Positions 1 through 64,000 of a DNA stretch of 64,000 bases are shown here, one piece after another. This DNA comes from Pseudovirgaria hyperparasitica. Its lineage: Eukaryota. The stretch is taken from NCBI GenBank assembly GCA_010093815.1, contig ML996572.1. One strand, given 5' to 3'. The notes under the pieces were generated by a model. The model was not told where the DNA came from, ran no database searches, and was given only the letters and a program-made list of their open reading frames with translations. The translations under genes and the position numbers were made by a program. Within the stretch, counting starts at the first letter, position 1, and every line of letters begins with the position of its first letter.

Positions 1-1895
1 CTAGGCCTAATTAGATAATCTTACCTATATAAGAAGTTAAGATAGATAAAATCTAGTTTATTAGGAAAATACTTATATAAATCTTAGATTAGCGAATATT
101 AGTAAGTATCTAAGACGAAGCGTAGAGAATAACTAAGGTCTTATAAGACTTAGAATAGGGATATAGAGATAGATAACGATCTAGGTCGCTAAGGGTAGCT
201 TTCTAGAGGGAAGGGATAATTATTAGGACTTAGCCTTAGGTAGAACCCGACCTATATATACCTTAGCTAATAGGGTTAGAAGGTAATATAAAGGGCGGTA
301 AATAGTCACGTGCTAGATAGATCGGTATCTCTTTATATATATACTCTCGGATTTCTACTAAAAGGGTTTGGTAGTAATTCATTCTATAATAGAATACACC
401 CCATTGTTCTATCTAACTATACTACTATCCAATAACCCTATTCTTACATATTGCGCGTGGCTATCTAAATATAAGAGAGAGTTAAAGAAGAGAGATAGAT
501 AGATAGATAGATAGAGATACTACTAATACACTTCTACGACTATCGAGTAGAGTTATATAGACTATATTTTAGAATATATATATATATTTATACTACTTTT
601 ATATTACTTTATTAGGAAATATATTAGAATATATTAGTAGTAACATTACTCTATAACTTTAGCTCCTTTAAATCTCTCTACTAATTTAACTATATTATCG
701 CTATCTCTACTACGTTTAAAGCTATCTAACTACTCTATTAGATATATATAAATCTCCTTATTAATATAGGAACCCTTAGCTATATACTTAAAGAACTTTA
801 GTATAAATCTATTATAGTAGCTATTACGGAGTACCCTTTCTATAAAATTACTAAAGTTATAATACTTATCGCGCTTATATACCTACTATCTATATATCTA
901 CGCCTTAAGTACCGCCTATATAAGCTTAATTAGGTTATAGTCTAGCGAATACGGAGATAGATAGCGTACGACGTAGCTAGCCCTAGTTAGAATAGCCGTA
1001 ACTTTAGGGATATAATAAAGATTTAGGTTATCTATTATAATAACTATTATCTTATTTAGATAGTAAGCCTTAATCCCTAGTAATAGATACTTATTTAACT
1101 ATAAGATAAAGTCTTTCTACTTATAATATCCCTTCTTAAAACGGTAGTAAATGAATTTATCTAGGCTAATTACGCTATAGATACTCCACGTCTTACTACG
1201 TTATATATTTTTATACTAAGTTACTTAATTACTATAAGGTAAGTATCCCCATAGTCTCTAACCTATTTTCTTATTAAATATAGTCTTATTAATAAAGATA
1301 AGCTAATTAGAGGTAAAGTTCTTTATATCTTAGTAATAAGAGTCGTATATAACCGAACTCTAGTTTATATAGATTCTCTTAATATTCGTCCGTATATAGC
1401 CTTACTTCTTAAGATTATATCTAATTAACTAGTAAGTTATCTATATATCTCTTTTCTCTTCTAGGAATTACTAAATCTTATCTAAGTATAGGTATTCGAA
1501 TCGGTATAGTAAGACGAGTACTACTATCTAGTTATTAGTTAATGCCTTTAGATTTTAACTAGAAGGATTTAATGGCGCTATAGCCTATCCCTATATACTT
1601 ATATTTCTCTATATATAGTATATAGTTATCTTATTATAGTAGTAAATATCTACTATCTAAGTAGGAGATATACTAAGCTAGAGATAGATAATAATATTAA
1701 CGTATACCTAGTTCGATAGCTAAGGAGCTACTATAATACTAATATTAGGTATACACGTATTAAAAGTAGGGTTATCGACGTACTAATAACTATATATAGT
1801 GCCTATAAATACTATAAAGTATCTATATACGTGGATTCGACGTATTTTACGACGTTACGGCTACTATACACGATAATATTTAAAATACTCATTTA
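1..1895. mobile_element. RIP-degraded AT-rich repeat / transposon relic (family not identifiable)
   Basis: Very AT-rich, with abundant TpA (tag/taa/cta/tata) and near absence of CpA/TpG while CpG is retained, the classic repeat-induced point mutation signature. No ORFs. Abrupt change to normal composition at ~1900. Short (GATA)n run near 493-516. Confidence 0.8.
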
Positions 1896-2247
1896 CTATG
1901 GAAAAACGTTGTGTTGCGCACGAGCGTGCATGCCAAGAGTTGCGCTGAAAAAGTTACGGACGGATCCTCTCAAGCCACACATCCTGTGCCAGGTTGAGAC
2001 CCATGACCCATCTCTCAACCCTGCCCTTTTGCATCATACGGCGTGCTGTGCACTCGCTCTGCCCTGTTTCTGAGCATGGTTGCGTGTAGAAAGCAAGGGT
2101 TGAGATGGCAGATGGTAAGCAGGGTATGGGATTTAGACGGAGGATTTATATAGATATGGCATCCTGTCCATCAGTCGAGTGCTTGGAATACATACTTATT
2201 TTTGTCGTCGGAAGATTATTAATACTGAGGCATCTTTCACGTTCATC

Positions 2248-2791
2248 ATGTCAGACCCAACCAAGAGCCAAGATAAGCAAGGCTATACGGGGGGTGCGAA
2301 GCAGTACTATAATCAGCAGTACGAATCCTGGTATCCGTGGATCGAGGACCAGTATTTGAAATGGTTCACGAAGGATAACAAGGCGAGCTACGCAACCAAG
2401 GGTGCTTGCATTCCCATACTTCATTCCTCCTGATCATCGTACGCTGACTGCAACCTTAGATGCCCTCGACAAGTCCAAAGTCACCGGAATTGACCAAGTC
2501 GATAAACTTCAGGATGGTGTGAACGGACTTGTTGCTGGACAAGTCGGCAAAGGCGGCCTTGCGCAACCTATTGGAGACTATGTGTCGAAAGAAGGCGTGA
2601 ACAGAATGGAACGAGGAGGGAAAGATGACAATGGAGAATTCACGCCTGGTGGTGCTGGGGATACATATGTCAATCAGGCGAAGGGGGGCGTCTCGAGTGG
2701 TGCCAGTGCGGTGGCGGATGGTGCGAAGGGTGTTGGTGGGATAGCCACCGGGTGGATGGGTGGTCAGAAGGAGGGAGAGCAGAAGAAGTAG
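2248..2791 (+). CDS. Small glycine-rich hydrophilic conserved fungal protein (2 exons)
   Basis: ATG at 2248 (MSDPTKSQDK...YNQQYESWYPWIEDQYLKWFTKDNKASYATK). Intron 2402-2459 (GTGCTT...GCTGAC...TAG) joins in frame to DALDKSKVTGIDQVDKLQDGVNGLVAGQVGKGG... Stop at 2791. Confidence 0.8.
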
Positions 2792-2932
2792 ACACATTGT
2801 CTGATGCACGATGATATGCTAATTTCTTCTTGTTGAGATTCGGACCAGGTTTCAGAATCCTTTCATGTCAACTATATCTTACCTTTGCATACACAAAAAG
2901 TTGTGGTTAAGTGCTCATCGATACTACGATTA

Positions 2933-3588
2933 TCATGCCGTAAGCTTCTCCGCAAGCACGAAGCCATGCCAGAGCATCGCGACTAGACCTCCCAGGTTGA
3001 CTAAAGTGCTTATGCCGTGGAGCGCTCCAAACTGCTTGTTCAGCTTCTGCATATCTTCACTGTGTGGACCCTCGTCATATGCCTTCTTTCCGTCTCTTGT
3101 CTCTTGGTGCTTTCTTAGTATCATAACTCGTGTAGTCTCAGGGCCCAGATACAATGTGTTTGCGACACTGGAGATGACCATTGTGGCGATAGGTAGCCCC
3201 AAAGTCCATTTGTGCTCGGCTGAGAAGACCGATTTGATGCCACCGAAAGGATATGTGAGCGCGAGAGCAGCAGAAAGGAATGTTTGCATGCCGAAGTACA
3301 CTGGAAAGGTATGCTAGAAAGATGTCAGGGCTTAGATATTGAGGAGCTATAATCTAGCTTGCCTTCTGCAACGTGGAGAATTGCGGACGAGGTAGCACGC
3401 GGAAGGCGATGATGCCTCCGACGAAGCTCTGAAATATAGTGCTGCCTAGCAATGTGCCATAGCTATTGATACCCAGGGTCAGTGTTCGCGCACCGAGATG
3501 AATGGACGCCACGGTCTTATGACGTAGTTGGAATGTACCTGATGATGTGATAAGGCGCGAGGCTCGAGATCTGCGATAGAGAAGGCAT
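2933..3588 (-). CDS. TMEM205-like / DUF4149 membrane protein
   Basis: Spliced: MPSLSQISSLAPYHII / SYGTLLGSTIFQSFVGGIIAFRVLPRPQFSTLQK / FPVYFGMQT...NTLYLGPETT...LNKQFGALHGISTLVNL. These motifs are typical of TMEM205/DUF4149. Confidence 0.85.
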
Positions 3589-3842
3589 TGCTGAGCCGCT
3601 ATTGTCTAGTAAGAATGGATACGGAGGCAGAGTGCTCATCATTCACGAACGGATGACTGAAGCAAGATCGTATGAGGCATAAGTACCCCCTCAACAATCG
3701 ATTACCATTTCATGTTGCATATTTGCGCTTGGCTGTTTCAGGTAAGGCCCCACTTACCTGGGGTGCGGGTTCGCACGTGCGCGCGCGTTTTCATGGTGCG
3801 TGCGCCTTCTGCCTTGGGTGAAGTAGGCACGAACAAGGCGGC

Positions 3843-3848
3843 ACGCGT
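3843..3848. promoter_or_regulatory. MCB-like element (ACGCGT) in the divergent TMEM205-like/KU80 promoter
   Basis: ACGCGT ~90 bp upstream of the KU80 ATG, with a further CGCG-rich run near 3779-3790. Confidence 0.35.
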
Positions 3849-3932
3849 CGTCAATTATATTTAAAATATGGCGAGGCGCCCATAGGCTTTCTCTTCACTT
3901 CAACACTCTACCAAACGCCTTGTAACGTAATC

Positions 3933-6505
3933 ATGGCCAATAAAGAAGCAACTATCTACATCGTAGATGTTGGCAGAAACACTGGAGATACACATTCAGG
4001 CAGAGATGAGAGTGACCTGGAATGGAGTTTGAGATGGGTGTGGGACAAAATTACGACTACAGTGCGTCTCACCTTCACTGTGTCTCTGGGAGTTGTGATG
4101 CTTATTCTCGGCATAGGTAGGAACAGGCAGGAAGACTGCGATGGTCGGTGTACTTGGCCTGCGAACCGCCGGTAAAGAGGACTCCTGAGCGATTGAAAGT
4201 AGGCCTGATCTTCGTATAGCGACCGATCACTTTTTGAGTGACGAGGGGGGTTATGAGCATATTTCGATATTCCACCCCATTTCGCAGTATGCAGTGCACC
4301 CATGTGGTCGACCAATCATCTGACTTTCGCCTAGAGTTTTGATGCCAGACGTGCGCAAGCTTCGCGAGAAGTTTGAGCCCAGCAGCACCAATGCTGGTGA
4401 TGGTATGTATGATGATAATATTGAATATTTTCGCTAATGTAGCTAGCCATCTCCGCTATAATTCTTGCTACACAGATGATAACAGATCATTGCAAGAAGC
4501 TGAAGTACACTAAAAAGATATTTCTAGTTACTAACGGGCGTGGGCACATGGATGCGGATGCTGGTGATATCGCAGGTCTTGCCAAAAAGATCCAAGACGA
4601 AGACATTGAGCTGACAGTGCTTGGGGTCGACTTCGATGACGTAGAATATGGCTTCAAAGAAGAAGACAAAAGTGACACCAAAGCCAGTAACGAGACAATC
4701 CTGCGATCACTTACTGAGCAATGTAATGGTCAATTTGGTACTCTTGAAGAGGCCATCTCAGCACTGGGTGCCCCCCGAGTGAAGACAACGAGACCCGTCC
4801 ACTCATACAAGGGCCCGTTGACTCTTGGAGACCCGGAAAACTATGATACAGCGATGTCAATTGACGTCGAACGTTACCCTCGTATTGCTGTTGCAAAACC
4901 ACCTTCGGCAAGTCAATTCGTCGTCAGGTCTGGCGCGACGCAGGACAGCGTCCAGTCATCCGAAACCCTTCAAGAAGGAGGTGCATCGGATCAGCGACCG
5001 GATGGTGACCTGGCTGCTGTCAAGAACGCCCGAAACTACCAGGTACCAGATGAAGACGCCCCAGGGGGCAAAAAAGACGTACCGGAAGACGAGCTCGCAA
5101 AAGGCTACGAGTATGGTCGCACAGCTGTTCATATCAATGAATCTGAACGTAACGTTACAGAACTTGACGTCGAGCCGTGTCTCGATATCATAGGTTTTGT
5201 TCCGAGAACCAATGTCAGCACGTACGGCAGTTTTATACTTATTAACCGCTGACATTTTTTAGGTCCAACGTTACTTTAGCATGTCGAAGACGTGTATGAT
5301 TATAGCACAGAAGGCAAATGACAAGGCCAGTCTCGCACTTTCGTCGCTTATACATGCACTGCATGAACTCGACACGTATGCGATTGCTCGATTTGTGAAC
5401 GCTAGGAAGTCGAAACCAGTCATACTTCTCCTCGCCCCTGAAATCGAGATCGAGTACGAGTGCTTAATTGACGTGGAGCTACCATTCTCGGAAGACATAC
5501 GCCAATATCGATTTCCACCACTAGACAGGGTCTTGACGGTGTCCGGCAAGACTATCACTGAGCATAGAAACTTACCAAGTAAGGACCTAATGCAAGCAAT
5601 GAGCGACTACGTAGATGCCATGGATCTATCAACCGCAGGAAAGGACGATGATGGGTGTGTAATAGTGTCTGGCTGTGGCTGAATTCCTCTGCTAACTCAC
5701 TAGGGATGTTTGCGAGTATGCAACAATGGATCAGACATTCTCGCCAGTATTGCACAATGTCAATCAGAACATCCAGTGGCGAGCAGCTCGAGGAGACCAA
5801 TCCTTGGCTCCAGTATTAGAGATCTTAACGCGCTACTCAAGACCACCAGATGATCTAGTCACGAGCGCCACCACAGAGATAAACACACTCGTCAAAAGAA
5901 GCGATGTCAAACCAGGTACTATGTTCAGTCCTCAAGTGAGCGAGAATGTGCTAATGTGGTCAGTTCCGCCAAAGCTGAAAGGTCGAAAGCGCAACAGAGA
6001 GACAGAGAAGCCCTTGTCCGGCCTGAATGTTGAAGAGCTTCTGGGCCGCGAGAAACGAACGAAAATCTCGGCCGAAAACGCTATCCCAGAGTTCAAGCAG
6101 TATATTGAGAACAGCGAAGATTTCAGTGCTATTAAAAACGCCGCTGACCAAATGTTCAATCATGTCAGCTCATACATTCAGCATAGTATAGGGGACAGCA
6201 AATACGGCATGGCCACTGAAGTTTTATATGTCGTAAAACAGAGCATGATCGACTACGAAGAACCAGAGATATACAATGAACACTTAGCCGCTTTGAAAAG
6301 AAAGGTCCTGGACGGCTCGCTAGGAGGAAACCGCACAGATATGTGGGTTCGTATACGACACAACAGACTTGGGCCCATTACGAAAGAACAGTCAAAACAC
6401 TCAAAATACTCAGAAGAGGAGGCAAAGAGGGTACGTAACAAAGTATATGCGCCAAGTGGGACATGACTGATCTACGCACAGTTCATGCGGGTGTCACCTA
6501 AATAG
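3933..6505 (+). CDS. KU80: ATP-dependent DNA helicase II subunit 2 (Ku80), NHEJ
   Basis: N-terminus [14 protein letters not shown] (vWA), [59 protein letters not shown], and C-terminal [12 protein letters not shown]. Multiple GT-AG introns. Last exon FMRVSPK* ends at 6505. Confidence 0.96.
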
Positions 6506-7090
6506 GATCGCTGCAGCGACCGTCTTGCGGTTGCTTAATCTTCGTCGGAATCTGCTAACTCAGAAGTGAATCACAAGAATGTGGACCCCATGCAAGGCAA
6601 GGCCTAGCATGACAATAGTTGGGAAAGTCGAAGCTGCTTCTGACTGCCGACGCCTTTGCTTCAGCTGGCTAGCTACTGTCTTTTACAACACACTGGCCCA
6701 GTCACCGTACCTTGCATTAAGATTCATTCTGGCTATCAAAGGTAATACCTGCCAGGCACGAGTCTGCGGAGCGATTGTGTGATCTCAGCCACAAATACAA
6801 CACCAGCCCAGTCACAAGCAGGTACTGTGTAGACTAGAATCTAACCAAGATTTCGGAACCCATGTTGTTCATTGTCACCAATTGTCATCCTAATCTCGCT
6901 GATGGAGTAGGAGGTCCCTACTGGCTTTTGTTGCGGCAGAAGTATCCACTTCATTGACACTATACCCAAATTAGTGAGCAGTGGTCGAAGCTCCGTATCA
7001 CAACCTGTGCCGCATTCGTTTTCAATGCAGCTTCAAGCTCTCTCTCAAACCCAAATCTACCAAGGTGTGAACAGATGCCATCAATTCTGC

Positions 7091-9375
7091 ATGGAGTCCC
7101 CAACAAGCCCAAAGCGACATCGCAGAGATCGTCGTGTCCCCGACGAGAAGCGAAAAAGAGCCTCGCATGCGTATATTTGTGGTGTTGGAGTTGCGAGCAG
7201 TCTGCTAACCTCTCGTAGGTGTACTCGATGCAAGTCTCGCAAGAGCAAGTGCATTGAAGTTCAACGTGGAGTCTGCCAAAGCTGCCAGCAACAAAATCTA
7301 TCTTGTCGCTTTGAGCGTGTACGAGGGGCCTCGAAAGCTGAGGACCGGCAAAACTCAGAAGCATTTGATTCTAGGCATAAGCCACGTCACAACACAGGGC
7401 CGTGTAAGACATGGTCCGATCCGATATCATGGCCACAGCGTTGATTTGTGCAGCAGAGGGGTTTGTGTGGCCTCCTTTTCTCTCAAGGCTACGACAATCA
7501 TTCTATCTCGACCCTGACCTTACCTGCAACTCTACGCTACATATGAGCGATCAACAAGTACGTCGGCGAAGGTAATTGCAGGGTGCTAAGCTGACTATCA
7601 GATAAACATCTCAAGCGGAACATTGCAGTCAGATCAGTCAGGAAAAGTTCATCTTGCTGTCACGTCCTTACCACCGGAATCTATCACACGTTTCTTATTG
7701 AAAGTTTGTAACGAGCATGGTACAGATGCATTCTTCTACTTCGATCAAGCAAGTATGTCAGAAGACATCACTAACCTCTACTCCGATCCTGGTTCCGCTT
7801 TGCGACGAGATCCATCATTCGTCTGCTTGTTGTACGCTATGCTTGCTCTAGGAAGTCAATGGACTACTTAGCTCGACCCGAGGGACCATTATCGAATGTT
7901 GTACCCAGGGACCCCGGCTTGACTTTCTTTCGCCAAGCCCGCGGTCTCATGTCGGATGTGATAGAGCTCAATTGTATCCGGGCTGTGCAGGCATCGTTCG
8001 TCATTGGGGTTTATCTACTTCCAGCCAACGCTATTGGATCAAGTTATGTTTACTTGGGCATCGCATTGCGCAAAGCTCTTGCTTTAGATCTACATCTAGC
8101 TCACCAGGATACGGACTTTACTACACTTGAGCGAGAGCTCCGTCGGAGATTATGGTGGTCAATATATTCCTTGGAACGGTATGTTAAAGGATGATCCGAC
8201 GTTATTCGCGGACTTACAGTAGTCAGGAACACTACACTGAAATTAAATCGCCCACGTTCCATCGCAGTCTCGACCATCTCCGCTCCACTTCCATCGGAAT
8301 TACCTCAGCTGGATGCTCAACAGGCTTTCAACAACCTCCAGCATCAGATTGCTAACGCACGACTGACACTCCTTCTCGACCAGCTGCAAGATACCTTGTG
8401 CGTTGAGAACTTAGTCTCATGCAGCCCATCACTAACATAGCTAGGGACCCTCAGAAATATGTATCAGGGATAGAACATTCTCTAAAGACCTGGAAACGGT
8501 CACTCCCACCGAGCTTGAGATTATGTAATGCCCATCCGAAGTCGTCCAACTTTCGCGCCGTTTTCCACTTGCACCTAAATTACCATATTGCTTGGATCTT
8601 TATGGGCAAGCTTAGTGTTCTTACTATGATTCGAGCTAATCTTCAGTATGATCTTGGTCGCTCTAGCACCCAGGTTCATCTCGCAGAACATGAAGAGCGC
8701 CTTGCACGAGCATGTATCGGTTCAGCAAACAAGATCTTGCACATGTTTCAGGACATGCAGAGTACGGGGAATCTGACTCGATTCTCTTTTACCGACTTCC
8801 AAGGTTGTAGCATCGCAACAGTCATAATCATCCTCTCAGGGATGCTTGAGAGAAACGCTATTTACGAAAGAGTGGCAGCATTCGGCAAAGACTGCCTTGA
8901 AAGCATGGCTGAAGGCAACGCTACCGCTCGTGCAGGCGTTAAATTCGTGGAGGCTGTGAGATCGATTGCAGACGAAGCCGTGAGCAGGATGCGACAATCT
9001 CAAAGATCTACTTCACATCTAGAAGCCATGCCACTCCTGTCAGACTATGAACACTGGGCTCAGTGGATACAGCAAGCAGACAATGTGTCGAGTGAGCACA
9101 ACAGACCACAAAATGATTCGGAAATTCCTGCACAGTCTCCAGGGGCCTCGCAATCGACAGTCGGGGACAGGGCATGTCACACCACACAAAACGACTTGAT
9201 CCTTGGCCCTGGCACGATTCCGACAGAAGAAGAACTGATAGGCCTTAATATTGACTGTCCGATTACAGTTCAAAGAGACGATCCTACGTTTCTCATGGGG
9301 CTTACTGGACTTGATATGCTCGATTTTGGGTCCCAGGATTCAGGTTTTGACGCGTTTGAATTAGACTTCTGCTGA
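7091..9375 (+). CDS. Zn(II)2Cys6 transcription factor with fungal-specific TF domain (apparent frameshift at ~7868)
   Basis: KRKRASHA / CTRCKSRKSKCIEVQRGVCQSCQQQNLSCRF (C6 zinc cluster across intron 7171-7218). Middle homology region YLGIALRKALALDLH...ELRRRLWWSIYSLER...KLNRPRSI. Introns 7404-7453 and 7558-7601 keep frame, but the frame breaks at 7869-7871. Confidence 0.88.
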
Positions 9376-9470
9376 ACTCAACACACTTTCAGCTCAATCC
9401 ACAAAATGCTATATACACTCAGAGCAGGCTTGAATCAAATATTTCCAACTTATTCGACCCTACGATAGCA

Positions 9471-10856
9471 TCACAAGGATGCACCAATTTTAATTGGCAT
9501 GTTGGCATCTTCCGCTAGACCGCTCCAACGACTTTTATATACTCGACCCTCCTTCATTACGCCTTTCACGTAGGTTTCTGGCGCGTCAAGGATTTTAACA
9601 TTGTCCAGTGGATTTGAAGCTAGGAATAGAATGTCAGCCTCGAAGCCTACCTCCACCTGGCCTAAACTATTCGTTTGGTCCATCATTGAGGCAGCATTCA
9701 ATGTTGCACTTCGCAGAACCTCCAACGGGGTCAGCACTTTGGAGCGCAAGGCAAACTCATGGGTCTGAGCTGCGCCCAACGGACCTTGATCACGTCAGTC
9801 ATTTGTCAACGTAATCATGGAATGGCTGCACATACCCAACAGATCAGTCCCAAAGCACATCTTGACACCCGCTTCAGAGGCAATTTTGAGAGCTTCTAGA
9901 CCAGCTTCGAGTACTTCTGTGTTTTTCGACTGTTCCGATCGCGGCAGAAAACCTTCCCAAGCAGGCGCAGCCATCTGGTCGTAAGTGACCAATGTTGGTG
10001 TCAGGAACGCCTCATGCTCTGCCATCAACACGGCCGTCTCTTTGTCGAGAAAATTACCGTGTTCGATGCCCTGAACGCCATTCTCAATACAATGGCGGAT
10101 TGCCGCTGGAGTATATGCATGTGCTGTCACATAGGTACCAGCATTTTTTGCACAGTTTACCATGGCTCGGATCTCCTTTGGCGTGAACTGCAGGTGTGAA
10201 ATCTTGTCCGTGGGACTAGACACACCTCCACTGCCCATGATTTTAATGAAATCGCTTCCACATCGGATCTCTTCTCGAACAGCTTGCATGCATTGTGCGA
10301 CGCCGTTGCAGACACGACCGAGCCCAGCGTGCGCACCTCCACAACAAGCAGAGAGATCATGTTTGTTACGAAAATCTGCATGGCCTCCTGACTGGCTGAG
10401 CGCGTGACCCGCGATAAACAGTCGAGGACCAGGAAATACGCCATCTTCGATTGCCTCCTTGATCGCCGTATGAGCACCACCGCAATCCCGGACGGTTGTG
10501 AAGCCTCGGTGTAGCATCTGTGCGCAGACATATGGCTGGCGTAGAAGACTCACAGATTCTGGATTGCCGAATGCAGCAGCTAGGTTGTCAAATCCAGGCG
10601 TCGCGACTAGATGAACATGGCAATCGATCAATCCTGGACAAAGATATAGGCTGGTGCAATCGATCTGTATATAGCCTGTTCGAGGAGGAGATGGAAAAGA
10701 AGATGGCGTAATGGAGTGTATCTTTCCACGTATAATAGTAACATCAACATTCGCCCGAATTGAACCATGCGCTACATCAACTATCGAAGCGTTTTGGAGA
10801 ATATACGGTCTTGGTGCCGGTCGAAGCCATGGCTTCAATGCCTTTTCGTTGACCAT
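9471..10856 (-). CDS. Metal-dependent amidohydrolase (prolidase/Xaa-Pro dipeptidase-like subgroup)
   Basis: PGLIDCHVH, GFTTVRDCGG, DFIKIMGSGGVSS, AHAY, IEHG, FGTDLLG, LRSATLNAA, GQVEVGFEADI. One intron at ~9785-9835. Confidence 0.93.
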
Positions 10857-11382
10857 ACTCTAATACCGGAAGCGATAGGGAACACGGCGTTGTTGCGGAG
10901 CCTTAAGGTTGGAGAGACGTTGAGCTCATAACGTGATGCTCTCGCTTGTGAGACCGAAAGACTTGAAGACATGACTCGAACGGCAGTCGGTAATCTGCCA
11001 TACTATATTCGGGACATGGACAGACTGCTGCCGTTGATAGACGGCTATCTGTCATCGGACGTCTGACCACTTTTCCAGCCTGTCATCGGCAATTTGGCCC
11101 GGCAGGGGCGGTCGTTACTCAGACTGCGGCAATGTGCCCCTTCAGCTAACTAGTTCCCTGCCTTGAGATATCTCAGACCTATCACATCACGAGAATCCAT
11201 GTCGCCATCTTGAAATCAGACCTCCACTTCTTTATCCGAATATCACATTCTTCACGTTATCATGCCAACTAGCCGGCAAGGCAGTTAAACGGAGGCCGGT
11301 ACACATTCATATTGCGAGTCTGTCCACATTGTCTATTATGCAACAATATATCACCCATCAAGAGATTGCCTGAAGCATTATT
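10857..11382. promoter_or_regulatory. Divergent promoter of amidohydrolase/permease with CGG-triplet repeats and GATA motifs
   Basis: CTGTCATCGG occurs twice (11049-11058, 11080-11089). Everted CCG-N8-CGG within GCCGTTGATAGACGGC (11030-11045). Several GATA/TATC motifs. Confidence 0.45.
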
Positions 11383-13158
11383 ATGGCAATGGCGCAACAT
11401 GACGCGAGAGAAGTATCCTCGGATAAACAGCTCGATATAGACGAAAAGAATGTTGTCCTCGACCCAACAACATCGTATACCACCGAAGAGGAGAAGCGTG
11501 TGTTGCGCAAGATCGATCTTACAATCATGCCCCTAATGTGCTTAGTATTTTTTCTCCAGGTAATGATCATTACGCTTCTAGAGAACTCTACTGAACTTAT
11601 ACAGTATCTCGATAAACAGTCTCTTAGTTATGCATCAGTATAGTCATCTGCATAATGTTTCGATAGACACGCATTAACCCGTATCTCAGGTGTTTGGCCT
11701 CATTACCGATTTAGAGATGACTAGTAGCCAGTATTCGTGGTGCTCATCGATATTCTATATTGGACAACTGGTAAATTACTATTCTTCCACTGTTGCACAT
11801 GTCTTCGTCTTCAGTGGCAACTAATGCAGTGCGTCGTAGGTTGCAGAATATCCCTGCATCTACCTCATGTCAAAGCTACATTTGAATCAACTTGTCGGAG
11901 CAACTGTAATACTTTGGGGAGTCATGTGCATGTGCCTAGCCGCACCAACGTCGTTTCATGGCTTCGTTGCTGTAAGGTTCTTGCTCGGATTTACCGAAGG
12001 CGCTGTGTCACCAGCCTTTGTGACCATCACTTCTATTTGGTATCAAAAGTCAGAACATGCTTCTAGGACTGCGTGAGTGAATGGGTACTTATTTTTTCAC
12101 CATGAGCTGATCTTGTCTAACAGCCTTTGGGTCACAATGAACGGTCTCGCTCAAGTTATAGGGTGCCTTTTAATGTACGGGATTGGGAGAAACACATCAC
12201 TGGCACTGGCACCTTGGCGTGTCATGTTCATCGTATGTGGAGCACTCACGGCCGCAGCTGGGGTTTTGTTCTTCTTCCTGATGCCCAACGGACCCAGAGA
12301 CGCGTGGTTTTTGAGCCATCGCGAGAAGGAGGTGCTATCACAACGCATGGCAAGAGATCGCGAGGGAGGCGACAAGACCTCTTTTTCTGTGCGCCAGCTT
12401 CGAGAGGCAGTGTTCGATATCAAGACTTGGTTTGTGTTTTCATTCGGCGTACTAGTTACGATGCAATCCCCTGTGCTTACAGTAAGTCTGATGTCTTCGT
12501 CTTTCTTCCAGCATGTGACACGCTCTAATGCTTTCACCAGTTCGCCTCACTTGTCATAAACACCATTGGCTACGATCGGTACCAGACAATGCTTTATACT
12601 GCACCCTCCGGTGCTGTTCAGATCCTTCTCCTATGGATCGGCGTGATTGGCTGCTGGTTGTTTCCGCGCAATCGTACCTTCGTCATCATGGCACTAATCA
12701 TCCCGCCCCTCGTTGGCAACGTCTTACTCCTCAAATTCTCTCTCAATTCCTCCTGGGGCATGATTGCTGCATCGTGGCTGGCCTCATGTATCACCGCCGT
12801 TATGTCGCCGCTGCTGTCACTTGCAGCTTCAAATGTAAAAGGTAACACTAAACGCTCGGTCGTCAGTGCAGTCTTCTTCATTGGATATTGCGCTGGATGC
12901 ATTGCGTCACCGCAGTTGTGGACTGAGAAGCCAAGGTACTTCAGTGGTGTTGTGACGGCGTTGGTCACGTGGTGTTTGTTGTTTGTCGTTGTGACTTTCT
13001 ACTGGATTGTATGCATGATGGATAATGCGAAGAGGGATCGAAGGAACGTGGATGTGAGAGATCATGTGAACGAGGATCCCACGATTCTGGATGAGAATGG
13101 TGCTCCGCTTCTAGATTTGACAGACAAAGAGGATGTGAAGTTTCGATATAGTTGGTAG
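11383..13158 (+). CDS. MFS transporter, allantoate/dipeptide permease (DAL5, anion:cation symporter) family
   Basis: EEKRVLRKIDLTIMP, QYLDKQSLSYASVFG, RFLLGFTEGAVSP, WYQKSEH, APWRVMF, SNVKGNTKRS, DLTDKEDVKFRYSW. Five GT-AG introns can be reconstructed in frame. Confidence 0.93.
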
Positions 13159-13312
13159 AGAAACTCACGTCTCATTAATACCAACACAAATAGCTGCTTG
13201 CATATCACCGACTTGGCATCGGCATTGAACAGACATATGGCTCTATTTGTTAAAGATCTAAACCAAATTCACCATAAAGGAAATGACAGTCGTAAGCTCA
13301 ATATCCTACACA

Positions 13313-14236
13313 TTATAATTGCAACCTTGACTTCAGCTTGTCCCCGTTCACAATCTCGTCCTTTCTTGTTTTCAATTCTTCCAAATCCCATTCAGAGCTA
13401 ATATACCTCCCACTCAGCCACGATTTCTCCCCCTGAGTAAGCCATAGGCACACACTACCGCAAAGGTCTGGATCGTCCTTCAATATCTCCGTGAATCCAG
13501 CCGGTGCGCCAACCGGTCCAGGTCCAGTATTGACTTCTCCCGGGTGAACTGAGAACGCCTTCACGCCGTCCGCTTTATAGCGCTCCGCTACAATCTCTGT
13601 CAACCGGTTACTCGCCAATTCGGAAACATTGAAACCCATTGGGCCCATGCCGACAAGATGCGAGCAGATAGATGTGACATTGATGATAGTTTTCGCGCCG
13701 CCCGGTGAAGAAAGCAGGATAGGCAGACACGCCTGCATAGTAAGCACGCGGCCAAAGTAATTTGCCTGCATGGGAACCTGGAACTGATCATATCGCACTT
13801 CCGTCAGTTTCGGCGCAAACGCCGACTCGTGCGAGCTCGGCAGGCCCGCGTTATTGATCAACACGTCCAGGCGCCCGTATTCAGTCTTGATCGTCTCTGC
13901 GAGGGATGCTGTCTGGTCTTCGGAGCCGGCTTCGAGGGCTACGGGTGTAATTTTGAGACTTGGTGAGGCTTCCTGGCAGAGTTTGATGGTCGACTCGAGA
14001 GATGTGGTGCTGCGGGCGGTGATTATGAGGCCGCTGGCGCCGGCGCGAGCGAATGTGAGGGCTGTTTGTGCGCCGATGCCGCGGCTTGCACCGGTGACGC
14101 AGACGACGAAGGGCGAAGGGAGTTTGTTTGCTTCAGGGCGGCGCTCGTCAAGGACTTTGTTGTGTAGTTTGGAGATGAAGTTCGTGCCGGTTGTGATGGA
14201 CATGCCATCGGCGTGGAGTTGGGTGACGTCTGACAT
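13313..14236 (-). CDS. Short-chain dehydrogenase/reductase (SDR)
   Basis: Intronless 307 aa ORF with VTGASRGIG, GRLDVLINNAG, IINVTS, FSVHPG and WLSGRYISSEWD. The catalytic YxxxK appears altered (FNVSE). Confidence 0.9.
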   Translation of the reverse strand: MSDVTQLHADGMSITTGTNFISKLHNKVLDERRPEANKLPSPFVVCVTGASRGIGAQTALTFARAGASGLIITARSTTSLESTIKLCQEASPSLKITPVALEAGSEDQTASLAETIKTEYGRLDVLINNAGLPSSHESAFAPKLTEVRYDQFQVPMQANYFGRVLTMQACLPILLSSPGGAKTIINVTSICSHLVGMGPMGFNVSELASNRLTEIVAERYKADGVKAFSVHPGEVNTGPGPVGAPAGFTEILKDDPDLCGSVCLWLTQGEKSWLSGRYISSEWDLEELKTRKDEIVNGDKLKSRLQL

Positions 14237-17200
14237 GATTGAGATTACTCGATGTTTGAAGTTTGTATGTTGAGTTTGTATGTTGGTTGGTTTGGTGGTG
14301 CGAAAAGTTGATATGCCTTAGAAGACTGCGTTGATGGTGAGATGCAAATTTTGCGCGCGACAAACAACCATTTTATAGGTATTCGTCTGGGGACGTGGCT
14401 GGTACGCCATCTGTGTAAACTCCGTGGCGCTCGCCATATCTGGAGAAACTTGGTGTTGAGCTCGTGTTGTTCAACAGTTGGTGGCGGAGGCTGCCTCGAG
14501 GTAAATCCGGCCTTAAAGCCCGGCCGTGAGTTTCGCCCAATCCGGAAAAAAAGGTCCGATGCCATTTGCCTGCCCGTTCGGCTGCGAAACGCTAAACCCT
14601 CCTGAAGTGGCTAGGCGCATCTTTCGCGAATTAGCGGTAGGTATCGCCTTTTTCGGCTGATGCACCACGACCACGCAAGTACTCAAACCCCGCCCCAATT
14701 GTTTGTTCCACGATAACACATATACACTTGTCGATCTCACCTACTAACTTACCTGCAGCCTTAACGTAGTTCGATGGGCCCGAGCTGATGACATCATGCC
14801 GATCAAGACCAAACGCAAAGACACATTGTATCATTATGGGACTTCTACTTTTATTAAACTCCAGTCTCATACCTCCGGCAATACATTCTGAATACTTCTT
14901 GCTGTCGGAGCTAGGACGGAAAATGGTATTTGGGGATCTTGCTATTTGATCTGGCGCTCAAAATCCGTCAAGTAGACTGCGATTCATCAAAGATACATAG
15001 ATGCAGCATGTTCCTGTCAGCCACTGTCATCACTACCAGCGCAGTACATACTTGTGTTGCACAGAGCCTGCCGATCATCGCATTACAACACAGCATCATG
15101 GGGTTCTCAATTTTGTTTTTGCCCTTTACGCCACTACGTCACTCTATTAATCGCAGGCTTGGCCCAAAGCAATTCACCATCGTGCTGTCTACAGTTGTGT
15201 CTATCGCACAATCAAGTGTATACGCTCCTGGATTTAGATTGATCTATAAAAGCAGTGCCACAGTAGACTTTGACCATTTCCAGCATATTTAATTGGAGCA
15301 GGATGTGATTAAGTAGCGTTTCTCGCCGTCACTACTCCTAAAACCAAGCGCTACCCTGTATATATCCCTGACAGGACCTGCTTGTCCGCAGGTGAAAGAG
15401 CCAAGCCACCCAGGTTTCATGTGACACCAGGCATCAGCGAAAACTGTCTTCATGTTAGTATTGCACGTTCATATCTTGTTGACTTGCTTATCGAAGCTGG
15501 ACACCCCATAAAATATGCTGCTATGAAGTTTTAAGTGACTGTATTTGGGTAGCCAAGTCTACTAAATCTGAGAGAACTATACACCCCGAATGTTTCCTTG
15601 CACGGCGTCCATGGCTGGAGGACAATACCTAACTAAGATTTGAGTAGTGATCCAGATCAGCTACCAGTCTATGACTTAACTTCAAGCAGAACATCAGCAT
15701 TTTTGCAAACCTTGACATCTGATGGATATGATCTATCGCTATGCTAACACGTATGGGTTGTTTAAGGACTATCAAGTACCAATCTGAACATTTCGACTAG
15801 TATAGGAATTATCTACACACACAAGGGGGCCAAGAATTGGCTTTGACGAAGCAGATGATAATTAGAACGCTGCTACATTGTCTACAAGATATATCGTTAG
15901 AAGAGGTAGTTAGCATTTCTATGACATTTTTGAGAGAACAGAGCTCTTGCTGAATCTTCAACTTACACTCCGAGTGTCGACAGACACTTATGGCCGGATA
16001 TTGACCAAGCTTCTGGACGCAGGAAAGTCCACCACATAATACGTTAAGCTGTTGTAGAAAATGATGTCCCAGTATGTATTGACTAAGCGATGAAAGAAGT
16101 CAAGGTCATCCATGACTGAACCTCTAGTGGTATAGAGTATCCCAAGCTTAGATAGATGATCAAGCTAATGTACTTCTCGGTTCATCAATGCAGGACCTGT
16201 GTAGCTGGTCCAGACAGAAGACGACATGATCCCCCTTTAGAAATTTCGCATGTCCCTCAACCCGGACTATTAGACTCTTTTTCGCCTCATATCCAGCCAA
16301 ACGGTTTGCGCCTGAGTATCATAATCATGAGGCTTCCAAGAGTCCAGACGATTCAGTTGTCTGTGTCACCCTCTTCCCGTATCTCACAAACTCTTCGCCA
16401 TCATGTCCGTCAATGCCCCAACAAATGAAGTGAAAAATGGAGTAGAACAACCAAGCAGAGCCATCGTTCCTACATTTGGTGGCGTTCGGTCTCGTAAATA
16501 TCAATCAGAGTGTGTATATTCCCATACTCAGTGATATAGCAATGTCGTAAATCAGCACCATCCGTACATTTGGTCTGATATGGGCCTATGGAGTCCCAGT
16601 CTGAGCAAAGGCCTAGCTAATGTTTTGAAGGCCTGTGTCAAGATAACCAGCAAGCGGTATGCTTAGTAGTGTAGGTCATTAATGGTCCACTCGACAGGGG
16701 GCTTATTGAGTCAAGGGTCATTGCCGGTGGCGGCGTGGCGCTTAAGTAGGCCATGAGACATGGAAGATAATTATCTTACAGGACTTTCTCGTATTCGCAA
16801 GAGTGAAGGCGAAGGTCTGACGCCACCCAGGACGAGCTCTTTGAGAACGGGCGTTTGTTTCAAGAATATGGTTTCATGTACCGGCTGGTGTTTCGGCATC
16901 TACACGTTGCGCACCCTTTGGCACCACTATATGGCTTTCCAGGTTGTGACTAGAGTATTACTTACTTTACTTCATTTAATTGGGAGGATACACGTATATA
17001 ACCCTAATTCATCTATATCTAATCCCCATTTATCGACAATTCATCGCTTTGTACTCATTTGGCCTCTCCCGGTTGAACAAACAGATATATAGTATACGAC
17101 GACGAAAACCAAGGGTATAGTTTTTGACCAGATTAACTTCGCATATATGAGGCGACACTATGCTACACACGGAATGGTAGACTGCAGAGAATGAACGAAG

Positions 17201-18132
17201 TATCTGGCGCGGCTTTATGCGCATGATCGGCACCTGGCGTGAAATTGATAGCACGGCCCGTGTTACTGGATGATCTCGTCATTGTGTGCTTGAACGAGGT
17301 CAGCCTCTGACTCGACTTGGAAACAAACTTTCGTTACACCCAGCTACTTCTCCTACGTGTTCAGGTGTCTGTTTATCCCGGTGCGCTAGATGACCGGTAA
17401 AATTCTACACATTGCACGCTGAGGTATCCGCGAAACATGCTAAGGAGCTCATGAAAGCAGTGACGTGACACCCCTAGATATGCAGAAACATTATGATGTT
17501 CAGGGCCCAGGGGGGCAAAATTCACTCAAGTCATGGGGCAGCACGGGTCTTAAAATGGTCAATAACGACCCACTTTTATAGGGTCTAACGCGCGTCAAGC
17601 AAAGCTTTGGCTCCGCATAGAGACATCTCAAACTGCTCTGGACTTTGAGCACACAGTGCATAATATGCCTCATCACCCGTATCCAGTTCGCCTTTATGAG
17701 AATGACTCCAAAGGCGATAAGGCGTAGTTCTGGGAGCCGTAAGACCATGCAACTTCACCGACAGCTTGGTAACAGAATATAGCTACATGGAAGCAAGAAC
17801 GTTTTAGGCCCGTGAGCTCACAGCCTCCGACTATGTGGATAGCTCCACCAGACCCTGATAGTAATTGTAGCGCTGTACCAATAATTACGGGAACTAAGCA
17901 ATACTAATATATGCTTAATGAGAGTTCCCGGCTCTACGGAAGCTTAGCTCTTTAACAAGCTATATACATGCTTGAACTGAACTTCCAGGGAACTGCAGCA
18001 ACTCGTTGGTGACATTATTCTCATTTCTATACACCAGGCCGTATTACATTGTGGTTTCTACTTCAACGTCTCTTTGCCGCTCTTTTCATCTATATTGTTC
18101 TTCGAGGACCACGTCAAGCTCCGTCAGACGTC

Positions 18133-19178
18133 ATGGGGGTAATCCACGACCCCCCTGACCATAAACATAACAACAGCCACATTCTCTCCGCCAATCTTGC
18201 CCTTCACAGTAGTATCTCTCCGTTGATCCCCTACTCAGGCCTCATTCTCACCGTCGCTCTCGTTATCATCTTTATATTCAGATACATTTTTGAACTCTTT
18301 CTTCTTACTAGGATATATGGCAAAACATACCTCAGTCTTAATGAGGTCAACAGACGCGGCTTCATAAACCATCACATCGCTGGAATTGCGAAGATTACCA
18401 TGCTCGTAACTGGTGCATATCCTCTTTTCCTCGTGTTCTTCGAAGGCGCGACGCTACATCATAAATTTGGGCATTCGAATACGGTAACCTTAGGAGATAG
18501 TAAGTAATAACTCTAGTCTCCTTAGAATATAATCGACTCTTCTGTTGACATGCGATAGTTTTCATTGTGCTCAACCATCTCTTCTGCGCCATGTATATCT
18601 TTGAGCTTTTCTTCCGAGCTAAACTATCTCCTGTGGCCATCATGCATCATATAGGCGCCATCGTCATTGCGCAGTCCGCGATTGCAGTTACCGTTGCGAC
18701 GGAGCATGCCCAGGATGGAGTGTTGGACTTCCTACTTTGCATCATTTGGGGTACGCCACAACTGCTGCTTATTCGATTAGTCGCTGACACCCGGGTTCTA
18801 GGTATATTTGATGTCATCGCAGAGTTCTGGCCACATGTTGCTATCATCCTGTATCGCTGCCACCCTACGAAGCACGAGTTCCTGGCTAAAGTATTCGCAT
18901 CGGCTTGTATAACAACATTTGCCGGGACCGTAATCGAGACTGTGGTTGTGATGTGGTTATTTGGGTCACTGTGGTATAGATGGACGTTGGTGTTCAAAAT
19001 CGTCACTCCGATTTTGCATTGTGTTTTTAGCGCCGCGCAGCTTTGGGGTGCATGGAACTTCCGGAGCATGTGGTTGAGACAAAGGCGCTTTATTGAGGAG
19101 GAACGGGTCAAGGAGAGTGGCATGGATCTTAGGGAAGAGGGGCGTATGGTTGCGGAGAATACGCGTTCAGGAGTATGA
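18133..19178 (+). CDS. Conserved fungal multi-pass membrane protein (TLC-domain-like)
   Basis: RRGFINHHIAG, MYIFELFFRAKLSPVAIMHHIGAI, EFWPHVAIILYR, TPILHCVFSAAQLWG. Two GT-AG introns. The first in-frame ATG is at 18133 (the ORF-track start is TTG). Confidence 0.75.
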
Positions 19179-19755
19179 GGCGCCTAGTCTGAGAACGAAT
19201 ACATATTGGAGAAAAGACTTGACAAAGAACAGGGGATGCCAAGAACAATTTGACATAGCGCTGCAGGCGAGGGACTCGTGCACTACATCTTCTGTCTGAT
19301 ATCGCCATCACCAAAACCTCCCATATCTTAGGGAGTGCTTTGGGAACGAGAACTATGCAGTGATCTACAAGCACTAGTGCGAGTAGATTTGAGACTGCTG
19401 ATGCTTTTCAATTGTCAGTTTTCAACGCAGAAGTATGACGCGGTATCAGTAGCTGCTTTTGAAGTAAGATACTGCTATCCGTTCCACCGAGATATCCTTG
19501 AAGCGCTAAAGTCGACTTTCATCATCTCATACCAATCTGTCATCTGTTCGACTGAGACAGCCCTAGATCAACTACAAGACGATATGTTGGAATTGCAGAT
19601 TGTCTACCCTTCTTCAATCATGTTGACGTTGCCTCAGCTGACTCGACTACATGTATATGACCCGAGCTTATACCTAACATTCGATAGTCTTGTTCCCTCA
19701 CTGCATATTGATCTCGGTCAAGGGATGCTAATACCACCACAGAATACTCAACATA

Positions 19756-21786
19756 TCAAACAAACGAAATGAAATGCCAATCCAGCCCTGGCAAGTCCCA
19801 AACTTCACCATCCATCAATCCATGGACATAGCACGCGCCAATAAACTTCCATGCACCCCCATGCGCTCTTAAGACAACTGGAATCCGCATACCCTTGAGT
19901 ACACAAATGTGATCCCCAGCCCGGGCGCGGAATGGAACCCATCCAATGCGCCTGGCACTCGAGACAAAAAAATCTCTGGCATCTCTGACCTTGCTCTCAG
20001 CAAGCTCGAAAGGAGCTGCACCTCGAGTCAGGATGCAGTAGCCCATGTACCACAAAATAATCTCGTTGGTATGTTGGAGCCCGGTCATAAACAGCTTCTT
20101 CAGAAGAAACCAGTAGCCAAAGCTGACGCCCAGACTGTTGTCCGCTGGCTTACAGGGGTCGTCAGGATCAAATGTAGAGTCACGGTTGTATACAAGCGTG
20201 CGCCAGAACGACTCGAATGAGCTATCGTCCATTATAGACGCAAGCGGATCTAAGAACGGGTCCGCGAGGCGTCGTAAAGCGGATAGCCACTCCACCATAG
20301 CGAGTTCGTATGGCACTATTTGCTGAAATGCTTCTCTAAGATCTATATTCTTGTCCTGTCCGCTTGTATCGAGCGCTTCAGGCCCTGGCATATGAGGCCT
20401 TCTGGGACCAATTTTCCCGATAGTATCAAAAAAGGCGCCTTTGATATCGATCCGCTATTTTTGCTGTGAGTAGATTTCCCCTTGATCGCTGTAGGAAAGC
20501 ATCTGTCTTACCTCCGGGACAGGACCTTCAAAAAGATGCCCTCTGTCTCTTAGACTCAACACGATTTCATCGCTTACTTCTGGCACAGGAACATCTCTGT
20601 ACCCAGTCAAGTATTTTGTATTATAGAAGCCACTCATCAACAAACCTGAAGAATGAGCGGATATGAGATCAGGGATCCATGAAGGTATTCCCAGCTCCTC
20701 GTTTTTAGGATTAGCATTGAATGTTAGCCAGTCGATAGGCCATCTGTGCGGCAAAAAAGCCTTCGGGATGCCTATGAACTCATTTCCCCTGGAGTCCCGC
20801 CGATAATTAGGAAACCCAAGCAGCGTCATCTTCCCAACCAAGGAGGCAATACCCGCAAAGGTTTTATGGTAGTCAACAAACTCAGGTTCCAATCCAGTTG
20901 AAATCCCTGATAGAGCAAAGAATCGATCTCGAGGATCAGTGGCCTTCATTCCGGGATAACGCGAGAGGACATCGTAAATCGGCATGATCCCCTGATTTTC
21001 GGTTTGTAGATACCCACTGGCAATACACCTTGACAATAACGCGGACTCCTTGGGCCTATTCATAGCGTTATTGAAGCACATGTAAAGGTTTTTGTGAGTC
21101 CCAATCATGATTGAACACCAAAGGACAACTCGCGCTTCTGCATCTAAGGACCCCCTCCAGATAATGGATCTTGAGCTGACCAGCAGTTCTTGGACGACCC
21201 AGATTCGAGTAAACCACTCATGTGTCAGAATACCGAACAGTGCCTCCCAAGGAAGGCTTTTATATGGGTCCTCCTCACCAAGAGATTTGAGGTCAAGATC
21301 CGGCATATTATAACTGTCATGGAAGCTGTATTTCACCCCATCGCATTTGAGATATAGCCTCTGTGCTAGTTTGAGGGCGATAGAATCTCGTGAGTTCCCA
21401 GCACCTAGCCATATGATGACACGAGATGCAGTCTTAAAAATTTGCCACATCATACGGACTTGTGTTGTCTTCTCTGTATCATCACTTTGGTTGATACATA
21501 TCGCATCGGCCCAGAGGAGTGTACCTGAACCACGTTTTTTCTTTTCCAACAGCGCTTCATGTAGATTCTTTCCAATGAGGAGCTCACATCCATTACACTT
21601 GATGGCTGTTACGTTGGATGGATCTCCCCATACGTAGGACAGAGCATCGAATTCAACGTCGTGGAGGCCATACTCACGGAGAGTTAGTTCGAGGTTCTGT
21701 TCGCGGGGCCGTAATTTCACTCTCAGTAGTCGTATACGTCCATCGGATAATCGTGACTGATGCTTGAACGGTGTTACTCTTGACAT
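19756..21786 (-). CDS. Heterokaryon incompatibility (HET-6-like) domain protein
   Basis: IRLLRV, FDALSYVWG, LWADAICINQSDDTEKTTQVRMM, VIIWLG, WFTRIWVVQE, ATDPRDRFFAL, and C-terminal GDHICVLKG..PVVLR...FIGACYVHGLMDGE. One in-frame intron at ~20455-20510. Confidence 0.93.
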
Positions 21787-22748
21787 TTAGTCTGATATCG
21801 AAGTTGAGAGGTCCAAACATATGAGTGCCTACTCCGACTCGCCCATGAAGATGGGATAATGGGATGGCCACAAACACACACTGTGAGCGTGGATCCTTTT
21901 GCTGCTCCAGGCCAGGGTCTCCGGGCACGTGTCCGAAATGGTGGACTTCGGCTTGGAGGGAGTATTATTGGTCAATTTATAACTCGAGACAGCAAAGAGG
22001 TGGAGGAGTTTTCTGCGCTTAGTTGACTCTTGGCCGCAACGGCAACACAACGAACCTTGATACGATGCTATGAGACTTGATGTATCACCAAGTACAGCTT
22101 TTGATATCGCCAGTGACAGTTTTCAGATGGTTGACAGACCAAGTTTTGCACTTGCTAGCGAGGTCCTCTCGCAGACTTGATTAGCATGCAGGTGCGTTGT
22201 TACTGCAGGTGCATGCATGCATGCATGCAAGTCTTGCTTGGCAGTCGAGTTTACTCGTGTTTCTAGACATACTCTTGTGGCTCGTCGACTAGTTCGACTA
22301 CCTACAGCGTATGATAGCCCCAAAAGAGAGTCACGGGAAGATTAGGGCTCGGTGAATCGAGCTCTCAGAAGCTTCAGCCTTTCGAAGGGCTTTTTACGTG
22401 AGAGCGGGTCCGAGTAGAACCTACCTTTTTGTCATGTGCCCAGTATAATCGGCTTGAAGGACAAGGCCAGTGTATGTCAGTCCTTTCTCAGGGTCGCGCA
22501 TATGATCGTAGACAGAGTTTGGTACATATCAAAAGCTGTGACGGATTATCCAAGATGACACAGATTGACTTCAGGAGACAGAGAATCACACATCAGCAAT
22601 AGCAAGGTCTAGATAGACGAATCTCGCACTATGAACAATCTGAAGACGGGGAGACCTCGTTGTTGGGTATCAACTGTTCATTATCTGCTACAACGTTCGC
22701 CAATCAAGCAGCCCTGTCCGCTATCCACTTCAAACTCGATCTCAGTAC

Positions 22749-23105
22749 CTAATTCGAGATCTTCGAGCTGACCTTCTTCCTACACAAATTATCAGCACTA
22801 CTTGGAATTTGATCATAGTCCCGAAGCAAACATACCCAGTCGCCTTCTCGTAAGCCTCGCGGCCACCATCGGTGATCTTCTCCTGCATGTTGCGGTCGAC
22901 GTTGTAGCCAGATTTCTTGGAGCCAAACGCAAATGCTGAAGGATCTGGTCAGTGTATGCGCGTGCTATGAGTAAACGCAGGAGACTTGCCCTTGTCGACG
23001 TAGTCGTCCTTCTGGCCGGCCTGCCCGGTGCCAGCTTGCGGGTTATTGGTGCTGCTTGAGCCGCTCTTGTTCGTGAATGATGCGAGGCCTTTCTTGAGGA
23101 AATCC

Positions 23106-23107
<2 letters not shown>
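22749..23107 (-). CDS. Small conserved hydrophilic fungal protein (3 exons, absent from ORF track)
   Basis: MDFLKKGLASFTNKSGSSSTNNPQAGTGQAGQKDDYVDK / AFAFGSKKSGYNVDRNMQEKITDGGREAYEKATG / KKVSSKISN*. Intron 1 is GC-AG (22989-22936); intron 2 is GT-AG. Confidence 0.82.

Positions 23108-23147
<40 letters not shown>
23106..23147. repeat. Trinucleotide microsatellite (ATG)14/(CAT)14
   Basis: Perfect 42-bp run read directly from the sequence. Confidence 0.95.
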
Positions 23148-23512
23148 CTTCGGATGGATGTGATTATGTGATATATCTGTAGACTTTGTTGTTGTAAATA
23201 TCGAGTAGTGGTCGGGGTGCAAGAGACTTAAGTACGAGGTTGGGTGAAGGGCTGAGATGACCTCATGTGGGGAACAAAGTTCTGGACAGGGTCTGGGGCG
23301 CTTGCACAGCCCGCACTTCACGATCTAGTCCCAGCGCGGCCCGCCGAGATCAGCGATGTGGCGGTGCAATAGTTCATCGTACTGTAGAAAGGAATCAAGG
23401 ATCGTGCTACTTGGGACTTGAGACGAGCACAGCCACGGAATGAACAAAATGTCTTCTAAGCTGTGAGAACAGCCCTCGTCCAGTCAACGAAGCAGTTTGT
23501 TTTCAATCAGAA

Positions 23513-24788
23513 TTACCCCAGCCGCCAGCTCCGGAGATCCTCTCGTATATCTATCTCCTCCACCTCATGAGTCGGCCGCTGTCTCCTCCTTTCAACCTCC
23601 GCTTTCATGTGACTAGCCTGCTGCTCCAAACTCGCTCGTCCTGTTGGACCTGTATCACCACCTTTTCGATGTCCATCTCGGCTCCCAGGCTTCCGCACAG
23701 GACTTCGTCCAAATCCGGTAGATCCGTTACGCCCATGGCCTAGCTTTTCGTTCTCACTACTCTCCCCGCCATCCTTCCAATTGACAGCACGTAAACGTGG
23801 CGACTTGGTGTAAGATGTGTGTTTGTCTCCCCAGCCGTCGCCGCCGGAAAAAATGTCCTCAATCGCGTCGTCAGCTTTGAGTTCGCCTGGTTGAGCGGCC
23901 CAGTACGCGGCAAGCGTGCGTCGGTACATGTCCTGTAACTCGCCAGTTTCCTTCGACTTCAATGAGATAGATGGTGCTGTGCCAATGAGTGTGGAGGAGT
24001 TGTCGTCAACTGGTGTATTGTCGGCATCTGCGGAGATGATGCCTGCAATACCGCCGAAAACAGGTGCGGTCTTCAGCGGAGGCCTATGGCACGATTAACT
24101 GTTTGAAAAAAGACATGAGTAAGCAGAATGACATACGCGACGTAATTTCGGTCACCCTCTGTCTGCCGCATGTATATCCCTATCTTCACTGTGCTATTGA
24201 TCTTACTATCTTGCATCAAATAACGCCTTACGACGCCCTCCTCAGCGTCAACTTCTTGCTCGCTGGGCTCGATGTACTCGGCCAGATTTAATCTGACATT
24301 TCCCAATGTTATACGCTCACCACGTCCAGTTCCGCCATACTCTTGCACAATCTCGAAGTTTATATACAATTCTTGCAGCATACTGTTCTTGTCTATTGTG
24401 ATTCGCACTGGGAGTCTTTTGTGGTAATCGTAAATGACTTTATGGTCCTTGATGGGACATTTTTCCGTTCGGCCGCGGTGTTCCGCCGCATTGGAGTGAG
24501 GTAGATGCCATTTGACGAAGGATATGCCGTTGACAAGAGGGACATTATTCAGATCAATAATCTTTCATTCGTTTTAGCGACGTATACGCGAGCAAGATGC
24601 AACCCCATACCTTCATATGCAGCTCGAACTTCGGCTGTTGAGGCGCATCTTGGTCAGCATGTTTCCGACACGGTTCTGAAGTATTTGAGAGCTTACTCGG
24701 CGCGTCTTTGGTACTACCAAGCCCGTCAGCGAGTGCGTGGCCAGGACATGCGCGCGTCGCAAAGACATTCCTCACCGAAAGCTTGCAT
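23513..24788 (-). CDS. NT-C2 (EEIG1/EHBP1 N-terminal C2) domain protein
   Basis: Spliced: MQAF / VPKTRR / PKFELHMK / IIDLNNVPLVNG..FVKWHLP...HRGRT...LGNVRLNLAEY...RRYLMQDSKINSTVKIGI / APPLKTAPVFGGIAG...DMYRRTLAAYW...DLRSW. Confidence 0.88.
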
Positions 24789-25103
24789 GGTGAAGAGACG
24801 TTGCAGGAAGATGTAGAGAAAGGGCTGATAAAGGTTCCGATCCCGCGGGCGTCAGGTCAAGTCGCACGGAAATAAGCCGGGATGTTGCAGAAGCGTCGTG
24901 TATGAATATCGTCGTTGAGCTGCAGGGCTGACAAGAATATATTAGGTGGTGTGATCTTGTCGTTGATTTGGGACAGAAGTCAAGGATGGTCAAGAATGAG
25001 ACGACGTCACTGGCCGACCTGGCGACTCGGCTGATGCGGACCTGGCGCCTATCAATCAAACCTACCTGGGGATTCAATAAACATCCGCGCTAGTCTGATT
25101 CCA

Positions 25104-25128
25104 GACGCGCTTAGACGCGTTGACGCGA
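25104..25128. promoter_or_regulatory. Tandem GACGCG (MCB-like) motifs in the NT-C2/TAD1 divergent promoter
   Basis: GACGCGC-TTA-GACGCGT-T-GACGCGA lies ~75-95 bp upstream of the TAD1 ATG. Confidence 0.4.
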
Positions 25129-25200
25129 GGCCTATTAGACGAAATCAACTTTTTCTTCATTCGCAGCGCACGTGTGTTAGGGTGTCGATCTTACAACAGC

Positions 25201-26794
25201 ATGCCATTCACTCCAGATGAAATCGCTGACTGTGTGCTCGAAGCATTTGGAAAGCTTCCAAACAAAGCAAAACCGCGTCCGACTGAAAATGGACGGCGAG
25301 AATGGGTACCTTTAGCAGGCATTGTAGCAACCAGAAGTACTTGTCATTCTGATTCCTTTGAGATGTAAAATGCTGACCTCGCATCTTTCATCAGAGGGTA
25401 AAGTGCTCGGATGCCTGTCGCTGGCGTGAGTAATTTAAATATACATATTTCTTAATATTGATTCGCGACAAGCACTGGCATGAAATGCCTTCCTCATGTT
25501 CACATGCCCAAATGTCAGGGTAAGATTTTACACGATTGTCATGCCGAAGTCCTGGCAATCCGTGCCTTCAACCATCTCCTCCTTCAGTCTGTCTCAGCTT
25601 TGATAGATGAGCTGAACCGCAATGGTACTATCAGAGGCAACTCGGTTCTCCTTGCATGTAGGACGGAGAACACAGTGAACTCTCTGCACCCACAGCCTTT
25701 CGCTATCCAGGATGATATTGAGCTTCACATGTATTGCTCAGAAGCCCCTTGTGGTGACGCCAGCATGGAACTTACCATGGACTCTCAACATGATGCTACT
25801 CCATGGGCGGCACCAGAATCAAGTGAAGAACCGCCTCTAGCTCTCAATGGTCGAGGTCATTTTTCGCAACTCGGTGTCGTCAGAAGAAAGCCTGGTATGT
25901 GCGTTCGTAAATATTGGGGATTGTGCATACTCATGCACCCTAGGTCGCGCTGATGCACCGCCAACACACTCTAAATCTTGCACAGACAAGCTCGCTATGA
26001 AGCAATGCACTTCGCTCCTCTCAGCGCAGACTTTCATTTTTATCAGTCCACGAAACGCATATCTCAAGTCTATAGTTCTTCCCGTTTCACAAATCAACAA
26101 CAAGAGTATGACACGTGCGTTTTCAGCTTCTGGTCGAATGGCGCCAATACTTACTCCCCTCGATCACTTCAAACCCAGCGGCTTCAGCTTTCGACCTTTC
26201 ACCATCATGCCGACGAAAAGAGAGTTTCAACATTCCCGTCGTGTAGCCCCAGCAGACGAAAAGCTGGTACCATCCAATTTATGCGCTGTACGGGCTGGGA
26301 AGCTGGATGAATTGATCGTTAACGGCTCTATTCAAGGCTTTAAAAAGGGCGACATCCGCAGCGTTAGTAGGTTGAGCAGACACAAGATGAAATGTGCTGC
26401 GATCGAAGCCGCATTCTGGTATGTAGGCGATGATGACAGCCGGCCGCGGTGCCCAGACCTGTTTCTGACCAAAGACTCATGGAAGACTTACCGCAAATTC
26501 AAGAAGGACGATGCATTCAAGCTGAGAAGGAAACTGAAGGATCAGGTCAAGGACAAAGCCCTGAAGGGCTGGATAGTCAATGACGGAGATGATGATTGGC
26601 CCCAAGAAGAAGAAGAAGAAGAAGAGGCTAATCCCGATAATGGAGACGACGAAAAGTATGAAGATGACTACGACCATGAAGACGACAGACGCAATGCGGC
26701 ATTCGATACAGAGTTTGCTGGTGATTCTGATGACTTGGTTTTCATGAAAAAATCAGTTCCCACAAAGGTGGAAGATGTTGAAGGCTTTCTATGA
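25201..26794 (+). CDS. TAD1: tRNA-specific adenosine deaminase 1 (ADAT1/Tad1)
   Basis: MPFTPDEIADCVL..F.KLP..AKP...EWVPLAGIV, TGMKCLP, LHDCHAEVLAIRAFN, MYCSEAPCGDASM, GVVRRKPGRADAP..SKSCTDKL. Three introns. Confidence 0.93.
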
Positions 26795-27355
26795 AACTCA
26801 ACCGCGGCGTTATCATTGTCTCGTCGAAAATGTGCAATATTCCTTTGCCCAACGTGATACTGTCGAACACCAAAAGTTCTATGCTCATGGTGGACCCGGT
26901 CACACCTTGGTAGCCGCGTCTTATGCCCTCACAGATACAGGCAACCCAATCAGGTGTTTCGACACGATACCCGTGACCAGTACGTTAGACCTTGTGCGGA
27001 ATGATCAACGGTATGTTTCCCTTCTTAAAAAAAACCTTCCTATCCACAGACTTAGCTTTCTACCTAAATCTCAGTAAGGTGTATCATATCTAGACGCAAA
27101 CTAATGACAGTATCCATCTAGAATCACAATTTACAGCCAGCTTCTAATGCTAGGACTGTAATAGGGACATTCGTAGGTTCGTCAGTGAGTTTTCGGAACA
27201 AGAGAGAGGTGTTGGCTGAGTGCCAAGATTAGTGAGTGGTACGAACTGCGACCTCCAACCCAGGCCAGGCAGCAACAATGATAGCACCATCCATTAATCC
27301 CCAAGAAACTTCGCTCGCATCATAAAACACACTACACAACGCCTTTACATTCAAC

Positions 27356-28645
27356 ATGTCTGCGCGTGAGTCCATACGTGGAGAAATACGGCGCATGACG
27401 GCCGGTAAAAGCGGACCAAAGAAATGGCGGGCGGCTGCAAGGGTTTTAGTCGACAGGACAATGTCAACACAGTTCTGTATGGTGATAACGGTCAGTGGGC
27501 TTACGATTGGAGCCATTGTATGCATTGTACCTATCGCCGCCATCGGCTGCTTTTATGTGGCGCAGGAGAAATACAAAGAGCGCCACCGGAGCGCAAGGCA
27601 ACAGAAGAAATCCAAAGAAGAGAACCGGGTTGTTATGATGCCGCCTCCAAGGTTTGCTGACCTAGAGGTGACGAGACGGAGGAAGATCAGCTTCGAAGCA
27701 CAATGTGGTTCTGAAGAATCAAATGTGACGCCGGAAACGTCTTTGCAATATAAATCTCAACCTTCGAACCGAATGGCAGCGAAATCAAACTCGCAGATTG
27801 TGAACCCCTACAAACCGTTGAAGTTTCCACAGGACTCACCATTCTTCACCATTCTACCTTTAGACATCCGAATCATGGTATACGAGCTCGTCTGCGGTGG
27901 CCATCATCTAACTATAGTGCCATGCTACACCGGACCATATCGTCACGTTGGCGAACAGCGATACATCCAGATGAACACGTACGATTGCTACCCTATGTGT
28001 CCCGAACGACACAAGTACGAGACTGCCTATCGCTGGGTTGTTCCAATCGAGAGTGTCGAGGACTATAATCATGTGATGAGCCTGCCGTCGTTGGTGAATG
28101 GTTGGAGATCGAATGTATCCTTGTGGGTAATTCTAGACTCCAGAATGCCATGCTTGCCTGTACAGGGTCTTACTAGTGTCTTGTATGTCTGTCGTCAAAT
28201 GTTAGTATGATGATCTTGGCGTCAAATGCGTTGCTGACTTTGTCGCAGGTATCGCGAAGCTGTAAACGTTCTGTACGGCGCTAACAATTTCAACTTCAAT
28301 ATCACCAAAGATAAGCTACTACCGTTGTCCAAGTTCATGCTTCCGCAAAGAATCGATCACATCCATAGAGTCACTGTACATGCGACTCTTGTGGACATAG
28401 CAAACGGCGGTGGTGCGTGGGACGTCCTGCGAAACCTGAAAGGCTTGACGTATTTGTGCATTATTATTTCTGGGCCCATGCCACAGGTTGTCGATGACGA
28501 TCTATTCTATATCAAAAGGGTTGATCGACCTAGCAATTTGCGAGAGTTTGAGGTATTGATACCGTGGAAATTGAATGAAGAGTTGGATGCAGTCGTTAGG
28601 GGTGGAGATTGGTCGTGTCGAATAAGGAGGTACGCTATAAGCTAG
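27356..28645 (+). CDS. F-box-like / DUF7730-type fungal protein with N-terminal hydrophobic segment
   Basis: QDSPFFTILPLDIRIMVYELVCG and SVLYVCRQM / YREAVNVLYGANNFNF across an intron at ~28201-28248. Family name is from recall and unverified. Confidence 0.72.
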
Positions 28646-29429
28646 CACACAATGACATGAGGCTCGTCCAACTGCAGACATTTTATTGTGTGGTGTGACA
28701 GTTGGGTAGCCATGACATGACGTTAGACGGCACAGATGGCATGATGGTTATTGAAATCATGAAAAACTCTATTACTTCGCACGTCTTCCTGCTTCATATC
28801 GCATGGGGAGATGTCAGCATAGATTGGGAAGATATTAAATTCATGGGATCACATACCACCTAGAATTATTCAGAACGTGATGACCGCGATATGTGTAAAC
28901 ACTGGAGAGAATTTTTGTTGGGGCAGAAATAGAGTAGAGCCTGCAAGCTACAAAGTAAACATTGAATGTAGGCATGCTTCTTTACATCTGCCTAGAGCTC
29001 ACTAGGTATTTCTGTTACTCATCTACAAGGGAAATACTATATACATCAAAATTGGCAAAACGTATCAACGTGCTAGTTTACTTGCTCAACTTTATATTGC
29101 AGTGTTACACCTCAGTGGTAGAGGTTATGGATCTTTACTTGTTTCAAAGAAGCCTGTATAAACCTGTCAACTTGATTATGCATGCGGGTGTTAAGCTCAA
29201 TAGATACTCCCTCTTCAATTTTTCTACGAGCATAGATGTTACATGTAGAAACACACTCATGAACACAGCTTTGATATAAGATTTCCTTGGTTGCGTTTGT
29301 AGATAAAGAAATATAGATGCGGATTATACATCAGATCCTATATACGTACGAAGAGTCTTTATTACAGTATAAAGGGGGGGAATTAGATGTAATATAAAGT
29401 CTCATAGAGATGAGCTACGAATCAGAAAA

Positions 29430-30626
29430 TTATTCCAATCCCGCAGTCCTCTTTGCTGCATTTTCTTCACGAAGAGCACGGGAAGAGTGCAGACTCCAAT
29501 GGTCGAAACCGCTACATGCCCAGCTAGCGAGACTTTGCTCATGAGTTTGCAGACATGTTTTACACCAGTGCTCATGCGCATGAATGTCTTCTCTGTCTTG
29601 ACACTCTTGAGTCCGCATATATCGAGCGTGAGGCTTTACAACTCCAAGCATAGCCAAGCCGATTGAATCTGCTTCAGACGCTTCGTAAACTATCTGACTC
29701 CATCCGGCATCTGAGTCAGTCGGTTCCCGAAACTTCGTGTCAGACCAGTCGACGTAGACAGTCTGATACGTGACAGTCTTCGCCGAGGAGCTGCTCAATT
29801 TTGGCCGTACAAGCATATCCACGCAATTGACCTCTTGATGGCATACTCCGCAGGCCTGTGTCTGTTCAAATACGCTGGTGGCACCATCCATAATCTGCTG
29901 ATAGTGCTCGATAGAGACGTGGTGCTGTATGTCGCTAATCTTGAAGCCGCCAATATATTCCATTAAGAGTCCAGGGGCTTGAAATGCTAAATTAACACTG
30001 TCGCTATATTCTGTGGGAACTTGGCCCCAGAGACACGAGTTCCGTACGGTGACCAGAGCATGTATGCGTGGAATGATCTCCCCCTGGTGCTTCTGCATCA
30101 GCTTGTACGCATTCGTCTCCGTATTGTATCGCTCATGACGACACCACCACTGAACACGGGCGTCGTCTGCACCAGGAATCGTAGATCTCGGATCGTCAGA
30201 GTGTTCAAAATACTTGCCATCATCGTCATCTTTCAGGTCATACCAGGAGTACCAGTCGGTGAGCTTATGGTCAACAAGATGCTTGGCTTGGCCGCTGAGG
30301 ACGAACTCCTGGTATGCTTGTTCATCAGCACCGTTCACCCAAGGCTCCAGGGCGACGCAGTATCTGCGTTGAAAAGTGAACCTCCGGTCGAAGACTTTGA
30401 GGACGTAGTGTGCTTCGTAGTTGGTCCGCGGTAGAGTGAGCCGTACAACCATAGTGCAAGCATGACTGCATTCGAGGTGCTTTACGATTTTGCATTCGAC
30501 TGACTTGGATGTGCCTTGTATTCTGAGGGTGATGCACGATCCAATGGTGTAAGGTGTCCTAGATGAAGTCAGTAAAGGATACTCATACCCGCCTTCAAAG
30601 GTGTACTCCTTGATGTTAGTCGCCAT
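29430..30626 (-). CDS. Fungal protein-kinase-like fold protein (degenerate catalytic motifs)
   Basis: Intronless 398 aa ORF with YVLKVFDRRF, ETNAYKLM..HQGEIIPR, GLLMEYIGGF, GVCHQEVNCVDMLV and VDWSD. Confidence 0.75.
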   Translation of the reverse strand: MATNIKEYTFEGGYEYPLLTSSRTPYTIGSCITLRIQGTSKSVECKIVKHLECSHACTMVVRLTLPRTNYEAHYVLKVFDRRFTFQRRYCVALEPWVNGADEQAYQEFVLSGQAKHLVDHKLTDWYSWYDLKDDDDGKYFEHSDDPRSTIPGADDARVQWWCRHERYNTETNAYKLMQKHQGEIIPRIHALVTVRNSCLWGQVPTEYSDSVNLAFQAPGLLMEYIGGFKISDIQHHVSIEHYQQIMDGATSVFEQTQACGVCHQEVNCVDMLVRPKLSSSSAKTVTYQTVYVDWSDTKFREPTDSDAGWSQIVYEASEADSIGLAMLGVVKPHARYMRTQECQDREDIHAHEHWCKTCLQTHEQSLASWACSGFDHWSLHSSRALREENAAKRTAGLE

Positions 30627-31529
30627 CGTTGTGACGCGTGCTTTGATAGCTCGGATAACGAGATCCAGGTGTATACGACTCTACTGATAGAAGAACCTGT
30701 ATATCTGTGGTCTGTGTAGAACGCGAGGTGTAAGTATCTCGGGAAGATGTAAATGATGATTCTTGAAGATGCTCTCAAGGGAGGTTATTATATTAACGCG
30801 TTGGACACTATCGTTAGGGGTACCAGAGAAAAGATTACCACGTAACACTGAGTTAGTATTTAATGCACTCTACGAGTCGACAAACGTAAATTTGAGATAC
30901 TTCGACAACATTTCCGTGTCCGGACTGGGATGGAACAGTTAGGTGTTTTTCTGCCGGCCCTCGTCGCATGAAGGCCTTGTTCAGCGTGAACGAGAAATTA
31001 TGCCACAATCTGTGCAACACCAACAGCTGATTGAAGATATGTTTGTTGATGAAATATTAACGCACCATGTTATGCATACACCTGGTGTTGGGTACTTCCT
31101 GCTGTCCACGAGGCTTTGAATAGGACCTGGGTTTGTGAAGCGAACTGGAGACAGTCAACCAATTCTGACCTCAACCTAAAAGTCTCCTGTGCACTTCTCA
31201 TGCAAGGTCTTCCACTAGACAAGTTTTGTGTCTTGGGCAATTTAAACAACTGTGTAGGTTCGGAGCTACACTTTGCAAGCAGTATAATAGAGTCTGCTCA
31301 TTGCTTCTCACTCGTTTATACAAAAGGCCCCGAATCACTGTCCTTAATAACTCGCAGGAAACCGACAACTATATCTCACAAACCAGTAATACTCCCCTTT
31401 AAGAACGTCGTTGCTTCGTGCTTACCGCAGCGATCACCAAAGGACTTTAATGATCGATCGCATACCCTGCCAGCACATTTTGGGAATAATTACCAGATAC
31501 AGGCATCCGATCGGATTTGAATTTCCAAA

Positions 31530-31720
31530 GAATAGTAAGAGTACTAAAAAGTCTGAAACATATCATGTTCATATGATTAAAAGCAATCTTCGAATAAATA
31601 CTAAATCTATTTTTAGCGAGGCAAAAAGCTAAGAGCTACCTATCTAGGTAATAGTGCTAGATTTACTATCTTAGTAGGTAGGTAATAGTAGTTAGACTGA
31701 CTAAGCTGTGTAATCCATAT
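31530..31720. repeat. Short RIP-like AT-rich fragment
   Basis: TpA-rich, CpA/TpG-poor patch (e.g. CTACCTATCTAGGTAATAGTGCTAGATTTACTATCTTAGTAGGTAGGTAATAGTAG). Confidence 0.45.
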
Positions 31721-31780
31721 AATGGAACGATGCAATATGCACCTACATCATTGTTCTCGTGTACCACCAGATTGATGAAT

Positions 31781-32765
31781 ATGCCTTCAGCGCGCCGCCT
31801 CCCACGCCTCTGTGTCCCCCGAGTCCAACCCTTGAACCTCCGCGTACGCTTTTACTCTACGCCATCTACACCCTCAGTCCTTAAAATCACCAGCGTCCCC
31901 GCACCCCATTGTGGCAGCATACGCATCATATCGCTCAACCGACCCGAAGCACGCAATGCCATATCACGCCAATTGCTCGCCGAGCTCGAAACACAGATCA
32001 AGAGCATCGCAGGCGAGGGTGCAGACGGACCAACACGTGCGCTGATCCTGAGCTCCGAAAGCGACGCGAGTTTCTGCGCAGGCGCAGATCTGAAGGAGAG
32101 GAAGGCAATGAGCCAGAACGAGTACGCCTCTCTCTCCGACATATCAGCTGTCTAACATGATGCGCTCGTACTGGGGCTAATGGAGGCTATTCAGAACGTC
32201 AGCATTCCTGAAACAACTCCGCTCCACCTTCGCCCTCCTCGCCTCCCTCCCTATCCCCACCCTCTCGAGTGTATCCTCCCTCGCTCTTGGCGGCGGCCTC
32301 GAGCTTGCCCTCTGCACCCACCTCCGCGTCTTCTCTTCCCGCGCTATTGTGTCTCTGCCTGAAACGCGCCTTGCGATTTTACCCGGCGCTGGGGGCACAT
32401 ACCGCTTGCCAGCCATAATCGGCGCTCAGCGCGCGCGCGACTTGATTCTCACAGGCCGAAGAGTCAGCGCGGCAGAAGCGTATTTCTTGGGTCTGTGTGA
32501 TCGACTGGTGGAGGTCACGGACGAGGAGGCGCGCGTGAGCGGGAAGGGGAGGGAAAGGGTGCTAGAGGAGAGCGTTAAGGTAGCAAGAGAGATATGTGAG
32601 GGAGGACCAGTGGCGATACGGGCGGCGGTGAAGGCTATGGAGGGGTGGGAGAGGGGTGAGAACAGCGAGAATGAGGCATATGATATGGTGGTGGGGACAG
32701 AAGATCGGAATGAAGCATTACGGGCGTTCGGGGAGAAGAGAAAGCCTTCATTCAAGGGACGATGA
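31781..32765 (+). CDS. Mitochondrial enoyl-CoA hydratase / methylglutaconyl-CoA hydratase (AUH-like, crotonase family)
   Basis: Basic N-terminal presequence, LNRPEARNAIS, FCAGADLKER, ALGGGLELAL, LPETRLAILPGAGGTYRL, AFGEKRKPSFKGR. One intron. An alternative ATG is at 31775. Confidence 0.92.
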
Positions 32766-33029
32766 AGCGATCAGGGCGAAACTCGATGGTTAGCGGACAC
32801 GTGTACAATTGTGGAGATATGTCGAAATGGGACATGATGAGGGCATTTGTGCATGGCGTACGCGGGGGAGTTTAGACAGGCAAATACAATGGTGGATATT
32901 GTGGTAGGTAAGTGAGGTTTTTTAAGACGGGCGCTAATTAGCCATCTGTCTGTGTCTATCTTTTTGATATACAGCGGATGTCAATCTAAGCCACCAACAC
33001 TACATACCTCTTCTCTCATACCTTTTCTC

Positions 33030-34987
33030 TTACCTCCTCGGCATGCCCCTTCCACGCCCACGGCCCCGTCCACCCATACCGAGTGCTCTCTGCGCCGCGC
33101 CAGGAGGAAGCTGTTGCTGTGGAGCCTGCGGCTGCGCCGACTCTTGATTCCTAATCGTCTCGTCCACGCTCAAAATCAAGCACGCAGCTTCGATAGCCGC
33201 TTGGATCGCATTGATCTTGACAAGGGCGGGCTCCCAAACGAACTTCTCCAGATTGTTAGCGATGCCTTCGTTCACAAAATCTACACCGGCCCATATGTTG
33301 CCGTTGCGGTGGTCTACACGTAGTCGGTTGAGGATGTCCGTGGCATCAAAACCGGCGTTGTCGCAAAGCTGACGGGGGATGACTTCGAGAGCCTTTGCGA
33401 ATGCTTTGATGATTGTTTGTTGCTTGTGCGCGATGTTTTTGTCGGCGTATGAGTGGAGGTAGGCAGAGACTTCCATCTGCGGAGGATCAGATCAGAAATG
33501 GAAAGGATAACCCGCTCTGAACAAACTTACCTCACAAGCACCTCCACCTGCAACGATGGTCTGGTTCTTGATTGCCCGCTTAACTATCATGATAGCATCA
33601 TGAAGACTGCGCTCCACTTCTGCAATGAACTGCTCGGCACCTCCACGGAGGACAAGGGTACAAGTCTTTGATTGCGGGCAGCCCTCAAAGAAGTTGAAAC
33701 GCTCACCACCAATCTGGCGCTCGTCAAACCGTTCACATGTACCGAGATGCTCGGCCTGAATGTCTGTGCACGTTGACTGAACCTTTGCCCCAGTAGCCTG
33801 GCATACGCGCTCAAGATCGTCAGAGGCGACCCGACCAGCGCAGAATATGTCTCTGTCGGCGAAATATCTGTGCCACGTCAGTTATGATTACATGAACAGT
33901 AATCATCAACTTACTGTGTCGCCAAATCACCAATCGGAAGCTTGCTGAGTACTACCTTTGCACCAGTCTTGAACAAAGCCTCCATCTTGTTGAATATGAT
34001 CTGCCACTCAGCATCGACAATGGCCTGGTATTCTGAAACCTGCTCCACCCTAACCTCTGCATTGTCTTTCTCACTCTTCAGCTCCAATTCCACATTTAAG
34101 CAAACAATCTTTGGATTCTTAAAAGACTTGGGCTGTTGCTCGAAACCGGCGTATGAGAAAGTCTTCTTGAATGCGACACCGTTGACGAACAGAGAGTCTT
34201 GCAAAGCACCTCCGGTAATCTTCTTGATACCAATGAGCTTCTCGTTCAGGTCATCCTGGTCCAGAGAAAGCACGGCATCGACAACCACTGCACAGTTATA
34301 TTCATTAGTCTGACGTTTTAGACATGCGACATGCAAAACGTACTTGTGGTAAAGAAGTCAGAATTGCGGTGGATCAACTTGCTGCTCATCGCCGTGGCGG
34401 CAAGCTTTCTTAATGTCTCTCTCTGATTTCCCTCAGATGTGTTGACGGCTATCTCCATGATCTTGTTGACGGCTAGCGAAGACGCTCTCTTCAAACCCTT
34501 GATGATTGTCTGACTGCTGACACCGGCTTCTACCAATTCTTTGATCTCCTTCAGCACCTCACCAGCAAGTACTACTACAGAAGTCGTGCCGTCCCCAACC
34601 TCTGCGTCTTGTGATCGAGCGATGTCTGTGAGGATACGGGCAGCGGGGTGGACGATGTCGAGGAGCTAGATTCTATATCTTAGCAAGTGAAAAGTCTGAT
34701 TCTTTCACTATCATACCCTCATCACAGTTGCGCCATCATTCGTTATAGTTTGCCTTCCATTCTCGTCGACTAATAGCAGATCTCCGCCATAGGGCCCCAG
34801 CGTTGACTTGATCGTCTGCTGCACCGCAAGACAAGCATTGATGTTTGTAATTACCTGACCCTTTCCTTGCGACTGATCGGTCCCTTATAGAGGTCAGTCT
34901 GCAGGTAGATTAAGCAAGGTTGAGAGCTCCCGTGTGCCTACCCTCTTTCAGGACAATGATTGTCGGCGTCTGTCCGCCGAAAGACAT
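33030..34987 (-). CDS. CCT7: T-complex protein 1 subunit eta (chaperonin CCT7)
   Basis: [102 protein letters not shown], and an RG-rich tail. Confidence 0.97.
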
Positions 34988-35605
34988 GATGTGCGTCTGG
35001 GGTGATTACAGACCAGCGTCCAACAAGTAGTACGAATCGAAATAAGACGGCCTAGTCGTAGTATCTGTGAGAGTTGTGAGTTGTTGGATATTATGCGCTG
35101 CCTACGCTCCCACCTTGTACGCGTTCGCGAATATTTTCGAGCTTCAAGACCGCCGCTAGGGCCAAAGTGCACAGACCACACCCCATGTCTTATATATCTC
35201 TTATGGGTAATGGAGACCGGCCGACGACAAGACATCTGCTGACTCTGGATAGTGGCCAGTCCGCCGCAAAGACATACGCTTGGGTGTGGTCGGTCTATCT
35301 CTTATCTGCATATAATCTACGCGGCCTGGTTATATCCAGAATCGTTCGTTGCCTGCATTGAAACAGCGACATATAGAGTCACATGTCTCTACCTTCAGGG
35401 ATAGACGGCATGATCAAATCTAAATGAAATTGGAACGCTCTACCTTGTTTGTGAGAGGGTATAAGACGTTGAAGTGCGCTCTCACATCCGCCGTGCAAGT
35501 AGCTGGATTAAGGAGAGATCTGGCTTCATACACACAAGAGCTTGGATGACACCGCGGGGCACCTTCTCTTGATCGTACAGATAGCAACGGACAGATCTAC
35601 CTGTT

Positions 35606-36232
35606 ATGGCTTCCAGTAGAATGAGTCTCAATCGTTTGACCAAGAAGCCGAGACATCCTTCGTCTACTTGCGCCAGCACCGAACTGCAGGATATTGGCGG
35701 TCTCCTGAGAAAGAGTCCGTCACTCCTCCGGAACCCGACACCTGATGCTCAGTCGATCAACTCACAAACCACATGTCCTCTTCTCAGTCTGCCAATAGAA
35801 ATTCGACGCGAGATATACCGCTACGTTCTTCCTCGACCGAAGCCAAATATGGGTTTCCGCTTCATGCACGATGGCGGCGACCAGTCTGTGACCTCTGAAT
35901 GGGGCGCCAAGAGGAATGGTCGCACGAGCTCGCGACACCGGCTTGCCATTCTCACCATATCCCGTCAGATATACATCGAAGCGCTATCGATCCTATATTC
36001 AGAGAACCTATTCCACTTTGTCACATTCTCCTACACTCCTGTCCTGGAATTACTGCGCAGATTGTCACCTGACGCACGGAGTAGGATGCGTCAGATCCGG
36101 CTTACTCTTGTACCACCAGGCCAAGCAGAAGCATGCGAGAAAGAAGGGGAACATGATACATTCTGCACTGTTATACATGATGCATGTCCAGGCCTGGTGG
36201 ATCTGATGGTAGATCCCTCTCGATACATGTAA
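35606..36232 (+). CDS. F-box-like / DUF7730-type fungal protein
   Basis: CPLLSLPIEIRREIYRYVLP and LAILTISRQIYIEALSILYSENLFHF. Confidence 0.72.
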   Translation: MASSRMSLNRLTKKPRHPSSTCASTELQDIGGLLRKSPSLLRNPTPDAQSINSQTTCPLLSLPIEIRREIYRYVLPRPKPNMGFRFMHDGGDQSVTSEWGAKRNGRTSSRHRLAILTISRQIYIEALSILYSENLFHFVTFSYTPVLELLRRLSPDARSRMRQIRLTLVPPGQAEACEKEGEHDTFCTVIHDACPGLVDLMVDPSRYM

Positions 36233-36684
36233 AACGGCCAGAGCAATACCTCACATATGGATAAATATTCTTACTCAGACAGGTTCATTGATGCCTCTGT
36301 CGCAGCTTTAGACCACTTGGTATTACCACTATGCATGTTGCTATCCAAGTGTACGTCCATAAAATTATATGGTACACTAGTGATGACTTTGATCCAAATC
36401 GTATGTACTATAGCATCATATATACTCAGTTGCAAACACGAGCGCTCGGACTCTGGCTAAGCTCAGAGATGATATAAAAGCCCTAGAACGCTAAGTGTGT
36501 CAACCGCCCTAGCTTATCAAGGCTGGAAACTTTCAGTCAAAGAAGTATGTCGCTCTTTGTGATACGCTTCAAGTATAATGAATGACGCCAGATCCGTGGT
36601 TATCCCTACGGAGATCATATACATAGCAACCGAGACTCATCAGCAAAGAGCCGCACTCACAAGAATGTAGATCTGCATACAGAG

Positions 36685-39600
36685 TTATACCCGCTTCCAA
36701 TGATCATTTGTGCAAAATTGCCCACAGTATAGCTTCACCTGCTCATCATCAGGCCACCCGCCCCATTGCGGGATGCTCTCGATTTTCTGCTTGATGAGCA
36801 ACGTCAATGTCTCATTTGCTTCCGTATTCGAGGGGTTCTGCGGTCTCCAACTGCGTTCAATACAGACTCTTATAGCCACAATGAGCTTTGCGAAGTCACG
36901 CGACCCCGACACAATATCCTCTGTATATCCCTGCAGGTCATCCTTGTGCCACTCCATGAATGAAACCAGCGAGAATATGCCTTCCACGTCATGAAGGGCA
37001 CCAAGAGCACGTACATAGTGATGCAAGATTCTCGGCGAGGGAGTGCGAAGTAAGATCGAGCGCGAAGTGTCCTGTGACGGGTCCCCGAGATCACGCATAT
37101 TGACTCTGGAGACCATGACCAGGAACTGCGCACGGAGGAAGAGTGCAATGTCACGATGCCTGTGCTGGACATCCTCGGGAGGATAGTAGGTGTGTTCGGC
37201 GGTTGCGAGGGCAGCTTGTAGCGCACAGATGCAGAGAACCTTGAAAGACTGCGGACCGAGAGTCACGTGCTTCTCTTCCAGTTGTTGCACAATGTGCCGG
37301 ACATAGTCAAAGCTTAGAATATAGGGATTCTGTGCTATTGCTGAAGTCTTGACGCGCTTCCTTTCCCTTGCGCGATAAATGGCATCAAAGACCACGCTCC
37401 AAAGTGAATCGTGCGCAAGAGCGTGGAACAAAAGCGCGTTCACAATAACATGAAACCGGGCGAACGCCTGAGGAGTGTACAGGATGTTTTGAAGATGGTC
37501 GTACAGGGAGTTCTCGTTGGCCGCCAGTTCCGGTAATGCGGACAGCTTAACTGTTGGTCCTTTCAACTCTGCCCAGGTAGTCGAGTCGGTATGGAGGCCC
37601 CCCATTAACATGCGCACATAGCCTAATAGAAGGTCAGGCTTGCGTGCTATCCACCGACCCATCTGGTGATTGGGGTTCTCAAAGTATGTGCGCACAGCCC
37701 GTATGTGGGTCCCATTTCCAATGGCAACGACAGCCTTGGCGAACTCCAGATGAGGTGCATAGCGGAGCAGAAACGAAAGGAACCTGCCTGTAGGCCGGAT
37801 ACCTTCAACTTTCATCTCCTCAAGAAATGTCTCTACCGAAGGTGCTGCGCGCTCGACGTGGATTCGTTCGTATGGCGAGGTTGGTTCTGGTGCGACAACG
37901 GGCGTGTCTCCCGGGAGGATAGAATCAGAGAGCTCATCATTAATACCATAATAGCGCGAATCCATCCGGGCTTGAAACAACATTTTAAACATAGCGAAAT
38001 AGATGTCGTTCCGGGCATTCGCTTTCCAATCTTCCAGCTCCAATTGTTTTGCTTCCCATGCTCTCAGAACAGTTTTCATCGCGTCGTATTCTAGTCCCCG
38101 TTCTCTACTTTTTTTGTCTGTCGCCTTGTCTATCCAATTATCTAACGACTCTGATTCTTCAAATTCCATGATTTTCGTCTTCAGTGTCTGAATTTCGGCT
38201 GCACATTCGTTCAATTTTCGTCTGGTATCCTCTGCTTGCTGACGAATAGATTGCTCATACGCCAAGAAACAAGCCCAGGACTCGTTCAATGTCCTCGTGG
38301 ACTGGATTCTTGCCATCCATATCATAGTATCCTCACGAAGCTTTTGAACCATGTGTCCAAGCTCAGGTAGAATCGCACGAGTTTGTATCGTAGGGCTTCC
38401 GTCAGTATCCCATCCAGAATATATCAAAGCCGCACGGGCCCAAGGCGGTATAGGGTATCCTGCTTGTTGCATCCATCTTATGACCTGGTTGGACCGGGAG
38501 ATGCCATGTTCGGGGGTAATGAAAGCGTCGAGTCCAGTTTTGTCAGCTTTCCACGGAGGCCATGACTTCGCTTTGAGGCTCGCCCATTTTCGTTCTGGCT
38601 CAGTCTTATTCTGGTCCACCTGAACACGCACGAGACCATGATATCCACGCTCTGAGACTAGCAGGGGTGGCTCGAAGCCATTCATATAATGCAATATATC
38701 GAATTGTAGCCTCGCTTGGGCACTTGCACGTCCTCCTGTGCCGGAATAGTGTTTTCCAGGAAGGCCAACGAGATGGAGAATGGTATTGAAAATGTGAGAG
38801 ACCTTTGCAGCTTCTTCAACGCGTTGCTTATGTTGTCTGACATGCTCTTGAATGACATTACCATACGTTGATAAAATGAGTTGTACCACCAGCTCGAGCA
38901 TGCGGATATCATTTTGGCGAGCATGTCTAAGCAAACGGACTGCCACAAGCACAAAAAAACGCGCACTTTGAATTTCTTTCAGAACAGTGTCCTTTTTCTC
39001 GTGCAATGATCTGTTCACAAGGGCAGACAGAAGATTGAGAAAGTTCTCAAGACAAGAAGGCGGAATGTGGCTTCTTTTGAGGTATAGTAGCATCAGAAAT
39101 GTCGGAATCCTCTTCTCTGATGTTAAGAGTTCTGTAGCTGTATTGACTTTCTCCAGTACGATGACAGCCCAATGTCGTAGATCGTCCTGGTTGAACCCTT
39201 GAGCAGCCATTGTACGAGCTTCGACACCAACCAATTTATGGTCCAAGGATTGGACGGTATGGATCCAAGCTCTGCTTTTAGCGTGCCAATCCTGTTGCGT
39301 TACATATTGCTCCGCTGTTGTACTCTCACATCGCCGACTGCTTATTCGTCCTGTTCTGTCCAAGAACCGAGATAGCACATCTTGTAGACGCGTGCCGTAC
39401 AGAGCACTGGATTTGAACTCGGCGATGGTATCCACAGCACCATGTCTTTCAAGACTTCTCGGATTCCGAAACGATAGGTCAGTCTTACATTTCGGTGCGA
39501 GGGTGTAGAGGTGAACGCCATGTTTCTGCAGTACAGACTCCGTGATGCTCGTTGGCGTAGGCCGTTTGCGTTTTGCCCGGCTCAATGGAGGATTCTGCAA

Positions 39601-40261
39601 GTCAGGCCGGTTTCCTGCTTCGTGGTCAGGTTTCAGAGCAGACTTCGTCTTCACGTCTTGCAGCTTTGCGAACTGAGCATCCCTCTCTTTCCTGGACCCT
39701 GCTACAAATGATATAGTGCGTGGAGACGAGTTCGAGGCAGCCTTTACCACTACCGGTGAGCCGGAATCCTTTTGGTCCCTTTGTTTTGCACACTTATTTT
39801 GGTCTTTGTAGTCAGGCTTTGGAGCAGACTTCGCCGTGGTCTGTCTCTGCAGCTTAAGGTCATGCTGGGACGCAGATTTGGTGCCGAGCGACAGAACTGG
39901 GTCGGATGGAGTGCGTAGCTTGCGCTCAGATCGTACATGAGGCTTGATCAGGTGCCTAGTCTCACCAGCATGGTGCTGATGATTATCCCGGCCCTTTGAC
40001 CTCGTGCATGAAACCAATCCGTCGACAGAGGCGCTATCTCGAGAGAATACCTGCCGAGACGAGGAGTCTCCAGTAAATGAGGAAGTCTGTAGTGAGTATG
40101 ATGAAGATGACTGAGTGGCAACTTAGTCTATGCCTTCTAAGAATGCTGAGCGGATCACAAACCTTGAGTCTCCCAGGGTTATGAGTATGGACAGGCGTTG
40201 TGACATAAGGCCATTTTGATGAGCTGCTGGCGAGTCCAGACAGCCGGAAATAAGAGCGCAT
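36685..40261 (-). CDS. Large conserved fungal protein of unknown function, probably mitochondrial and helical-repeat (PPR-like)
   Basis: 1110-codon ORF extended upstream through an in-frame intron (~40112-40163) to ATG 40261 (MRSYFRLSGLASSSSKW..., presequence-like). Conserved blocks SWPPWK, GWDTDGSPTIQTR, LHHYVRALG and WGGWPDDEQV..Y. Confidence 0.78.
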
Positions 40262-40802
40262 TCATCGACGAATTGAGCAGGATCCAGAGGTTTATGGCAT
40301 GTAGAAGTTGGATGTTCAATAATTTAAAGATTGAAGCTGCAGAGCTTGACGCGACTCGCACCAAACCACAGCACATTCACGCCAGTCTAATTCGAGACAA
40401 TGGACTACGGAGCGCGCAGATGTATAGAGACCAATGCTTACTCCTTAGCAGGATTGCCCTGCTCCTGAACTTCACATCTTAGTCTCCCCAAGCGTCCGCG
40501 TCTTCGCGCGAAACCGCAAACCACCCAATTCAAGCATTCCAGCCCGCATTCATTCATTGCGACACCCATTACCATTCACTCATCCTCCACGCAGTTGATT
40601 TCTGCTGCAACCTGATCCGCAGTCGATTGCTCTTTGTAATCCCACGACTCAAATCATCCCTCGTTGCTCGACTACGCATGCTGCCTGTCATATTAGCACC
40701 CGACACAAATCACCACGTTGTAATCGCGCCCACGCTCGCGACTTGCAGCTGGATCGCAAACGAGGCACCGCTCCCACCGTTCGAGTAATATTCTTGCTCG
40801 AC

Positions 40803-43452
40803 ATGGCCGCCACAAATGGCAATCTCGCGCCATCTGATGCTGCGATCGCGACTCCACTATCACCATCTGGTCTCAAGAGAAAGCGCTCTGAAAGTGCAAC
40901 AGGACAGCAGAATGGCGACTCAGTAACACCCTCAAAGCCAGTACCCGAGAGCTCCGAGAAAGAAAACTTCTTTTCTGTACAGAAAGCAGTGCTCGGGATC
41001 CTGGAGAGGTCTGTTTGCGCGCACCGTCTTGACACGCAATCCGGATGCTAATCCTGAGTCTAGCTACGACACCAAGCCTTCTCTGCTAGAGCAACCCATC
41101 CCAGACGTACAACATACCTCATCTGCAGAACATACAGCAAAACGTACAAAGACCTCCGACGAGCCCCAAGCGAGAAGCATTAAGGACAAACTTCAAAATG
41201 GTTCATACATGTCATTCGAGCCACTGCTTGCTGATGTCGAAATCGCCAGCACTCATCTGTTGTCGACAAGCAAGATTGGTAGTGACGACGGCTCTGTACA
41301 ATCTTACAAGCCGCCTTCACTAGCCGAGACACGCCTCATAACAGGAATATATGCTCTGAAGAAGGTCCTCAGGAATCAAGTGCTACGTGAAGTATCTCAG
41401 CGGACCTCGAAGCTTGAGGACTCGGGCAAAGACTCAGGAGCGAAGGTGAATGGAGATGCCGTCAAGTCACCAACGGAAGTAACTGGGACAGAATGTCGCG
41501 TAGCAACTAGTAAGAAAGTGCTGACTATGTTTGCGAACGCCCAGGGACCCAAGACTCTGTTTTCCAGTCTTCAACAGCCTGCACATGTCGAGACTTCTAA
41601 CAAGAATCCCACCGGCTTTAGTACATCTATCGATGTCACGTTGCCAATGAATGATGGCGCTGGTTTACCTGGTATGATCAGAATCACAGAGGCTGTACCT
41701 GTTCAATGCGCCTCTAAACGCACTCCTACAATCGGGGAGCTATTTGCACCACCAGCCACAGTTCCACAATTGAGCCCTCCGAAACCCGCGAAACCATTGA
41801 CAACTAAAGGATCTGTTGTCACGTGGGTTGCAGAAGACTCTCTCTCAAAGTCACATCGAAAAGGAAAGACATACTTTTCCGAGCCACTAGCCACCGGCCA
41901 ATGGCTGGGATATGGTGGTGTTGATTCTTCAGAAGAGCCTACAACACTAGAGGCCAAGGCGAAACATCGCCAGCGCGCGTTGAGTACTGGCGCAGCCCGG
42001 CCTCCAGTACCAGCCGCAGCTGTCGCCGCCTTACAACAAGCCAGAGACGATGCTCTTTTCCGCAGTGCGTTTTCGAGCTTCGCACCAAGCCATGACGATA
42101 CTGTGGCAATAGTTCCATCGAGCATCAAGAACAGAGTCTGGTGGCACAAAATTGGCTCCAAAACGGTCCAAGAGGAAGTGCCCGTCGATCCGGCCTTGTA
42201 CGAGCAAGCTGTTGAGGACGATGCCATGGAGGATGCTCCTGCTGTCGATACTGAGGCAGAAGAAGAAGTATTTAAACAGGTTGTCGAGCACTATGAGGAA
42301 GAAGATCTTGAGGCCGCCTTAGGTCTGCGATCGAAGGAGGACAAAGAAGTCGACGAAGTGCTGAAAGAGATATCCGAGCTGATCGAGACCCTCCACTCGT
42401 ATCAGCGTATCCGCAATTCTACGTTGGCGGGAAATCTACGAACGCCAGTCACTTCAAGCGCACCTGTGCTCAATGGCACTCCGTCCAGTCCGTCATCCGC
42501 AGAAGTTGACATATATAAGATCTTGAGGTCTCAGCTATCGCTTCTCGTCTCTTCATTGCCTCCGTACGCCGTTGCGAAACTCAACGGCGAACAGCTCGCA
42601 GCGCTCAACATCAGCCGCAACATGGTAGTCGAGACTAAGACATACGAGGGAGTCTTGGAAGAGGATCAGGTTTCCAGACTAGCAAAGTCAACGTCCCTCG
42701 GGGCCACACCAAGCAAAGCTGTCGGTGTCACCCCTAACCATTCTACTCCGTTCTCTTCATACGGTAGAGTCCCTCCAGCGACGTCACATGGCCATTCTTC
42801 ACGCCCGTCCACCTACTTCCAACCACAGCAATCTCAAAACGCTCACCGTCCCTCCTATGCTCCGACACCATCGTTCTTCTCAGGTCAGCGGCCCCCATAC
42901 ACGCCACAACCTCCTCGCGGTGGCTATGCCCAGCAGACATACTACCAAGGCCAACCTCGTCCTCCCCCTGGCTACCAAGTCCAGGCCACAACATACTACA
43001 ATTCTCCTGCCGTACCCCAGGCTCAGCACCGTGGTGGCTACACGCCCCAACCGCACGCATACACCGCCCGTCCACAGCCCGTCGCACCCATGTATCCGCC
43101 TGCCGCGCATAGCCCGCATACACGGACTGCATCGCCCCTGAAGCCCACTCCAACCCCGACCCCAATGTATCCGCAACAAAGTCCGTCACGCCCAGGGTCG
43201 TATACCCCGGGACCGCCGCGTCCAAGCTCTTCGAGCTTCCACCCCCAGCAGCAAGGAAGTGGCGCACCGAACGAGATTGGCCCGAGTGGGTTTCACAGTA
43301 GCATGACTGGCGAGCAGCAGCAGAGTATGGTGGATCGACATCGTGCAAATCTAGCAAACGGAGGACGGGCAACGCCAGTCGCGGCGGAGAGCAGGGCGGG
43401 AAGCGGAACTCCAGGTGTGGAGAGGGAGAGTGGTACGCCAATGTCTACATGA
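40803..43452 (+). CDS. Conserved nuclear protein, candidate Rsc58/BRD7-9-like chromatin remodeller subunit
   Basis: ATG 40803 with NLS LKRKR; intron ~41009-41063. SIKDKLQNGSYMSF...D (degenerate bromodomain-like), WLGYGG, ALFRSAFSSFAPSHDD, LPPYAVAKLNGEQL, and a P/Q/Y-rich tail. Confidence 0.7.
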
Positions 43453-44204
43453 GAAAGGAGGCAAAGTGTCGTTACATCCGCAAAAGGGAACATGGGATTT
43501 GGGATTTGATTTGCACTGAATGAGTGGCGTTTCGGGTGTAAACTATCAAAATACCCGTCAAGAGCAACTGCGTTTGCTAGTACGGTGTCTTCGTTTCTTG
43601 TTTGAGTGGAACTGGAGAGCTGGGACGTTCCTCGTGTTAAGGGGGATTATAGAATTAGTCCCTGCGTCTTCGCAAAGATTGGGGGTAGTAATTGCACGTC
43701 ATGATGCTCAGCTATTTTCCTTCGTCGTGCTCGTCGACTTCATCTCCATTCAATCTTTCATCATGGGTCATGTCTCCTCGCTCCTGATTACATCATCTTC
43801 TGCACTACCTTACAGTGCTTGGGCCTGCTGATACATGGCCAATTCATGACGATCATACCATACATGTCCACACAGATATATGCACCACTCTGATGCAAAC
43901 CCTTCACCCCCATAGTAGTGTCCTCCGCCTCCAAGCCAATGCTTTTCATAAAGGTGATAGACCGAATCAGAAAGATCCGAAATCCCGTCCAACCGGGAAG
44001 AATTGAGGTAACGCCGTCGCTAAAGCGAGAAAATGAGGAACTGACATGGGAAAGAGTTTGTGCGCCGGAGATGCTGAGGCCGTTACGTCATGTTTGAAAC
44101 AGGGATCGTCGTAGAATGATAGTAAGTCCAAGGTCTGCTGTATCCAATCTCAGATATTGCGTTCGAGATCTACTCATCGTCATGAGTCCACGAGTATTTT
44201 AACA

Positions 44205-45689
44205 TCAGCTCTGTCGTGGTACTTCATTTGGGTATGGTTTTCGTCCCCATACCACATATCTATGCCACTGTCAGTCCAAAACCTCACATGACTTCTTTCA
44301 CCATACACAAACTCACATTTTGAGATACGCGTGCACGCTGCGATCACTAATCGCCTTACGCACATTCACCAAATCGACCTCAATCTCGTCCTTAGTCCAA
44401 CGTAATACGCGTGAAAACCACGCTAACGAGAAGCCCTGCAGTCCATCCAACAGATTCTGCTCACTGAACCGTCCCAACATTTTGAACTGCGGATCCTTCG
44501 GCCAGCTGTTGATAGGTAATTTGAACATCTCCTCCTTAACATCTACAAATCCAGCTTGCTCGTACCATCGCTTCAACTTATTTGCGATGCGCATAGGGCG
44601 ACCGGCGTCCATGGCGGCGCCATCCTGTCGACGCTGCCATACGAGGAGCGGGTAGTTGGGCGGCATGGTGCCGTCATCACAGAAGAGCATGCTGTACATT
44701 TCTTGGGACTCGAGATAGCCGCCAGGACGCAGCGAGTGGTAGGCCTTTTTTATGATTTCACGAAAGTCAGTGAAGGCGCCAAGGAGCACGCGGGTGTGGA
44801 CGTAGTCGAGGGAGGAAGGACGGATCATCCAGTCTGGCTCGGCGGCGTCGTCTATTATGAATTTGCAGTTCGCTGGGTAGCTACGAGTATGGCGTAAGGA
44901 TGGGGTTGTCGTGAGATGTGAGGGAGTGGAGGTGGACTTACTACATAGGCTGGATGGGCGAAAGGTCAGTTCCAGTGACTTCTGCGTTGGGGAACTTCTT
45001 GGCCATCTGTACAGCCCATTTCCCTGTGCCTGTGCCGATATCAAGGATCTTGCGTGGGTTCTCGAGGGGTGCAAAGTGGTTTCTGCCCCCGAACAGAACC
45101 TTTAGAATCTCGAACTGCAGGTCTAGACGTTCTAATTCGGGCTATGCGAGGCGTTAGCAATGCCGGTCGGTATGTTCACGACTGCGATTGGCGCTCACTG
45201 GATCGTTCGGGAATAAGTATGCTGTGCGCGTATCAGTGCATATCCTGTTTCGCTACTTTGCTACGCTCGACTTACAGCCCGCTTGGTAAGCATGATAGGT
45301 CCGTCCATTCTCTTTTATAAAGTTGAATATGCTCTCTCGCACACTCTTCGTGCTCCTGTGCCCAATCAGTACAGAGCTTCTCGACGCTCGCGTCTGTCCT
45401 TAGCCTGACGTACGTATCACAGCTACCGGTTTCGTGGCCGTTATCGGAAAGATCGGACTGTAGCACAAGATTGAATCAGTATTGTCGCTAATATACACGA
45501 ACGGGTCTAAGACTCCACAATGGCGTTCGTATTGTAGGGTGTGGCAGCGTCCCAGGACGAGGCTGATGAGAAGTAAGTGCGACATACATCGGGCTCTATA
45601 ATGTTTCGTGGCGACGGCGGACCTTCTTCAGGCGAGGGAGGCTCATCGTCGTAGAGGGGAGTAGATGGCGGAATGGTCAACGACGACAT
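44205..45689 (-). CDS. SAM-dependent methyltransferase (LaeA-like / Methyltransf_23 family)
   Basis: Multi-exon. KILDIGTGTGKWA (SAM-binding motif I), GTDLSPIQP, NCKFIIDDAAE, DYVHTR, LRPGGYLESQE, AGFVDV, KLPINSWPKD, and last exon IYVVWGRKP. Confidence 0.88.
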
Positions 45690-47140
45690 GCTGCTCTGGA
45701 GCAGTCAGTGGTCGAATTAAAGTAGTGGAGAGTGTTTGATCGTGGTCGTGTCGGGGAGCGAGTATGGACCCGGTATGTTGGATCATGGAGCTGAAGGTTT
45801 GGAGTAGGAAAAGTCGCTCTGGCAGCAGAAGTCCCGAGAACATGGAGCTGGTCCTGTTGGCGAAGTTCGCTTACCACACTAACTGCGGCCGCTTCTTCCA
45901 CCAGGGGCTCCCCAATTGACCTGTACCAAACATGCAACCCCATCACCACCACCGTTAATCCAAGGGATCGTTAATACACCACTCTGCTGACCCATCCAGC
46001 CCAAGATGCCAGGCCAGGGTGCAGCATGGACTGCCGACGCCACTCCCATCCCCTCGAACCACTACCTAGCGGCAAGAAAGCCCCGGTCATCGGGTCGGTC
46101 TTATTCGATGCTCGACGTCTTCTATCTGATTTAGCCTAGACAGCGATGACAATACTTCTCACGAGCACTCGCCATCATATCCTCCTTTCTCTCCCCTCTC
46201 CACCAATGGCAGTGTTGTATGTCAGCTGGCACAGCCTCGAAGCTCGCGTACGGATGCATAGAAGCCTCCCGCGAAAGAGACTCTGGCCTGACTTGCGAAT
46301 CCCTGACTATCTCTTACCTCTTCTTGTCAACGGCACATCACTCTGCAGCGCGACGACGTGGCTCGAATTGTCGGAGGATTCCAGTCTTTGCTCTCTGCAT
46401 CAGGCCCAGCTGCACGGGTGACATTAATACGGCTCACCCGCAGAACGTCACACAACAGCTTACAGGCTCACGGTCCGGGGGTCCGTGTCAGCAGGAGCAT
46501 CTTCTTTCGTCTGTTTATGTTGGGACAAGAAAGCTTATTGTCCCATGCAGCGCGACTGGCCTAACAAATCGCTTGCACAAGGCGTGCTCAGATTCTGAGC
46601 AAAAATTTGATACCTCTCACACGTCCCCGTCATGCAATTGATATTGTGACCAGTGCAAGCACGACCTGTGCTAGACTTCGAAAGAACCTGGGGACAGGCC
46701 TTGGCCGGACCATGCGGAAAATAAACAGTTCATGGTTTTAACACAGGCTCTAGCTGCATATTTGGGCCAGGCTCTTATCAGTCAGTCATGGCGATTTAGA
46801 TAGTAAGACAGCTGCGGCAGTTGACTTGACTTGGCACCTACTGTTTATGTGTGCCAACAGCATATTGTGGTGCAAACATGCATATTGCCTCATTATTGTA
46901 GAATCGCCCTATGGCAAGTCAATCCTGGACCTGAACGCTCTCACATGTAAGGAATTATAGTCACGGCAAGAGCTCAAGTCTTTATGTTGGGTCATGACGC
47001 CGTCTCTTTGTATGGGTGAAATAACAGGTATCGTTTGAATCGTTCCTCGTCTTTTTGCCTCAATCATAGCTCAATAAGGCCCCGTGCACTGAGCCTTAAA
47101 GCGCATTGGATCCTCACAAATGCAGCTCGACGCAAGCAGA

Positions 47141-47809
47141 TCAATGGGCAAGGCCTCCCTTGTGTCCAGCTTCCTTTGCAGCTTCGCTTCCTGGCTTGAA
47201 AGTGCCATCTTCACGGCGTCCGTTCTGCGATATATCATCAATACGGTGCATCAATTCCCACGCAGTAAGGGATACACTTACATCTTCGGCCTCGTGGGCA
47301 TGCTCTTGTGCGATAATACCACCTTTCCTTTGGTCAGCTCGAGCGTGGACGTGGAATTATATGCATATGCACCTTTGCGGCCAGCCTCTTTGGCAGCCTC
47401 GGATCCTGGCTTGAAGGTTCCATCCTCGCGACGTCCACTCTTTAGTAGTAATCAGTATGGTACAGTACGGAGGCATCGGGCTGTTCCTACATCGTGGGCT
47501 TGTTCGTGCGCATGCTCCTGGGCAATCACACCACCTGTATGTGTCAATCAACGTACTGCGAGCTAAATGCACATCGCATTACCTTTGCGACCAGCCTCCT
47601 TGGCAGCATCAGATCCAGGCACAAAGGTTCCATCGGTGCGGCGTCCAGTCTAGTGAGTATGTGAACAGGACGTCCTTACGTAGCGTGAGGGGTAAGCCTA
47701 CCTCGCGCTCGACTGCTTTCTCGTGAGCAGCCTTCCCACCTTTACTGGCAATGGCCCGGACTTCTTCAGTGGGACGGTTGGCGAAGTTTGCTGGGTTAGA
47801 ATCGGCCAT
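47141..47809 (-). CDS. con-10: Conidiation-specific protein 10-like (KGG stress-induced repeat) hydrophilin, 6 exons
   Basis: MADSNPANFANRPTEEVRAIASKGG followed by three copies of xGRRxDGTFxPGSxAAKEAGxKGG. Five GT-AG introns keep frame to TGA at 47141. Confidence 0.85.
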
Positions 47810-48044
47810 GTTGAAAGTATGCTGTGCGATGACACTAGATTGAACGAGCTGTAGAGTCAGAAAGGTTTAGAATTGTTTTGAGAAGAGAAAACTAGGGGCA
47901 TTGAATTCAGCTGCCATGTTATATTTGAGACTCAGGAAAGGCACTTCACTCAAACTGGCAAACACCATGTTCATCACGTTGTCAATTCCTTGTTGTTGTT
48001 GCCTTCAGTCTTGGAACATGGGAACCCGGTGACGTATGGGCGGA

Positions 48045-48132
48045 ACGCGCCCGGAAATCGCGTCCATGCCGGGCACTTAGCGGCTGATCACCGTTAGGCT
48101 ACCTACTTCGCGTCCCCCTAAACTTCACGCGT
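48045..48132. promoter_or_regulatory. Cluster of MCB-like ACGCG motifs upstream of UNG1
   Basis: ACGCG at 48045, TCGCGT at 48058 and 48108, and ACGCGT at 48127, all within ~155 bp of the ATG. Confidence 0.5.
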
Positions 48133-48197
48133 CTTATATCTCTATCTTCGCCACTCCAAGGCCCCAATACCATAATCTCGCCCTCGAACTACGTGTC

Positions 48198-49278
48198 ATG
48201 TCCCTCAAACGCAAAGCTGTCGAGCTGGTTGCTACGGAAGCAAAAAAACCAAAAGCCAATGGCAGCATCACGTCTTTCTTCGGCGCCCCAAAGTCGATTA
48301 GCACCACCGCTGGAGTTGCGCCAAAGGAGTCTGCGCAGCCGAAAGTCAAGTTCGATAAGGACGCGTGGGTGGCGAACCTAAAAGATGAACAGAAAGAATT
48401 GCTGAAATTGGAAATCGATACCCTGCACGAAAGCTGGTTGGCACATCTGAAAGACGAAATCACAAGCGCGGAGTTCCTAAATCTCAAGCGATTCGTTAAG
48501 AAAGAGATTGATAGTGGCAAGAAGATTTTCCCACCGCTAGAGCAGGTATATTCTTGGTCAGTACCCGCCAAACGCTGTCTAGACTTGCAGTGCTGCCTTC
48601 GGCTGGCCCGATGAGTCAATTGATACCATACTCAAGGCTGACAATCTTCAACAGGTCTCGACATACGCCCCTGAACACTGTCAAGGCAGTCATTCTCGGC
48701 CAAGATCCGTATCACAACGTGAACCAAGCCCACGGCCTGTGCTTTTCCGTCAAGCCTCCGACCCCAGCACCTCCTTCGCTCAAGAACATCTACATCGCGC
48801 TCAAAAAAGACTATCCTACCTTCTCGCCACCACCGAAGAATGGTGGTCTGCTCACGCCCTGGGCAGATCGAGGTGTGTTGCTGCTCAATACATGTCTGAC
48901 TGTTCGGGCACACGAGGCGAACAGTCATGCCGGGAAAGGCTGGGAGCGTTTCACACAGAAGGTAATCGACACTGTGGCTAAGCAGCGGACAAACGGCGTT
49001 GTGTTCCTTGCATGGGGCAGTCCGGCCCAGAAGAGAACTGCAAACATCAATAGTCAGAAGCATTTGATCTTAAAGAGCGTACATCCAAGTCCGTTGAGTG
49101 CTTCGAGGGGATGGGTGAGTACTCAGCAACTAGCGTATAGAGTCGGGATCCTGCTAACGTCCTTTAGTTTGACTGCGGACACTTCAAAAAGACCAACGAA
49201 TGGCTCAAACAACGCTATGGCGAAGATGCGGAGATCAATTGGGACCTCAACGTTCAGCCTGAGGAAGCAGGCGAGTAG
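48198..49278 (+). CDS. UNG1: Uracil-DNA glycosylase
   Basis: PIP-box-like SITSFF, VILGQDPYH, QAHGLCFSV, PPSLKNIY, GVLLLNTCLTV, VFLAWG, HPSPLSASRG / FDCGHF. Two introns. Confidence 0.97.
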
Positions 49279-49721
49279 AGTTGCATTATCTGCCACTGCG
49301 TAATAAACAAGTGATTGATTGGTCGGCCCTGTCACAATGTGACGGGTATCAAGCGCAAGTATGATGTTCGCTAGACGGAGTTTCTAGGTCTTTATATAGA
49401 ACAACATGTGTAGTGATTACGGCCTGCTAAGCACCCCAACAATGGTTAATTACTTGAAAATGTCCAGCATGTTCAAACACCAATTAATATGTTTTCCGCT
49501 CGCTTTAAGCTCATTGGGCAAGCTTCACAGGGTTTATGGTCTGTGCGCTGTCTAAGTCGAACGCGACGTAAGCTTTGGCGCAGCCGGTGTGGAGTGATTA
49601 AGCTCCAGCGTCTTTAGGCAACTCAACAGCTCTAGACCAACACTATTTCCTACTACCTGCAACTCTCTGCTCGTCACTACTGATTTTTCAGTAATGCCTT
49701 ATTCCTGCTCATAATACCATC

Positions 49722-50508
49722 ATGCGGATCAGAAAGCCCTTCGCAGGTACGCACACAAAGCTCAAGGTGGACACCGCAGTGAAGAGGCTGATATTTTACT
49801 GCAGCTGCCTTCTCCATAGTATGCATATTCGCAGCCGGAGCAGGCTTCGCTCCCAGTCAATATGAGATTCCGAGCTACAAGCAAAGCGACAAAGTCCTCC
49901 ACTTCTTTACCTTCTTCATAGTTACGGTGTGTTCTACCTTCAGTGTAGACATCGATTCCAGAACTGACAGAAGGACCCGCAGACAGCCTTCTACTGGATA
50001 CTTGAGACCAATCGACGGCGCGTACTCCAACTCACGGCCCTCGTCTGTACCTTGGGCTTAGGGGTAGGATCAGAGTTCATTCAGTGGGCCATACCTGTAA
50101 GTACTGCACAGGAATATGCATTGATACAGTATGAATATTAATACTAAAGTTACGCAGAACGGTCGGGAATTTGACCAATTTGACATTGTCGCAAACGTCC
50201 TTGGTTCCGGTCTCGCACTTGCTCTTTCAACGTGGTATCATAAGCGCATGCTGGAGCGGAAGCGCGCTGCCCGGAGCTACCAAGCGGTTCCGGGAGAAGA
50301 CTCCGAGCGAGACCTCGAGCTGGGTGAGGGTGTAGGCGAACAGGAAACCGGCGTCACAGGGACGGCTGCTGTGCAAGAGGAACTCGATAACTGGGATGAA
50401 AACGCAGAGGACTGGGAGACAACGGAGCCGGGAGAAAACATGGATGGTAATATTATGAAGGATACCCCGACTGATGCGATAGATGGCAAGGCGAAGAGAA
50501 ATGATTAG
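49722..50508 (+). CDS. VanZ-like domain membrane protein
   Basis: MRIRKPFA / ...SDKVLHFFTFFIVT / TAFYWILETNRRR...GVGSEFIQ / NGREFDQFDIVANVLGS...WYHKRMLERKR. Three introns. Confidence 0.87.
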
Positions 50509-51251
50509 GCTTGCCGTGACGGTGACGACTATACCTCAACAAAATGAGATTATTGGAAATGAATTGTGTTCGTTAGGAAAAGTCATATCAGGTGGCCTAT
50601 ACAGATATATGAGAACGTGGGCATTCACGAGCACACCGAATACGCATCTGCTGTTCGATGTTGAAAATATGGGTCTGATATTGATTTGCTTTTACATACC
50701 TTAGTAGTGTGGTGCAAACATGGGTCACCCAGAAACATATAGGAACCACCGCCAAGTGCCCACCAAGCTACCACGCAACACCGAACAGTTTGGTCCCATT
50801 CTATTTTTGATTAAATACAAAGTTCAAATAATCATTAGAGGATGTATGAATGCTGAGACTGGTAGTCATTGATTGAGCACTAATTATCCAGGCACTCGAG
50901 GTAACCTTTCCAGTCGGCTCGGTACTAGATCAGGCATAAATATTGGTGCCTTACACTGTTTGCGCTCCGCTAGGCGCGCGACCTCCCCAGGCGTGAGACA
51001 GCCCATACTGCTACTTGTGAACCTCACCTCAACCCACGGGCGAACGACCGTCGACGACACCTCGACGCCATCACTTCCATCTTTCAAACTTTGAGTCTGC
51101 ATTCTTTTGAACTTTCGCTTCTACCGTATAACAATTTTGGCCATCCTCGGCCGCCGCATGACACTCGCGCAACACTCGACCACTCGACTGTTACGTAGTT
51201 CTGGTGAGCGGCATGCTTGGCTTGGCATCAGGACGACACTGAACGCGGGCA

Positions 51252-54200
51252 ATGTTCAATGCCAACGGCCCCCTCCATCGCCCCTCGTCGCTGTCGAGCA
51301 ATCATGGCGCATCCAGATGGCCTAGCCATCTGTCGAATGCGAATCGGACTCGCACTCCTAACATGAGCGATGATGGGGCCGTGTCAAACGCTTCCGGTAA
51401 CAATGGGGGTGAGGGGGTGGATACCTTGGGAGAGGAAGATCGCAGGACTGTGGAGTTTAGGGAACACTACAAGAGGAGTGAAGCATTATTGATGGCTGCA
51501 ATGGGTGATGGCGATGCGAAAATTACCTCTGCCGACGCGCTCTTTGATGATGATCCGGCGCATTCCTTTGCGACAGTGGCCGCCGAGGCCGCACCCCCGA
51601 CCGCGCCTCCGAAGAAGCCTGCGCGAACGATTGACGAAGACGACTACGGAGACGACGATGACGATGATGAAGACAACGAATCCAACGCGTCTCCCCTCAA
51701 ATCAAAAGGCGCGGCCGCCGTCGGAAGTGTTTCCGCCCCCGACAAACACAAATATTCCAATATCACGCGGCCCAACACTGATGGCGCAAAGCCAGAACCA
51801 CCAAAGACTACTGATGAAGTGCGCAAAAAGCTGGAGCAAGATAAAAAAGCGACCGAAGACGCTGCTCGACGAAGCTTCCACACCACCTTCTACACCTACG
51901 AGACTGATCGCGATGCGATGTTGGAACAACAGAAGCTTGACGAACTTGATCGTCAAGTGGAAGCTGAAACTGGTCCAGGTCAGGCACAAGGTCAGAATCA
52001 GAAGAATGGCGCTGCCCCCCCAAATCAACCAGGTACCCTGAGCGGGACAAATCTTGGCGGTTCGGTGAACCTTACGCTTAAGCACTTGATCGCACGAATC
52101 GACCAGAAACGGAACATGGTAAATGCAACAGATACACAGCTGAGAACCTTGATGAGTGAGGTGCGCAAGAATCGTAGCAAATGGGCGAACGAGGATAAGG
52201 TCGGACAAGAAGAGCTATACGAGTCAATGGAGAAAGTCTTGATGGAGCTCAAAGCCATGACCGAACATGCAGGGCCTTTCTTGCAGAAGGTGAATAAGCG
52301 GGATGCCCCGGACTACCACCAGATCATCAAACACCCCATGGACATTGGTACCATGTTGAAGAAACTCAAAGGCTTGCAGTACAAATCAAAGAAAGAGTTC
52401 GTAGACGATTTGATGCTCATCTGGTCCAATTGCCTCAAGTACAACGGCGAGCCCACGCATTTCCTCCGCAAGAAAGCGCTTCACATGAAGAAAGAGACTG
52501 ATAAACTTGTCCCCTTGATACCGGACATCGTGGTCAGGGACCGTGCCGAAATGGAAGCAGAAGAAAGACGCACGCAGAATGGAGATATTGGTGAGCCGGA
52601 GGACAGTGAAGATGGTAAGTTTCAGAGGCTGCTAGCTGTTAGGATCTGTAATCTGACATGTAACCAGAGGAACCAATTATGGCATCACGAGGCCGAAAAG
52701 CGCCAAGCAAGAGTAACAAAAGCTCATCGGCTGCCCGCAAAGCCCCTCCAGCTGGGTCTGAGGGTACACCGGGAGCCGATACAAAGCCTCCTGGGCCTGT
52801 CCTCAACAATGCTGCCTCTAACCTAAAGAATGAATTTCTTCGCGCTGATTCCGATGCGCCACTTGAGGGCAGCATTAATGGCTTTTCAACGCCTCCACCC
52901 GGCAGCGTTACGCCTTTTGGTGCGAACGGTGTACCAGGTAGCAATGCCCCTGGTAGTCAAGTAGACTTCTCAGAGCTCGACGGCGCTGGAACCAACATGG
53001 CTGGCCTAGGGGTAGTCGAGGATGCGGATGACAACGATCTTGAATACAAGACCTGGAAGCTTATAACTAAGAAGGATCGTGCACGAATTGCATCGGAGCG
53101 CCACCGTCGCTTCAAGGGAGATGCCCTCGATCCAGAGCAGCCTGCGATCCTACGAAGCAAAGCTGGTATGAGACGCTGGCTGCGTCGTCGAAAGCAAGCC
53201 GAAGACGACAAGTATCTAGATCCATCAGCTGGACCCGATGGTAAAGACGGAGCGCCTGCTGCCGCCGAGACTTTGGCTGAAGGAATCGAAGAAGAAGATG
53301 ATCGTGACCTTCCCGACTACTATGATCCAGTGTGCGCAATCCCGGACGTCAACCCTAGGCTCAGATGGGTAGAGGACTCTGATGGACAGCTTGTTGAGCA
53401 GAGTGAAGATTTTCTTCGTGTCATTCCGAAAGGTGCTTTCAAAGCCCCCACTGGTCACCTGTCCCAAAAGGTGGAGGACAACATGCGCCAGATGCAAGAT
53501 ACACGTAAAATCTGTGCCAAGATTGGTGTAGTGAAGCAGATGCAACTACAGGCACAGGTAAGTGTCCGATTCAATTTCTACGTACCGCCTAGTGCTAATC
53601 AATCCTAGATGTACCAAAACCAATTCCAGAAATATGATCCTGTCCCATTCGTCGAACAAGACGTTGAGCCCATGGTCGTTACCGATGACGGCCCAGTCAT
53701 GTCTAAGACTACATGCCGCGCTGCACTCCAGAGGAGCGTCGGAAAAATCTTCTATCATGCAGGCTTCGAAGAATTCCAGCCATCTGCATTGGAAGCTATC
53801 ACTGATATAGCTAGCAATTTTTTCAGTCAGTTGGCCACGACGCTGCAGCTATACGGAGAGTTTCCAAAGGTGCCAGAAGAGCGTCCTACCGGAGACGAGA
53901 TAGTATGGAACAGCAGGTTCACTGAGGAGGAGTCTATCCTACATGCTTTAGATAAAAACGGCATCGATATGGAAGGTCTTGAATCATACGTCAAGGACGA
54001 TGTCGAAAGACTAGGCACCAAACTGCTGGGCATGCACGAGCGTATGAAGTATCACTTGGCAGAGCTACTTCGCCCTGCTCTTGACAGCAACGCTGGCGCC
54101 GACGGAGCAGGTGCATTTAATGATGGGAGCGAGCAGTTTGTCAGTGGAGACTTTGCAGAAGATTTCGGCGAGGATTACTTTGGTTTCCGTGAGCTTGGAC

Positions 54201-54730
54201 TTGACCAGGAATTCGGTCTCGCACAGCTCAGTGTTCCCCTACATCTTCTCCAGAATCGCATGCACCACGCGTACCAGGCCCAACACGCCAATACGACAAC
54301 ATCAGTTGGTACGCTCATGGACGAACCAGCGACGTTCGAGCCTGTCACAACGCAGAGCATCACTCAAGAAATTGGCATCATACAAGGATTCTTCCTCAGC
54401 AAGCTCCACGACCATGGAGATCAACCTCTCGTCGAGGATGACAATCTCCCGGCCAAGCAGCGCTTCCCCAAGCCCCGTCTTCCTCCCACCGGCAAGATCT
54501 CAAGTCCGAGGAAACGGCCTATCAGGGAACAGCAACAGCTTGCTCGCAAGAAAAGGAAGCTAGAAGAAAGCAAAGACGATGGCAATGCCAATGCTGGCTC
54601 CAAGCCGATGCCAACTTCGATCAAAAAACTTAAGCTTGACCCACCTGCCAACAAAGATACCGCAGGTGATCCTGAGAAGGACGACGCTAGCGCAGTTGGC
54701 ATGATGAGTCCTGAAAGTATCGCTGCATGA
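51252..54730 (+). CDS. SPT7: SAGA complex bromodomain subunit Spt7
   Basis: [19 protein letters not shown], bromodomain [25 protein letters not shown]...IWSNCLKYN, histone-fold [13 protein letters not shown], and [17 protein letters not shown]. Two introns. Start codon uncertain. Confidence 0.96.
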
Positions 54731-55991
54731 TTTGTATTAACATTTCATTGCAGTCAGTCCCTCGCTGTCCTCGGGGTGCTCTCTAGGTTCCGGGAGCTCC
54801 TCGTCCTGCTCCTACAGCGCACCTTCTACTCCACTAGCCGGACGACGCGCCCACAAATTTGATTCGCAACACCCGAAGGCGATGCGCCGCAACATTCCAC
54901 CACCTAGAACGAGTTCTTCGCGTCGTAATTCAATATCTCGACGACACTCCAGGAGACTCGAACCACAATATGTCTATCCGATATGCGGTCCATTCGTGTA
55001 ACCACGATTGTGGACCTCGGACTCCCCTTGGCGTCGACCCTTCCACTATACACATCTCGTCTTATGAACGACACTACCTGCACGACGTTGGTGTTCTGGC
55101 GCTCTTGTATCCGGCGTTCATATACTACGCTTTTCTTGACCCAGCTTCTCCGAGCTATTCCAAATTCCTCTGCTTCACTACACACGCGAAGCACCACATA
55201 TCGTGCAGGCCGGTCTATCGTCTCCGTTGATTATACCCTTTCTCGGTTTGTGCACAGGAGGAAAGGCTTCTTTTTGTACTTTGTTTTGGGAGGGTCGGAA
55301 TTCATGATATTTCCCCATGGTCTGAGTCTTTGCATCTGGGATGGCTTTGCATGCATACTTTTGATCCTACTGGGCCTAGCGGGTCTTCTTCTATAATATG
55401 AGGGGGAAAAATCCCCCCCCAACAGTCTGTATATATGGCGTCGGCAGGTTTTGATATCGTGGGGCACTGTGGCTAAGGGGTGCGTAGCTCTGTCGGATGT
55501 TGCGTGAGTGTATTAGCGCGTGTGTCTAGTCAGTCGGGAGTGTCTATTCCAAATTTGATTACTTTGAGATGAGCGGGTGTGTGTTCGTGTGTAGTACTTC
55601 TGGCTAATAGTGATGGACAGAGAGTTCTGTAGCGGTAAGAAGTCTGGTAAGAGGCCTTTATGTCATTCATCTACTTCAGTTTATTGTAAAGATCATCTAC
55701 CATCTGCTCGAAACGCTGTACTGCGGTACTTGCTGTACCCCTTTTATGCTACGCCCAGTCAGGGTATAACTCATCAAAATCATGCACTCCGCATACAGAC
55801 GGACATCACCAAGAAGCAGCTCCACGTTCCCGTACCAATCACTATCTTAAGCGTTATATTGCATTACCAGTTGAATGGACAGGTCCTTCTAATGCGCTTG
55901 ATAGCTTGGCGAGAGTCATCCTCAAGATCTAAGGCGCATGGGACTAAAAGAGTATTTTTTTTCTGCACCCCTGGTTCAAATGTCGATGTAG

Positions 55992-57441
55992 CTACACCCT
56001 CGCTTTCACCTCCTTACGCACACCTTCCCCATCCTTGTTTACCCATGGATCCCGAGGTTGCGACAGAAATTGAGGGATCGCAGTTGCAGGAACCTTTGGT
56101 CTCTGCTTGGCCTCGTCGGCCAGGGTGAGCAATACGGACCTCCAGTATGTCTGATCTTGCCACCATACATGCACCCATCTCCGTAAATCTTCCGGGGTAA
56201 CCTTGTCATTCGACCACAGAGCTGCATTCATCGCACCGGTGACCGGATCCGTGGTCAACGGAGTCTCATCCCTCGACCAGGTAACAAGCTGCCCGTCATT
56301 CCGCTTCCGGATGACCCAGTACAACAGTTCACGCCGATGCTGTTTGACCCGGGCCCAGAAATCGACATTCCCCTTATTGATCAATGCAGGCCCGTGGTCT
56401 TCAATCATGCTCATCAGCCCTTCCCCAACCAACTCGCCAGGCTCCTCGTGCAGCGCCCGCTGGAGGCTGAAGCAGTCATACGGCTTCTGCCGCACCCCTC
56501 CCGCGCGCGCCAGCGCTCGCGTCCAGTTCGGCGCCGCCGCAACAAGCTGCACCATCATCAGCCAGTCCTCGTTGTACATGCTGTAGGGAAAGAAGGCCAT
56601 GTGCGTCGTGACGCGCAGCAGGATCGCCGAGCCGCTCACGAACACGTCCTGGCCGAGGCCGACGAGGGGTCGTGCGTGGCCCACGACGCCGTTGTCCGCC
56701 ATGTGGATGGACGGCCAACTGACGGCCTGGAGGTCCGAGTCCTCGCGCATGGCGCGCAGGGCGTAGGCGAGATGCTCGGCGGAGAGGGTCAGGCGGCCGT
56801 CGGTGTAGGGCGTGATGTCGTCGTCGACGAAGAAGACGAATTCCCAGCCTAGGCGTACGGCGAGCATGACTCCTAGGGTGCGTTTCCAGGCTAGGTTGCT
56901 GGCCTTGTGGGCAGCGGTCATTTCGTCCTTTGCGGACTTGAATTTGGGTTGCCACTTCAGTTTGTGTCGGATGTTAGTGTATAGGTTCCCTTTCTTTTTT
57001 GCTTATATCAGGGCGACTTACTGATGGATGAACATCATCGATTTCTACCCGTATAAGTCTATCGTCGCTACCGACGGCCTCGCGGACGCTGTGGAAGTCG
57101 GCTTTGGAAGCTTCGTGGCTTTGAAGCAATAGCAAGGGGCAGTGATGACTTGATGCAAGACTGGCAAGAAAGAGGAGCCCGTCCTTGCTACGAGCATACT
57201 CGTAGCTGGTCGGTACAACAATACCACCTCCGTTCTCAGAGATCAGTGGGCCCCATTCCGATATATCACTTCCTGCGGCAGGACGTGGCGGCCGTTCAGG
57301 ACCGTAGAGACTTGTCAAGAGTTTCGAGTGCGTAGCTCGGTACTGTGCTTCTCTATCATCCTGGAACTCTGGCGGCGGCTCATACGAAGCCGTACGCTTG
57401 GAAGCGTCAAAACACACTTCCCAGTCCTCGTTCAATGCCAT
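55992..57441 (-). CDS. GT-A fold glycosyltransferase-like protein resembling actinobacterial hypothetical proteins
   Basis: Exon 1 has GGIVVPTS...LASSHHCPLLLLQS. Intron 57021-56955 (GTAAGT..ACTAAC..AAG, phase 0). Exon 2 has LAWKRTLGVMLAVRLGWEFVFFVDDDI, QDVFVSGSAILL, FFPYSMYNEDWL and QKPYDCF..RALHEEPGELVGEGL. Confidence 0.72.
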
Positions 57442-57993
57442 CCTATCTAGGAGTTTTGAATTCAGGAACTGTGCTGGGAGGGAGGTCTTTGTGTGGCGGT
57501 TCAAGCTGGCTGGCAGATTTTCAAGACAAGGTCGAGGAAAGACGAGGAAATATCAGCGGTGTTTTGCAACGAATGAAGTGGCTGCGTGTCGCCTTTTATT
57601 GGCTTCTGTCTGTCCTATATCAATCACCATGGTCCTCACATAGCGACAACCCCCCTCCCCTTCCACCGGCTTCGGGGATCTGTTAGTAGCATGCTGCTAA
57701 TACGAAAATACGATGAGAAGTTCTGAAACCGTACCTAAAGCTATCTGACGAGGTGGAATGATCTTGAGGCGAAGCTTTTCTTTAAAGTTTGGGGGCGTCA
57801 ATAATTGATCATGCAAGGCACTCGAATGGAAACGGGCCGTTGACTACTGTTTATGCAAGCCACTCAAGTAGGAATGCGCAGTTGTTATGTTTGCGTCACA
57901 GGCAATTGCATCATCCCAAACAGCTTAAGAACCTCCCTTCCTCACGGTCAGAAGACTTGCTGGAATAGCCGCTAGGAGAACCTTAACTTCAAT

Positions 57994-59249
57994 ATGTGTG
58001 ATCAAGTAGCGAAAACACCTAAACACCACGTGGTCGATTACCGGACCATCGCCAAAGATGCGCCTCCTGAAGTTCGTAAGGAGGCTCTCAAAGCTGTTGA
58101 TGATGCCCTTCGCTCTCATGGATTCTTCTACCTATCTCATCATAGTGTTCCTCCACCTCTCCTTGCTGCAGCTTTCGATTGGGTATGTCAGCCATCACAA
58201 TTGAACGTGTGCGGAACAGAACAATAGTCTAATGCAGCATCTAGATGAAAAAGTTCTTCGCATTGCCACATGAAGTCAAGTCGCTCGCCCGTCGTTCTAA
58301 GGATCCCTTCGATCCTCGTGGATACACCATTGTTGGTGACGCGGTCCTGGATCAGGAGCACCAGCCTCATACTCTGGGCGAGCTTGCAGAAGCAAGAGCT
58401 AAAGCGCCAGTCGAACAACGAGAGACACTCGAGCTCGGGTGTCCACATGCGACCAACCAGAGTCCCAACAAATTGTTGCCAGAGGAAATCTTCCCTGGCT
58501 TCGCCGGATGGTTGGATGAATGGTGGGACACAACTATGGTAAATTAAATCCCCCCCAGCCCGAATTTCCCACGAAGACAGATAGAAGGAACATAGAAAGT
58601 CATGCTAATACAATTTTGACAGCGCCTCCAGTTGAGCTTGATGGAGTGTTTTGATGAAATCCTTCTTGGGGAGAATGCAAGCTCAGGCGAAGGTCTGGTC
58701 AGCCAGCAAGACCTTGACCAGAGTTATTCCAACATGAGTCTGATCCATTACCACAATATGGCGATATCAGACATAAAGAATGGTACTGCAAGCCGTTGCA
58801 ATGCTCACACCGATTCCAGTCAGCTTACGCTCTTGTTCCAAGACGACGTCGGCGGACTAGAGGTTTTGGACCAGAGCACACCGAACGGGCAGGCAAAATT
58901 TGTTCCCGTACCCCCAGTCCCGGGTATGATGATTGTGCAGCTAGGCGACATGCTTGAGAAGCAGTCAAACGGACGATGGCGCAGCGCATTGCATAGAGTC
59001 ACAGCTCCCTCATCCAAGAGAGACTCTGTCCACGCTACTACGCCTTCGGCCGGCACAGAAGGCACGCTGCAGGATCGCTACTCGGTTGCAGTCTTTGTCT
59101 ATCCTCAATTTGACACGGTGATCAAGCCTTTGCCCGGGTGCTCAGACAAGGGTCCATGGAACAGCTTCGACTGGGGTAGCGTACAGACGGCGGGAGAGTG
59201 GTGGCGCAAGAGGATCGAACTGGAATTCGGGAAATATGCCAGCAGCTGA
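57994..59249 (+). CDS. 2-oxoglutarate/Fe(II)-dependent dioxygenase (IPNS/DIOX_N family)
   Basis: ALRSHGFFYLSHHSV, KKFFALPHEVK, RGY, HTDSSQLTLLFQDDVGGLEV, GDMLEKQSNGRWRSALHRV and RYSVAVF (HxD..H..RxS). Introns ~58183-58244 and ~58540-58622. Confidence 0.93.
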
Positions 59250-60385
59250 GGACGTAAACAGCCGAGACGCGGTTAGCTTGAGGCTGTTTGTGATTCCACT
59301 GTGCCTTGTTGTATCTAGTAAACTACCGTCTCGAGGTTAGCCTTTCTAATTCCATCACGCGGTTTTTCTATCGAGGTAGTACCCCGTTTGTGAAAATATT
59401 ATTCAAAAACAACTGTGAAACCAGCATTTTCTGTTCTACTAACCTATCCTGTCGTCCAAAGGATGCGAAATCCAACACCTCATTGGCTCCTGCAACAAAC
59501 CATGCAGAGAAGCTACTGCGGATAGCATCGGCCTCTAAAGCTTGCATCGACTTAAAGCTATATGACATACCGTGATACCCCGGCCTACAGGGTGTTCTCG
59601 TTTAGGGGATTCTTTAAGCACAAGCAGATGCGTGAGAGAGTATGGCATGATTGAAAACACAAAAAATAAAAAAAGAACTTGTCCAAGTACGTAAGTAAAT
59701 GAGGGGAAATACCCCCGTTAAGTTCATGTCATTCGTCCGAGCCACCCTAATTGGTGCTTACTTATCCCCACAATAGAAGGGCCGTCTAGTAGAAGACACT
59801 GCGCGAATAACGACTTGTGCACGTGAACAGAGCCAGGCACCGCGTCCTCTAACTATATGGGAATATCTAAGGCTTGTGCAAAAAAAAATTTCGTTCAAAA
59901 GGTGCAGCTACAATATGGCTTACTGAACTTGACTCGGAAGAAAGAATGCTGTTTAGGTGGCTTTGATTCGAATGATAAAAGTGAAGATGAAGATAGTAAA
60001 CAAAGCATAAAGCTTATTATATTGACGGATCCGTTATACGTCGTTAGTAGGCTGAGCCGAGCCTTTAAAGCCAACAAGCTAGGAAGAATGGGGAAATTCT
60101 CCTGAAGCTAAAATTGACGTTGCCCAACTCACCGCCAGGCTTAATACACAGTACGCCCACATTCGAAGTAGACAACATCGGATGACAGTTTGAAACAGTG
60201 TCTAGTGATGTGCCGAAAAACTCTCCCTAGGGTGGCCTGGTACACATCTTTTCCATGATGGATCAAGTCAGTAATGTACCATTGAGGACGACGGAGCCGA
60301 GACACTCAGATGCCTATTTATTAACTGAGTGTAGGACTCAAATTTAGCTCTTCCCACATATTGATAGTATTAACTACTTTCAAAT

Positions 60386-62011
60386 ATGTGGTCTCGTCTC
60401 AGGAGCAAAAGCCGTCGACCTCCGTTCCTCCTGCACTACCGTTCGGCGGAGTGGTTTATTGTCACGTCCATTGCCATTGCAATCTTCAGCGAGACTCTGA
60501 TCTACGCCATCTTCATCCCAGTCCTCCCCTTTGCCTTAGTCTCACGAGCTAGAGTAGAGAGGGATGAGGTACAACGGTGGACGGCCACGCTTCTGGCCGT
60601 CCATGCAGGCTTCCAGATTGCGTTTTCGCCGCTGTCCGGCTGGATTGCCGACAGAACCTCCACGAGACGAGGACCCCTACTGCTCTCCTACCTCCTGCTC
60701 GCAGGGGCCACGCTTCTCCTCATGTTCGGACGCTCGATTGGGACCTTCATCGCCGCAAGAGCTTTGCAGGGAGCCGCTGCCGCCGCCGGCTGGACTATTG
60801 GACTTGCGCTGCTCGTCGACACCGTTGGCGTCGACCAGATGGGCGAAGCGTCGGGCTGGGTGTCGTTCAGCTCAAACGTAGGCATCCTGTCTGGGCCGCT
60901 GCTCGGCGGGGTGCTGTATGAGAAGGCCGGCTACTACTCCGTCTTCTACATGTGTCTTGGGATCATCGCCTTGGACATTGTGCTCCGGCTGTTGATTGTG
61001 GAGAAACGCGTTGCCAGGAGATGGCTGGAGGAGAAGAGGCATACGCAATCGATCGACGATGCAGAAAAGGCTGATCCGCAACAAGGTTCACCCTCCCCTA
61101 CCTCAGCCCCCGTGATCGAAGTTAAGCAGGGCGTGCCGTCGTCGTCAGTCTCCAACCTCGACTCCACAAGTCACGACTCGATCACACCACAGCCTCCTCC
61201 TCCTCCTCCTGCGGAAGAATCACCATCACGAGTCCCAGACCAAACCACCGAAAGCAACACACCAACACAACCACCACACACCACGCCACACCCACCCGCA
61301 ATCTGGACCATCCTCACCTCCAAACGCATCCTCGTCCCCCTCTGGGCCGCCCTCGTCGCCGCAACAATCAGCACCTCCTTCGACACCATCCTCCCCATCC
61401 GCGTCGCCAACCTCTTCCACTTCAACAGCCTCGGCGCCGGCCTCATCTTCCTCGCCATCATCATCCCCACGCTCGCCAGCGCGCTCGTCGGCAAACTCAC
61501 CGACCGCCTCGGCGCCCGCCTCATCACCACCGCCGGCTTCCTGGTCCTCAGCCCGACGCTCGTCTGCCTCCGCTTCGTCGACCACGACTCCGTCGCGCAG
61601 AAAGCGCTGCTGTGCGCGCTGCTCGCCGTCTGCGGCGCGGCGTCCAGCATGCTGCTTGTGCCCGTCATGGCCGAGGTCGCGCACTGCGTCGAGAGCGCGC
61701 AGAAGATGCATCCGGAGAGGTTTGGCGCCCAGGGCGCGTTTGCTCAGGGGTATGGGGTGATGAATGGGATTTATGCTGTGGGGACGCTGGTCGGGCCGAT
61801 TTGGAGTGGGTTCATGATTGATGGTACGGACTGGGCGACGACGACGTGGACGCTGGGCCTGCTGGCCGGCGTCACGGCAATTCCAATGTTTCTCCTGCTT
61901 GGGGGCTGGGTTGGGCGGAGGGGCTGGAAGGCTGAGCTGCTGAGTCCGGAGAGCGAAGGGGTGAGGAAGGATAGGGAGTCCAAGGCGCTTGTCGCGGTCG
62001 AAAAGGTATAG
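60386..62011 (+). CDS. MFS transporter (vesicular amine transporter / DHA1-like family)
   Basis: Intronless 541 aa with ~12 hydrophobic segments. GWIADRTSTRRGPLL, ARALQG, LALLVDTVG, GPLLGGVLYE, GKLTDRLG, AQGYG...GTLVGP. Confidence 0.92.
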   Translation: MWSRLRSKSRRPPFLLHYRSAEWFIVTSIAIAIFSETLIYAIFIPVLPFALVSRARVERDEVQRWTATLLAVHAGFQIAFSPLSGWIADRTSTRRGPLLLSYLLLAGATLLLMFGRSIGTFIAARALQGAAAAAGWTIGLALLVDTVGVDQMGEASGWVSFSSNVGILSGPLLGGVLYEKAGYYSVFYMCLGIIALDIVLRLLIVEKRVARRWLEEKRHTQSIDDAEKADPQQGSPSPTSAPVIEVKQGVPSSSVSNLDSTSHDSITPQPPPPPPAEESPSRVPDQTTESNTPTQPPHTTPHPPAIWTILTSKRILVPLWAALVAATISTSFDTILPIRVANLFHFNSLGAGLIFLAIIIPTLASALVGKLTDRLGARLITTAGFLVLSPTLVCLRFVDHDSVAQKALLCALLAVCGAASSMLLVPVMAEVAHCVESAQKMHPERFGAQGAFAQGYGVMNGIYAVGTLVGPIWSGFMIDGTDWATTTWTLGLLAGVTAIPMFLLLGGWVGRRGWKAELLSPESEGVRKDRESKALVAVEKV

Positions 62012-62519
62012 ATTAGTTGGTATACATCACCTCAGGCTGCGTGATGCTTCTTCCGGATTGATGATTGTTCATTCAAATCACATCCCTACTGGAGATTGCT
62101 AGCAGCAACTGTGCCGATCAGTGAGTACTACTATTGAACACGTCCATACCCGCTCACAACGGGGAAATCCAAGTAGCTCGAGTACACAACCGAGCACGTC
62201 TAACCGCCACATTCTGATGTGCTCGCTTGAAGAAAGTCGAAATTGCGTCAGGAGTAAACAAAGTACGTAACACTCTAAGCACCCCACCGAATTTCCGGGT
62301 GAACCGGATGCAGGAGACGCATCAACATCACATCAGTACACCAATATTGCATACGTGGGTAAAATGGCGAATGTCCAACACACCAGAAGACGAATCGTCA
62401 ACAATGATCCCACAATCGTCGATGGGACGGTCGTTTCCATTACAGTTTCAGCAGGGCAAGGGATGGCTAATTACTGATCCTGCTCTGATGACATGTTAGT
62501 ACAAGGCTCGCAAGTCAGA

Positions 62520-63130
62520 AACAACGTCATTTACTAATCCCGGGAAAAAATATATAAGCTAAGCAGCAAGACTATTTTCTACTGCAAGAACAACTCTATT
62601 AGGCTTTGGATAATAGTAGCACTTAGACTGGGACTCGGAGACTATATTATAAGACAACACTATCTCTAAAAGCCAGGATCCTAGCAAAAAGCTTACTAGT
62701 TGAATAAATTTCTCTGTCTAGAAAAGATCGACCTCTAATTTTCTGGTTTTTCACTCGAAAGACTATAATCCTCTTGCATGAAACTACCTTAATTTGCGAT
62801 CAGTCTGTTTCATCGACACTCAAGTTTCAACGTGGTGCGCACGGAACCCCACACAATAATGTGACATCTGCAGTAGCTGAGTTGATTACCGCCAAGATTG
62901 GAAAACGCTAATTTTAGCGTGAGAAGAGGCCTGATTCAGAAGTTTTGATTGGCTATACAACGCACGTACATAGTAATAAGCGAGACTAAACATCATCTAT
63001 TAGGTTAAAAAGGAGCGCTGAGTACCCCCCCCCCAAAAGGCTCACACTAGACCCCAGTAGTATAGTAGTACTATGATCTTATTAGCTAGAAGATAGATAT
63101 ATTAGCTGATATGGTAATGCGTCTTTCAGT
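62520..63130. repeat. AT-rich region with RIP-like patches
   Basis: TpA-rich patches such as CAGTAGTATAGTAGTACTATGATCTTATTAGCTAGAAGATAGATATATTAG near 63055-63105. No ORFs. Confidence 0.35.
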
Positions 63131-64000
63131 AAAGTGAATAAGATGTTATGTTACGCCAATGGTCCAACACATAATATTGCCAAAAATCCAACAGCAAGCC
63201 GAATCCGCTAGCTAGGAATACCAGACCAGACTGTTGCCAATCAACCTGCGGTTTAACGCGATGCTCTGACCTCAGTGAGGTCGTCGGCGGGCGCAGAGAG
63301 TGACAGAGTCAAAACTGTTGCTAAATATTCGGGCAACCTCAGAGTCAGTGCCTGCTTATGGCGTCAGCTTTGGGACCCCGCCAGCAGTCAGCCGATGGGC
63401 TCCTAGAGCTCTGATGGGTTCTATAGAGGTCGAGGACATATTTAGGGTGCCTTGCGTAGACGAGGGCAAAGGGAGAGCGATCGGCCTAACAGAACAAGCA
63501 TAAATTGGAGCTCCTGGGGTTGATGCGAGCCGCCTTAAGATCAGTGGAAGCACGCCTTTAAAGGTCCTGACTGAGGCGTTGCAAGATTGTTCGTGATGGC
63601 AGTAACGGCAGAATAGCAGACTCAAACGCGTAAGTCGCGATATCGCATGTAGATTATGGCAGCGATAGAGCATCTTCTCCTCAGGAGTTGTGAGATAGCT
63701 CGTAGAAAGTAGCGGTCGTGGAGCAGTAACTTAAAGTTGTGAGTTGCCCCGCCATTGGCTCAAATACCTCCTCGCATTCGAAGATCCTCCTATCAATCTT
63801 AGGAGCAAGTACTGCTGCAGGATGTTTACAGAGCGACGCTCCATGATCTTGTCCTTCAAATATCAATTGGAGGGTCCTGTCTTGATCTCGGTCAACCGCA
63901 CAGAGACAAGCACGCCGGAACCAGGCATCAAATAGCATCAAGAATAATGACACTTTAGAAAGGCCGAGAGCTCAGATGCTTTAATGCGAAGCATAGGGTT

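Follow-up and report, generated by a model that had tools for sequence, protein, structure and literature searches.

The window, by which we mean the whole 64,000-nucleotide stretch of Pseudovirgaria hyperparasitica DNA analyzed here, carries on its minus strand a gene in two exons, with the following features.

57022..57441, minus strand: exon 1, 420 nt, 140 codons, start ATG at 57441-57439, assigned from the translation
56955..57021, minus strand: predicted spliceosomal intron, 67 nt, phase 0, GTAAGT ... ACTAAC ... AAG
55992..56954, minus strand: exon 2, 320 codons plus a TAG stop (55994-55992)
56817..56825, minus strand: DDD (D184-D186 of the 460-aa protein), DxD metal/nucleotide-sugar motif just after strand beta4
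56562..56576, minus strand: YNEDW (Y267-W271), xED-like acidic pair where a helix begins
56400..56900, minus strand: GC-rich coding core, maximum GC 0.715, GC3 0.82-0.92

Exon 1 accounts for the N-terminal portion of the Rossmann-like, nucleotide-binding half, with YRATHS..L..LY..RP and GGGIVVPT (57222-57208); its alignment with the N-termini of the fungal and Kineosporia-like homologues is free of gaps, and the family-conserved H38, P77, and S108 are all kept. Exon 2 contributes the KR(T) helix, the DDD, a DNG..HAR loop, Q242, FFP..YNEDW, Q296, RA..EE.G..EG, and a C-terminal helical domain. The phase-0 join of the two exons gives 460 aa with a single stop, at the end, and if the intron is retained, the reading frame meets a TAA within it. 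The sequence-only reading that preceded this work had proposed that two open reading frames join in frame through a canonical 67-nt intron into a protein of about 460 aa, and we confirm that model at 57021/56955, in phase 0. There are 27 frame-keeping GT..AG pairs in 56880-57100, and this is the only one that keeps homology to bacterial proteins; the resulting junction, VHPS/WQPKF, aligns with VHES/WRPGL of a bacterial homologue. The branch-type motif ACTAAC sits 17 nt upstream of the 3′ intron end, and the splice signals are canonical, like those of two verified host introns. The annotation of Sphaerulina musiva splices an intron at the identical site, and the Sphaerulina-cluster protein P0005 contains a 30-aa read-through insert there that is missing from P0006 and P0024. 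Two transcript-like contigs, X1 contig 2 and X2 contig 6, cover the site; both come from one sample, are strandless and of unrecorded run kind, and contain the 67 nt, and no spliced form was found among them. The evidence for splicing is comparative only, and as such it gives strong support to 57021/56955 as the predicted intron; splicing itself, and even expression from the sense strand, is putative.

A decaying or non-functional copy, in which the insert is not removed and the product is a truncated 155-aa protein or none, would be consistent with both site-covering contigs, all the more as the introns of the neighboring gene have been removed in the same contig. We consider such a copy quite unlikely: both exons are open, conserved positions are intact at 40 of 46, and to these are added the canonical signals and the S. 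musiva annotation described above. Moreover, contigs of this kind lose minor isoforms and show no strand, and the one that runs through the gene may represent antisense RNA or pre-mRNA.

The gene lies within a 1.66-Mb contig (1,656,338 bp) and is flanked by eukaryotic, intron-bearing genes, a bromodomain/SPT7-like gene to one side and genes for a 2OG-Fe(II) oxygenase and an MFS protein to the other (neighbor domains: UDG, Bromodomain, Bromo_TP, DIOX_N, 2OG-FeII_Oxy, and MFS). The MFS neighbor has best identities of 38-45% over 89-99% coverage, or 48-51% over ∼40%. X1 contig 2, from which two GT..AG introns of the 2OG gene have been removed, then runs on through this gene, which bears out its placement among eukaryotic genes. 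No synteny was found with the Sphaerulina-like contig L084, whose downstream neighbor is a zinc ADH; between the window gene and the L084 copy dN is 0.395 and synonymous sites are saturated (NG86 dS undefined). The GC-rich core that had been remarked on relative to its flanks is real, peaking at 0.715 in 56600-56799 against a window mean of 0.489, with GC3 of 0.82-0.92 in codons 151-300 and 0.44-0.56 toward the gene ends, though it recurs elsewhere in the window. Among 1277 segments of 200 nt, 13 have a GC content of at least 0.65, and these are divided between this core (5), the MFS gene (6; GC-rich part 61351-61800, maximum 0.725), and 43001-43250 (2). GC content was rejected as a mark of foreign origin because a native-looking fungal MFS gene 4 kb off shares the feature.

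Bacterial contamination or a chimeric assembly join would also produce a GC-rich core and a bacterial-looking protein. Such an artefact is extremely improbable given a reading frame that needs a canonical fungal intron, a whole-gene GC content of 0.586 (vs 0.72 in Kineosporia genes), and a position among intron-bearing eukaryotic genes inside a 1.66-Mb contig. In addition, a contig from other runs, perhaps of the same organism or sample, ties the gene to the spliced 2OG gene, and orthologues are present in two named fungal genome annotations.

We obtained no Pfam, NCBIfam, PADLOC, or PDB sequence match of meaning for the window protein, the best weak matches being LysR_substrate (E 0.051), FieF (E 0.07/0.012), and geminin (E 0.12). 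Sub-threshold Pfam matches were seen in two family members, to DUF2064 in P0019 (E 0.0023) and to TAGT in P0043 (E 1.5e-4), both of which we take to be families of the GT-A clan. A search of 5.8 billion sequences with the window protein recovered just 21 proteins at E ≤ 1e-3, and a profile search recovered 1401 50%-identity clusters at that threshold and 653 at E ≤ 1e-30. In genome contigs, 193 stretches were confirmed by tblastn, and 78 of the 79 loci kept belong, going by record titles, to Actinomycetota. The family is therefore large, unnamed by Pfam or NCBIfam, and almost wholly actinobacterial, and our literature searches found no paper on the gene or its family. In an even sample of the phylum, a single genome out of 401, that of the Kineosporia query itself, matched at E ≤ 1e-10, a figure that is not an estimate of prevalence because only four candidates per genome were scored. 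In bacteria the gene behaves as a vertical resident: 53 of 63 loci, Kineosporia among them, have an HTH_31 gene immediately upstream, GNAT genes are frequent neighbors, and K. aurantiaca has three paralogues of the family.

The fungal matches are patchy, as had been anticipated, and comprise the window, Sphaerulina musiva, Teratosphaeria nubilosa, and three further sequences, with no others found. Besides the window's own open reading frame, only five fungal-type 90% clusters appeared among 5.8 billion sequences and 1.84 billion cluster representatives. The fungal copies are 54-71% identical to the window protein. The nearest non-fungal relatives are actinobacterial, in line with the sequence-only reading; these Kineosporia-like proteins share 42-49% identity over ∼440 aa, and the next best share ≤39%. 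A metagenome scan gave a single close relative, the Sphaerulina-like fragment L084, and the other 79 loci were 26-39% identical. A vertical history inside Mycosphaerellales would demand many losses, which weighs against the reading preferred below.

In a quick tree of 68 rows, assembled from L001-L045 among the 79 loci plus 10 of the representatives and 12 close proteins, the six fungal rows form one clade (SH-aLRT 100) within a 15-row clade of fungi and Kineosporia-like sequences (SH-aLRT 100). A careful maximum-likelihood tree was built from 40 of these rows over 501 columns, with 28 outgroup loci dropped for speed. It gives 100/100 for the fungal clade, 100/100 for fungi plus Kineosporia-like sequences, and 97/96 for the 13-row subset without P0011 and P0013. 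The fungi plus Kineosporia-like clade is embedded among bacterial sequences, several supported nodes in, and P0043-P0061, themselves without organism names, branch between it and the named actinobacteria. An AU test does not reject a topology that separates the nine Kineosporia-like rows, as a clade of their own, from the fungi (delta lnL 3.79, p 0.287), and therefore the donor may be a sister lineage and not Kineosporia itself. The expectation that the fungal sequences would nest in a bacterial clade thus holds for the bacterial family as a whole, but nesting within the Kineosporia-like clade is statistically unsecured. The tree has no root, and the direction from bacterium to fungus is read from the distribution and the conserved bacterial operon.

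The unrooted tree, the monophyly of the fungi, and the unrejected sister position to the Kineosporia-like clade also accommodate an ancient vertical gene of early eukaryotes or fungi that has been lost nearly everywhere, with the likeness to Kineosporia due to slow evolution or to fungus-to-bacterium transfer. Such a history is very unlikely in view of the five fungal-type clusters in very large searches and of the depth of the joint clade among bacterial sequences. The Kineosporia copies, moreover, retain the usual upstream HTH gene and have paralogues, and fungus-Kineosporia identity (42-49%) exceeds the roughly 30-39% that either shows to other actinobacterial members. Since this kind of enzyme is otherwise almost confined to soil actinobacteria, the gene is most likely of bacterial origin. 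Transfer from bacterium to fungus followed by intron gain, the central proposal of the sequence-only reading, is well supported by relatives, distribution, and tree, with its direction and single origin inferred.

One of the known cases is the alpha-amylase of Basidiomycetes, which is reportedly a prokaryote-to-fungus transfer with later intron gain. A survey of 2024 reports 20,093 genes of prokaryotic derivation across 750 fungal genomes, 36% of them from Actinobacteria, with a median of 19 per genome in Dothideomycetes and frequent intron gain after transfer (PMC11708051). In the accessible part of its HGT table, the present gene and family are absent, and no entry has its best match to K. 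rhizophila, K. babensis, or K. aurantiaca (PMC11708051).

The motifs named beforehand (IVVPT, KR..DDD, GSAILL, and xED) are all present in the translation, as GGGIVVPT, KRTLGVMLAVRLGWEFVFFVDDDI (which includes the DDD, at 56825-56817), GSAILL, and FFPYSMYNEDW, together with YDCF..RA..EEPGELVGEGL. Conservation was assessed in an alignment of 136 sequences chosen from the search matches, with short fragments and the longest fused forms mostly left out. The three positions of the DDD are D in 135, 135, and 136 of these members, and the YNEDW residues are conserved in 134 (Y), 135 (N), 130 (E), 136 (D), and 136 (W). Among the family-conserved positions that differ is D151, which is D in 129 of 136 members and N in the window protein. 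In the AF2 model of the orthologue P0006, which is 63% identical to the window protein (pLDDT 92.5, pTM 0.92), the DDD follows strand 170-174 and helix 260-271 begins at YNEDW, a candidate catalytic base position. The window protein has no membrane segment, its maximum KD19 hydropathy being 1.5.

The AF2 models show an N-terminal beta/alpha/beta sheet of Rossmann-like type and, after it, a mixed sheet, features of the GT-A superfamily, and the protein is accordingly modeled as a GT-A fold of the nucleotide-diphospho-sugar transferase superfamily. All Foldseek matches listed for the P0006 model are GT-A enzymes. VIA-align with the same model returned 110 chains at Z ≥ 8, and the GT75 entries, 7 of 7, rank first (Z 17.4-19.1, rmsd 3.5-3.8, 262-276 residues aligned). 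MPGS is the next family, at Z 14.4-15.3, and the gap between GT75 and other GT-A families is 2-4 Z units. The AF2 model of exon 2 of the window gene (md0f3738d3101, pLDDT 84.4) gives the same order, with MtdL at Z 10.7, rice UAM2 at 9.6, and the next match at 8.3. The GT-A (GT2-like) layout proposed earlier is therefore upheld in its GT-A part, with a fold and a DxD after strand 4 that agree in the models, but the nearest fold is GT75 and not GT2. The GT2 Pfam model has no match in the two window exons (E ≤ 1) or in 25 family members (E ≤ 0.01), and in the ESM Atlas GT2-bearing clusters appear only as distant look-alikes (0.93-0.94).

These rankings suggest that, with the same origin, the chemistry may be of another kind, namely that of a GT75-like metal-dependent NDP-sugar pyranose/furanose mutase or an arginine self-glycosylating protein with no external acceptor. 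The GT75 match takes in the core and C-terminal helices, which the MtdL paper calls unique to GT75 (PMC9937993), and hhalign pairs KRN..DDD of the family with RRN..DDD of GT75, setting the window-family DDD against DDD 109-111 of MtdL. We also compared offsets from the first D of the DxD, by arithmetic on positions and with no alignment tool: the R (+51/+52), D (+86), Q (+112), and R..E (+122/+126) of the family were set against R159 (+50), D195 (+86), Q229 (+120), and R257/D260 (+148/+151) of MtdL (PMC9937993). In P0006 numbering, Arg 226 or 227, D261, Q287, R297, and E301 stand at spacings from the DxD that resemble those of MtdL.

Other results weigh against GT75-like chemistry. The Pfam RGP model PF03214 has no match in the window protein, in 25 family members, or in the two Kineosporia genomes that carry the family, and the same search finds true GT75 genes, MtdL included, in 4 of 401 genomes of the class. 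The profile-profile match is confined to 115-116 N-terminal columns, at a probability of 69-71% (E about 4e-5). The GT75 catalytic motifs are the PRG[FY]P arginine, NSQN, R..D, and an Mn-binding His (PMC9937993), and in the window family no equivalent of PRG[FY]P, NSQN, or H.R..H is visible. Because no His beyond H224 (P0006 numbering) is conserved at ≥90% in the family, the Mn ligand His287 is without an evident counterpart. By sequence the family is not placed in GT75, and by fold it is nearest to the solved GT75 structures; we hold GT75-like chemistry to be possible and rather doubtful.

The reading that we prefer, at a probability of roughly 0.85, is that of an intact two-exon fungal gene encoding a soluble 460-aa GT-A enzyme, acquired once from an actinobacterium, later given an intron, and kept under purifying selection. 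The ancestor of a few Mycosphaerellales-type fungi would have taken the gene a single time from an actinobacterium close to Kineosporia. It would then have settled in a normal chromosome region, between the bromodomain/SPT7-like gene and the 2OG-Fe(II) oxygenase/MFS genes, and one phase-0 spliceosomal intron, common to the Sphaerulina lineage, would have been gained afterwards; purifying selection has presumably maintained the gene since. The enzyme may bind an NDP-sugar and a divalent cation through K164/R165 and D184-D186, and the sugar may be acted on by the invariant polar set D227-N228, H233, R235, Q242, E269-D270, Q296, R306, and E310-E311. Substrate and chemistry can be put forward only as proposals from these residues and the fold. 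Transfer of the sugar, whether onto a small acceptor or onto the enzyme, has about even odds, and ring rearrangement of the sugar, as in the GT75 mutases, is a good deal less probable.

The transfer event is one more well-documented case on a long list. Of more use is the GT-A family that it brings to light, which is large (1401 clusters) and stands closest in structure to the unusual GT75 mutases. The fungal copies suggest that the enzyme can do without the bacterial HTH/GNAT partners, and Sphaerulina musiva offers a genetically tractable host for substrate discovery. A bolder proposal, which we regard as improbable, would make the protein the first eukaryotic representative of a GT-A family that is new and sister to GT75, using an active-site arginine and a divalent metal for self-glycosylation or for conversion of an NDP-pyranose to an NDP-furanose. 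If it were true, actinobacteria would have supplied a few Mycosphaerellales fungi with an FAD-independent way of making a furanose sugar nucleotide, and the enzyme might belong to a small pathway together with the 2OG oxygenase, which is transcribed divergently, and the MFS transporter close by.

Several known systems invite comparison. The GT2-type inverting enzymes (SpsA, GlfT2, BcsA, hyaluronan synthase, and TarS/TarP) share the strand order, the DxD, and an xED-like acidic pair at a helix start ∼85 residues past the DxD, with Foldseek E values of about 1e-6 and VIA Z scores of 11-13. These scores are below those of GT75, and the window family differs further in having no Glycos_transf_2 match, no membrane or polymer-channel parts, and other invariant residues. 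The retaining synthases MPGS (GT55), MGS (GT78), and GpgS (GT81) come second in structural match (Z 13.4-15.3, with as many as 303 residues aligned); they too are soluble GT-A proteins whose C-terminal part is helical, and their acceptors are small. The rmsd is 4.1-5.2, however, sequence similarity is absent, and the window family is without the conserved C-terminal metal His. GT75 itself, which comprises the MtdL and Hyg20 GDP-sugar mutases and the plant RGP/UAM UDP-arabinopyranose mutases, differs in sequence (13-14% identity in structural alignments, PF03214 unmatched), in catalytic motifs that are not recognizable in the window family (PRG[FY]P, NSQN, R..D, and the Mn-binding His), and in lacking the ∼60 extra N-terminal residues and longer helical tail of the latter. 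The two are alike in the GT-A fold with a DDD after beta4, in an R-N-x-G helix 19 residues upstream of the DDD, in a structural match that spans the Rossmann half, the core, and the C-terminal helices, and in being soluble proteins of about 370-460 aa present in actinomycetes. As a transfer, the gene resembles the prokaryote-to-fungus cases catalogued in the 2024 survey (PMC11708051): an actinobacterial donor, a metabolic enzyme, a patchy set of fungi, purifying selection, and an intron that arose after the transfer.

The target gene lies on the minus strand of 55992-57441, where two open frames join in phase 0 if 67 nt are removed and would then encode a 460-aa protein. Its ORF is recorded from a 1,656,338-bp contig, and its surroundings are arranged as follows.

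Ends near 54730: bromodomain/Bromo_TP (SPT7-like) gene, from domain matches, flanking the target on one side
56954-55992, minus strand: exon 2, 320 codons plus stop
57021-56955, minus strand: predicted intron, 67 nt, with 5' GTAAGT, 3' AAG and, 17 nt upstream of the intron's end, ACTAAC
57441-57022, minus strand: exon 1, 140 codons, from ATG
57976-59325, plus strand: 2OG-Fe(II) oxygenase gene (DIOX_N, 2OG-FeII_Oxy), divergent, ~550 bp from the target
58182-58243 (62 nt) and 58538-58621 (84 nt): oxygenase introns removed in a public contig
60386-62011, plus strand: intron-less MFS transporter gene, beyond the oxygenase gene
Further upstream: UDG-family gene, from a domain match

The two-frame join through a canonical intron had been proposed in the sequence-only reading, and its signals, phase and predicted product are confirmed in the sequence, as are the motifs quoted there. 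When the intron is kept, a TAA within it ends the frame. Among 27 frame-open GT..AG pairs in 56880-57100, 57021/56955 is the sole pair that keeps the homologue-aligned residues, and the resulting junction, VHPS|WQPKF, aligns with bacterial VHES|WRPGL. The two oxygenase introns carry similar signals (GTATGT..CTAAT..TAG and GTAAAT..GCTAAT..CAG). At exactly the intron site, the Sphaerulina-cluster protein P0005, which comes from a gene call that reads through, has 30 extra residues that P0006 and P0024 (an NCBI model) lack, indicating that the intron is older than the split between the window and Sphaerulina lineages. The case for splicing is thus a comparative one. Transcript-like data consist of strandless contigs from two public runs of one sample, of a kind not on record, and cover just 55935-59325 of the 9 kb examined. 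One contig of 3093 nt lacks both GT..AG introns of the oxygenase gene and then runs unbroken through the whole target gene, so that the target is physically joined to a eukaryotic neighbor in a second set of data. This suggests that the region is transcribed, and because the same contig spans both genes, they may share a bidirectional promoter or have overlapping transcripts. At the junction itself, however, both contigs across the intron (the 3093-nt contig and one from the other run) keep its 67 nt; since the contigs lack strand information and minor forms are dropped, they may represent pre-mRNA, an antisense transcript or true retention. Separately, the Sphaerulina-like metagenome contig L084 (1-3419) stops in the 3' part of its orthologue; its next downstream gene is a zinc alcohol dehydrogenase with introns (ADH_N, ADH_zinc_N), and it shows no synteny with the window on the downstream side, the SPT7-like gene not being there.

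No meaningful match to the protein was found in Pfam, NCBIfam or PDB sequences. Searching 5.8 billion proteins through a word index gave 21 matches: the window's own ORF, five fungal-type clusters at 57-72% identity, nine proteins at 46-50%, including Kineosporia rhizophila and K. babensis, and six at ~30%, including Paractinoplanes globisporus. The fungal-type clusters, as patchy as had been anticipated, take in Teratosphaeria nubilosa; a look-up of the clusters adds Sphaerulina musiva KAL9526708.1. For the spliced protein, identity is 54-71% to the fungal copies, 42-49% over ~440 residues to the Kineosporia-like group, which bears out the expectation of actinobacterial nearest relatives, and at most 39% to all else. 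A profile built from the matches reached 1401 clusters (50% identity) at E <= 1e-3, of which 653 also pass E <= 1e-30. Contigs sampled at one genome per species gave 193 confirmed stretches, from which 79 loci were kept; by record title, 78 are Actinomycetota (Kribbella, Amycolatopsis, Nonomuraea, Actinoplanes, Dactylosporangium, Lentzea, Kineosporia and others) and the remaining one is a Tepidisphaeraceae MAG. Some family members (P0041, 797 aa; P0042, 773 aa; P0085, P0087, P0130, P0156) are either of double length and match in two stretches, suggesting tandem domains, or carry a fused hexapeptide-repeat, alpha/beta-hydrolase or GNAT domain.

Crude gene calling recovered the family gene in 63 of the 79 loci, and at 53 of these the immediately upstream same-strand gene falls in one cluster, encoding a protein of ~360-400 aa; in each of three members checked, an N-terminal HTH_31 (XRE-type) domain precedes ~330 residues that match nothing in Pfam. 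Immediately downstream, 29 loci carry a GNAT acetyltransferase gene (17 in one cluster and 12 in another, with two checked from each). The close homologue in Kineosporia is followed by a family paralogue, 32-33% identical to the target over ~266 aa, and K. aurantiaca has three family copies altogether.

L001 (Kineosporia) 6289-7485, plus strand: example of the upstream HTH_31 arrangement
L001 9045-10325, plus strand: family paralogue
L002 (Kineosporia) 9045-10352, plus strand: family paralogue

The 64-kb window holds no relatives of these partner genes, so the fungal enzyme would work alone.

In a quick maximum-likelihood tree of 68 rows, the six fungal rows form one clade (SH-aLRT 100) within a clade of 15 rows that adds the nine Kineosporia-like proteins (support 100). 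A careful tree of 40 of these rows (LG+C20+F+G4 PMSF, 501 columns) gives 100/100 to both groupings, placing the fungal sequences as one clade inside the bacterial radiation, as the transfer proposal had foreseen. A 13-row subset with P0011 and P0013 outside has support of 97/96, but a tree in which the nine bacterial rows are forced together is not rejected (AU test, delta lnL 3.79, p 0.287). The fungi may thus be sister to the Kineosporia-like clade instead of nesting within it; in both cases the two groups together sit several supported nodes down in the bacterial family. The fungal clade has two branches, the Teratosphaeria-type pair and the window with P0004 and Sphaerulina, as expected for vertical descent in Mycosphaerellales. 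Because the tree is unrooted and its intermediate sequences are metagenome proteins, the direction of transfer leans also on three observations: actinobacteria show a diversity of the family hundreds of times greater, the Kineosporia copies retain the usual upstream gene and have paralogues, and in the databases searched no eukaryote beyond these fungi has the gene. We put the probability of bacterium-to-fungus transfer at about 0.85. In PMC11708051, gene transfer from prokaryotes to fungi followed by intron gain is described as common, and in the examined portion of its table no gene has any of the three Kineosporia species as best hit. We found no literature on the gene or its family. The gene is a sound but ordinary transfer case, while its enzyme family is unstudied and has an interesting structural neighbor.

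The GC-rich core noted earlier is real (GC up to 0.715; GC3 0.82-0.92 at codons 151-300 versus 0.44-0.56 at both ends), and the Kineosporia homologues have GC3 of 0.92-0.93. As a donor signature it is ruled out, however, by the MFS gene 4 kb away, which shows the same pattern (GC3 0.74 overall, 0.89-0.92 in the last third) and contains the window's top GC island (61351-61800, up to 0.725). The relatives of the MFS gene are all fungal, at merely 38-45% identity over full length, so for this gene the host is without a close sequenced relative. A third short island (43001-43250, 0.655-0.66) lies within the long ORF 40927-43449.

Of the 46 positions conserved across the family, the target protein retains 40. 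It differs by R71Y, D151N, N157T, L160V, S220G and R227P (R226 is present), and all except D151N are common to P0006, which has Asp there; D151N also occurs in the Teratosphaeria-type P0007 and P0017. Family D151, Asp in 129 of 136 members, corresponds to codon N160 of the spliced protein (56895-56897), which is Asn in the window and Teratosphaeria-type copies and Asp in the Sphaerulina type. It lies five residues ahead of the KR-motif invariant Arg, near the hhalign placement of sugar-binding D87 of the GDP-sugar mutase MtdL. Against the 152-codon L084 fragment, dN is 0.395 with synonymous sites saturated, which fits long purifying selection. The protein has no hydrophobic segment and is probably cytosolic.

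An AF model of P0006, a 63%-identical orthologue, from a 136-row alignment (pLDDT 92.5, pTM 0.92) matched exclusively GT-A enzymes among the Foldseek matches listed (E about 1e-6). VIA-align against 48,161 representatives gave its top score to MtdL (Z 18.9, rmsd 3.5 over 273 residues), with rice UAM2 next (16.9) and PcManGT and MPGS after it (14.4); against 999 chains, all seven GT75 entries lead (17.4-19.1), then MPGS (14.4-15.3). The window's own exon-2 model (pLDDT 84.4) gives the same ranking (10.7, 9.6, then 8.3). In the P0006 model, strand 170-174 leads into DDD, and helix 260-271 begins with the E-D of YNEDW; these predicted positions are those of the classical DxD and xED. The earlier GT-A (GT2-like) assignment thus stands as to fold, but the nearest folds are GT75, not GT2.

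GT75 enzymes, as described in PMC9937993, undergo arginine self-glycosylation and catalyze Mn2+-dependent NDP-pyranose/NDP-furanose interconversion; the same source lists D87, R90, D109-D111, R159, D195, Q229, R257, D260 and H287 as key residues of MtdL. We compared the target family with MtdL itself and 42 relatives. We file the protein as GT-A, and as neither GT75 nor GT2, because hhalign aligned only 115-116 N-terminal columns (probability 69-71%, E about 4e-5), the Pfam RGP model does not match the family, and no conserved His matches the Mn ligand. These points also weigh against a GT75-like mechanism, whereas the first rank of GT75 folds for both models favors it; we regard it as a credible but less likely alternative to ordinary glycosyl transfer, for which the chances would be roughly even. 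In sequence, the likeness to GT75 lies in the family's KRN..DDD, which hhalign aligns with RRN..DDD, and that to MtdL in the distances from the DxD to the invariant residues R, D, Q and R..E beyond it, which are similar by counted offsets and not by an alignment.
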